A stretch of DNA of 63,123 nt, the filler included, from Bipalium vagum (taxonomy: Eukaryota), in the NCBI GenBank assembly GCA_037834085.1. It is 3 parts of 3 records of this genome, joined end to end, with 100 filler letters (N's around TTAATTAATTAA, not from the genome) between each part and the next. Parts side by side here need not be neighbours in the genome. Positions count along the whole stretch, not along the records: positions 30,474 to 46,957 come from JBBMKC010109287.1; 2 more parts are not named here. One strand, written 5' to 3'. This document shows positions 1 to 63,123 of this stretch, piece after piece (position 1 is the stretch's first letter; each line of letters opens with the position of its first letter). A program made the position numbers and the translations under genes. A model generated the notes under the pieces. The model did no database searches and had not been told where the DNA came from. It worked only from the letters and a program-made list of their open reading frames with translations.

Positions 1-682
1 ATATATTCTTAATCAACTTTATTAATTTTTGATAAATTCTTTTGAATAGTTAAAGGTCCTATATCTTTCCAATTAAAACAATTTTTTAAGTATTTTATTA
101 TCTAAATTACATTTTGAAATTGGTTAAAAATTATCTGTGTTTCAGTATTTTCCTTGATTGTTCTAAATTATTCAATCATAAAATTAAAACTGAAACCAAT
201 TAATTAGAAAAAAAATCCAAAAAATTAGAAAAATAATTCTTTTGAATGTTTAAATTCTCTTTGTTCCCTTAAAGTTCTAATTTAGATGGTATATAAATTT
301 TGTGTAAATTTTAACATTGAATTTCTTTTTTAAGTATTTCAATGAGAATCTTTATATTTAATATTAATTATTTAATTTGTCTTTATATTTAATGTATCTT
401 TTCTTTCTTTTTTATATATCTATACTGGTGTTCATTTTTTTCTGACACTTACAATTTTTGTGATAAAATATAAAAAAATATTTTTGAAAGTTGTTGATAT
501 TTATAGATTTTGCATGCAAATAAGATACTTAATATATATCCACATTTTGAAGACTTTTTAAAATAATATCTTTAAATTGTAAATTTTAAAATTTGCTAAT
601 TTCTAAATGAAAACATTTTTTCTGAAACTAACTGAAACATAAATTTATTTCATAACATAAATATTAATTAATAATATCTCCT

Positions 683-1960
683 TTACCACTTTAAGTAGCC
701 CTTACATAAATCACTATATAAATCAGTAATAATTGATTGTTTGTGACTATGTATCACCAAAACAGCATAATGTATTCTGTTAATCAATTCCTGCTTAACT
801 TTAGGTTGGTAGTAATCATTTTCCAAACATTTTTCATAACATTCAAATCTGGGATCTTGCTGTTTCGAAAATAATTGAAATTTTTTTTCGAAACATGAAT
901 TAGACAATTGACAATCTATGATAGTCTTTGAAAAAGCCAATGTATTAGGTCTACAAATAGAAAAGGTGCCTATTTTTTTTAAAACGACTATAAAGTCACA
1001 ATGTAACCAAAGGAACCAGGCCTGTCATTCTTCTGCATAACAATGCCCGACCACATACTTCAAAGACCACCGTGGATTATATTTCGTCTTTAGGCTGGGA
1101 AGTCCTCCCTCATGCGGCCTAATCACCAGACATGACTCCATCAGATTTCTACTTATTCAGGTCTCTCCAACATCACCTCGATGATTCACAGTTCAAAACC
1201 ATTGATGATGAGCAAAAGTCGGTGGAAAGTTACATTGATTCAAAATCACCATTTTTTTCCGGAATGGAATTCGCGAATTACCTGAAAAATGGATAAAACG
1301 TATAGAAAATAAGGGAGATTATTTCCCCGATTAATATATGTATATATATATATATATGTTGTATAAATATATCTTTATCTTATTAATCTTATGAGTTGTG
1401 ATATTATTAAAATAGGCACCTTTTCTATTTGTAAACCTAATATTTTTCACTGGGTTGTTCTTTTCCAATATTTTGACAGCAATTAGTGATACACCACACC
1501 ATAATTCCTCAACCTTGAAATTGACGTTTTTGGAGAGATGTTTCCCACTCCTTAACATATGAAAGCATATGTATCATTAACGTCTTTAAAATATCAATAA
1601 TCATTTATTACCAGTTGTCAGGACAATCAAGACCAAATCTTTTTTTCATCAATAAATATATTCCAATTAATATTCTGTCCAATTCACTGTAAAACCAAAC
1701 GAATTATCTTCAACTTATGTTTATTAGAAAACATGATTTTCTGTACTACCTTTTGATATCGCATGTCATATCGCATCTCTTGTACATATCTACATGTATA
1801 TTGGTTAACTGCAATAATTTGTTGCATGTAACCTTGTGATGAATATCAGCCTCTTTTGATATTAAGAGCAGCAGCCTTCTTTTTCTTTATTTTTGGTCCT
1901 CGCTTCTGCTTTTGAATTTTTAATTTGTGTATTACAATAGTTTTAATTACATATTTTTCA
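683..1960 (-). mobile_element. Degenerate Tc1/Tc3-like transposase remnant, split by the mariner MITE at 945-1440
   Basis: Minus-strand frames give IFIDEKRFGLDCPDNW and KRQFQG*GIMVWC (Tc3-type DEKKFNLDGPD / GGGSIMVWG). Across the MITE they continue with PDLNVMKNVWK...KQELINRI. Multiple stops and frameshifts; boundaries approximate. Confidence 0.6.
945..1440 (+). mobile_element. Internally deleted mariner (MITE-like)
   Basis: 32-bp TIRs TTAGGT(C/T)TACAAATAGAAAAGGTGCCTATTTT with one mismatch, and TA target duplication at 943-944 and 1441-1442. The interior encodes only the transposase C-terminus (LLHNNARPH...[25 protein letters not shown]). Confidence 0.92.
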
Positions 1961-2210
1961 TATTCAACTCTACTTATATTTGTCTGTTCGATTCACCCAA
2001 TGAACGTTTATTCCTTTTAATACATAGCTAAAATTTTTGTTTAAAACTATTATAAATAAAAATTTTCAGAAAGGTTTTTCAAATAATATTTTATAAAATT
2101 TAAGAAATCATAATTTTTATATATTATTTAAACAAGTCTTCAAAATGTAAATATATATAATAAATTTCTAATTAGCAAAACAATAAATATTGACAAAATT
2201 CAAAAATATA

Positions 2211-3486
2211 TTAGGTGTACAACTATGACTCCGGCTTTTTCAAATATGAAAACAAAGACATTTATTAAAAAGTTTATTTAAAAACATTTATTGAAAATAT
2301 GTTCCATTGAAAGGTGCAACTTTTGCTCATCTTTCAGCTAACGAATACATTCCATGAAACCAAAACTCTTGTTCTTTTGATGAAATCTATCTGTCAATCC
2401 AATTTTGGAGGTCTTCAAGGGAACTGAACCGTTCTCCGGAAAGTGCTGATTGCAAAGAGCGGAACAAATGGTAATCCGAAGGAGCGATGTCTGGCGAATA
2501 GGGTGGGTGAGATAAGGTTCCCACTTTGTACCTTCTAAGTAATTATTTACAACTGAATTAATGTGTGGTCTTGCGTTATAATGTTGTAAAATTATCTTTT
2601 CGTGTCTAGTCACCCATTCTGGTCGTTTTTCATTCAAAGCTTGCTTCAAATGAATTAGTTGTGATCGATAAAGTTCACCAGTTAGTTTTTGAGAAGATTT
2701 TAAAAATTCATAATAGATCACCCCTTTCTGATCCCACCAGATACACAACATAACTTTCAAACTGTGGAAATTTTGTTTCGGTGTTGATGGACTGGGTTCA
2801 CCTGGCATCACCCAAGCTGCTTTGCGTTTTGGATTGTCATAACAAATCCATTTTTCGTCTCCTGTGATAATTCGATGCAAAAAACTTTTCCTTTTCTGTC
2901 TCTGAAGAAGGACATCACAAATTGTTTTTCGTCGTTCAATGAATCTTTCTGTCATTTCATGTGGGATCCAAATTCCTAATTTTCGAATAATTCCTAAGAC
3001 TGTCAGACGTTTTGAAATGAATTGTTGTGTCACATTTAATGCGAAAGCCAGATCAGATTGTGTTTGTTATAGATCTTCGTCCAACAGCCTTCTCAAATCT
3101 CTATCTTCACATTGTTTTTATGGCTTCCCATGCTCCTTGTCATTCGTATTATATTGGCCATTTATAGACGGAAAAACTAATCTTTACATATGGTCATCGA
3201 AGGAGCATGTTCTCCATAGGTATCTCGAAGCAAGCGATACGTTTCGCTGCAGTTTTCTTGAAAATGAAGTAATTTAGAATTACTTCCCGCAAATGTTTGG
3301 GATGAATATTGACATTTTGAATCGCTATAATATTTAAACAAGGCATATTAAAACAACTGTCTCGTGAAATTATTAATTATATAATACTTTTGTTTATAAA
3401 TCAATTCAATATAATTTAGATATAAATGCAAACAAATTTTTTGTTATCATTTTAAAAAAAAGCCGGGGCCCTATTTGTACACATAA
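2211..3486 (-). mobile_element. Full-length (1276 bp) mariner, mauritiana/Mos1-like, transposase pseudogene about 2288-3315
   Basis: Imperfect TIRs TTAGGTGTACAA...CCGGCTTTTT flanked by TA. Motifs WIPHEM, RIITGDEKW, MLCIWWDQKG, HYNARPH and HPPYSPDIAPSDYHLF (last one in a shifted frame). Confidence 0.95.
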
Positions 3487-3540
3487 TATATTAATTCTTT
3501 TTTATCACAAAAATTACAAGTGTTAGAAAAATATTTTCCA

Positions 3541-4140
3541 CTATTTTACTATTTTATCCCATTCAAATGTTTGTGGTTCATAATAATAATCAATTTTTTC
3601 ATTATTTATTTTATTATTTAATTTAACTGATCTATTTCCTGATAGTGATGATACTCTTCTTCTTCTACCTTTTTCAATTAATAATAATTGATTATAGGTT
3701 TTATTTATACAATAATTTAATTTCACTTGAAAATATTTTAATTCCTCATTTCATGATAAACCAGATGCAGAAAAACAATAACAAGGATTTATATCATAAT
3801 ATATTAAATAAATCTCTTTTAAAATTTCTATGAAATCAGCTCATAATAAGGCATCTAATTTCATGTGATATAAAATATATTCTGTCATGTTTTTAGTTAT
3901 GAAAATTTATTAATTTTTATCATTAGGAATTTTTGTACCCAATTCATTACAAAATAGGTGAAAATCATAACTTGACCCATTATGAAAATAAAATGGAAGA
4001 CATTTAAAAAAATGTATCATTTATGTTACGTTTATGATGTGATACTTCTCTATACTCGCCATTTAAACGATCATGATCACTGACTGTGTTTTTTCTTCAC
4101 ATCTTTATTACAAAAGGTGCATTCTATAGAATTATTAAAA
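3541..4140 (-). mobile_element. Polinton/Maverick protein-primed DNA polymerase B remnant
   Basis: Minus-strand translation gives DHDRLNGEYREVSHHK (cf. DHCHLTGKYRGAAH), PFYFHNGSSYDFHLFCNEL (ExoII HNxxxYD), and KLDALL*ADFIE...YDINPCYCFSASGLS*...LLLIEKGRR (cf. KTDVLLLADVFE...DPAHYYTAPGLSW...FIEKGIRGG). Confidence 0.8.
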
Positions 4141-4729
4141 TTTATTTCATTATCTTCTGTCATAATTATTTCTTTACTTGTTACTCTAGTTATATTATTT
4201 AAGTTATTTATTTTTTTAAAATTTATTAAAAAATTTATCGATTATATCCTCACCATAAATATCTAAATATTTTGATTTATATAATTCAATTTTGATTTTA
4301 TAATAACTCTATTGATATTAAGAGTTGAGTAATATTTTTAAAATCTTTATATATTTTTTATAGACATTCGAAATCAGCTTAAATTAAAAATGGTATTTTA
4401 TTTCTAAAATAATAGTTTTTAAATTCAAAATAATCATCTTTTGGAAATGTAACTTTAGCTTCTTTACAATAATGAACATATTGATTTATATGACTTTACT
4501 TGATTATTAATTAAATGTAATTTATTTAAATATTCCTTTGATTTTTGATGAGATATTAAAGCTGTTTTCATTTAAAATATTTATTACAAATATCACATGA
4601 AAAGCAATCAGTTTTTTATAATAATGTTATATATATTATGATAAGTAATAAGTAGATGGAAAGGAAGGAGGGAAATCAATAATTCAAGAATAAAAAAATA
4701 TATTTTATCTTTGACGAATGAAATGCGGA

Positions 4730-5586
4730 GAAGATGAAATGTTTTTTTAATTCTTGGGTCGTTGGACGCGTCTCTTTCTTTAGAATACACAAAATGATAA
4801 TGATAGATCAAAACGGGAGGATTAAACGAATTACTGAAGTAATGGGCACTCCAAAAGACAGTGTATGGTGTACAATAAATGAAAAAGGTGATTGCAAAGT
4901 GGGTGAAGTGTTCATTAACCATTGATAAAAAAAGAAGCAACGTGCTAATGATTGAAGGGGAAACTTGACACTTTCAAAAAAATCCAAACTACTTTTTTCG
5001 TCCATAAAACATGGACTCATTACTACACTGAAGATTATTCAACAATCGAATCAATGGATTTCACTTGGGAAAGTGCGTCGAAGAGACCAAAAACTCAAAA
5101 AACGGCTGGTAAGATTATGGCCACGATTTTCTGGAATGCCTAGAGTATCAATTATATTGATCATCAAGATATTACCCAGATTTTATTGAAAAAGAGAAAA
5201 CTTTCACAGGACCTTATTATGTAGCGTTGTTTGATCGTTTCAAGGATGAACTTAAGAGAAGTCAACCACATTTCACGAAGAAAAAATTACTGTTTCATCA
5301 TGAAAACACACTTTCTCACACATCTCTTGTTGGTCTAGCAAAGTTAAACAAATTAGGTTTCGGATCGATATCTCAACCTCTATATTCTCTAGATTCGGCA
5401 CCCAGTAACTTCTTTTTATTTCAAAATTTTAAAAGATTTCTTTCCGACAAGAGATTCAATTCAAATGAAGAAGTGAAACATGAAACAGAACAGTATTTTG
5501 GAGGATTTCTGTCAACGTATTTTTTAGAAGCTATAGAAAATTCCTGGTATCGTTGTATTTATCTACAAGGGTCTTATGTTGATTAG
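4730..5586 (+). mobile_element. Degenerate mariner transposase, irritans/Himar-like
   Basis: Motifs KTWTHYY, SKRPKTQKTAGKIMATIFWNA, KKKLLFHHEN and PLYSLDSAPSNFFLF, spread over frameshifted ORFs. Confidence 0.85.
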
Positions 5587-6111
5587 AATAAATCATTTTT
5601 ACTTTTTTGTTCCTTAGTTCCATTTTTTTCCAGTGGAAACATATCTTATCGTATTCATCTCATTGAACCTATCCACTTACTTTTATTGTCGTCCTTAAAC
5701 TAATACCATCTTCAAAGTCATAAGTTTAATTTATTTAACCATATTCAGTTCAAAAAACAGAACCCTGATTTAAGTTTACAAAAAAATTTTCATACTATTG
5801 TTTACATCAAGTATAAACATTATTAAAGCATGAAAAATAAAAATTATAAGGTGAAACGCACAGAGGTAATGTATTACACAATGTATGTTAAGTCCCTTTT
5901 TAAAATAAGCTTTATATATTAGGCACTTTATGAAAATTTAAAAATTATAAAAAATGTTTAAATGCTCACATATTTATTTACTTTTAATAATAAATAAAAT
6001 TAAAAAAAAATAGAAAAATAAGTATTGAAAAATTTTATTTAGGGCTAATTTGTTTATGAGCAGCAAGACTATTGTTCTGAAAACGGTTGCATTTTGGCAA
6101 TCCTTTATAAA

Positions 6112-9100
6112 TTAGTTCAGGGGGGAATATTCCTTATTTGAATCTGGAGAAGAATTAAGATCATTTAATAATTGGTTTAAAATCTGCGTCAGTTCATCTT
6201 CATCATTGCTAGAATTATTAATTTTCAAATCTCTAAATGAAATTATATAAATTCTAATAAATAAATTCAATGAAAATAATAATGATAATAAAATAATAAG
6301 AAAAATTAATGTAAATAATAAATAGAAATATTTCAATACATTTATCAAAAATCTTTTTGCAAAGTTTAATAAAAAATTAAAATTAAAATTAATAAAAAAG
6401 CACCACCTATGCAGTACTTTAATGATTTGCATCGTAATTATTGTATCTGTTATTTAATCAATCTAATTTAATCAGATATCCAAATTTTTGTAATGCATCA
6501 TCTAAATAATTATATCATCCATGAATGTTTCTGGGGTTATTCTTGAACTGCTTTGCGAATATTTTCCTTTATCATATTTATTATTTCTGTGCTATTTGTG
6601 TAAGCCATATTTTCAGGAAAACCAACAGAAAGTAATCTAAGGGAATTAAGTCACAAGATTCCAAAGACTGATTCAAAAAAATTGATGTCTGCATTTAGTG
6701 AAATTACAGGATTTTAAATTCTTATTTTAAATGTTTAATGTTTTCTCATGTTGTTTGACAGGTTGCTGGAAATATATACTATTTACATCCAAATCATTCA
6801 ATGGTACCCATAAACAGTTAATCAAAAGTAAATTATTATGATCTTATTAAAGGTAATTGCATTTCCAGCTTCATCCTTAAAGAAATGTGAACCAATGATT
6901 TCTCTTTCCCACAAAGCACACTAAACAGTGACTTTCACCGTTGTAGAAATTTTTGTTGAACAAAATGAGGATTAACATCAGCCCATATGTCACAATTTTG
7001 TTTATTAACGAAACCATCCATGAACAAAAAGGATCTCTTGTTTGTTGTTTCATAATCCAATTACAGAAGGTACGACATTGTAAGTGATCTGTTTCTTTTA
7101 ATAACTGTGTTAATTGAAATTAATGGAGTTATAAATGCAAATCTTATCTCAAAATTTTCCATAGAGAGCCACATGATATTCCAAGTTCAAAAGAATAGCG
7201 TGCAATTGTTGCTGTCGAATAATTTCCTACCCTTTTGTTTACAAGAAAAATGTTTTCTGTTTTCTCAAAGATAAGCATGATTAGGAATATCAACGAGAAC
7301 TGAAGTTAAATAAATATACCTAAGTCTCATGATAAAATAGATTCATTCCAAAACAATTTTTAATCAGATGGCAACAAGTTATCGATAATTTAGGCTGGAT
7401 ACATATTTTATTAAAAGTTTATTGGTAGGAAAACAAAAGTGGTCCAAACGAAATGGTTGACATTTGATTTAACTGTCACATTTACATTTTTTATTATTAT
7501 AAAATCTGGAAACTTTGGAGTTTCATGGAGCCACTGCCCTAAGCAATATCAAGACCACCAGCATATAATCTAATGACTCGATCAATTCTACAGCGTTTGA
7601 TATGTAGAGCAACGGAATAAGATCATTGAGATTGAAATTAAAATTCTGATCAGATTTTCCCTTTTAAAAACTAAATTTTGTCTTAAGAACTTAATAACAT
7701 TAAAGTGTAATAATGATTTTTTTCACTTATGATTTGGAATGGATTTTTGATCACCAATTAATCGAAATTCATGAAATAATCTAAATAAAACTCAATAATT
7801 TCCTGTAGCTTACCTCTGACTGGTTAAATGGGCACTTAATAGACTTTCCCTTACAGTTCTTTCTGCAAATTCAATTAGTTGCTTATTGCTACTGCCATGG
7901 TTGTCATTGTATCCCTGTTTCATGTCAATGGCCAAGTTTGGTTGACTTTGAAACATTAAGCCTTTCGATTCTTTCGTTATATGCGGTTCCATGTCGTCAA
8001 TAAATCGAAATTTTTTATGTTGAATACCCAACTGGAAAGACAATAAATTTGTAAAATTATTATTTTAAGATCTGGTTAACTTTTAGTCGCCCCACTTTCT
8101 GGAAATCTGTTTTACTGTTTATACTCTAAATCAATGTTGGATTAATAATTGGAATTTTTAATATATTATTTTTATTACAAAACATTATAATATTGATTAC
8201 ATCGTGATGATCTTTGTCATTTGAAACGTCTAAAATACTTTTCTGTGATGGGTTTCTAGAGCTTTTCAGCTGCACTGTCTGTATATTTATTCTGGTGTGA
8301 TTTGTCTCCTCTAAACTGGAATCGAGTTTTTCTTGATATTTCCAATCAATTATCTTTCTGATATCTTCTACCGTAACATTTGTGCAACTGAAAAGCCGCA
8401 ACAAGGTTCTTGCTCTTGGATAAAATAAATAAAGAATTTTATTCCTTGAAAATTACTTGATAACGGTCATTTGACTCTGGCTTCTCTTATTTTCATCTCC
8501 AAAACTCTTCGACATTTTATCAATAAAATCTATTTGAGCAACCTTCGGCAAAGGGTTTTTCTCCTTATATTCATTAATTCTACTGATCCAACTTTCTTTA
8601 AATGAAAGGATATCACAAGAATTTAAGTTTTCATTATATTCTAAAAATTCAATAGGAAGTTTTTGTATTGTTTTTCGTATCCAGGTCGTAATCTTTGGAA
8701 AATGATTAGAAAAATAATACAAAACTTTATTTATACTTGAAATAATAATTTGTGAAATAAATAGATATCAGTGTACAGCTTGCGACGTTCCTGTAAATCA
8801 GTATTAAATACAGCCAGTATGCTTATTATTCTTTCCCATGGACCTATGTCATTGCTGTTAAGATTATTGGTTTGAATGGTCTTCGATGCAGCCTTTGTTA
8901 CCTCTTCACATTTCGATATGCATTTCTAAAAGTTAAGATATCAAAACAATGACAAAATTATTAGATGTCTGTTAATTAATAATAATAAAATTAATAATAA
9001 TAATTGATTAATCCATTTCTGAAATGTGAAATAATATATAATGAATTAATGTATTAAATCTTTCATAAAATATTGGGTGACCTAAAAAGTTCCCGCCGTT

Positions 9101-12100
9101 TTCGTCATGAATTGTTTTAAGTTGAATTGCATGCAATCTGTAAGTTCAATACTATTATTTCAAATATAAAGTCAATAACCTGATTTTAATTATTCGAAAA
9201 AAAATCCTTAATATCAATATTTTTAATAAACTAAATAAACGTCACAAAAATTCAAAACAAGGAAGAAATTAGGTACATTCTTAAATTTTATTTCCTGAAA
9301 GGAAAAAATTCCACCAAAGCTGCTAAAAAGATATGTGATGTCTTTGGAGCTAATACTGTATCAGAAAGAGCAGCCCGTGAATGATTTGATTGGTTTCGCG
9401 GTGGCAACTTCGATGTAACAGATGAACCTCTTTCTGGAAGACCAATAGCAGATAGGGACGTCAAAATCCAGAAAATAATCGAGAAAGATCGTCGTATAAA
9501 CAGTTATGATATTGCAGAATCTCTGGTCATTTGTCAACAAACTGTATTAAAATATTTAGAAAAGTTCGGATACAAAAAGAAATTCGATATTTGGGTGCCC
9601 CCTGATTTATCAGAAAATAACTTAAGTGACCGAATTCCCGTCTGTGAAAATATATTGAAACGTCATGAAATGGAACCATTTCTTAAACGGTTGATACCTA
9701 GTGATAAAAAATTGATAAGATATGACAATATTCTGAGGAAAAGATCCTGGTCAAAAAGCGGTGAAACTCCACAAATGACTACAAAGTCAAGGTTAACTCC
9801 AAGAAAGTTAATGATGTTCGTATCGTGGGATTGGAAAGGAACCGTGTATTATGAGCTCTTAGAATCAATTGATTCCACATTCTACTTTGCGTAATTTACA
9901 AGATTAAACCAATCTACTCAAAAAAGCGGTCAGAATTGGTCAACAGAAATATGTTCATGCAGCTCACCAGAAAATATGTAGGTAAAAGAGAAAAAAATGA
10001 AGTCTGATTCCATGGCTGTTTCATATTTTTGTTTATGGATTATCCTTATAACGGTAAAACAAAAAACTTGATGATATTGTGCAACTCTCGCGGATCAATT
10101 GTATAAAAGGATTCTTATTAAAATATCAGGATAAAAAAATAATTATTTGAGACCTAAAACGTTGGAAAGCGCACCTTAAAGAGCCTTTATTAGTGAGCCG
10201 CAAAAAACTCCATAACTTATATCTGTAAATAAAATAAGAAGAAATTAAAAATAAACGTGTTTGTAAATATGATGTTTGTTATACATCGTTCAGTCTTTCA
10301 GTGGCCACTCTGTATAATTATAAATTCAAATAAATGCATTGATATATGTATATTTAAACAAAACTTACAAATATAGTTTGACAGTCAATAATTAAATCAA
10401 AATTTTTAGAATTGTTATGAAAAATCTTTTTTGATAAAAGAAATTTAAACCACGGAAATTCTTGATAAAATCTAATAATTTTGCAGGGAATATAAAAGAA
10501 AAAAATTCAATTAAATTAAAAATATAACTTACCATTCCTGGAATATATATAAAGTTATGAAACTTCCTGGCCGTTGATTCTGCTTCTTCAGCATCCATGG
10601 AGATCTTTGGTCTTGATTTTAAATATGGAATTCCAATTTCTTGAATCCAAAAAACTTCCTCCATAAATACTAAATAATAAAATATTGCGAATAACAGAAA
10701 ACATTACGTCTCTTGCAAACACTCTGATCTTTTTCAGATCATCTCTCAAATTAAATTTGTTCTTGACGTCGACGAATATATTTTGCAACTGATTCTCTAT
10801 TTCCTTCAGCTGAAGTTTTACGTTTGATATCACCATTTGATTATTGTCCAGATGGGGACTATGCTTGAGTACTTCATATTTGGAGCTGTTGCCTGATGCT
10901 GGAAGACTCATCTCGACAAGTAGAGAGTTCGCTTCTTTTATTAACAGTTTAATATTCGTTGTTCTAAGAGAAGTTGTTATAATAATATTTTATCATTTTT
11001 CGCATAATCTTAAATCTATAATTTCCAAAGGAATTCACCAGAAATTATGATAAATAATAATTTACAAATAATTAATTTAATTTATTAATTACAATTTTAT
11101 CTTTTCTTCAAATTTTCAATATTATTATTATTAATTAATAATTCGTTAAATAATTTTTTTCAATATTTGAATTAATTTAATAAAAAATCTTTTCGATAAA
11201 CCGAATATTAATAATCCATAAATCGAAGAATTTTTTATTCGATTTTTCTATAGAGAAATAGTCAAAAATCGAATTATAAATTCTGATTTGTTTAAATAAT
11301 TGATGTTATTTATATTTTATAATAAATTATTAAATACCCCAGGTGAGTTTTAACAAAAAACTTTAAATTTCAATCCGTTAACTTATATGGAAAATTCGCA
11401 CGACCTTTTACCATGGCAAGCAATTGAAGCTTATAATATTTTTCTTCCTTCTAAACTTATTTTTGCCTTAAGAAATTATAAGACTGCAACCATCTACTTG
11501 AAATGCTCAGAAAAGACCATGCTAAAAAAGGCACTCATTTTTTCCTTGACTTTTCGATTCGGAATAATCTTCGAGAGTTGGTCTCGCACTCACCAATTTT
11601 TAAAAATTTTCCATGGCAGCCCATTAATTTTGAAACACCATAACACCAAGATCGTTTTTAGGACTGTCAGGGAATTTGGCAAGTTCACTGGTGTCGATAT
11701 TGATGGACAAATTACGACCTTTGACTTTTCATCTAGTTTCAAACTTTATCCTTTTCTTCATTAACATTTGGCACTAAGACATTTCCAGAAATGGACTGAT
11801 CTGAACTTTGCTGGAATTTCGACAGAAAATTAAGAGTCAACACCAAAGTCAATAAGAAATTAATAAGAGGTAATTTGGACAATATTGAAGATTAGCATTT
11901 TTCCACAAGGCTCGGGCCAACGATCTCCCGACGAATATGAAGAATCACAAAGTTTCGCCTTGTCGGAATTGCAAGAGAAACACCGAATCGACATCACATG
12001 TACTATGGTCATGTGTCTCTATCCGGTGAAGACATAATAATATTAAAAATATTCAAACACCCTACACCAAAATTTGAATTTAAAACCAGACATTCTGATA

Positions 12101-15100
12101 ATTAATAATAAAAAGTTGATTTTTCACACCATAGATGTCAATTGCCTCTTTGATTCTATGGTGGGAATGTCTGAGATAGAACTAGATAGCTGGGATCTTT
12201 CTTTCCTGCTAATTACCAACTTTTAGGTTCCTTTGGCTTCACCGAAAAAGAATCAGACAAAATAATGCTAAGATGCGCAATGAGGAATATTTCACAATCA
12301 AATGAGATTTGGTGCAAATTCATAAACCGCGCGGGATTTCACTTAACTAAAGACCGATGCAAACAAGGAAGCCAGAAGATATGAAAAAGTGAAATGAATT
12401 GAGAGTTACAATGTGATTGCTTGGAATTGTTTTCCCATATTTTTGATTTGAAAAATAAATCACTTTTGTTTTACTTATATGTAATTATTGACAGATGACA
12501 AGGAAAGGACAGGGGGTAATTTTACTAAAGAGAGAAAAAACAGCTTGAAATTAAAAACATAATAGAATTGATTCTAAAAGACTTCAATAGAAATCGGCAA
12601 CTAGACTGCAATTGAAATTTTAAAGAATTCCGAAAAATGGGTGCATTATAAGAGTAACTGCGCAGGACCCATCGTTGAATCTTGTCGATTAAAAATCATG
12701 AAAATAAAGTAAAAACTTGTGAAATTTCACCCATAATAGTTTTTCTGACACGAATAGCTTTTCACAAAAATCATAATAACTCGTAACACACTTCTAAATT
12801 ATGGGCAATCGATTGAGAACTCCAACGCCTTTTATACCGATCAGACGATTAGTCAGTCCTAGACCAATAGTCTTATCTGGAAACGTCCATTCTTTTTTTA
12901 TGTATATGATGCTAAATTGTCCCTATTTGCGGATTCCGGTTTAATCCGGGAAATTCGACATTGTCGAAATCAAGAATAAAAATATTATATTACTATTATT
13001 ATATTTTGCACTTCTAATAATTATAATTTACTTTATTTTTAGAATTATTATTATTATTTTTAGAATTATTATTATTGTTAGTTGAAAATTATTCTGAGAT
13101 ACCGGGATTCGAACCCGGGGCCTTCACATGCGCATGGACTGCTCTGACCGCTGAGCTACATCCCCCGACAAATTTTCAATTTATTTCACAATTATTATAA
13201 GAATTTATTATTATTATATCTGCCGAGACCCTTTAGCGGTCATTATAATTTGGAGATATGTGTGTTGGCCTACTCAAAAATATTTATATTTGATTTTATA
13301 AAAGTTTAGTTTTTCAGTTACTTAGTTAATGAAACGTATCTTGAATGTTTAAATATTTATCTCTTACAAAAACTAAATAAAAAAATATAAATAGTTGATG
13401 ATTTTTATTCATAGAGAAGAACTGAGGTCACAATATCAAACTTATTGTGTTGAGTATTGAAGGATTTTCAAAAAATCGATCAACAAAATATTTGGAAAAA
13501 GTTTTATTTGACAAATTGAATAGCTGTAAGCATTAAAACAAAACAACAACTTTAAATAATTGATGTGACGAGAGTTGATAATTTCAATGAATATCTCTTG
13601 GTCCAACGCTGAAATGGTGTTCAAAATAAATAATAAAGAAAATCCCGTTTAATTAAATTATAAATGGTAATAGAGATAATCAAGTGGTCATGGTAAAAAA
13701 ATTAAGACGTAAAATAATTGTTTGAGTAATAAATAAATAAAATTAATAAAAAATACGGCACATCGCCTACTTTATGATGTCATCATATAACATCTGCAGT
13801 CGACCAATGACTTTGTTTGGCGAATATTTTTCTTTATTTTTATATTCTTTTAGTTTTAAAATTTTCTGACCGATTTCTGGAAGTTGACTTTTGAATAAAT
13901 ATATTTTATTTATATATTCTTCCACATCCTAAATTTAAAAAAATATAAAACTCTTGATAAAAAGTAATAAATATTATTAATAATATTATAAAAATATTGT
14001 CAGTTTTTATTCAGTTATAAAAGTACTCGAGCTTTTAATTATCCCTTTTTGTGAACTGAAAAAAGAAAGAAAAAGGAAAGAAAAAATATTACTAATATTT
14101 AATATCATTATTACCAATTTATTCATGATTTTTCTTCCGATGTAACACGGATTTAAAATATAAATCAATTTTTAAATAATTATTTCTCCCGAATTAAAAA
14201 AAATTAATTAAATGAGTAAACAAGCAAAGAATGAAGAATTGATTTTAAATGTCATTACAGATCTCTGGTGCTGATTATTCAACGAGAATTTAATAAAATA
14301 AATAAAGTCAATCTTTTCACCTAACAGATCAACATTTTCATAAATGAGAGAAAATTTAAAAAGTCTAGATTTAAACAAACGTGGGTAATGTTTTTCCAGA
14401 TTAAGATCTTTTTTATTAGATATATTAGCATCAGAACATTTTATTAATTTATTTTCTAAAAATGCCAAGTCTGAAATTTATATTTAATAATAATTAAAAA
14501 AAAGATTATGACATTTTATGATTTTTTTTTATTTTTGAGATAATTTAACGAAGTTTTGAAAATGGTTACACTTTTTATAAAATAATAATATTGATTTTTT
14601 AAATTTATTAAACATTTTTGTAAATTCTAAAGTCGTTGCTTGTTCGATTTTGAAGTGAAAATTATATCTTATTAAAACAAATCTTATTAAAATATTAAAA
14701 ATTAACTTAAGGATAATAAATTTTAATTTTTGGTTTTCATGGGGATTAAAATATGTCAAGATAAATCCCTCTGAAATAAATTTGATTAGGAAAAATTAAT
14801 ATTTTTATACCAATAAATAATTATTTCAAAATTAAATTGCCCAGAATAGAAGGAATTGGTTTTTCTTAGAAATATTTCGTTAAATAATAAATAATATTAT
14901 ATATATAATAAATATTTGTTTTATTGATTAGGAAAATTTTTCAAATTTCGTGTTTTAATTTTCGGTTTTGTGGTTTTCATTAATAAATATTATTGGTTCA
15001 GAAAGCACTGTTTATTTTAATTTTAAAATTATTTTAAGTGTTTGAGTGCGAAATTAGTCGCTGTTCGTTAGAACTTCTTAAAAACCTTTTAAAACCAACT

Positions 15101-18100
15101 ATACCTTGAAAATTTTATATATAGAATAATATAAATAAGTAACTTAACGTTATATTCATATGAACAAAAGGATTGATTTAATATTTTTACTTGAGAAATC
15201 ATTTAAAAGAGGACTTTTTGAATGAGATTTGTATGACCATTTTTAGACATAACATTCTAGGCATGTTTATGTTTACAGACCTTAATTTAAGTTTCTGGTC
15301 ATAATTCTAGACTAAATTTATGAAAAGGGTTCTTTAACATAAGTTGAAAAAATGAAATGAATCGAATATTTTAAAAATAAATATTACTTTTTACCATGGA
15401 ACTTTGAATGCAAATGTTTTAATAAAAATAAGACAATTAACCGACAAAAAGTCCACTTGATTCAACAAACTTTATCCGAGAAGTATATTTATTCCCGTTG
15501 AGGAATAACCGAACCATCATCTTCTTTTGGGGTTACAATCTCTTCCTTCTGTAAATTCTCGAGCTGTTATCTGTAGAGTGGCCTCGCTCTAAACTCTTAA
15601 ATTGTCTTTTTCGATGATAGTCTTTCGTCCACGATAGTTAGTTATTCGTTCTCTGAATGTACTGTTGTTGTGACGAACAGCTTTTTCTCCTTTAAGGCTC
15701 AGTTTAAATTCGTACAAAAAAATTGCGCAGACAATAATAAGTGGTATAATTATGAAGCATATCATTTTAACTTAAATTAAAATATCAAATTTACAAAAAT
15801 GCAGATTGAAACGAGCGCTTTAAAATGATATAATAAACGCATTAAAACAAAAGATAAATTGTTAAAATAATGTTTAATAAATGATAATGACAAGAAGGAC
15901 CTTTTTCTGGAACCACCTAATATGTAACATAAAAGTTAGTAACATATTTATATTTCATATGTAGATGAATATTTCCAATGTCAGATTTATTTCATAAATA
16001 TTTTTAAATACTTAATGTATTTTCGAACAAAATGAAATAAAATACTCGTTCCAGTAATAACCAAATCTCATGTGAATACTGAAGCTGTCCACCAAATTCA
16101 CTTGTTAAATCTTTTTGATTAATAAAATTATACAAATCTGAAGAAGATTTCACAAGAATGCTCTACAATATTTTCTTAAAAAGTTAAGGAAAAAATTAAA
16201 AAACTTTGATTCCGAATGGTTTTGATACTGGTCCTGAAGATTTGAACACTTTAGACAAAGTATTCGGTACTTTAATGTTGAGATTCTTTTTGATTTGATT
16301 CACCAGGATCGTATCTTGGGGCTTTATTCCGTAAAATATGCACCGGCACTGAGGATTTATTTTCTGAAAAATATTTATAAAAATTTTCAAGGGGTAAATT
16401 ATATCACAAAATTTTTATAATAACTTTTTTTAATTTAATAAATTAATGTAATAATATTATTTATCTGGTAACCATGAAATGACTTTTTGTATGACTATTT
16501 TAAAAATCGAATAGAGACTAATCAATGACCTTTAATTAAATTTTATTCATTGAAATAATCGCCATCACAATAAAAACACTTTTCCAACGAGAAATCAGTT
16601 TATAAATACAACGTTTAAAAAATTTAGTCTTTTCAGGCGAAAATATTACTAAAGTTCCAATTAAATTTCATTTCTTTTTTTGATTTTAATTAAAAGATTT
16701 TAATTTGTAGGATAAATATCAGGAAGATGTGGTGAATGTGCCAGAATTTCTCAATGTAACGCTTTAATTTTCTCACGTGTGACTTTTGCGATATGTTCTA
16801 TTGCATTATCATGTAACAATATCACAATATTTTTATCGATTAGATCTTTTTTTTGTTGAAGCAGCAAATCTTTTACTTTACCAAGTTGCATTACGGAGAA
16901 ACCAGCATTGGTGGTTGCATCCTTATCGAGAAACTCGTAGTGAATAATATCTGTTAAATTTCACCACATTCAAATCACGATGTTATAAATATGATTAGTT
17001 GTTTTTGGAATGTGTGGTATTGGATTATTTGGTGATATCCAATGATGATTTCACTTATTATTGATGAAAAATGTATACATTAATAAAGACGAATTATGAA
17101 ATTTCAGTATGAAAACCATATTTCTTTTTAAAAATAAAAATACAGTTATTAGCACATACTTAATCCTCGTATATAAAAAGCGTACGAACTATCTTGGTTA
17201 CCGGATATAATTATTATAAAAATTACAAATTTTAAGGTGGTATGGTATATAAAAGGTATGGTTTCTTCATAATATAAGATTTTAATGAATACAAGACGAT
17301 ATATCAGGTTGAGTCATAAGTTATTCATGTCTTTAGTTATTTAAAGGTCTTGTTTTACCATATCATTTAATAATAATATTTATAATGAAAAATTTGGTAT
17401 CAGTTAAAGGCCCTTGAAAAGGAGAATGTTATTACATTTTAAAAGCTAAATTTAAAAATTCCATTCCCCTATTTTTACAGTTAGAATGATTTAAGAAAAG
17501 CAGAAATTCTGATCATATTAAGCCATTATTGGAAAAAGGCTGCGACTCGAGAAATTGAGCAATTGGCAGAAAGATTGCTTCGAGTTAAAGAAAGTGATGG
17601 ATTGTATTTCGAGGATTAATGTGATCCTTGTTAATGAAATTTTGTAAATAAAGTATTTCCATAAAAATATGAATAACTTTTGACTCAATCTGATATTAAG
17701 TGTTCTAATAAGATCTCACCGAAATTTTTAAACAAGTACAGACCAACATTTTTAATTTTAGATACACATATTCATTAAAGTATTATCCACCACTTTGTTT
17801 GACTTTATCGCAATACACTTTCAAGTTGGTAATTTCATTTTCATAAAATCTGTTTTTTTACTGAGGAAGAAATCAAACACTTCCATTAATATAAAGGGAT
17901 TCTGTTGACATGGAAGTTTATAGGCAAAAATAAGAATTCAAATTATGTGAATAAGGGTTTAAAAGCGGCAAAAATGAAAAGCGTGTATCAGGAGCATTTA
18001 GTTTGAACCTAAGATTGAAAAAAAGGGACTAACAAAAGTCACCAAATTCTAAAGTGTTTCATCAAAATAGATATAATACACAACTATACAAAAAGAAAAC

Positions 18101-19108
18101 TTTTCCTAAAAACGATTTTCTTGTCTTTTTAATTAATCTTTTATTATTAGAAATCTCTTTTTTATGGAGTACACAATTCTTTAAAAAATCTCATGATAAT
18201 ATTTTCTTGTTTCAGTATAAAGGTAATAAAAAGTAAAGATAAGAACTGAATACTCTAACTCCATTTAGAAATAATAATAATAGTTTAATAAACTAATTAT
18301 TTAAATAATTATAGTTTAATGAATATCTGTCGATTCCTGGTAACCCTACCTGAAATTCATTTATGGTATTTAAAATGGCATCCACAATAATCAAAGATCC
18401 TGCTCGAAAATCGACTAGGAACGCTAAGCCTTGGTGATTGCTGGAGATCCCTAACATTTTATAGTAATATATTAAGCCATTTAATATTTCCGATTCCGAA
18501 ATTTGCAACATCTGAATCTTCAAATGGGCTTGGATAGGAAAGACAACCAACGGTCTACCTTCAAGATCGTGTCCACCTGAAGAAAAGAATTATTAATACA
18601 CACATATCCATAATAGATGTTCAACGAAGTCATTGATATGTAAAATGTATTTGAATTGTTACCGGAAATCTCTCAAAAATCACATAATAGGCCACCGTAA
18701 GTTATAACAGGTGACATGGAGTTATATAAGAGTCTAATTACGGCTGTTATTTTTTAAAAAATATTTCTTATAAAATAAATAAAATCGGACATGATCAAAA
18801 AGAATTATCTGAGAATGGTTTTCCTAGAAATGGAGTCTCATAAAATAAAAAGAATTATATTTTATTCATTTTTATATATTTAAAAATATTTTCACAAATT
18901 TATCTCCAATCAAAATGAACTAAAATGAAAAATAATTTGATAATAATTTTTAATGTTTTGAAAAACAATATCGTAACATACCGGTTACAGTGATCACGCC
19001 ATCTCGAATAACAGGATCATTTGGAAGTGGGATCAAGTTCAGATCATTGAAGTAAAGTTCTAATTGTCGATCACGGATCGGGGATTTGCTTGGGATTTGA
19101 GAAAACAT
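6112..19108 (-). CDS. SEC14/CRAL-TRIO and spectrin-repeat protein, SESTD1-like (multi-exon)
   Basis: Hand-built GT-AG exon chain: 19108-18982, 18576-18350, 16363-16205, 16162-16046, [14626-14572, 14470-14381 tentative], 13608-13551, 10963-10708, 10669-10533, 8925-8737, 8692-8457, 8414-8201, 8125-8081, 8031-7814, 6232-6112 (TAA). Phases are compatible at all junctions except 10708/10669. SEC14 motifs of Trio/Kalirin/SESTD1 type: TGGHDLEGRPLVVFP, GLAFLVDFR, IKP, FINQKDLTSEFGGQLQYSHEIW. These are followed by helical spectrin-like segments (EEVFWIQE...DAEEAESTARKFHNF). No DH/PH exon was found. Confidence 0.75.
6560..7330 (-). mobile_element. Degenerate rosa/DD41D-like Tc1-mariner remnant (intronic)
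   Basis: Motifs ELGISCGSLWKILR, QLTQLLKETDH, DGFVNKQNCDIWADVNP, IIGSHFFKDEAG and SCDLIPLDYFL. Boundaries approximate. Confidence 0.65.
9073..9950 (+). mobile_element. 3'-truncated mariner, mellifera-like (intronic)
   Basis: 5' TIR-like TTGGGTGACCTAAAAAGTTCCCGCCGTTT after TA. Motifs KEEIRYILKFYF, GNFDVTDEPLSGRP, DIWVPPDL, EPFLKRLI and WDWKG. Confidence 0.88.
10245..10314. repeat. Terminus of a Tc1/mariner-superfamily element; second copy at 47062-47134
   Basis: Two similar ~70-bp copies ending ...AGTCTTT(C/T)AGTGGCCAC(T/C)CTGTA, the reverse complement of a TACAGGGTGGCC-type TIR. Confidence 0.65.
13095..13165 (-). pseudogene. tRNA-Ala pseudogene or tRNA-derived SINE head
   Basis: Sequence GGGGATGTAGCTCAGCGGTCAGAGC...GGCCCCGGGTTCGAATCCCGGTATCTCA. 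A and B boxes, D and T arms and the G3:U70 Ala identity pair are intact. The anticodon stem cannot pair normally and 1:72 is mismatched. Confidence 0.8.
15400..15920 (-). mobile_element. Mariner 5' remnant (cecropia-like)
   Basis: TIR-like TTAGGTGGTTCCAGAAAAAG ending at 15920 with TA. N-terminal FLYEFKL and GRKTIIEKDNL motifs. Confidence 0.6.
16560..17100 (-). mobile_element. Mariner catalytic-domain remnant
   Basis: Motifs IIHYEFL, IVLLHDNA and EILAHSPHLPD in broken frames. Confidence 0.7.
17304..17693 (+). mobile_element. 390-bp mariner deletion derivative (MITE)
   Basis: TIRs TCAG(G/A)TTGAGTCA(T/A)AAGTTATTCAT with flanking TA on both sides. The interior fuses the transposase start (KAEILIILSHYWKK) to its end (QLAERLLRVKESDGLYFED*). 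Confidence 0.88.
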
Positions 19109-19799
19109 GACTGAAATCAGGTTTATTTCAAATTAAATCTTGAGCTGTATTTATAAATAAAATTTCTTGTTGTCTTAGTAAACAGACCTGTGTATTGATT
19201 TTGATCAGAAAGGAACAATACCAAAAATCGATAGTTGGGCCATTTGTCATGCTCTTTAAAATTGAATGTATTCTACATGGGGATTATTTCTGCTTTACTA
19301 CCCCGAAATGGGAAGTCATTGTCATTGTTGTTGATTGTGGATTTTAATGAGATAATCGCTGTCTATGATACTCTATTGTCATGTTCATATCATAATCAAA
19401 AGCTTGTTTTTTTCTTTTAAATAAAAAAAATAAATATCATTACAAAACCCCTGGTCTTCAAATTTAACCTGACCAGGTTCTTTTATTAATGAAATTTTCT
19501 TTTATTCTTTTAAAAAAAATAAAAAAAACTTTTCCACCTTTTTAAAAAAAATATTTATATTTTAAATTCTTTTTCTTTTTTATTGATTTGTCAAATGCAT
19601 TATTTATGTTCCCTTTATCTTTTCACAAGAATAAAAAATTTTCCTTGGATTTAGAAGGATTTAACAATATTTTATTTATAGTTTTATTTTTATTTAATAA
19701 TATAAAATATTTTCGGTTATATACGAAAAGGAACACAAAGAACCTAGAACTATACGAAAACTTTGCACCAGGATTCTTTAGATACCGTTTTTAATAATT

Positions 19800-20310
19800 A
19801 CTTCTTGATTGGATGGGTTGCAAGTATAGTATCAATTTTTCCCATATGAAATAGCGGTTTTTAAAATGTAACTTGGCTTAATCAAAAATAACTATGAAAC
19901 ACATTTTATTCAATAAAATATCTTCCATTGTTCTCTATACATTTCTGTCATTGAGAAAATAAATTGTGAATTCCCTTTTCATGTAAATCAAGATTTTAAG
20001 ACTCAAAAAACTGAAGCATGATATTGAGGACGTCGCCTTGGTTCAAAAACACCTAATTGGTCAGAAATGTTTGAAAATATGATAATCTGATGGTGAGAGC
20101 TCTGGCGAATAACTTGGATGAAGTAAAATTCCATAGTTTAAGTTATGTACCTTTTGTGCTGTTAATCTCGAAACACATTGTCTTGCATTATTAGGTTCCT
20201 TTAAAAATAATCCCTTTTATAAACAAATGCTGGATGATTTCCAAGTAACTTCCTGTACACTACTTCAATTTCGTTGAAGTATGACTAACCTGTGATAGAC
20301 TTACCAGTTT
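19800..20310 (-). mobile_element. Mariner 3' remnant
   Basis: LHPSYSPELSPSDYHIF motif and a downstream C-terminal segment. Confidence 0.7.
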
Positions 20311-20324
20311 TTAAAAGTTATAGT

Positions 20325-21310
20325 TATTTTTATTTATTAAAATAGAAACCATTACACTGAACAAATTTCTTCCAACTAGTCACAAACTTATTTATCCTGA
20401 TTAAATAAAAATCCGGTGTTCTATATGTTCCATAATCTTCGAAGGCTTTAATAACAGTATGATCATTATGAAAGAATTTCTCAATGAAGAACTTTCCAAA
20501 ATATTTGAAGAAATAATAATCAATCTGATGAGTAGACTTGGTGAGGAAGAATGCCAATATCAAAATGTTTCAATTTTTGTAAGGTAGATTAAGCGACTTG
20601 TGGTCTTGTGTTACCATGGAGACACAACTGGTCTGTCCTATTGACTAATGCTGGGTAGATAAATTGCAATTTTTGATAGATACACGCATCTTTGATTTTA
20701 CGACGGCAATTGTATGACAAAATTTTTGTTGTGCAAAAAAAGTGCTGATGACACCTCAAAAAGACTATTTTTTTCTGTCAAGTCGTGTTAAACCAATTTG
20801 CTGAGTTTCCTATTTCTCGCAAATGGTTAGATACAATCATAGCTTAAACATCTAGCGCACAGCTAAGCACTCGAACCGTTGTACGCGAATCAGTCTTAAC
20901 CAGTGTCTTCAAATCGTCATTGGATATGGAAGATTTTCGTCCAATACCATCTTTTCTCGAATATCTTCATCTTCATCCTTAAATCTTTGAAACCAGCGTT
21001 GAGCGCTACGTTCAATAGTGGTACCTTCTCCAAATATGCGCTTCAGATTTCGAGCGATTTGTATTCATAAAGGAGTACTGATCTAATTTGGATGTTCATC
21101 TTGTTTTCAAATGCCTAAAACGTTTAGATTTTAATAAATAAATATGATAACATAAAATTTTTTAAATAACAGTTTTGGTTGACTTACCTTTCCAAAGACT
21201 TTGTTTTAAGAGATAAACAAATCTAAATTACTAAAACAAAATTTAATTCAACAATTCAAAATGCAAAGATGAAGTCATGAAAACCGCCATTAATTTCTTT
21301 TCAAACTAAA
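20325..21310 (-). mobile_element. Degenerate mariner (cecropia-like)
   Basis: IRSVLLYE, QRWFQRFK and GRKSSISNDDLKTLV at the N-terminus; HGNTRPQVA and INKFVTSWKKFVQCNGFYFNK* at the C-terminus. Confidence 0.75.
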
Positions 21311-21461
21311 AATAATGAGTGTACATTTGATTTAATAAGTTTTGATGTTTGATTATAATTTTGATTTAATGAGATTTGGTTACATTTATCCATTTAAAAT
21401 AAAATTATGGGTTAAAAAATCACTAAAAATATTTTGTTAAAAAATACGATCCGTTTTTCTT

Positions 21462-21599
21462 TGTTATAATTTTGTTGGGTTTACCAAAACACCCACCCGT
21501 CCCAAAGGAAAATGGTAAAAGGGTGCTCAAAATAATAAGAATAATAATAATAATTATGAAATTGGGCTCAAAAGAACACAAATAATAATAATAATAATC

Positions 21600-21634
<35 letters not shown>

Positions 21635-22559
21635 TAAAAAAAATAATTTTAGCTAATTAAAAAGTACAAAGTTAATTAAAAGGAAAAAAGGCAATAAATT
21701 ATTTTTTGTTGGGATCTAATCTTGACAATGGCGAACCTAAATTGCCAAGATTAGATCAGGGTCCGCAAGGAGGGACCGATTTATGATTAATGATCCTAAA
21801 AGGGAATGGACATTTCCTATTAATAAAACTGGTCTACGACTGATTATTTGTCGACCAAAATACTATATAAGGAGAAGGATTCTACCATAAATTCGTCCAC
21901 AATCACCAGAGCAACCAGGAGGAGAGAACTCTTAAGAGAACCAGATATTCGTATTCGTATCGAGAATCAGTCTACTACAAAAGTATTTTTTTCTCTAATA
22001 GTAATTTGCCTGGGATCTTGTTTAAGTTACCCACCAGAGGGCTATTTCTGAGCAACTGTAAAGGCTCAGCTAATAATCCGGGAAGCTTAAACGAAGATAA
22101 TTCGTAAGCTTATTCCATTTTTTTATTATCATCTTAATTTTATTATCGGTTAAAACTTAGTAATTTGATTATATTATTTCATATTAACTATTGATTAACT
22201 TTAAGTATTGATTTGTGTTTCTTAAGTCGAATTTTATTAACTATTGTGTTTGATTGATTATTAAAGGCAATTGCAGACATTTCAGATCTTATTGTGATCC
22301 CCTTTCTCTTGAGTTTGACGATTTTTTGTAATTGTTATCACTGTGATTTCGTGTGAAGTTTGTATTATAAATACAAGTTTTGCTTTATTGACTGTTATTA
22401 TTTTTGCACCACCTAAGAGTTGGAGTCAGGTTTAACGTTTGATACATTGGTTAGTGAACAATTTTTATGAAAAATGTCTCACGAAAAATTTGTTCCTCAT
22501 TTAATTTTTAAAGATAAATAATAATAATATAATACTGTTATTATCATGGTTACAGAAGT
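21462..22559 (+). mobile_element. Probable 5' LTR of an LTR retrotransposon with primer-binding site
   Basis: Starts TGTTATAA (21462) and ends TTATCA (22546), directly followed by TGGTTACAGAAGT, which resembles the gypsy tRNA-Leu PBS TGGTGTCAGAAGT. Internal TATATAA at about 21864 and an (AAT)n tract. No TSD or gag was found. Confidence 0.45.
21531..21634. repeat. (AAT)n microsatellite tract
   Basis: Visible AAT runs inside the putative LTR. Confidence 0.9.
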
Positions 22560-24249
22560 TCCATCAAAGTTAATTTTATATTTATTTTATTATATATTTA
22601 ATTTATATTTATTTTATATATTTATTTTATATTTTTAATTTATATTTAATTAAATTTTTTTATTATATTTTATATTTTAGGTAATATTTAATTTTGTTAT
22701 TATTTTGAATTATTCTTCTCACAACTTATTTGAGTTCATATATTATTTCTTTTTTTTTTTAAAAATAAAGCCATTTAATTTTGACATTTAAGATTATTTT
22801 TTATTTAACTTTATCTTTTGCATGAAAAATCGAATCAATTTTAGATTAATTAAATTAAGAAATTGTTTACTTTGATTCGTGTTTAAAATTGTTTGATAAA
22901 ATTTTTGAAGTTCAGATTTTTATGAATATTGATTATCTATTTTTGAATCAATAAAAAAATTTCGCAAAATATAAAATAAAATTTTATGTAATTTTCAATA
23001 TTATTTATTTTTAATTATTGATTTGATATTGGATTATCTAAATAGAAATGTGCAATTTATCTTAAACAAAAATAACGAATTGTATATTTGAAATGAAAAA
23101 ATGTTGCTCAACCAAGTGGACAATGCCAAAGCGTCTGGTCGATTCTGGATAACTTAAAAAACTGTTTATTCCCAAAGTGTGATCTATTGAAACGAAACTT
23201 TTCTATTTAGTAATAAAAGCAACTTGATAAAAGTGACGGAGTTTAAAATAGCTTCAATAACTGAACAAAGTAAATATTTCTTCCGTTTCTCGGTTCAGTG
23301 GTTTTGGGGATTGACAGTTTTCCGGTCTATTGTTTAAGTGAATTCTGAAATCGAAATGTCAATATTTACGATGTCAAAAGGCTCAAGTGAAAGCTCAAAG
23401 AGAAATTGTAAAAATTTCCATTCAAAATAAACAGTTGGAAAACTAATTAAACAATGTTGACAATATTTTCCCTAAATTAAATATGTGTAAAAATTTTGTC
23501 ATTCCCCTTGAAATAAAAAATATTTAATTATATTATTGAATTTTTTGTTTTAATCTATTGGAATTTCTTTGTTTCATTCATTTACTTCTGACTTATTAAT
23601 AAATTTTCTTTTAAAACTTAAAACTGAATGAAAGTAGTTTTATTTATTTATATATTTATATTTTATTACCCTATTGGAAATAACAACAGCTTTATGTGCT
23701 CTTGTTATGGATTCAGTTTATTAGTTGATTAATTTTATTAATGATAGTTCCTGAACTGACGTTAAGTTTCCGAATATTTTATTGTTTTATCGAAACCCCA
23801 ATAAAATAATTTTTCCTAATGGAAATAAATTATTTTAAGCATTGATTTTATATGGTTGTAATAAACAGTAAACAGAAATTGATTATATTTCATACCGACT
23901 CTGTAAAATGCAATTAATTCTGTGTTCGGATCACTGCACAAATGGAATTTTCGGACTTCTGAAAATAACCACAGAATATTTTCAGACTTGGGAACAACAG
24001 ACTGAATTATCAATTTTCGGAAAATGTAATTAACATTACCATTTGTTTGGTAAACACAATATTTAGTATAACCACATATGAAGTCAGCTGTAGTCTGCAT
24101 ATATTATACAGGGTGTGTGCGTGTGAAGTAAGTATCGGATTTTGGAGCTCAGCAAAATTTTTATATGATAATTAAATATATTTAATTTACATGTTTTCTA
24201 AGAAATAGAATTTCTGAAATTTAATCTAAGTGTTCAATTGTTTTAATAA

Positions 24250-25030
24250 GTGGATATCACCAAATTTAATTGAGGTAAATTCAAATCTTAAAAATATTAT
24301 TTAAAATCAATCACACGAATCAGACATTTAAAACTGTTGAAATGAGATATGATACCTACAGTGAGGACAATAAGGAAGATATTTGCAAATACAAAGTTTG
24401 TGATCTTTGGACGTCTGGATGACCATCACATAAAGATGAAAAAAATGTGAGCAATAAGTTACGTTTATGAGGAGTTAAGCATTATTTTGATATAATGAAG
24501 TTTCCGGATTACTTACTGTCTTCCTTCACATTTTCATTCTTTTCAGAATATTCTTCTTAAAAATTATTATTGTAAGGCCAAGGAAGAATTATTTAATAGT
24601 TGCTAAAGCGACAAAACAGATGAATTGAAATTCAATGAAAGTTTGGAAGTAGTAAAAAGAAAGGAGCTTCGACGAAAAACGAAATCAATGAAACAAATAA
24701 GAAAAATCGTCTCTTCCTTCATAATGGTACACAGTCATAAACATCATTTCTATACAGACTATCACGAGAAAATGTTATCCAAATAATCCTCTAAGAGGTT
24801 GATTTTGGGAGTTTTAGCATCTTCCGTATTACCCTGATCTTTCACCAACAGATTTTTATCTTATCCACTTGTTGTCCAACCAAATGAAAAGTATTACTAT
24901 TGGGAGGAAAAGGAGTAGATTTTCTTTCTCAGTAGATCTAGAATTTTCTGGAATGAAGGTTTCGACAAACTGGTAAAAGGTGGAAGAAAGTGTTTAATAA
25001 TAACGGAAATTATATTATGGATTTACTTTA
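24250..25030 (+). mobile_element. Highly degenerate mariner remnant
   Basis: LLLHNG, HLPYYPDLSPTDFYL and KVFNNNGNYI-type C-terminal motifs. Confidence 0.65.
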
Positions 25031-25329
25031 TTGTTAGTAAATAAAATGTTTTATTGTTGATAAATAAATAAATAAATATTAATCAAAATAAAAAAATTGC
25101 TATAATATAAGATTTAAAAATGCAGAAGATTTGGAAAAACTGCTCAAAAGGGTTTTCAGTTTGGATCTAACGAATACTATTAATAATTATTTAATCAAAA
25201 AGTGGAAAATGTTTTAAATAATGATGGCAATGATATCATCGATTAAATTTTTATTATTATGTGCTTAACTATGAAGTTGTAGATTTAAGATAAAGAATTT
25301 ACACTTATTTTTCTGAAAAAAAACAAAAT

Positions 25330-26030
25330 CAAATATTTACCCATAATGTCAATACACTTTTGCCATTTTAAGGGAAATTTATACCGCTACGATAGAAATC
25401 TTTAGATCTGCTCTAGATGAAGTTGCGCAATACCTGTTCAATATTCTCTTTTGTTCTCGATTGTTTTCCTCGAATAACATGATTCAAGTTTCAAAAGAAA
25501 TAAAAGTCTTGGAGCAAGATCAGGCGAATATGGTTTAAGATGGTTTCAATTTCATGTCTTCATTTTTCGTCACATAATAATCCGATCCAAAATTGGTTCA
25601 TTTTGATTTCCGAATTAAAATTGTATGGTAATGCTACAACACGAACTTATTTCTGTGAATCGTTTAAGGCATGAGGAAGCCATTTTTCGATTATTTTGAT
25701 TTTAACAAATTCAGATAAATGGTACAACATTATTTTTATGCTCATATCACATCTTGTTGCAAATTCTGAAGAAGATTTGAATGTATTAATTTCAAATACT
25801 GCCTTCAATAAATCATTATTGACCTTTGTTTGACTCAGGTCGCTCTGTGGATCATTACTAAGGTCAATTTTCTCTAAACGAAAACGACTAAGCCAATAAC
25901 AAAATGTACGTTCGTTGATAATTTTCCCACAAAACGCTTTGTTTATGCTTCTGCTGCTTGTGCAACATTTCTTCCAATCAAAAATGCACCTTAAGTAGTA
26001 GGTTTTATATTTCAGTTAAGAATGAGAATT
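25330..26030 (-). mobile_element. Internally deleted mariner remnant
   Basis: N-terminal INERTFCYWLSRFRLEK...PESNKGQ, PYSPDLAP and KWQKCIDIMGKY. Confidence 0.7.
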
Positions 26031-26512
26031 TCAAAATTAGGAAAGGGCTGTGATAAAATAGATAAACTGAAAGTTTTCAGCATTACAAAGCATAGGTCAT
26101 GATATTCAAAACAATGAAAATGGGCACAAACGTAAGTTCTTATTAAATTACTTTTTTGAACTACATTTAAGCACCATAATATAATTATTTAGGAAAGCAA
26201 ATAAAAAACTTCTTTTCTTTCATTTTATTTAAAACATTTGGAAATCGCAAAAAGATAATTTTTTGAGGCTTGGTACTTATAAGGTTGTATTAAAAGTTTT
26301 CAATAATTCAAAACTCAGACAAGCCTCTTTGCGATTATATGAAAAAATGACTAAACATATTTTTAAGAATAAAAACCGCTACTATGTACAATATTTTGTC
26401 ATATTTTGGCAAGTTTTTTATTTGTTCACTGTGCCATTCTTTAGACTTTGAAGCAAAGAACGTATTTAAAATTTCTCTACTTCTTCAAGATTAACACTCC
26501 ACTGTCCTCTAA

Positions 26513-26514
26513 AA

Positions 26515-26548
<34 letters not shown>
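26513..26548. repeat. (ATT)n microsatellite
   Basis: Perfect ATT run. Confidence 0.9.
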
Positions 26549-26549
<1 letters not shown>

Positions 26550-27237
26550 ACTGTAGAAAATTGTAAAAGACGTATAAAACGTGAGATTAGTGGCCAGAAT
26601 AAACGTTATTAAGAATTAAAATCTATTTAAAGTTATGTTATTAAGTTTTAAGTGTCTAAGTTTTACTGACCACTTTAATATTTATCAGCCCTATGAATAA
26701 ATCATTAATAAAAAATCATAAATCAATAAAGAAATCAACATAAAAAAATTTTAAAAAATAATAAATAAATTCATATGTAATCAATTAAAATTAAAAAATC
26801 ATTCTTTCAGTTCTGGCTTTCTCAATGAACTCCTCGCTGGTTGAAAGTCTTTAAGAGATGCATTTGAGTGTTAAATTTCTCTTGACAATTCACTGGAGCG
26901 TTCGGAAATACGTCCTCTCTTTGCCAAGTATCCTTTGCTGCGCGCTTTCAGATCATTTGGGTGAAATTCATCAATTTATTTTACAGTTTACAGCTGCTCT
27001 ACTTTTCAGGTATTTCTCCCTACCAGTTTCAATATTCCCGATCATTATATGTTTGTTTTATTATCTTAAGATTATTTAATGCAATTGATAAAGTTAGTCC
27101 TGTTATAACAATATTAAAGAAGATGAACATTAATTAGTAACATACACATCTATTTTTTTACTTGAAAAATTTAAAATTTAATATAAAAAAGATTTTCTTT
27201 TAAAAATTTAATCTGTACAATATTTTGAAAACTTTTT

Positions 27238-27725
27238 GTGACAAGCTTAAAAAAGAGTTTTTAAAAGATTATAATTTCATAACAATAAAACACCATGTAT
27301 AATTGCTTTTTTTTAATAATACATTTTTATATTTTTGAAATATTTTTAAAAAATATTGAAAAACAAAATAACACTGTTAAATTTCCAAAATTTTTAAAGA
27401 TATTTCCCTTATTTTTTTAATATTCTTTAAAATATTATTAATAATACTTTAAATTAAATTAAATTAATTTAAAAAACTTTTAAAAATATTTTTATTAGCG
27501 ACAAGCTTAAAATAAATTTATTATAAATTCATAACACTAAAATACCATTTATAATTGCGTTGTTTTAATAATATTAAATATTTCTAAAAAAATACTGAAA
27601 AACAAAAAAATAATATTTTTAAATTTCTGAAATTTTTAAAAAATATTTCTTTTATATTTTTTTTTAATAATTTTCTTTAAAAAATTATTAATAAAACTTT
27701 AATTTAATTTAATTTCAAAATTTTT
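27238..27725. repeat. Diverged tandem duplication of about 230-260 bp
   Basis: Both units begin G(T/C)GACAAGCTTAAAA (27238 and 27498) and share TTCATAACA...ACCAT(G/T)TATAATTGC...GAAAAACAAAA...TTATTAATAA in the same order. Confidence 0.8.
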
Positions 27726-28404
27726 TTGATTTTTATTTTCCTAACTTAAAATATTAATTATGATTACACCAATAAAAAAGAGATAAAATAATCATTTTAA
27801 AATCTATTTAATGAATAATTTAATTATATTTATAATATTTAACTAGACTACGGGTAAAGTAAATAAATAATAAAATAAAAATTACAAATATTTTATATTT
27901 AAAAATAAAATAATTATTTTAATTAAAATTGTTTAGACAGTTTTTTAATGTATCCATTTAAAATAAACATAAAAATCATTGAGAAAAAAATAAGTGAAAG
28001 GGTTATCCCTTTGTCCAGAAAAACCATTGTTCGGAGCCGAAGTGACCGTCCCATGGAGCCGGTAACGGAATTGTGTTAGATTCCTCAATATTGTCTTCGT
28101 GCATGAAAGAAGTCCCTGTCCAATGGAATTCAGTGATGATTCCCTAAGAAAATATTCTGCATAATCCCAACCGTGGAATACAAGCTGCAAATATTTTGAT
28201 ATGGAATTCAATTACAATATTTTGCCTTCAGTCTATTGCTGGTGTGTCCGAGAGAAATCTGGCAGCTCGTTGATAGGAATGGTCAGTCAAGTTTCCATTC
28301 CCAACTTAATAACAAGCCAAAAAGATGAGAAATCGCATTTGTTTTTGATTAATTATTAACTGGCTTCGATTTAGAGCTATAATTCCAAATATATCCCATT
28401 TCAA

Positions 28405-29506
28405 ATGAATGGATTATTTCTCATTTTATTTTTCACCATCAACACCAAATGCCATGGCCACCAGTGGCTTTATGGAGCATCGAATCACCTGTGTTACAGT
28501 GAAGGTAAGGCTGCGAGATGTGTACCGCCTTTCACAAATATTCTCGAGAATCTGGTCCCCGACGAAATAACCAGTACGTGTGGTCAAACGAAAAAACAGA
28601 GAATATGTACGGATCAAGTCAATTGTCACAGTTGTATGATCAATACACATTCGATGAACTTTCTCACAGATCAGCATCATATAAATAACAATGTCACATA
28701 CTGGGCGTCAGATTACGTTGAGCCGGGAGGTCATGTCAACATAACATTTTCCTTTGGAAAGCTGTTTGAGATCTATTACATTTCCCTGGTACTGATACCG
28801 TTGCTAGAGCCGGACTCCGTTACGATTTATAAAAGCATTGATTACGGCAAGGCCTGGACAGTGTGGCACTATTTTTCCAAAGATTGCCACCGTGCGTTCG
28901 GTTTACCGACGACGGATTTCATGAACCATTTTACTGAATTGAAATTCAATGAAAATAACGTCGATCAAACTGTCAAATGTGGCAACATCATTGAAGCAAA
29001 ACAGTCAAATATTGCCAATTCACCGATAGTTCTTGCATTTACCACGAACAACCCCAACGACTTCATCCATGCTACAGATCGTTACAATTCCTGGATGAGT
29101 GCTACCAACATTCGGATCAGTCTGTCCAAATTCGATAAAAACTATTTCAGCTCTCATTTCGATGGATTTACCTATCCCCCTCTGTTGAAACAGTACTTCA
29201 ACAGGCTGATGAAAAAGAACCACTCTTCGTCACCAGCCGCATCGAAACGGAAAACCAAACCAAAGAACAAATCCTCGCCCAGTATTTTGCGAGTCTCGGA
29301 ATTCTTTTCACTCGCTGACATCTCGGTTGGAGGACGCTGTCAATGTTACGGTCACGCTGGTCGGTGCTTGAAAAGCCCAACGGACAACATGTTTTATTGC
29401 GATTGTCAGCATAATACGGCCGGCAGGGACTGTGAAGTCTGTCGTGATGGATTTGTCGACAAGAATTGGTCAATCGCAACGATCAAATCAGCCGGAGAAT
29501 GCAAAC
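28405..29506 (+). CDS. Netrin family protein, first coding exon (signal peptide, laminin N-terminal domain VI, first LE/EGF repeat)
   Basis: Hydrophobic signal; RCVPPFTN, STCG, FLTD...NNVTYWAS, NITFSFGKLFEIYYISL, PDSVTIYKSIDYGKAWTVWHYFS, WMSATNIRI, ADISVGGRCQCYGHAGRC, CDCQHNTAGRDCEVC...W...GECK. Donor C|GTGAGT at 29506/29507 (phase 1, after LE1). The ORF tail 29507-29751 is intron read-through. Later exons were not found in the window. Confidence 0.93.
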
Positions 29507-30373
29507 GTGAGTTTTCCTTTGGATTTTCGGCACTGTTTGAGGGGTTCGGAACAGATAATTTTCCGCCACAATTACAGAGAGAAAAATCATTTTTTTTTGT
29601 TTCAAATTATCACGATTCCCCCAATACCTCAATGGCTCGGAATTTGATGGGCAAATATTTTGTTTTACTTTTCAGAAAATCTATTCAATTAATTAAAACA
29701 AAACATCGTTTCTTGAGAATTATTTATCGAACCGAAGACGGCGATAAATAAAACATTAATTTTTTCAATTAAATATAATGTTATTCGAATTAAAACAAAA
29801 TTTTCTTTGTGACAGTGATTTGTCAGAATTTTTAATAATATTATAAAAATCAAACAACTGTTGAGAGCATCACAGAAAAATTATGAAAATTAATTATATA
29901 ATTTTTATTTAATAATAAATTATTTAATGGATCTCCTTACGCCTCATTCGAGAAATATTATTCGGTAATTATTTCCAAATTGGCGCTTGCTGATGGTTCT
30001 GCTGCGGGCCACATTTCTAACAGCAGCACCGTCACCATCATTTGATACGTCCTCAATGGATCTTGATAATTCCTCATTAAAATATTTTTCAATTTTTCAA
30101 ATTTATTTTTAATATATATTATGAAATAATTATAAAATATTTCGAAAATGTGTGACAATTACGGATTCCTCACGATTTTATATGGAAAAGCAGTCAAAAT
30201 AGAGTTAAAATAATTTTTAAAAGTTTTAAAGCTGATTTTAGTGTTTCTCTGTCGACCAGGATGATTTTGTTTTAATAATCAATATTAAATCATTATATCA
30301 TTTATAAAGAAAGTGTTTAATGGTTTCAATTTTTGACAATTTAAACAAAAATATTTAATATATATAAAAAATA

Positions 30374-30473
30374 NNNNNNNNNNNNNNNNNNNNNNNNNNN
30401 NNNNNNNNNNNNNNNNNTTAATTAATTAANNNNNNNNNNNNNNNNNNNNNNNNNNNNNNNNNNNNNNNNNNNN
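30374..30473. other. Artificial assembly gap spacer
   Basis: N44-TTAATTAATTAA-N44, exactly 100 nt; the linker has stops in all six frames. Confidence 0.97.
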
Positions 30474-30885
30474 GGCTTGGAGTAAAACAACTAACGCTTG
30501 CCTTTTGTCGTTTATGTTCATCTAAAATATGAAATCTATAAAAAATTTTTAATCAATTATATATCAAATTCCAATCAACACAAAAATATCAACAAATAGG
30601 CAAAGCTGTTTTTCCATTTGACTAGGATGACCGATTCAAAATAGTCAACAATTATACGAGGCACCCGGTAGTTTTTATTATTATTATTATTAAATTATTT
30701 TTTACTATTACTATGGGGTACGAAACCCAACAAATGAAACAATTTTTAAAATAAATTATTATCTTTAATTGGATATCCTTTGCAATGCTTTCCACTGTTA
30801 TGTAATTATTGTCCAATGAATTTGATACGATTACCATGGCATATTTTCTCTGATAGAAATTTCTACCAGCCAATCATCGTCGAGG

Positions 30886-31313
30886 ATGCTTCCTCCACGA
30901 AAATTAATGCTTCCCCTGATAGTTATTATGACAGAAGAGAAAGTTTTGAACACATTTTTTTCTGTAATTGTAAATTATCTTCTCTATTTCGTCCCAAATT
31001 TTAAAAGTTTTTATTCTGTGTTCAATGTAGTCTGATTTCTGATCATACGATCGAGCTTGACTGTGACAAAAATTACAATAAAGAGAACCGAGGAAAGTTT
31101 TGGTCTGGAGTTGAGTATGTTGATTTACAGTATGTATATCATAGTTTATTGGATGTTTATTAATTATAAGGTTAATGGGAAAAATTTCAGAAAGATCTTT
31201 TGGTTGATGTTTGTCTTCAAAGCATCGTATGGCATAGCAACGGTGCCTGAATTAATAATTAAATGAACCTTTTCAACAATCGACTTCTCAAAAACCCAAC
31301 CTCTCCAAATTGA
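30886..31313 (+). pseudogene. Deleted pseudogene of the 7TM receptor family
   Basis: MLPPRKLMLPLIVIMTEEKV start, then a jump to TM5-TM7 (GLELSMLIYSMYIIVYW...RKIFWLMFVFKASYGIA). TM1-TM4 and the last intron acceptor are deleted. Most similar to the 44711-45728 copy, including its 3' flank. Confidence 0.85.
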
Positions 31314-32499
31314 GCATTGCAGCTTCGTTTACATTTTCGGTAAAATTTCATTTAATTCAACGTTTTTTCAATCAAAGAGATATTCAAATAGTTTTCAAAA
31401 ATCAACATGACCCAACGGGTGTTTGGAAACCATAGATGACCTTTCGGAAAAGACTTACTTAGAAATGTTTTTTGCTTTGAGTCCAGTCTGAAAAATGTAA
31501 TTTGATGTTGAAGGCATTCTTCAGTCGACACACCCTAATATGATGATAGCCATTTCACAGCCAAAGCGACGTTTAATTAATTAATCCTCTTTCTCTACAT
31601 CCATAATTGCCGTAACATTTCCCAAAAATTCCTCATTCCAACTCTTCTCCCATTTGACAATTGTAAGACTGGTACAGAATGGTCGTAATTGTGTTGGAAA
31701 AGATCCGGCGTCTTCAAAATTTTCTTCTTCTTTCTGAAAGGTCTTCTGGTAGAAGGGACTTCAAAAGTATAATCATCTTATAAAATATATTATTCCGTAG
31801 GTAATGAATATAATCAAATTTATTCATTCAATAAAATTTCGTGAAATATTTTTAATTATTTTATATTTTCAGAAACACGTTTCATTAGAATTGATAGATA
31901 TTTTCATTATGGATCCTGTTTTGTGTTGTCCAAGGAGATCTGTTAAAATCTCAGTGCAACAAATTCAAAATCATTCATGAGGAAAGTCCTGATATTCCTT
32001 CGGACATGATTTTCATCCAGTCAAGGTTATGATGCCCTCCAATGAATGTACATTTTAAAAGTTATGATAAAAACTGTCTCGTGTCGCTTTCAATGTTTCG
32101 GATGATGTAATTCTAATTTGCTTTGGAATTTAGGAGTTCCACGTTGAAATAGAATTATTCCTTTAGGGTTGACGATACAGTGAAATAAGGCGCTTTTCAA
32201 ACTTTATTGTCAACAAAGATTAAACGGACATTGGGCTGAGGTTTATGAATGAATCTCGTTAAACATAATGTCTTAAGAGTGACATACACAAAGAGATAAA
32301 TAAAACATGTACATATACATTACATCGGCCATGGTCAGAGTAATGGTTAGATGTGTATGAAAATCAGAAACATGTGTCTAACGAAAATTTTCGTCAAAAG
32401 AGGACACTATGATTTCTGTCTGGTGTTAAGTAGCTGGATTAATTTATCACATGTGTCGAAAATAATGGTAGAAAGTTATTATTTCAACTACGAAGTTTT

Positions 32500-33430
32500 A
32501 CCAAATCCAGTTTTCTCAATGAACGACTAAAATTTTCAACCAGACTATGTGACATATCATGTAAGTCGTAGTACCATATCTTTCCTGGAAACTAATAATA
32601 TTGTGGATGACTCCAACCAATATCTTTATCTTGGAGTGCCTCAAGGTCTGGGTAAAAGAATGTGAACAGACAAAATTCTTAACGAAATTTTGGATGATTT
32701 CCAGCGGTTGTTCAAATCCCACCTTCATCCCGCCTAGAAAATAGAATGTTTTAAAATATTCTTACATTCTAGGCTTCCTTTTCAATTTAGAAATAGAGTG
32801 GTGGATACCCTAACATTGTCATCGCGTTTGGCTAGACAAGGAGAGGGGAGGGAAAAAGGATTAGATTTGACGAGCTTGTCAGAAAAACATTGAGATCAAT
32901 GACCGACACCGCATTGATCCAAAGTACAAATATTTCATATATGTACACCCCTACGGCACTTGGGGGTTTCGGGATAGTCCCTGCATACGATGAATATAAC
33001 ATTTGCAGTGTGATGCAGGGATTACGATTTCTGACAAGCAATGACCAGCACTGTAGGTCACTCTTGACCCGATCCTTGCTACACAATGTAAGGAAAAAGG
33101 TTTCGTATAGAAACTTCAGTCGACCTAGATTTGGCATTGAAATGGCTAAGCGATAATATCGGAAGTGATCTCAATGCTCAAAGCACCAAGGTACGAGTTT
33201 CCTCTAATCCAGAAGTATGGAATATGAATTCCTTATTTTTGAGGAGAAATTCAAGCAAAAAATAACAATGAAGTTATTTTTTCGGAAACAAGAATATAGA
33301 TGAGACCACAATGACTCTTCACCAAGGGCTGGGTATCCATTACTTCAACAGGTGGATGAGTCACGTGTGCTAAGGTCGGGTTTTAGGTTGTTCCTCAAAG
33401 AGTGTTCGATCCAATAAAATCTTGATGAAC
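32500..33430 (+). mobile_element. Fragment of an RLE-type (R2/NeSL/Utopia-like) non-LTR retrotransposon
   Basis: QYLYLGVP (RT thumb), KIECFKIFLHSRL and YMYTPTALGGFGIVPAYDEYNICSVMQGLRFLTSND (cf. LYTPxxxGGLG...KxLTSxD). Confidence 0.7.
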
Positions 33431-34949
33431 AATACACTGCCTTCTTGATTAAATCCCAGAGTAATAATTTAATTACCAATTCAGATTTTTAAAAATGATT
33501 ACTCATAGGTGAGGCTATATTAATTACTGGTTAGCCATTTTGAATATATTTGAGTATATTCATCAAATTTTATCGAAATTAATAAATTCTTGAAAATTTC
33601 TTGGGATTAATGAACGCTTTTCATCAATATTTTACAATTTTTATCCAACATTTTTAAGACCGGTATCATAATAATAATCGTTAACGAAGTGTTTTCATTT
33701 AATGATAATATCTGTAAAATTTAAGTTTAGCAGTTAAAGTAAAAAATTTATTACATTTTTAGTGAAATTTCCTATAATTAATGAACGCATTGTATATATT
33801 CATCACAAATGCTCACTTAATTTTCGAGAAGAAAATAAAAATTCTCAATCATTAGAGAATTCACAACTCCCTTAACACATCATGACTCATTTACGTTCTG
33901 GGTCATAGCTGTGAAGCTGGAAGCGAGGGGCTCTGTGCAGATCATAAAAGTCAATTCCTGAAGACACGGGCGTTTCAAAATCTGTCGTTATTAATATTTC
34001 TGCAGAAATGAGAGATTTTTTTTCTTAAAAATCTAATAAAAATTTAAGAACTAATGTTCTCAATTGTCTAAAGATGAAATTTATGCTCATCGAGCTGACA
34101 ACCACAAGGTAAATTTTGTTGGCAGATAGACTGGTGCTCACAGCCAAAACGAAGCGAATTGGAGGAAAACTATGGTGATCTCTTAAAATTATATCTAAAT
34201 GAATGAAAGTCGCTCTAAAATATTCAATCGGGAAACTGCGAATCAATTTTTTATTTAATAAATTTGTAAAAAGAAAATTATTTACTTTTGTTAATTTTTG
34301 TGATTCGCTGCAAGTCTCTTTTTTGACCGATCAATCGTTTCAAGTATGTTTATTGACAGAGTCGGTCAAAAAAAAGATCCATTCTATTTTATCTATATAT
34401 TTTTTTAATATTGATTTTTTGGTACTTTTATGAATATTTTACACTATATCTATCCCCCAGTTATAAAAATATTCAAATGAAAAATTTACTAAAGTGTTAC
34501 CGAGTTTTTCACAATTACAATTTGTTTTGAAAATTTATGCATCGTTTGTTACCGAAAAGTAAAAAAATAATAAATAATTATTATTGCAAATAAGTTATAA
34601 TGATTCTGGGCATTCAAGTACGGTGAAAATATGTTCTTTTCTTGTAATCATTGTCTTTCCGGTAAAACAATCTAAAAATCCAAATACTATCAAAACGGTA
34701 TGATACATGATTTTGGACTTTAAATATGAACATTTTACAAAACAGGAATCGAAACTTCGATGATTACATAACAGAAAGTTTTCAAAAAATATTACCATGA
34801 CTTTTGATTGAATAAAATGCACAAAACTTATTATTTTGTACTCTATTAATATAGATTATAAACAAAAATAATTTAAACTGCATTTTATGAAAAATAAATC
34901 TGCTTTTAATATAATTAATTTTAATAAAAAAAATTCTCGTTACATAAAT

Positions 34950-35125
34950 GATGCATGTCGCATGAAAAAAGCCAATATTAGGGTTGATAAAGATAATTAT
35001 GTGGGACTCTTTGTTCTAGAATATTCTAAATTAATAATTTACACTTTTGTTTATAATTGCTTACAGAAAGCATTATCTGGAAGATTTAAAATTTGGTAAT
35101 ACTGAATGATTGTTTGCTGAATTTA
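34950..35125 (+). mobile_element. Polinton/Maverick DNA polymerase B fragment (approaching the YTDTD motif)
   Basis: IRVDKDNYVGLFVLEYSKLIIYTFVYN...FKIW followed by a degenerate YTDTDSL (cf. [26 protein letters not shown]). Confidence 0.72.
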
Positions 35126-36149
35126 TTTTAGACGAGAATACAATTTTTAAATTTTTTAAAACTTTTTAACTCAAATGCACACTAAAAATACACTTTAAAT
35201 ATGACTTTGCCTTACCTCTTATACTCAAGTCTTCTTCGGACCGAGGTTTTTAATCTTTTTAAAGGTGAATAATTAAACTGATTTCTTCTCCATTAAAATT
35301 TTCTTATTTTTTTCTTAAATTTTTATTATCAAATATCTTAAATTTTATTTCATTACCTTTTTTGTAATTAAATGATAATAAATTGAAATTTTTGATTTTT
35401 TAATAATTTCTGTGAGAATCTAAAAATATCTGAGTAACATATTTAATTATTTTTAAAATTTAATTTGCTATAAGATTTTAATAATTAAATAAAAGTATAA
35501 ATTAAATTTTGAATAAAAACAAGTATAAATTTTAAAGCTCAATATATTTGAATTAAATGCGAAAATTTTATATGTGAAAAGTATTAAAATTTTATTTGTT
35601 TTAATAAAAAATTAAACAAATTAGTAAACGGTTTGAATAAAATAATTTTTATGGAGACTGATGATTTTTTAGCATCACTAACAATTTCAAATTCTTTTTT
35701 TAATAAAATAATATTTTTTTTAAATAATAAACTTCTGTATAATATATTTTTTCAAAACCTACCATTTACCTAATCAGATTTTCTGGAAAAGAAACAATGC
35801 CACCTTTAAATATTTTCATTACACAGTTTGTAGAAATTGGATTATCATTTATTTATTTTCAGAAATTTTATAATTATATATATATGTAATAATATATATA
35901 ATTATAATTTTATATTCAGAGTTATATCCAAAAACAAAATGTTGTAAAATTTGGTAAATGGATCAAAATTTATTAACGTTATTAAAATATATAATATACA
36001 ATTTGAAAAAAAATGTTGATTGTCAATAACAAGAATATGATCCACGACACTGTATGACACTTTCAACTATTTGTGGTATGGAAGAAAATATTGAATCACA
36101 AATTGAATTTTTACCGATGAAATAACTTAAAATTTGTTTCAGTCGAAGC

Positions 36150-36920
36150 AACATGACATCAGCACTTTCAGGTGTTTTAGTTTTCATTATGCCTTAACAA
36201 TTTGTACTGTGTGGTGGTACATTAAAAACATGGCTTCTATTGGCTTATAACCAATAATCTGTATGTCGAGTGTTATAAACAGGAATAATATCTTGCCATA
36301 ATGTCATCTTGGCATTTGGGAGAATTAAATTGGACGTCAGCAAAAGATTATCTTGCAATAATTTAGTGTGTAGTTTGGCATTGAGTGGTTTTTTTATTCG
36401 CCACAACTCGGTAAACCCATACAAGTTAAATGCTGCCTACACATTGACACTTCTAGCTGATCTTTTTCTTTGTGTTTTAAAACATTATTCTTGATACCTT
36501 TCTCCAGCAAACCTTCTTACATACTTTCTGTCAACATGTCGATTTATTTCATTCGTTATATTTCATAACGTATTGCAGTAGAACAGCTTTATTTCGATCC
36601 TTCAAAAATATTTTATTTCATGGTGACTAGACAATTAAACATTATTAAAAATCGACGTAAACTGTTCTAATAGATATATTTGGATTGAATTGTTCTTATG
36701 TCCACAGCAGGTGAAAAGCGGTTATTCATACTTAATACTAAACCTTTTGCATTTTTCTCTTCAGTACTTTTTCTATGTTGCTTTAATTTCATTCGTTCCT
36801 TAGACAGTGGATATTCAGGCAGTCGTGATTTTTTCAGGAACTTTTTATTGTATCTATTGAAATGTCAAGAACCTCTGATATTTTGATATTTAAAAAGTTG
36901 GCATAGATATTTAAAGCATA
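36150..36920 (-). mobile_element. Degenerate Tc1-like (DD34E) transposase
   Basis: HTH-like ISEVLDISIDTIK; SM*AAFNLYGFTEL, LNAKLHTKLLQDNL, LWQDIIPVY and VPPHS. Confidence 0.65.
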
Positions 36921-38476
36921 AACTTAACCTGTTAAAAATCATTTAAGTCATTGACACATGTCATAAAACTAAATATATCTTACTTTTTGTACTTTTTTTA
37001 ATCTCCACCATTGAATATCTCGAATTTCATGTGCTCCTAAAGTTATCTTTATTTTACTAGATTTTTTTCCTTTTGAATCTGTAACAGTTATATCTATTTT
37101 ATTGTTTTTTCAGTAATATTAAAAATGAAATTTAAAGTTGTAAAATAAATTAAAAATAATTCATAGCCAAAATTTGGATCAATATTTTGAGATTTATCTA
37201 AATTAAATGTTAAAATCTAACTCTTTACTTTTCTCAATAAATGTTGAATATTTTTAAGAGAAGAGATTTGATATTATTTGTAAAGATACTTCCGTAGTAA
37301 AAAATAAAATATTTTAATCAGAATGTAGATCAAATTAAACTTTAATATTTTCACAATAATCTTTGGTGATATTTTTTGCTTTTTTAACTTTTAAAATTAA
37401 ATAATCAAGATTTTCATGACTAGCTTTTTAGCAGACAAATATTTTTCTAGTTTATAAATTTGTCAACTAAGTATTTTGACAATATATAGCCATTCCTATA
37501 GTTTACTAACCTATCACATTGGTTTTTAATATTTTTAGTTTGCTCAGCTCTAAAATTACTATTTATATATTTTATTAAATCTAATTAATTCCTCACATCA
37601 TTCAAGATATAGGTTACGCCATTATCATTTATCATAGCTATTAAATCTTTATGTTATTTTTAATTTTTACGGGGGATCAAATATTTATTTTTCTATACTG
37701 CTGAGGAAATTTTTTCGAACAGTTACTATTGTTTGTAAAATTGGTAACTGTGTATGGAATGAAATCTATCCATAATATATATACAGTATCTAATCATTAA
37801 ATAATGTTTCTAAGATAAAGCCGAATCGGTATAAATTTTTTGTCACAAGTTAATCGCATAGTTATAATTATCAGAAACTATAATAAAATCAATATTAGGT
37901 GTTTACAAAAATATATCACACAAAATCAATAATTAGAAATATTTACTATAATGAAATTATATAAAGGAAACACGGTGTTACTTTTGACGCTCTTTGTATC
38001 ATGTAAGAATTTTTGGAGTGTTCTAAGCACTTAAGAAATACAGGTTAAATTTATTTATTAAAAATATTAATTTACTTTAATGATTTATGCCAATATGGAA
38101 ACCATGGCATAAAATTGTCTTAAACCAATTTCAAAATTATGTCTGTCACTGTTTATCAAGTTCGATATTCATTACCAAAACCAATTTGAGATACTCTAAT
38201 AAAGGAGCTATTGAAAGCGTCTATCATTTTACTCTCAAAAGTAATTATTTTCTCAGCTTCCTTTGTGAATTAAATATTTATAACATTTTTGTAACATGGT
38301 TCTCGGAATGAAATTGAAAATTTAAAAAATTAATTACATTCTCAAAATTGGGTAACCCTTGAAAATATTTGACTGTCTCGAAATAATTGCCAAATGAAAT
38401 TAATACAAATTCTCTTTGACATCTTTTATCCGTCTAAGAGTTAGAATGATTTTCTACAAACCAATCAAAATCGAGA

Positions 38477-39486
38477 ATGCCTGCTATTCTAAAACTGATG
38501 CTTTTTCTGCCATTTATTATGCAACAGGAGAAAATCTTCGAAGATATTCTCATTTGGTATTCTTTAAGCATCATGTTGTGCTTTTTTGGATTTTTTACCA
38601 ATTTGTGGTGTGGTTTAATAATCGTCTTATCCAAATCATTATGGAAATCTCCCTTTTATAGAATTATCCTTGTCATAATCATCTCCGGTCTCATAATTAA
38701 TTTAATTTGCATCCCATTTGAATCAACACAGACTTTTCTGAAAATCCATAAAAATCAGATTTTTGGAACCAATCTTGGCTGCATGGTGGAAGGAACGATT
38801 TTTAATGTGGTTGTAGCCATATCAAACATGAATAAAATGATTGCGGCTGGATATCGAGCCTGGGGCGCTGTGTTCCCCTCAAAATATTATCTGATTTCCA
38901 ACATGAGGGTATTTATAATTTTGACCCTGACAATATCATTTGCTCCGCCAATTGTATTTTTTGTTTGTTGCGCCAATACCCTTGTCTGGTACATTGTGGA
39001 TCCAACTCTAGGGAACTGTTATGAAATATCTCCAAATATGGCAGTCAGTTTATTTATAAATCTTTTTTTTCTCTCATACCAGTACTCATAAGTTTTTTAT
39101 TCTATACATCCATTATAATCAAATTTCTGATGATAAAAACAGATTTTAATATGAGAAAGAACACGTTGAAAAGAGCTAGGGGCTCTTTGGGTTTAGGGCT
39201 GACGTTGTTGATTTACGGTTTGTGTATTATAGCTTACTGGATTGTTTTTAGTTCTAAGGAAAATGATTTTAGAAAGATTATATTGGTACAGTTTACCCTC
39301 AGAGCATCTTTTAGCATAGCACCGGTAAGTGAATTATTGATACTTTGTGCTTATATGAGACTTTATTTTCAGTTGTTCTACTTAACTCTCGACAAAAATA
39401 TTCTGAAGAGTTCGAAAGACTTTTTGAGAAACTCGAAGAATCGTTCAGACAACAGAGTTTCCGAAAATCCGACCACTACTTTCTGA
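38477..39486 (+). CDS. Orphan rhodopsin-class 7TM GPCR, copy 1 (apparent 1-nt frameshift in a T homopolymer)
   Basis: Exons 38477-39324 and 39373-39486, with a 48-nt GTAAGT...TTTCAG intron. Seven hydrophobic segments, N1.50, C3.25, GYRAW (DRY position), P5.50/Y5.58 and spliced APLFY (NPxxY). One extra T at 39063-39070 joins the two ORFs colinearly with copy 2. Confidence 0.85.
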
Positions 39487-40064
39487 ATTTCCCAGAACCC
39501 TTTATAATTCTTCCCTACATTATTATCTGCATAAATTTTTCATGTCACTATACTTAAAATTCGAATCCAGAAGTTTCTTGATAAAGCCTTTAGAAACTGA
39601 AAACGGTTAAGAACTGAGATATTCATCATTTCGAAGTACTTATTCTAATATTTTGATTTATTTATTGTTGAGATATTTTGTGCTCGTTTGTTTTTGTTCT
39701 CAAATCTCCAATTATGTTTTTGTCATAAAACACATATATTATGAGAAAAAAGTAATCATATATGAGAGGTCATCCTTCATATTTGGAGGGTATGACAGTA
39801 CATTCAATTGTACATTTTATGTGACGCTACTTTGTTATTTTTATACTTTATCAAATTTGAAATCTTTGAAAATAGACGGTAAATAACTTGAAAAATCTAA
39901 ATGCAAAATTTCGGAGAATTTTAAAATTTTGTTACTTTTGTTTAGCATTAAAAATTTTAAGCGATAAGAACAATGAGAAATAACAATTAAAATCATAAAA
40001 ACTTTAATCTGTATTAATAAATATTTTAGTTAAAATAAATTTAGTTCATTTAAAAACTTTAAAA

Positions 40065-42257
40065 CATGGTTTCCGCATCTATGGGTCGCGATTCCAAATG
40101 GGGTCCATAAGAGTTTTTTGGGGGTCGCCAAAAAATAATTTGAAATTTAAAATATTTTAAATTATTTAAAATTGCATGTTTGTGTTTTATTATTCATTTT
40201 GTAAAGACAATATTTCAAATATTTTAAAATTTTTTTAAACTTATTATCATGAAAGTATATTTAGTAATTAAAAGTTTTATAATAAATCACTTATCTAAGT
40301 AGCGCTTTACTTTGTGGTACAATTTAAAAAACTATTGCATAATCATCATATAATTTACCACATGTACCACATAAATTTTGATGACATTATAAATTATAAT
40401 TATAACCACACAAATAGGATCGAATCAATGTGGTGGCCGATGAAGAATTGGTTTTGGAAACGACAGCCGAATGAAGAGGCATTTGAGGCCACTTTATGAG
40501 AATATCTCGCCAGACGGGAATGGCGCTTAAATGGTGTCGATGGCGTTGAAGAGTTGCTACGATATATACGGGATTATTATACCATTTCATAGAATAAATT
40601 TTGGTAGATTAAATAAATCAACATCAAATAAATTTAATTTTACCACTTATTAATTGTTGTTAATTTAACGATTGTGAAATGATTACATACAAACGTAATT
40701 TTTAAAATTGTACCACAAAGTTAAGCGCAACCGAAGTAAATCCATATTTGATATAATCTGGATCATATACACGTTTTCTAGTCATAGTTTGTGTTTTCTA
40801 AATAGATAAGGGTTGCGCTTTACTTTGTGGTACAATTTAAAAAATTACGTTTGTATATAATTTTGATGGAAATTAAAATTTCACCTTTACTTGCATTGCC
40901 GGTAGACAAATCAACGGATAAAACTTCATATGCTCAATTGCTTGTCTTCGTAAGGTATATTCATTTAAAAGAAATGAAAGAAGAGTTGTTATTTTGTAGA
41001 CATCTAGAATCTACTGCTCAAGGAGAAGATATTATGAATACGATTAATAATTTCTTTTTACTGAATGAATTGGATTTTGAAAAAAATTGTGGAATTTTAC
41101 GGAATTTGCTCCAGCTATGCTAGGATCAAATTCTGGTTCTCTAAAGAGAGCAAGAGATTATGATACTGAAGCCAAAGGTTTACACTGCATGATTCAACGA
41201 TGTGCTCTAGGTTGTAAAACTTTTCTAAATCCAAAGAAAGAGGCACTTGATTTTTTGATCAGAATAGTAAATTACATAAAATCTGGATCTCTAAACAGTC
41301 GTCTTTTTAAGCAATTAAACAAAGACATGAACTCTGATCACGAGGTGTTTTTTTATTTTACTGAAGTGCGATGGTTATCAAAAGGAAATATGGTTGGTCT
41401 AATTTATGAGTTGAAAGAAAACATCAAAAAATTCATAGAAGTACACGAAAATATGAATTTGCGGTATATTTTGATGATCAGTCTTGGTTGTGTAGAATCA
41501 CTTATCTATCAGATATATTAGAACAAGAAAATATCCTGAATCTTAGATTAAAAGGAAGAGATTTAACTATTATTGAATTTCAAGATAATCTTAAATCATT
41601 CATAGCCAAACTGCAAAACTGGCGAAGTAAAATGGATACAGGAAACATGATAATGTTTGAAAAACTATCCAGTATAATAGAAGAGTTTAAATGTCAATTT
41701 AAATATTTTGAAAATGAGCTTGTGTATTATTTCTTTTAAGTTAACTAAGGAAGAAGCTTTACTGGTGAGATATCCATTTTCTGATTCCATTGATATATCC
41801 AGTATTCCTGATGATGTGAAAAATGAATTCTTGAAATTTCGGCTTTGATTCTTATATGACAAAAATCTGCTAACTCAGTTCTGGTGTGCTATGTATCACT
41901 TATATCAAAAAGTCACAATGATTGCGTTTAGAATTTTACTTCCCTTTGGTTCAACATACCTATGTGAGAGTGGATTTTCAACACTTCTGTAATTGAAAAG
42001 CAAAGCAAGAAACCGACTTAATGTTAATGCCGAAATGATGTTGGCATTAACACAAACGCAACCACGTATTTTAAAGTTAGTCAATGAGTTACAGTATCAA
42101 CAGTCTCATTAAGATTTGGTGATTGAATAAATGTTTTGTTATTAATAATAAATTATTAGTAGAAGTAATTGTTATTGTATTTTATATATAGTGGGGTCGC
42201 CAACATTTGTTTGGTTCAAAAATGGGGTCGCGATACCAAAACGGTTTGATAACACTG
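40065..42257 (+). mobile_element. hAT transposon, Buster/Charlie (ZBED8-like) family, defective
   Basis: Perfect 8-bp TSD CTTTAAAA (40057-40064 and 42258-42265; NNNTANNN pattern), CA(G)TG termini and subterminal GGGTCGC repeats. Transposase motifs LPVDKSTD, APAMLG, HCMIQR, EVRWLSKG and FGSTYLCESGFS. Confidence 0.95.
40298..40732 (+). mobile_element. Merlin (IS1595/IS1016-like) deletion derivative nested in the hAT; extra end at 40811-40857
   Basis: TIRs GGTTGCGCTT(T/A)ACTTTGTGGTACAATTT. The interior encodes the ISXO2-type C-terminus HTNRIESMWWPMKNWF...EAFEATL*EYLARR. Confidence 0.85.
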
Positions 42258-43059
42258 CTTTAAAAGGACATCATTCGATATAGCTTCAGCATTTTTTTTA
42301 AATGATTAATTTAATCTCAAAGTAATATTACCTTTTAGCTCTACTTTGTAATTGTATAGTATATTATTTAATTATATCGAAAGTCGTCGCTATTTAAATC
42401 GCTGCGCGCTCATAAAACGCTCTGATAATACAAAATCATTCTGTAAGTCTGGATCCGAAAAAAATTGTATAACATAAGAAATATTAAATTCATAAATATT
42501 ACATCAACCTTGACAGAGGGCCTGCAGTGATTTCAAACTTCAATCCTTTAATGAAATATTTTATTTCTATTTATTATTACAGTTGTTTAGATTTTAAAGT
42601 ATATCGTCATATTTATCATTCCTCTTATTTTTTGAAGTTAATATCGTTACATTAATATATATATTCTAAAAACGGTTAAAAAATAGATAAAAAACTACAA
42701 ACTTATTAAATCAAAATTTTAATTTATTCTCCCGCGGGAGAATCTATAAATAGTTTTTACATTAGTGACCAAAATTTTTCTTTTTCAAGAACTTCTTCAA
42801 TGATTTTAATGCTTGCTTTAGTTACGTGTTACGTATTTATGTTTTGTTTGAATAAATACTTTTTATAACTCTGACGTCTTTTCAATGTGTAGTAAAGAAG
42901 AACTAACTGCTTTAATATAACTAATTGTTATATTAAGTATATACCATGTGATACTAATTGGTTTATCGTGAATTTTTCTAATTTCTAATACCAAAAAGTA
43001 TTCTAAAAAGGAGTCAGCCTGTATGTTTCAAAATAATTAATCATTTATGTTACATAACT

Positions 43060-43620
43060 AAGCTTAAGAAAAAAGACCTATGAAACATATGTAATTGATC
43101 AAAACTTTCTTTATCATTTTCTATTGACATAATAAATCTTTAATTCCTTTGTCTTGGAAACTGAGATTTCTGAACTCAAAACTGAGGAATGATATTTTGA
43201 ATATCACCTTTGTTTGTAAAAATCTTATTGGTTAGAAATGTATCCATATGCCTGTAATGATAATCTAATGGCGAGATGTTCTGTGAATAAATTGGATTAA
43301 ATTTCTTAGTTTAAATTATCTAATTTTTGTGCTGTCATTCTCGAAATATAGGACTAGGTAACACTCAATTCTTTAGCTAGTTTTCTAACCGATTATATCA
43401 TATCGCTTTCAATTACTTTTTTCAAATGGTGGTTACTTACGACAGGTCTTTGACAGTGATAATTTTTAAAGCTGGAGTTACCACCTTTAAAATTCTGAGA
43501 ATATCTTTGTGAATAATTGTTCTCTTACATTAAAATTACTTGATTCAAAATTATTATTTAGGTTTTTTTGGTACTTTGTAATGAAGTATGAGATTAAATG
43601 AAAATATGATGCTCAACATT
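43060..43620 (-). mobile_element. Highly degenerate mariner remnant
   Basis: RILKVVTPA..HCQRPVVSNHHLKKVIESD N-terminal segment; PIYSQNISPLDY and KGDI near the C-terminus. Confidence 0.5.
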
Positions 43621-44710
43621 CTCATAAAATGAAACAGGTAAAGTGTAATTTTAAACTGAGCTGCTTTCTCTTAGAAATATTTAAAAAACAAAATAAAACT
43701 TAGATATTGATTAACATTCAGTGTTGGTTGCTTATGGAACGTTTATTGATATTTCGTATTTGTTTTGGTAAATTTTGAATGATTTCACAGTAAAATCTGA
43801 AAAGTTCCAATCCACTTTTGTAATTCAAGTCTTATGTCCTGTCGAAGAGCATGAAGATTTTTTTTAAATATAGGCCATCAAAACAGAAGATTTGACTAAG
43901 CTTCACAAGCAAACGTTTGACGAATTTGTGTGGGTCTGGAGTGATATTTTTACACTGAACTTTTAACATATCCCCCTGAGCAACATTATACACGACCGAT
44001 GAGGAAAATATCTATTAATATTAATGACACATTTTTCAGAAAATATAAAAATATTTCAATCAATTTTATTGGATGGGTAAATTTAATTAAATTCATCACC
44101 TACTGAATAATATATTATGTAAGATGATAATACATTTACAGCTCTTTCTACCAGGAGACTCTTTCACAAAGGAGGAGAAAAATTTGAAGTCGCTGGACCT
44201 TTTCCAGCAGAATTATGACAGTTCTGTACCAGTCTTACAATTATTATTATGAAATAGGAGAGGAATTGAAATAAGGCATATTTGGGAAATGTTATGACAA
44301 TTATGGCTTTGGAGAAATAGGATTAATTGATTAAACGTCGCGTTTGCTGTGAAATGGCAATCATCATATTAGGGTGTGGACTGAAGAATGTATTCAACAA
44401 GAAATAAAAGAGAAAATATTGCTTTCAGACTAGGTTCAAAGGAGAAAGCATATCTAAATAATTCTTTGTCAAAACGGTAATCATGGTTTCCAAAAATCAT
44501 TAGTGCCCAATTGAGAATTATATTTTTTAGACTGGGATCAAAGGACAGAATATTTTTATTAAAGTCTCTTAAAAAACCTTACCCGTGGTTTCAATACACC
44601 CAAACGCAAAAATGATTAATTAATGACTTTCTATTTCTCTTCGAGAGACAAAAAAGGTTTTCAGTGAATTAAGTGAAGAGTTATCCAAAGTGTAAATGAA
44701 GGTGTAATGT

Positions 44711-45728
44711 TCAATTTGAAGAAATGTGGTTTTCGTGAATTCGATTGTTAAAAAGGTTCGTTGGTTTCTTGAGGAAAGCTTTGCAATTCTTCAAAATATT
44801 TCTGTCGAGGGTTATATAAAACAACTAAAATAAATTAACTTATTTCATCACATTTAATTATTAGTTCACTCACCGGTGCCATACCATACGATGCTTTAAC
44901 GATAAACTTCAACCAAAAGATCTTTCTGAAATTTGTCCCATCAGCCTTGTTATTAAAATTCGTCCAGTAAACCACGTTACACATAGCGTAAATCAACATA
45001 CTCAACCCCAGACCTAAACTTCCTCTGGCTCTTTTTAATGTGTTTTTCCTCATTGTCAAATCCGATCGTATCATCAGAAATCGAACAACGATAGACAAAT
45101 AACATAAAAAGCTTATAAAAATCGGGATGAAAAAGAGAAGCAAATTTACAATTACTGTCACTGCTAAATTTAGTAACATGTCGGCACAGTCTCCCAGAAT
45201 TGGATCTATAATATACCAAATAAAGGTTTTAGTGCCGCCAACAAAAAATAAAAATACTGGAACAAAGGAAATACTTAATATCAAGATTGTAACTATTCTG
45301 ATCTTTGAAATTATGTGATATTTTGAAGGGAGTACAACGGCCCAGGCCCGGTATCCAGCCGCTATCATCTTACTCATATTCGACATAGATACACCTGCAC
45401 TTAAAATTGTTCCTTCAACCATGCAACCAACGTCGTCTCCCAAATTCCTATTCCAATAGATTTTCAAAAAGTTCTGAGTCGTTTCAAATGGTATACAAAT
45501 TGCGTTAGTTATGAGATCGGGAATGATTATGGCAAGGATTATTCGATAAAAGGAAGATTTCCATAATGATTTTGATAAAACGATTATTGAGCCGCACAAT
45601 AAATTACCAAGAAATCCAAAACAGCATATTACAATGCTTAGAATATACCAAATTAAAATATCTTCGAAGACTTTTTCTTCTGACATAATAACTGCCAGAA
45701 GCAGCATGAATTTTAAATGAGGAAACAT
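44711..45728 (-). CDS. Orphan rhodopsin-class 7TM GPCR, copy 2, intact, with Lys at the opsin retinal-binding position
   Basis: Exon 45728-44874 (the start could instead be MSEEK), 49-nt GTGAGT...TTTTAG intron, exon 44824-44711 (LFYITLDRNILKNCK...SSN*). Motifs GN1.50, D2.50, C3.25, R3.50, P5.50/Y5.58 and KASYGMAPLFY. Confidence 0.9.
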
Positions 45729-46957
45729 CCTCGACGATGATTGGCTGGTAGAAATTTCTGTTAGAGAAGAAAAAACCAAGGTAAGCCTTGAAGTGAAATC
45801 AATTAGACAATCATTAAATGACAATTCAAAACATAGAAAAGGATGTCCAATTAAAGAACTTCATTAATATATTTCACAAATTGTTTAATTTTTTATAATA
45901 ATAGTATTTATAATCATTAGTAATAATAAATAAATAAAATATTTTCCAGTAAGATTATTGTTCTTCATCTCTAATTAAAACCCGAAAATAAATGATGTGA
46001 GCCAATCAAAATATCAAATGCTCAAAGACATGACAAAGTCATTTTGCAACATAACAACGCTTGGTCACATGTTTCATGAATTTTAAATAATGACGTACAA
46101 CCCTACCTACCGCATCTGCAATACATTGATTCTTATGACTTTCATCACTTTCAATTGATGAGTTATGCCCTAGACGATGTGTAATTCTAATCTTAATAAA
46201 AAGCTTTTTATCAAAATTAAACAAAGATTAATAACAAGAACAGTTTATAGAATTAAAAATTAAAGGAGGAATATGCCTAATATTGAAACAAAAATGAAAC
46301 TTGTAGAAAAACCACATCGAAAGTAAACGATATCATTTAATTATTTTGATAAATTGAAACACCTTCCACAACGTATCCATATTAATAAGAAAATGAATAT
46401 AATAGTAATAATTTTTAAGAAAGAATTCCAAATTTTTAGTGTAACTACAGATAAAATTACAGGTTTATTACAGGCTCATGGGTCTGTATTTGAGTGAGCT
46501 TATACTTCTGAGATTTGTAAAATTCAATTTATCAATATTTTTAAACTATTTTATTGATGTATTTGTACAATCCCATCCATATGTTTTGGACCATCTCTAA
46601 AATTTCGATAAAATGAACATAAATAATTATAAGTACTTTAATCCTGTCTATATTTAAATAAATGATAGAATATGTTGAAATTTATGTTTCCAATCAAAAA
46701 TCCCCAAAGTAAAATGTTTGTAAATGTAGAAAAACCAATTTGTTCAGAAACATCAATTTTTAATTCATTTTGAATACAAGACTAAAACGCCAATAAAATA
46801 TCTTTTATTTACATGTCAAATAATCAAACGCATAATAATAAAAATTCAACCTGATGAAAAATCGCGATACTCGAATTCAATACCTTGTACTCATGCCTTT
46901 ATTTTTAATGACCTCTTGCATCCTTCTTGGCATGCTTTCATATAGATTTTTAATTTT

Positions 46958-47057
46958 NNNNNNNNNNNNNNNNNNNNNNNNNNNNNNNNNNNNNNNNNNN
47001 NTTAATTAATTAANNNNNNNNNNNNNNNNNNNNNNNNNNNNNNNNNNNNNNNNNNNN
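46958..47057. other. Artificial assembly gap spacer
   Basis: N44-TTAATTAATTAA-N44, identical in layout to 30374-30473. Confidence 0.97.
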
Positions 47058-47157
47058 TAAAAAATTAAAAATACACGTGTTTGTAAAAGTTATTTTTGTT
47101 TTACATCGGTTAGTCTTTTAGTGGCCACCCTGTAAATTATTAAAAGCTTATTATATA

Positions 47158-47410
47158 ATGACACAATCATCTACCAATGTCAATAAAATCCGAAATAAGA
47201 AGTGTTTGAAAACTATGAAAATTGAGCCCATTTTATGTGATTGGTTCCAAAATCAAAGACATAGAAACGTTACAATTAGCTCGGAACTTTTAAAGTACAA
47301 AGCACTTGATATTGATAAAAAGTTTCAACTTGATGATTCCAAATCATCAGGATGGCTTACTTCATTCATAAAGTGAAATGGTTTATGCTCCAAAAGGATT
47401 TATTGAGAAG
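47158..47410 (+). mobile_element. pogo/Tigger CENP-B-type HTH fragment
   Basis: IEPILCDWFQNQRHRNVTISSELLKYKA...SSGWLTSFIK. Confidence 0.8.
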
Positions 47411-49089
47411 CAAATCTATTCAAAAGAGGTAGGCCAAATGTAAAAGAGGAAGGAGAAAGTTAGATGGTCGAAGATGCTCTTAAATAGATTATCAATAATG
47501 GAAAAATAAACTCTTGATGAATTACAGAGAACAAATAAACAGAAAAAAACTATAAATGGGTTTTCATCGCATAAAAGAATCGAAATAATAGAGATTATTA
47601 CATCATTAAAAAATGCAAGATATATAAAACGCAACTTCAAATAACTAAAATTCCATAATACTAGAGAGAGGCGACAATTTGCTTCTATTATTTTGAATAG
47701 ATATTTTCTTGTGAAAATAATAACTAGCAAGATAATGAATAACTCGGACCCACTAGTGGATTGGAAGAAAAAGGTACGACAGAAATACATAAGCTTAAAA
47801 GAAATCTAAATGTCTCGGTCCCGATAGAAATGGAGGTAGCCTATTAGATAATAATTTTACTCTAGTAGTTTATCTGACAACATAGAGGAGGGAATGCAAA
47901 AAAGAGATGATGAGGAACGGCCATGTGCTGGCCGTAAATAGTAATACGGTTGTCGGTAAATAAATTTTTTCCAATATACTTTAAATCGTCTTTACTTGCT
48001 ATGATTCCAAATATCAAAAATGAAATTGCTTTAGCTAACAGAGACAGTATTTCATTATTAATTCCTGTTAATATTTATCAATAATGACTTAAATTAAAAA
48101 ATTTTAAGACGAATTTAATATTACCAGGCAAAAATAGGTAACAACCCAAACAAACAATATCTTGAGAGATTCATTCATATATGTCCTTGGAACTTAGTAT
48201 TAAAAATTCCATCAGAAATATTTGCTACAACTTCGACAATTTTTTAAGATTTGTTAAAAAAAATAAACTTAATAATACTTAAACAAATTTCACAATTCAA
48301 TAAATTAATGTGCCTTTTTAAAGTTTACAAACATTTTAAAATAAGTTCGAAGTTTTAAATTCTAAAAAGATTTTCTTACATATCATAAAACAAGAATTTA
48401 AATATCAGATATTTTATAAAAATTTTAAAACATTCTGAAATATGAATAAATACTCACAATATTGATAAGCAATGGCAAAGAATGATGCTTTTAAATATTA
48501 TAGTGAAAATAATTAGTGGAAATATTAAAAAAATATGCACATGTTTTCGCCCATTATAAATTTTAATAAAATAATTACTTTTAAATTCATTAGGATGTGT
48601 TGGATTGAAAAAAATTAAATACCTTTCGTAAGTAGTTCCATTTCGAAGAATCTTCTCTTGAAGACATGGAGACTAAAATTTTTATGAAGTCTTCAGTTTT
48701 ATTTTTCGTGTATATCTGGAAAAGTTTTTACAAAAAAATTATTTATTTCAAATGATATTTATAAAAAATGATAATAAAATAAAATTTATAATATAAAAAT
48801 TACATATCAGAAAGTAACAAGTTCTGAGTGAATGTTGCAATTTATAATTGGAAAATGAAATTATTATCATACCAATAATAATATTATTAATAGTAATAAT
48901 AATGAAATTATTCAGTTGAATGAAAAGGAATAAATAGAATCAAATAATTTTAAGGTAACATATAAAATTGATTTTTTTTCAGATCACCAAGTTTTATTTC
49001 ATTACATAAGTAAATTAATTCATCGTCTATGTATAAGATAAATTGTTAAAAATGCTTTTAAAAATATATCAAAAGATTTAAAAATGTAT

Positions 49090-49990
49090 ATGTTTGTAAA
49101 AACACCAATATTTAATCAAAAAAGTAATCACCACCAAGCTCTAAAACTCTTATCTATCGGCTTATTAAGTTTCCTATCCCAGTTTTAAAATATATTGAGT
49201 TTCTGCAGTTCAAGTATTGTGTAATGCATTTTTCAAATCCTCATAAGACTTTATGATTGTTCCATTTGGAAATAGCTCTAATGATCTGAAGAGGTTAATT
49301 CTGACGGATGAGTGAAAATCTCACACCCAAGCTCCATAATTTTTTCTAGTTATTCATGCAACATGAGGTAGGTCATTGTCATGATTGGGGATAGCATTTT
49401 TCCTATTGAGAACTAAATTTTTTCAGAAATGGCTGGTTTCAATCTATTAACCTGATCCCAATAATATTTTGTAGTTATGGATTCCTCGGCTTTAAGTATT
49501 TCAAAATGAACAACTTCTTGAATGTTTCACCAAACACTAGAGATTTTATCATTTATGGATATGTGACTTAAAACTTTTCTGGGTGCTTCTCCAATGGAAA
49601 CTCATTGTTTTTTATAACTGTGTTGTCATACATTATCCATTTCTCGCAATTTAAGTCCATACTTCATATCAAAATACAATAGAGATTTTTTCGAATCACT
49701 GAGATCATAAAGAACTCATTTTCGGAATGCAGAAACTTCCAAATGGATTTCAAGTATCTTTAATCTGCTTCTCGTGTGTTATATGTCCTATCTGAAATTT
49801 CTCCAATTGTTTGAATATTATCTTCTTCCACCACAGTCCGCAATTCATCTTCATGAAATTGAACATGGCGAAAATTTTTCAAATCATTTTGAATGACAAA
49901 ATTTTCTCTCAGAAATCTGTTGAACCATCGTTGATACTTAAAAATGTCCAAGGATAATAATTTTGCATCTTCTGATAAAAACGGCATTAC
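49090..49990 (-). mobile_element. Degenerate mariner remnant
   Basis: QRWFNRFL, DELRTVVEED, EKWIMYDN, HDNDLPH and NLFRSLE motifs in broken frames. Confidence 0.7.
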
Positions 49991-52900
49991 TTATGGGTAC
50001 CCCTAATAAAAGAATAAAAATAATACAATTTTAATTTTTGAGTGATTATTACAAATTTTGGACAAAGTCAATATGGATTTTCCACAAACCAATGATAGTG
50101 GTGATATAATATATGAGATATTCAATTCTACTGTCGATATACCAGAATGCAATTCGAGAAGCTGGCTAAAATAATTTTATTGATGGGTGTTTCCTTTATC
50201 GGTTAGTTAACGGAATTAATAAAAATAGATATTTTGAAAATATGAGATATCGTGTAAATGAAAATCCATTTAAATTCAACACAAATTATTGAAAATTTTA
50301 AATGAATTGTATTGAAAATGAAACATAAAAACCCTTTAGGGAAAGGTGACTGATGTTAAATATTAACCAACGCTGGTAGAATCTTTTCTTGAATAATATT
50401 ATTATGTGCGGCAGTGATCAATAAAAAATTAATTCAAGTCGTTCTAAATAACTTTATGAAATTTTGTATCATCTCCTTTCAAACCCGAGTATTGTAATGT
50501 CTTTATTATTTGTTGAAGGAACTCAAAATGCAACAAATTATCCCTTGATAATTTTTTCCAAAATTTTTTTTCTTCCAAAATTTTTTTTCTTCCAAAATTC
50601 ATTTTTTTTGGATTTCGTTAATTTTTAATATTTTTTGAAATGGTTGATATATTTTAAGTAATATGTAAAGTTCAAAAGATAAACCTTAACATCTTAAGTC
50701 TTCAATTTTTCCATTTTCAAATTTAAACAAGTTACTTTTTCCCCATGATACGAAATGACCAAATATAACTTTCTTGGAAATTGTTAAAAAATTAATTAAA
50801 TAATAACTAGTGTAATTAATTTATTTACACTTCCTTGTAAAAAGTTCATAGAGGTTTCTAATATAAAAGTCAAATATATTTCAAAAGATTATATCTTTCC
50901 ATTCAAATATCTAAATTTCAAGAGAAAACGTATTTAAAATGCACGATAGCTATATATTATATTTTTATATACATCATCCTACTTATCTGTCCATAAGAAA
51001 ACCCTGAGTCGCGAAATGCGCCTACCTTTGAACGGTTTTCATTTGATAATTGATAGCCTCGTGTGATTTTTATAAATATCTTACTTTAGTATTATAAAAA
51101 TTAAAAATATGCCAAATTTTTGAATTTGCAATTTTCAAACCAAATAATTTTAAATTTGAAAGAATTTCATTTCGAAGTATAGTTAAACAACATTATTAAA
51201 CTTATTTCAATTATATTTCATCTAAAAACTTAAGTAACCTTTAATAAATACCTAAGGTAACGTAATATGATTATTCCTGCGTACAACTAAATGAAAAACA
51301 CACATCTTTATTTAAAAGTTGTACCCCAACACTATTCTACATGGAATTAAATTTTAAATTTGTGTACTGGTTTTAGTTACTACTGTTCTACAACATTCAA
51401 AAAACCGTTTCTGGTTATCTTTAACAACAAATCACTGAAAATTTTAAAGTATTAACTTTTTATGGACCGTAGTGTATATCATATTATAGTTTTGATATTT
51501 ATTTCACGGTAATATATCCTTATATCAATTTATTTCATAATTCTGTTTGGTTGCTATTTTTTTCAGCGCACTCTATATGGGTATTGGAATAATGAAATTA
51601 TCAGAAAACTAAATTTTTTTCAGAAAATTCAAAATTTCCTCATACTATTTTTAAAAAACTGAAAATATATACGACAAAAATCAGCTTACTGCAGTAAGAA
51701 AAGTATCGTAGTTTGAACAATTAATCTTTTCCATAATCCATACAAAAGCTGTATCGGATATCTTCTTCAGGAAAGCATCGTGGCTCTTTGGGAACAGTCT
51801 TAAAACAAAAATTCTGCAATTGAAAGATAATGATTGACGATTGCTAAAGTTCTTTCGTCAAATGCGGATTTTAATAATTAGCTGAAAAACAAACCCCGTT
51901 CCGTTTTCAATAAGAGTAACGAGATTTCGCATTTTATTTTTAAAATAATAATTCGTATATAATACTAACGGGTTTAGATGGTACTTGACGAATTGTGTCT
52001 GATCCGATTGTTTGATTCGGATGGATGTCATAGATTCTCTCTGGCGTCCAAAATAAAACACTCTGCTGACCAGAGGGTACAAACAGTAGCGATATGATTT
52101 TGACATGAATTCTTGAAGCCAGCTTTTCCAAGATTTATCCTAGATAAATTATATTCGCAGTTAATGCTCTTAGAGTTTGGTGTAGTTAACTGAAATAGAT
52201 TAACCTATGATTTCAACTTAATTAAATAAATTTAATATTTTTATCCAGTATTCGCTTATTATAATATATTTTTAATATTAATATTAATTTAATAATATTA
52301 ACTGTTTATTTATTTTCAGAATTAATCTGGTAATACAAATAAAAATAATATAATATTAATAAATATTAATAACTTTAATTAATTAAATTTAACTATTAAT
52401 AAGAAAAATAATTTTGAATTTTAAAAATGTTTCTTTTTAAAATTAAAAAATGTAATTTTTTATAAATGATATAATTTCTCATTAGTTGCACGAAATAAAG
52501 TTAAATCTGAATAAAATTTAGGCAATTAGAATAAATGAACATTTTCCTATTGTTTCAAGCCACACTAAAATACTTTGGAAATGAGAAACATGCCCTACAA
52601 TATCCCAGCTTATGGATGGCCATATGAAATACTTGTGTTAAATGTCATTTTTAATACCTTATAGGCCTGGGTTTAATAAACAATGCACGAGGCTCATAAC
52701 TTTGGGATGGTTGACTTATTAAGACTAGAAAGTGAAAAGAATTACACATTAAATTAAAGACAATTAACTTTCCTGGAACATTTGAAATGAAATTAGCAAT
52801 TAAAAAATCTATTTTTATCATTCTCATTAATAATTATATCATAATAATTTCATTAATATAATAATGATAAATGAATCTAGGATAAAGCCCTTTGATATCC

Positions 52901-54679
52901 GTAACATTAGCTTTAATTAAAATTAGTCTATTTCATGACGAAATCTTTTCGATTAATGTAAAAATATATTTTCATTTTAAACGCAAAATTTCCTAAAGTA
53001 AATTTTAATATTTTTTTCTGTAATTAATTAATTAAATTTTTCTTTAATCTTAGCAAAAATTGATTTTTGGATGTATCGTAATTTCATTAAAAATCTATTA
53101 TTAATGGAAAATATATTGAGGAAAATGTATTGGAAATATTAAGGAATTAAATCAAATATTGTCCAATCTTTAATTACAAAAGTCTGACTATGATTTGTTG
53201 AACTCAAATACGTGAATTAAAATTATATTTTTTTACAAAAATTATTCAATTATTTTTATTTTTTTATATAAGAAAAGAAAAATTATAAATATTTTTTATT
53301 ATTTAAATATTATTATATATTTCAATTAAAATTTTATAAGTTTTAAATAATTTCCTATTTCTTTTAATTTTTATAACATTTACGTATTTAAAAATAAGTA
53401 AAGGTATTTGGCTTAATTCTTGTTCTTGAAGAATTGTTAAAATGTAAATTTTTTGCAAAAATATTTTCACAAATATTTTTTCTAAAATTAACAAAATTAA
53501 TTTTGATGATTATTTTTTACGAATAACGAAGAAATGTATTTTAATGAATTTCCAAATTAATTCGACATTTAATCTGCTTGGATTGACATCTGTGACGAAT
53601 AATACTTCTGTAAAATTGATGAGGAAATTAAATAAAAATGAAAAATCATTAATAATTATTTGGCAAGACCTTAAGCTTATTATTATTTATGAAGAATTTA
53701 TTGTTGTTATCTTTGTTTAAATAAGATTACTGTGAAACTTTGGAAGAGTCTCTCACAGAAAAAAACCCTTCTTGTAATATTTTAAATTTTATGAAAAACT
53801 TTTTTAAAGAATTTTTAGAAATCGATATTTGATCCTAACTTATTTGGTTTTTTTCTACATGAAAATAAAATAAGTTTATAAATTATAACAATTAAGCTTT
53901 AAAATACAATTGTGCACCGAAATATTTTATCTGTATCTATATATTTCATGAGAACCTTTTTGTAATGAACAAAAATCTATATTTAAGTTCACAAATTAAT
54001 TTTGGTTTTATTCACAATACAGGGTTTGTGATGGCAAAATTTTAAAATGAATTGCCAAACACTGGAATATACAAAATATCGAGTTTATTTTTCATTGATT
54101 TGTTTTAATCTTCATTTTTGGCTTTTTGTATGACTATAAAATTCGAAAAATTTGTTGTCCTCTTACATTTTTGAAAAATTGGTCTAATTGAATTTACTTC
54201 GAACATTTTCGATTTTATCAATAACTTTATCAAAATCTTCAAAATAAATGATCAAATTAATCTATAAAATGCCATTCTAAGCTGCTATTTCCAAAGATTC
54301 TACATTAAATAGACATGTACATAGCTACATTTATTATTCTCAACCGATATTGCGGTTTCTGAATTTAGATGTTTAATAAAAAGAATAAGTAGATTGTATG
54401 AGTATCTTAAGGGTGTAAAGTTATTTAGTGTAGTCAATTTTATGAAGTTATAATATTTTGGATCAAAAGTAGATGACAGTTTTTAATGGGCTGTTTACCA
54501 CAATTGAGTAATTTAAAGGATTACTTTACAAAACTATTACATATTTCAAAATTAATATCAAGTAAAATGGTATGCAAAACTTACAATGAAATTCAGCCTT
54601 AATTAATGAAGCTGATAAATTAAAAGTAATTCATGGGTTAAAGGGAAATAATCTCTTAGATGATACAATGAATTCTAAC

Positions 54680-55400
54680 TACCGGTTTTCTTCAGAAATA
54701 AGACTAGGTCTTATTTTCGACGAAAACAGGATTTTTCTAACTTAAAGCAATATTGAAAATTACACCCTCTTAAAACAATTCCCGGTCTCCAATAACTGGA
54801 AACATCGAAAATTAAATTGAAAAGAAGACTAATTTTAATTTTTTAAAAATTTTTCTCATTTTATTTAGAGTCAGCACGGACATCATCATCATCAAAAAAT
54901 TCAAGTTTTCCACATTTGAAGAATACAAGATATCTTTTAGCCTGGTATTTATATACTCCTACAAATTTGTACCATTTTGAGATATACCGGAAAGTCGAAA
55001 GGATTTAACTACATCTATTTCTTGAATTTTCATAATGCTTTCAGAGACAAATGAGAAAATCTTTCACTATTTCGGCCTTTAATGATATCCGTCCATGGTA
55101 GATAATTTTTCGTCATTTAGAAACCGTTACTTCCATTTCTTTTTCATTTTAGCTTTAAAAATTGAATTTATCAATACATATATCAAGTGGCTGAAGATAA
55201 GAGGGGTACGTGGAAGAAAAAAAACAGTTTCACAATTATTTTTATTAAGAGATGCCGAAACATCTGCATTTTTATGAGGTTCATAGTTATCCATAAGTAA
55301 CACTGGCTCAGTATGATTATTATTATATAAGGTGTATTTATCCGCGTTTTCATATTTTATCAATACCGTAAAGATTTTAAGCTATCTAACTGACGTTGAT
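54680..55400 (-). mobile_element. pogo/Tigger DDE_1 transposase 3' remnant with TIR-like end
   Basis: LLMDNYEPH...VFFLPRT, QPLDIC and FKAKMKKKW. TACCGGTTTTCTTCAGAAATAAGAC end near 54680. Confidence 0.7.
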
Positions 55401-55479
55401 GAAAACTATATAATCAATTCTTTCGTTTCTTTTTGTGAAATATGTTATTTATTATATTTATTTATTTGAACTCGAAGGT

Positions 55480-55830
55480 ATTTTAGAAATTTTTGAAATA
55501 GATGAAAGTTCTTTCGCATATAAAGTGTAGCATCATAAAGTTCGAGATTCCTTCGGAGTCAATTTTGATATTTTCGATAATTCTACAAAAACTCATATAA
55601 TTCAGAAATAGAATATCAAGAAATTTTGCAGAAAAGAAATACAAAAAATGTATTGCCAATAACCGAAAATATAGTTTGTTCTGGTATAACTATAAGTATA
55701 TAGCGATGACTGGAAAGCCTTTAACATAATACAAGGAATAGAGTATGAACATGAAACTGTATAGCACAAATATTATTTTCGCAATCACAGTACTGGGGTG
55801 CATACTAATGGATTTAATTTTATGATAATT
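55480..55830 (+). mobile_element. Merlin (IS1595-like) transposase remnant
   Basis: FEIDESSF, YSDDWKAF and YEHETV*HKYYFRNHSTGVHTNG. Confidence 0.8.
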
Positions 55831-58800
55831 CATTCAATAATTTATGCCTGTATATATCAGATAAATAAAAAATTGGACTAATAAACTTTTTGATTTTTTG
55901 TTATATATAAATTTGATAAATTTTATGGCGCGTTTTCAACAGTTGATAAAAGTTTGGGTGTTTACTACACTTCATCTGATATATTTTCAGAAACATCAAT
56001 AAATCCATTTCCGAAAACCAAATAACATTAACCTCTAGAAAGAATTATAGTACAGCTTTACACATTGAACTTACTTCCAGGTTGTCCGGCCAATAAAGAA
56101 TTAATTCATTCTGCCAAAGCTCTCTGCTGATCATGAAGGTTGTGTCGGGAATATATTCACTCAAATAGGTTTCTTTCGCAAACTCTCGCGAACAATAATT
56201 CTAAAATAATAAAAGTCAACTATTTTTAAAAATATCCAATTTCTGAAACGACTAAACTTATGAATAACGAAATACAGGGTGACCTTTAAGTCACATTCCT
56301 ATTTAAAATTGAATAAAATGCTTTTCTGCTTTTATTATATTGTTTAATAAGGTAAGTAAACAAAAATAGAATTTTATTTTAACTAGTTATGAAGAGGGAT
56401 GTCGCATAAATAACCCCTAAAGATATAGACAATAATAGGCAGAAAATAGAGGAAATTAAGCAATCCTATTCATGTAAACGTTAATATAATGAAGACTTCG
56501 TATCATTGTATTAGAAAGAGACAGGTCATTCAATATTTTTAACAACTGTTTCAAACGATGCGATGATACTAAGTAAGCTCGAGCGTCAATTGATAAAAAC
56601 CACTAAGAACAAAAATCCAAATCAAGAGAATGCTTTAAGTTTCTCTGAAACATTTACAAAAAATCAAAAAAGATGAAACTATTTATTTCAATACCAGAAA
56701 AAGAGAAGACTTCAAGACTCTGAACAAAATATAAAGAACCCGCGAGGAAACTGGAAATCATTATTTTATCACATTGGAGATTACCGTCGTTTGAATGATT
56801 AGATATGAAGCCATTGAACAAGCTATGTGTATTCCATTGACATCCAATGTGGTTTGTCGTAAAATTTCAGATTTCCCTCAGACATTCTCAAAGAACATTT
56901 CATTAATGCAACACTCGCTTGAAGAAAGATTATGTGTCAGCTATCAATTCTTTGGAAACATACGAAGATACATGAATCAATTTGGCCGAAGAAGAAAACC
57001 TCATCGACTTTTAAAACAATCTAATTCACAAAATATTGTTCTTGCTGAACAATAATTTTAAGCTTTTTGTATGTTGATTGGCAACGAGAATCCTCATTTG
57101 TGTAATGTCTTCACCGTTTGGATCGTCTTATCTTTGAGAATCTATATGTTTGGCTCTGACAAAGTAAATCGAAAAAGAGAAGGACTGCTGCAGATGGTGG
57201 ATGATAAATGCGAACTTTCTTGTCGAATATCGATCCACACTTTCAACTAATTTGAACTGGAAAATAAGCTCGCTTATCTCATCAGAATGGAAATATTAAT
57301 TCTATTAAAACATTATGGAAATAAAAATTGGTGCCTCGAAAAAATTTGGCTCCATCTTAGTCAGCCACATATTGACAACACGAAGTGGCAAGAGCTCGAA
57401 GATTGCAATTGCTTTGTGATCACACAATACGGATAAAAATAATCTTATGTGGTGCAAACCAGGTTTTCATATTGTTTTAGCTGGCTCAACGGACTTAGAG
57501 TATGATCTTTTCCCTTGAAGATTATTTCGAAAATCTATTTTTCATACAGGTTGTGATTGTTTTCCAAATTGTTGATTTTTTGAGTTAAATAAATTTCCTT
57601 CATGTTATGTGGAACTGATATCAAAGCTTTTGAAAGTCTTTTCACATTAATTTAACGGAAAAGATATAAAAGGCGGAGAAAGTAAATACAAATCAGGTAT
57701 TTTTCGTCATTCTTTTGACAAAAAAATTTTAAAGATATTTAAGAATAGTTTAGTTATATTTTAAGTCTTAGAATAAACTTTTTATACGTACGTTAATTTA
57801 AATTTATAAAAATGTTATAAAATTATTTTGTTTAAATCAACAAAATATTTTTCATTACCTAAATGATTAATGACTTTTAAAACACGATCAAAGGAAGAAA
57901 ATATACTTCATTTTTTCGTAGACCATAAAGATCTTTATGCAAATTTCACTTTATTCCTTTTTAATCTCACTAAAGATACATTTTAATGAATAAGAAAACT
58001 CTGAAATTTTATTAAAAGAATTTCTTGTCTCATAAATAGTTAAAATAATTTTTTTTTATTATTATTTTAGTAATAATATTACTGACTCTAAAAAAATCTT
58101 CGGAAAGATGACAGTCAACTCATTGATTTTGTAGATAAACAGACTCTGGAAAGTGCACTTGCCATTTTTGGAGTAATTTGAATAACTATTAATTATTGTT
58201 TTAATCATTAAATATGTAATGGCCACATTTTAGAAAATATAAGAAAAAGAGTTTGGAAATAAAATGACATCAGATGATTATTTAGAATAAAATTTTTTTC
58301 ATATTTGAAGAGAAATGTACAACTACCACTTGTGAGGGTAAAGGTCAAAGAAGCCTCATTTCAATTTTTAAATAGATCTGAAATCTGAAACAGTTAATCA
58401 TAAAAATAATTCATTTCATTTTTTATTAAACTAATTATATATTTTCACACCAAGTACTGGTTTAATTGAGGGTTTGTAGAACGAAAATAAAAGAAACAGA
58501 TTTTTAGAAAAAAAAAGATTTGTCAAAATATTCTACCAGAGTTTTCCAATTTGGTGCATTGTCTTGATGAAAAAAAAATTTCTGGGCTAAAAAGGTCTTT
58601 TTCATAAATTTATATATATATTTAATTCCAAAGGTGTGTACGATATTCACCTGTTATTACTTTACCCGTCTGAAACTAATGAATAAAGAAACTGTTGAAC
58701 AGCTGAACAACCAGAATAAGTTCAGCCTGCAGCTTGTTGTGTCAATAGAGGAACATAGCGGTAAAATCAGATTTCATCAATTCTTTAAAAGTTATGTTTA

Positions 58801-58879
58801 AAATCCTTTTTATTTTTTTAGAAAAAAGCAAAATGTTGGGTAGATAGTTTTACTAAAAGATCCTTTTGATAAAAAAGTA

Positions 58880-59240
58880 ACAAATGTTGCATTCATCTTG
58901 CATTTATCTTTCTGAAGTCAAATTCCTTCTTCAAAATGCTGAGTACACACTCAGTTGAGATATATATGGCTTCAAAATTTTGAATCAAATTAAAAAATTG
59001 TCATTCATCAGCATATCACGTTTGGAATTAGTAATTTCTTGCGTTGTTACACTTATGCATCGTTCAGAACGATAATCATCTTCAATACTTTCACTCCCAC
59101 ATTGAAATATCATTGCTAATTGCGAAACATATATTTGATGGCACAGAATCATCTAATGCTATTACCATTCAATTTACATAGCTTTCAAACCTTTTTTCAC
59201 AATAAAATTGATAACAGAGCGATTTTTGATTTTTTTTAAT
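58880..59240 (-). mobile_element. Mariner N-terminal remnant (irritans-like)
   Basis: RSVINFIVKKG, ALDDSVPS and ESIEDDYRSERC; boundaries approximate. Confidence 0.55.
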
Positions 59241-60269
59241 TTGAAAAGCACGTCAACTGTAAACAGAATCAAATAAAAATTAATTTGACAAATGACCTTG
59301 AGATTTTGTATTCATACAACTTATAAATTATAGTTATAAAACTGGTTCAAACTTTTATATTTTTATTCACTAATATCTCCATAATTTAAATATTTATTTC
59401 TTACTAAATAAAATGCAATAATTAATTATAATAAAAGCATTTAAAATAAAATTATAATAACTTGTCAACATGGAAAAGAAAATAAACATAATTATATTTT
59501 ATCTTAAAAGGAAAATAATTAAAATATTTTATTGTCCACATAAAATGAGATTAAAATTTTATTTTTCAATTTGTTGAAAAATTAATTACGTTAATTACTA
59601 CTTATTAATAATCTATATGAGTAATGTAAAAACCTATTTATTTTATGTATAAATTTCCATTTAAATTAAAGTTTATGGGCTTCGGGTGAATTGTAATATC
59701 TGGAGGAGTCAACATTTTTCATTTTTAGTTTATCAATTATGTTACTGAAAGAATCATGACAATGGTTGTAATATTATATTTTTCGAATACTTAAAAATAT
59801 TATATATTTACCTCTTGGTATATTTGTTTTAAATTATTTACAAGCCACAATGTATCTTCAAAATCAAATAATTATCGTTATTGTGATCATAAGTGAAATA
59901 AAAACAATAAACAAAAATATAATTTTTTCAGTAAAAATATTTTTATTCATTGTTGAAATAAATAATTACTAAAATAATTAATAATTATTTCTTTTTTTAA
60001 CACACCATAGAAAAACTAACTTGATTACTGGTTGCAGATACAGCAAAAATTTTATTTTCCTTCTTTACTATAGATATGGTTTCATTGAAGTAATGCAAAA
60101 GATCAATAGAAGAGTCGACATTGTCTTCCATGACAATGATATACTGAGCAAGCTAGAAAGAAATTAAATCAAAGATTTCCATTTCAAGATATTAGTGATT
60201 ATCATCTTTAATATTAATAATAATAATAATAATAATAATATATTTTATTAAAAGTGATACAAATTTATT

Positions 60270-61083
60270 AATCAAGGTATTCCCCATTGTTATGGATAGT
60301 CTAAGTCTATTCTGCAGACAGTTGATAAATTCCATCTTGAAAAAAATCTTTCTGTTTGAAAGCCAAAAACTCCTCAATCCATTTCGTATGGCATCCGCTG
60401 ATTAAAAGTGTGTACCACACAAGGCATGCTGCATTGACCTAAACAAATGATAATCATTATGAGCAGTATCTGATGAATACACCGGATGCTCTAAGATTTT
60501 TCAGACAAGCTTTATTTTGATTTCCTTTGTTTTTAAAGCTAAATGTGACCAAGATTGTTCTGCAGCAATATATCACAGGTCGTTTTTCTTTCCCAATAAA
60601 CTGGTGCTTTAACTTCAAATGGTTACTCAACAGGATTAATTGGTTTTTTTAGAGATCGACAGTAACTGTTTCACCGACTTCCAACAGCTCATAGTATATC
60701 AAGCCCTAAATATCTCACCAAATGATTTGACTTTGCCACCGATGTTGATGGTTCTCTAGGACACACCTATACTTTTTACATTTCGGTTAATCAAATTGAA
60801 TCCATTTCTCATCTCCCGTTATGACTTTCCAGAAGAACGACTTTCAACCCTGTCTATTAAGAAGAGAAAGGCAAGATTTCATTCTGTGAATTTTATTGGA
60901 TTGAGTGAGTTAATGTTAGACACTGCTGGAACAAATTTTATGGACATTTCTGATTGATCTTCTTGAAAACGTGATGTCATATTAATAATTTATTTCAATA
61001 TTAATCGCAGATTGATATATTAAAACAACTGTATCAGTTATATAAAATAGTTACAACATTGCATTATTTATTTGTACACCTAA
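60270..61083 (-). mobile_element. Internally deleted mariner
   Basis: TIR TTAGGTGTACAAATAATAA ending at 61083 with TA. Motifs KVITGDEKWIQFD and HPVYSSDTAHNDYHLFRSMQHAL. Confidence 0.8.
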
Positions 61084-62956
61084 TAGTAATAATGAAAAAA
61101 TAAATAGTAATAATTATAAAATGATAATAACAATAATGGTAAATTGTTAATTGTTTTCTCTCAACAGTATAATTGTTTTTTGTAGTCAACGCCTCTTTTT
61201 AGAGTTATAACAGCTAAGATAAAATATATTTATTGTTAAATGAAAAACGTTTTCTCACGATCCATCATGGGTTTCTATTGATTATGCTCTTCCTTCTTAT
61301 CATTCGTATTTATATTAATGATTAATTCTAATTATTATCATAATGATCCAAGGCAATGCATTATTGATGTACTACATGAGATTTTCAGACCAGTTGTCAA
61401 AGGTTGATAAACTAAAAACCAATTTCAATTTCACGCTTTATACACTCTATTTGAACCTCAATTCTTCCTTTAATGTCTAAAAATAAATTCTTTTTATGAA
61501 AGAAATTATTATATCATCATATTATATCATCATTTCAAGATCCAGTATTTTTGAGGCTCAGATTATTTGATCATAATCTATGAACTAAGACGTATTACTC
61601 AATTTAAATATTGGTATCAGGGATCTGGTTTTGCAAACATTTCATATTTTATAAAATATATCAGACTTCATGTCTAATTAAAATCCATAAGATTCCTCTT
61701 TGATATCCTAACTTTAATTTTATTTTCTTTATGTTTCTCATTAAATATGCAGTGTTTTTTATTGGTATAATCTTAAAATTACATCAGATGGTGTTCATAA
61801 TTTTTAAAATTTTGAAAATATCTTTTTAGTTGAACATTTTTTTCTTTTAATGTTCTAATGCCTTCAGAACATTTCATTTCCTGATTTTTTTATTTGAGCA
61901 TCTTATGTATTTTATCTGTTTAAATCTTTCACTTATTGGTTAACATTTTATCCGTGATCTTGTATATATTTTAAAGGTTATAACTATTAAGGTCTGCCCA
62001 TTCACTTTAATGACCTAAGACCAGGACGCGATGGTATCGCTAATGGAAATTAATCCCATTTAATATTATGTGCCTAATGTCCTCTAAGTTTAGTTCCAAC
62101 AATTTAATTTAATTTAGTTAATTTTTATTACCTTATAAAAATATATAAAAATATAAATATTATTATGCTTGGTGCATGTTAAATTTATTGATTTAAAATA
62201 TTGATTTGAACAATTTTTGTTATTAATTTAATTTAATTTAATATTGAAATTTTGTTGGTTAAAATTATTAAATTATTATTTTAATTGTTTACTTAAAATT
62301 AAAACAGTTATTTAATTAAATATAGAAATATAGAAAAAATATCACACAAGTAATTTTATAAAATTTTGTATCAGATCTTCTCGACATTAAAACATTTATA
62401 AATATTTTACTTATCCTTCCCAGTTTCCCAAGCGAAAAATTTATAAAATAATCTTTTAATAAAAATATATAATATAAATCAATTTAATTAGCTCAACTAA
62501 GAGATTTATTAAAACAATTTAACTAATTTAATAATAATTTCTTTAACTCCATTTACCCTTGTAACGATATATGTCAAAACATTTATAACTCTTCAAAAAT
62601 GGGGAAACTTTAATTATCAGAAAAGTTTTCAATCAGTTATAAAAAGGAAGAAAAAGAAAAAATTTCCCCTGAAAAATAATTACCGAACAATGATGACATT
62701 ATGTTTCTTTATAATTAGAATAAGATGTCGCAATTTATTTGTTTCTTTTTCTGCCTAATTGAACATCTTCATTTTTGATCAGTCTCCGCAATGAAGGTAA
62801 ACAGAATTCATTTACAGAACATCAAGCAAAGAATCAAATTATGTAATCACCTGGATCTGCTCTCAGGTAGCGAAGCTACAAGAACTTCTATATATAACTT
62901 ATTTCTCCTTCAAAACTCTAACTTTTCTTGTTATTCTTACCTTTACTGTTTTCATT

Positions 62957-62957
<1 letters not shown>

Positions 62958-63002
<45 letters not shown>

Positions 63003-63052
63003 TATTAGTATTATTATTATAATTAGTATTATTATTATTATTATAACTATTC

Positions 63053-63123
<71 letters not shown>
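62958..63123. repeat. Long (ATT)n microsatellite running to the window end
   Basis: Near-perfect ATT repeats with occasional AGT/ACT variants. Confidence 0.97.

Follow-up and report, generated by a model that had tools for sequence, protein, structure and literature searches.

The D/ERY, CWxP, and NPxxY motifs are typical of class A G-protein-coupled receptors (GPCRs), although they are not obligatory, and positions 3.28 and 7.43 are neighbors in every class A structure. Among the animal opsins, bovine rhodopsin has K296, E113, and E181, which correspond to a lysine at 7.43, a glutamate at 3.28, and an acidic residue in ECL2. The role of E113 as a counterion is a feature of vertebrate visual opsins. 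Arginine is unable to form the retinal Schiff base.

Lysine at 7.43 was found in just 2 of 1084 non-opsin GPCRs (Gühmann et al., PMC9368030). The nematode nemopsins (sro-1), which belong to the chromopsin clade, combine R7.43 with a conserved NPxxY and have a presumed role in chemoreception (PMC9368030). In flatworms, the PROF1 family comprises lineage-restricted, strongly diverged rhodopsin-like orphans that lack clear BLAST homology to known GPCRs and include many paralogues as well as fragments resembling pseudogenes; its genes are reported to have no introns, and its motifs are D[R/K][C/M] in TM3 and N[F/G]xxY in TM7 (PMC3261222, Table 3). The nematode Srx and Srsx chemoreceptors (PF10328 and PF10320) evolve in tandem by birth and death. 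The aminergic and peptide receptors of class A, including the H2, alpha1A, TAAR13, CCK-A, NPY1, opioid, and somatostatin receptors, gave the best profile matches (E 2e-19 to 1e-12) and the best fold matches to the receptor reported here.

The receptor gene, referred to as copy A, lies in the window, which is the whole stretch of 63,123 nucleotides (filler included) analyzed from the genome of Bipalium vagum. The preliminary description of this locus noted the three opsin-like residues and offered two readings, namely a photopigment or retinal-binding lineage and a chemoreceptor-type orphan with chance opsin-like residues. The second fits the evidence. The best explanation overall, held with good confidence, is that copy A is an intact, divergent class A orphan of an unnamed, lineage-restricted family, that it is not an opsin, that its extracellular pocket is charged, and that it is probably of the chemoreceptor type.

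Gene model and tandem copies

Copy A is a two-exon gene on the minus strand of the window (45728–44711), and reading and translation of its open reading frame (ORF) gave 285 + 37 amino acids. Exon 1 (44874–45728, minus strand; 285 amino acids) begins at the first in-frame ATG at 45728, runs through TM1–TM7, and ends with the codon of Pro7.50 (44876–44874). It is supported by the ORF, by the seven helices of the AF2 model, and by 17 homologues. The intron (44825–44873, minus strand) is 49 nt long, is in phase 0, reads GTGAGT...TTTTAG, and separates Pro7.50 from the following xxY. Exon 2 (44711–44824, minus strand) encodes 37 amino acids and a TGA stop, begins with LFYITLDRNILK, and provides the LFY of the APLFY motif as well as helix 8. 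Unspliced read-through of the exon 1 frame leads to a stop 11 codons inside the intron.

The 49-nt intron had been proposed in the preliminary description, and this gene model is upheld by a local paralogue, by the donor sites of relatives, and by one transcript, so that a splice at 44873/44825 is predicted from sequence comparison. The intron of paralogue B is 48 nt long (GTAAGT..TTTCAG) and occupies the same codon boundary. The intron lengths thus differ (49 and 48 nt), yet both frames resume as LFY[I/L]TLD[R/K]NILK, and exon 2 of copy A is 61% identical to that of paralogue B over 23 aligned amino acids. In the contigs of five relatives from other samples (L001–L005), the Pro7.50 codon is immediately followed by GTAATA, GTAAGT, GTAAGT, GTAATT, and GTAAGG, and the predicted proteins on these contigs run into the intron as "NPVS/NPVI/NPVR". 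The polyadenylated transcript L006 of a distant relative reads an unbroken NPVFYYF... (NPVFYYFANKQMRAAY). The B. vagum genome is AT-rich, with about 30% GC, and its introns are roughly 50 nt long. The only public run that contains the locus is not an RNA run; its exact contigs tile the gene, and one of them (44801–44938) crosses both the intron and the Lys codon and matches the window at every base. In all searches, alignments, and folds, the two exons were handled as separate sequences. The opsin-like signature had been described as visible only after splicing, which does not hold. The Lys, the Glu, and the ECL2 Asp are all encoded in exon 1, and because the spacing from the Lys to P7.50 lies there as well, the signature is independent of the splice.

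Two further copies of the gene are present in the window, and the earlier remark that the lineage is locally expanded is correct. Paralogue B (38477–39486, plus strand) has the same two-exon layout, carries Arg at 7.43, and shows 62%/58% amino acid identity to copy A. Its frame shifts near 39065–39075, within a T-run, which may reflect either a genuine pseudogenising mutation or an assembly error in the homopolymer. Because the 48-nt intron of paralogue B keeps the frame, a simple ORF scan runs through it. Copy C (30886–31310, plus strand) is a decayed fragment with 80% nucleotide identity to copy A and 73% to paralogue B, and its Lys7.43 is kept. The region from TM1 to ECL2 (about 500 nt) is gone from copy C, where the first ~25 codons run straight into TM5–TM7; the intron and the beginning of exon 2 are also missing. 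With one intact, one frameshifted, and one decayed copy, this tandem cluster evolves by birth and death.

Pairwise alignments revealed a conserved block immediately upstream of the ATG that is common to all three copies. It is located at 45729–45760 (minus strand; TTTCTACCAGCCAATCATCGTCGAGG) in copy A, at 38446–38476 (plus strand) in paralogue B, and at 30856–30885 (plus strand) in copy C. Copies A and C agree at every one of the last 30 nt, and paralogue B keeps the core TTTCTAC.A.CCAATCA...TCGAG(.ATG). This block, with its CCAAT-like core, is a candidate promoter or 5'UTR element common to the family. Among 64 aligned contigs from the run that bears the locus, 27 were 90–95% alike to the gene. 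The summed contig depth was 270–400 over the TM3/ICL2 coding region (45313–45546) versus about 25–35 elsewhere. The 90–95% contigs and the depth peak over TM3 point to a good number of further close paralogues elsewhere in the genome that have this segment in common.

Between the receptor copies, three adjoining ORFs of 98, 144, and 83 amino acids in shifted frames (40827–41739, plus strand) look like a broken transposase-type gene. This sequence presumably resembles hAT/FAM200-like elements; Pfam gave nothing for these ORFs at E<=0.01. A second stretch (32474–33473) has a GC content of 0.38 versus about 0.25–0.30 around it and contains overlapping ORFs of 88 and 101 amino acids on opposite strands. 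A Pfam search of these ORFs found nothing, and the stretch may be a repeat-element remnant.

The state of the cluster bears on whether copy A itself is a functional gene. Both of the other local copies are broken, and the DRY, CWxP, and NPxxY switches of copy A are all degenerate, as would be expected if it were a non-functional or dying gene, that is, an unexpressed recent pseudogene whose residues have no functional meaning. This explanation is unlikely, although it survives better than the other rivals considered below. The frame of 285 + 37 amino acids is uninterrupted and bounded by canonical splice sites, the model fold is confident, and copy A still has R3.50, D2.50, N1.50, P5.50, Y5.58, and the disulfide cysteines. 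In addition, the dN/dS of copy A versus paralogue B is 0.23, with a dS of about 1, which shows purifying selection across most of the A–B divergence.

Family membership and comparison with described receptors

An exhaustive phmmer search with copy A of 1.84 billion proteins, which are representatives at 50% identity, yielded 17 relatives (E 3e-48 to 7.5e-4) with identities of 23–36%. All 17 representatives derive from unannotated assemblies; those that were looked up are unnamed, lie on short Logan or ENA contigs, and are nearly all single-member clusters. A word-indexed protein search with exon 1 returned no relative, and the corresponding search with the family profile had P0014 and P0019 among the matches listed. 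P0017 is doubtful and was left out of the family profile as a non-member. P0015, a distant member, lies on the polyadenylated L006 (1–1159; GC 0.53; run ERR4677224), and the family is therefore expressed in at least one further organism, whose base composition differs greatly. A paper on the coral microbiome (PMC13083261) cites the run that yielded P0019. Among the sample accessions searched for papers, ERR14224704 alone gave a link, to a coral-microbiome study.

Pfam contains no family that matches exon 1 (E<=1), exon 2, or either piece of paralogue B. A single-sequence search of the PDB with copy A gave FFAR1 alone, at an uninformative E of 0.25. Because the protein by itself has no Pfam match and reaches FFAR1 only at this value, copy A is assigned to class A through the family profile and the fold. 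Pfam 7tm_1 (PF00001; best 1.1e-45) matches 14 of the 18 members in the alignment, the Srx chemoreceptor model matches 13, and Srsx matches 4. With P0017 excluded, the family profile matched 99 solved chains in the PDB at E<=1e-10. The best matches were the histamine H2 receptor (H2R; 2.2e-19), the alpha1A-adrenergic receptor (alpha1A-AR; 4.4e-17), TAAR13, CCK-A, and NPY1R, and the best 60 further included the neurotensin, neuromedin-U, NPFF, QRFP, orexin, 5-HT, and dopamine receptors. Opsins were absent from these best 60 profile matches. In the HMMER alignments, C-x-x-E of the family falls on C3.25...Y3.28 of H2R, its NR on DRY, and its C-x-x-P on CWxP; the ECL2 cysteines are paired with each other, and NP falls on the NPIIY of alpha1A-AR.

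The predicted structure points in the same direction. AF2 with the family alignment folded exon 1 into seven helices with a pLDDT of 88.4 and a pTM of 0.85; the model covers exon 1 and ends before the last TM7 turn and helix 8. ECL2 forms a beta-hairpin in this model, with strands at residues 170–174 and 181–185. The best PDB matches in Foldseek were opioid, somatostatin, QRFP, TAAR, muscarinic, and adrenergic receptors (probability 1.00; TM 0.65–0.75), and opsins were absent from the 48 matches listed. ESM-Atlas features matched 7tm_1 clusters only. By shape, ESM-Atlas gave generic class A clusters, including an arthropod 'Rhodopsin (Fragment)' cluster with a TM of 0.80. This match has no power to discriminate, as tyramine, TAAR, and olfactory receptor clusters are its equals at 0.73–0.81. 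On the basis of the family profile and the model, copy A is a very divergent class A GPCR of a small, lineage-restricted, and unnamed family.

Copy A shares with the aminergic and peptide receptors the seven helices, the ECL2 hairpin, and the class A anchors N1.50, D2.50, the C3.25/ECL2 Cys pair, R3.50, P5.50, and Y5.58, which were located through the family and the H2R and alpha1A alignments. In contrast to these receptors, it has no D3.32, W6.48, or P6.50, and it has GYR (NR in the family) in place of DRY and APxxY in place of NPxxY. The TM6 of copy A reads C-N-V-V at 6.47–6.50, opposite the CWfP of H2R. The microswitches of copy A are thus GYR, CNVV, and APLFY, while those of the family at large are NR, C-x-x-P, and NPxxY, and none of the canonical D/ERY, CWxP, and NPxxY motifs is found in copy A. 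Residue reading bore out the earlier list of atypical motifs, namely GYR, the missing CWxP tryptophan, Lys3.43 (residue 120), and APxxY. The family has its own set of E3.28, K7.39, R/K7.43, and GDC, and its identity to aminergic and peptide receptors is just 14–18%.

The motif K-R-A-[RK]-G-S-[LM] is strongly conserved at the junction of ICL3 and TM6, where copy A has KRARGSLG at residues 230–237 (about 45020–45041, minus strand); it is missing from P0017. This motif may serve as a phosphorylation site or in contact with a G protein or arrestin.

The family resembles Srx and Srsx in its partial model matches (13 of 18 and 4 of 18) and in its tandem birth and death. In contrast, copy A matches neither model, and the family scores on them are below those for 7tm_1; the overlap is probably a general class A similarity. 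The likeness to PROF1 lies in the lineage restriction, the divergence, the many paralogues, and the pseudogene-like fragments. Membership in PROF1 was rejected by comparison with its published motifs and its lack of introns, as the present family has a conserved intron after P7.50, NR or GYR in TM3, and NP or AP in TM7.

The nemopsins raise the possibility of a family that was derived from opsins and turned to chemoreception, in which an ancestral Lys7.43 was replaced by Arg and copy A later reverted. Most members of the present family likewise carry Arg7.43 and NPxxY and have a presumed chemoreceptor role, as do the nemopsins (PMC9368030). Such an origin is nevertheless quite improbable. The aminergic and peptide receptors outrank every opsin in the PDB profile search, and no tie to opsins was detected at the sequence level. 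In the comparison with the nemopsins, which was made by published features only, position 7.39 of the family is Lys, versus a Pro that is conserved in chromopsins, and the equivalent of R314 in helix 8 is Leu (PMC9368030). A non-opsin orphan lineage of class A remains the preferred reading.

Position 7.43 and the opsin-like residues

The positions of the opsin-like residues given in the preliminary description are accurate. Lys278 (codon 44895–44897, minus strand) is at 7.43, seven residues before Pro285 (P7.50), and Glu105 (codon 45414–45416, minus strand) is at 3.28, three residues after C3.25; both codons had been placed correctly to the base. The spacing of exactly 25 residues between C3.25 and R3.50 was also right, with C3.25 at residue 102 and R3.50 at residue 127. 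The latter (codon 45348–45350, minus strand) stands in GYR in copy A and in NR in the family and aligns with the DRY arginine of H2R and alpha1A-AR. The ECL2 motif WYIIDPILGDC (residues 171–181; 45186–45218, minus strand) is present with the claimed Y-x2-D-x5-C spacing, lies inside the beta-hairpin, and follows a family consensus of Y..D...GDC. Glu is found at 3.28 in 12 of 16 family rows, and this column pairs with Y3.28 of the histamine H2 receptor in the HMMER alignment. Copy A is therefore like the opsins in having Lys7.43, Glu3.28, an acidic 181-equivalent, the same spacing to C187 and to R3.50, and a class A fold.

The TM7 of bovine rhodopsin reads FFAKTSAVYNPVIY. Of the ungapped TM7 match to bovine rhodopsin that had been reported, the identical K/N/P/Y spacing stands, but the string quoted for rhodopsin was nearer to a cone opsin. 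A TM7-only profile of the family matched no PDB chain at E<=10. The visual likeness of this helix to opsins is thus without statistical weight, since its profile matches no solved chain.

The relatives differ from opsins at the decisive position. Across 17 rows that cover TM7, comprising relatives, paralogue B, and copy A, the residue at 7.43 is most often Arg (11 rows), followed by Lys and Gln (2 rows each) and by His and Trp (1 row each). The two Lys carriers are copy A and P0005, and P0005 has Leu at 3.28. The lysine of an opsin is thus present in copy A as Lys278, is not kept among its relatives, and is not accompanied by the W6.48 of CWxP. At the DNA level, copy A is 80% identical to copy C, which bears Lys, and 72% identical to paralogue B, which bears Arg (TM7 FTLRASFSIAP). 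By nucleotide identity, copies A and C are sisters, and paralogue B and P0001 lie outside. Because paralogue B and P0001, the nearest outside relative, both carry Arg, parsimony argues that Lys7.43 is derived through an R-to-K change on the A/C stem. These comparisons suggest that Lys7.43 in copy A is a recent replacement of the Arg found in its relatives and that the Lys of P0005 probably arose independently. The R-to-K exchange is unremarkable where a basic residue is the family norm at 7.43. Glu3.28 and the ECL2 Y..D...GDC appear to be family-wide traits that are mostly paired with Arg7.43, not a chromophore counterion system. In addition, the triple signature is no ancestral opsin state, because the E113 counterion is a feature of vertebrate visual opsins.

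It is nonetheless unusual for K7.43 to occur together with E3.28 and an acidic residue in ECL2. All three residues are present with exact spacing, the gene is intact, and its lineage is under purifying selection. The rarity of K7.43 outside the opsins was rightly pointed out in the preliminary description (2 of 1084 non-opsin GPCRs; PMC9368030). It could be argued that the A/C sub-branch, with a buried Glu3.28 counterion and an acidic ECL2 residue already present, gained, through the Arg-to-Lys change, the capacity to bind retinal or some other aldehyde as a Schiff base and became a convergent light sensor. If true, a GPCR that carries a covalent chromophore or senses aldehydes would have arisen independently of the opsins. 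This genuine photopigment is the least probable of all the explanations, and a role of copy A as a light sensor is very unlikely, as the family consensus is Arg7.43, the Lys is a conservative and derived change that P0005 carries without E3.28, W6.48 and P6.50 are absent (CNVV), and opsins are missing from the best 60 profile matches and the 48 Foldseek matches listed. The retinal-binding lineage of the preliminary description is thus not borne out, and a non-opsin orphan family with a varying residue at 7.43, which that description had itself named as refuting evidence, was found.

A proposed charged pocket and its meaning for the family

The preferred reading, a divergent class A orphan that is not an opsin, allows a mechanism to be proposed for the conserved charges. 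K7.39 is conserved in the family (WxKFxFR), and GDC is nearly invariant. E3.28, K7.39, R/K7.43, and the two ECL2 aspartates beside the disulfide Cys would line the orthosteric pocket. Within it, E3.28 and R/K7.43 could pair as a salt bridge between TM3 and TM7. This ion pair would be akin to the E113–K296 lock of rhodopsin, minus the chromophore. A polar or charged diffusible ligand may then break or bridge the pair. A basic residue occupies 7.43 in 11 of the 12 rows with E3.28 and in 2 of the 4 rows without it, although the rows are not phylogenetically independent, and this covariation of 3.28 and 7.43 is suggestive only. Because the GYR, CNVV, and APLFY switches are degenerate, signaling by copy A may be atypical. 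The expansion pattern and the Srx-type similarity favor a chemosensory or other environment-facing role, which copy A might serve.

These results have a consequence for the annotation of opsins, in that K7.43 together with E3.28 is insufficient when the gene family has Arg at this position. The family represents a rare class A lineage in which a conserved intron interrupts NP|xxY and the charged set consists of E3.28, K7.39, R7.43, and GDC.
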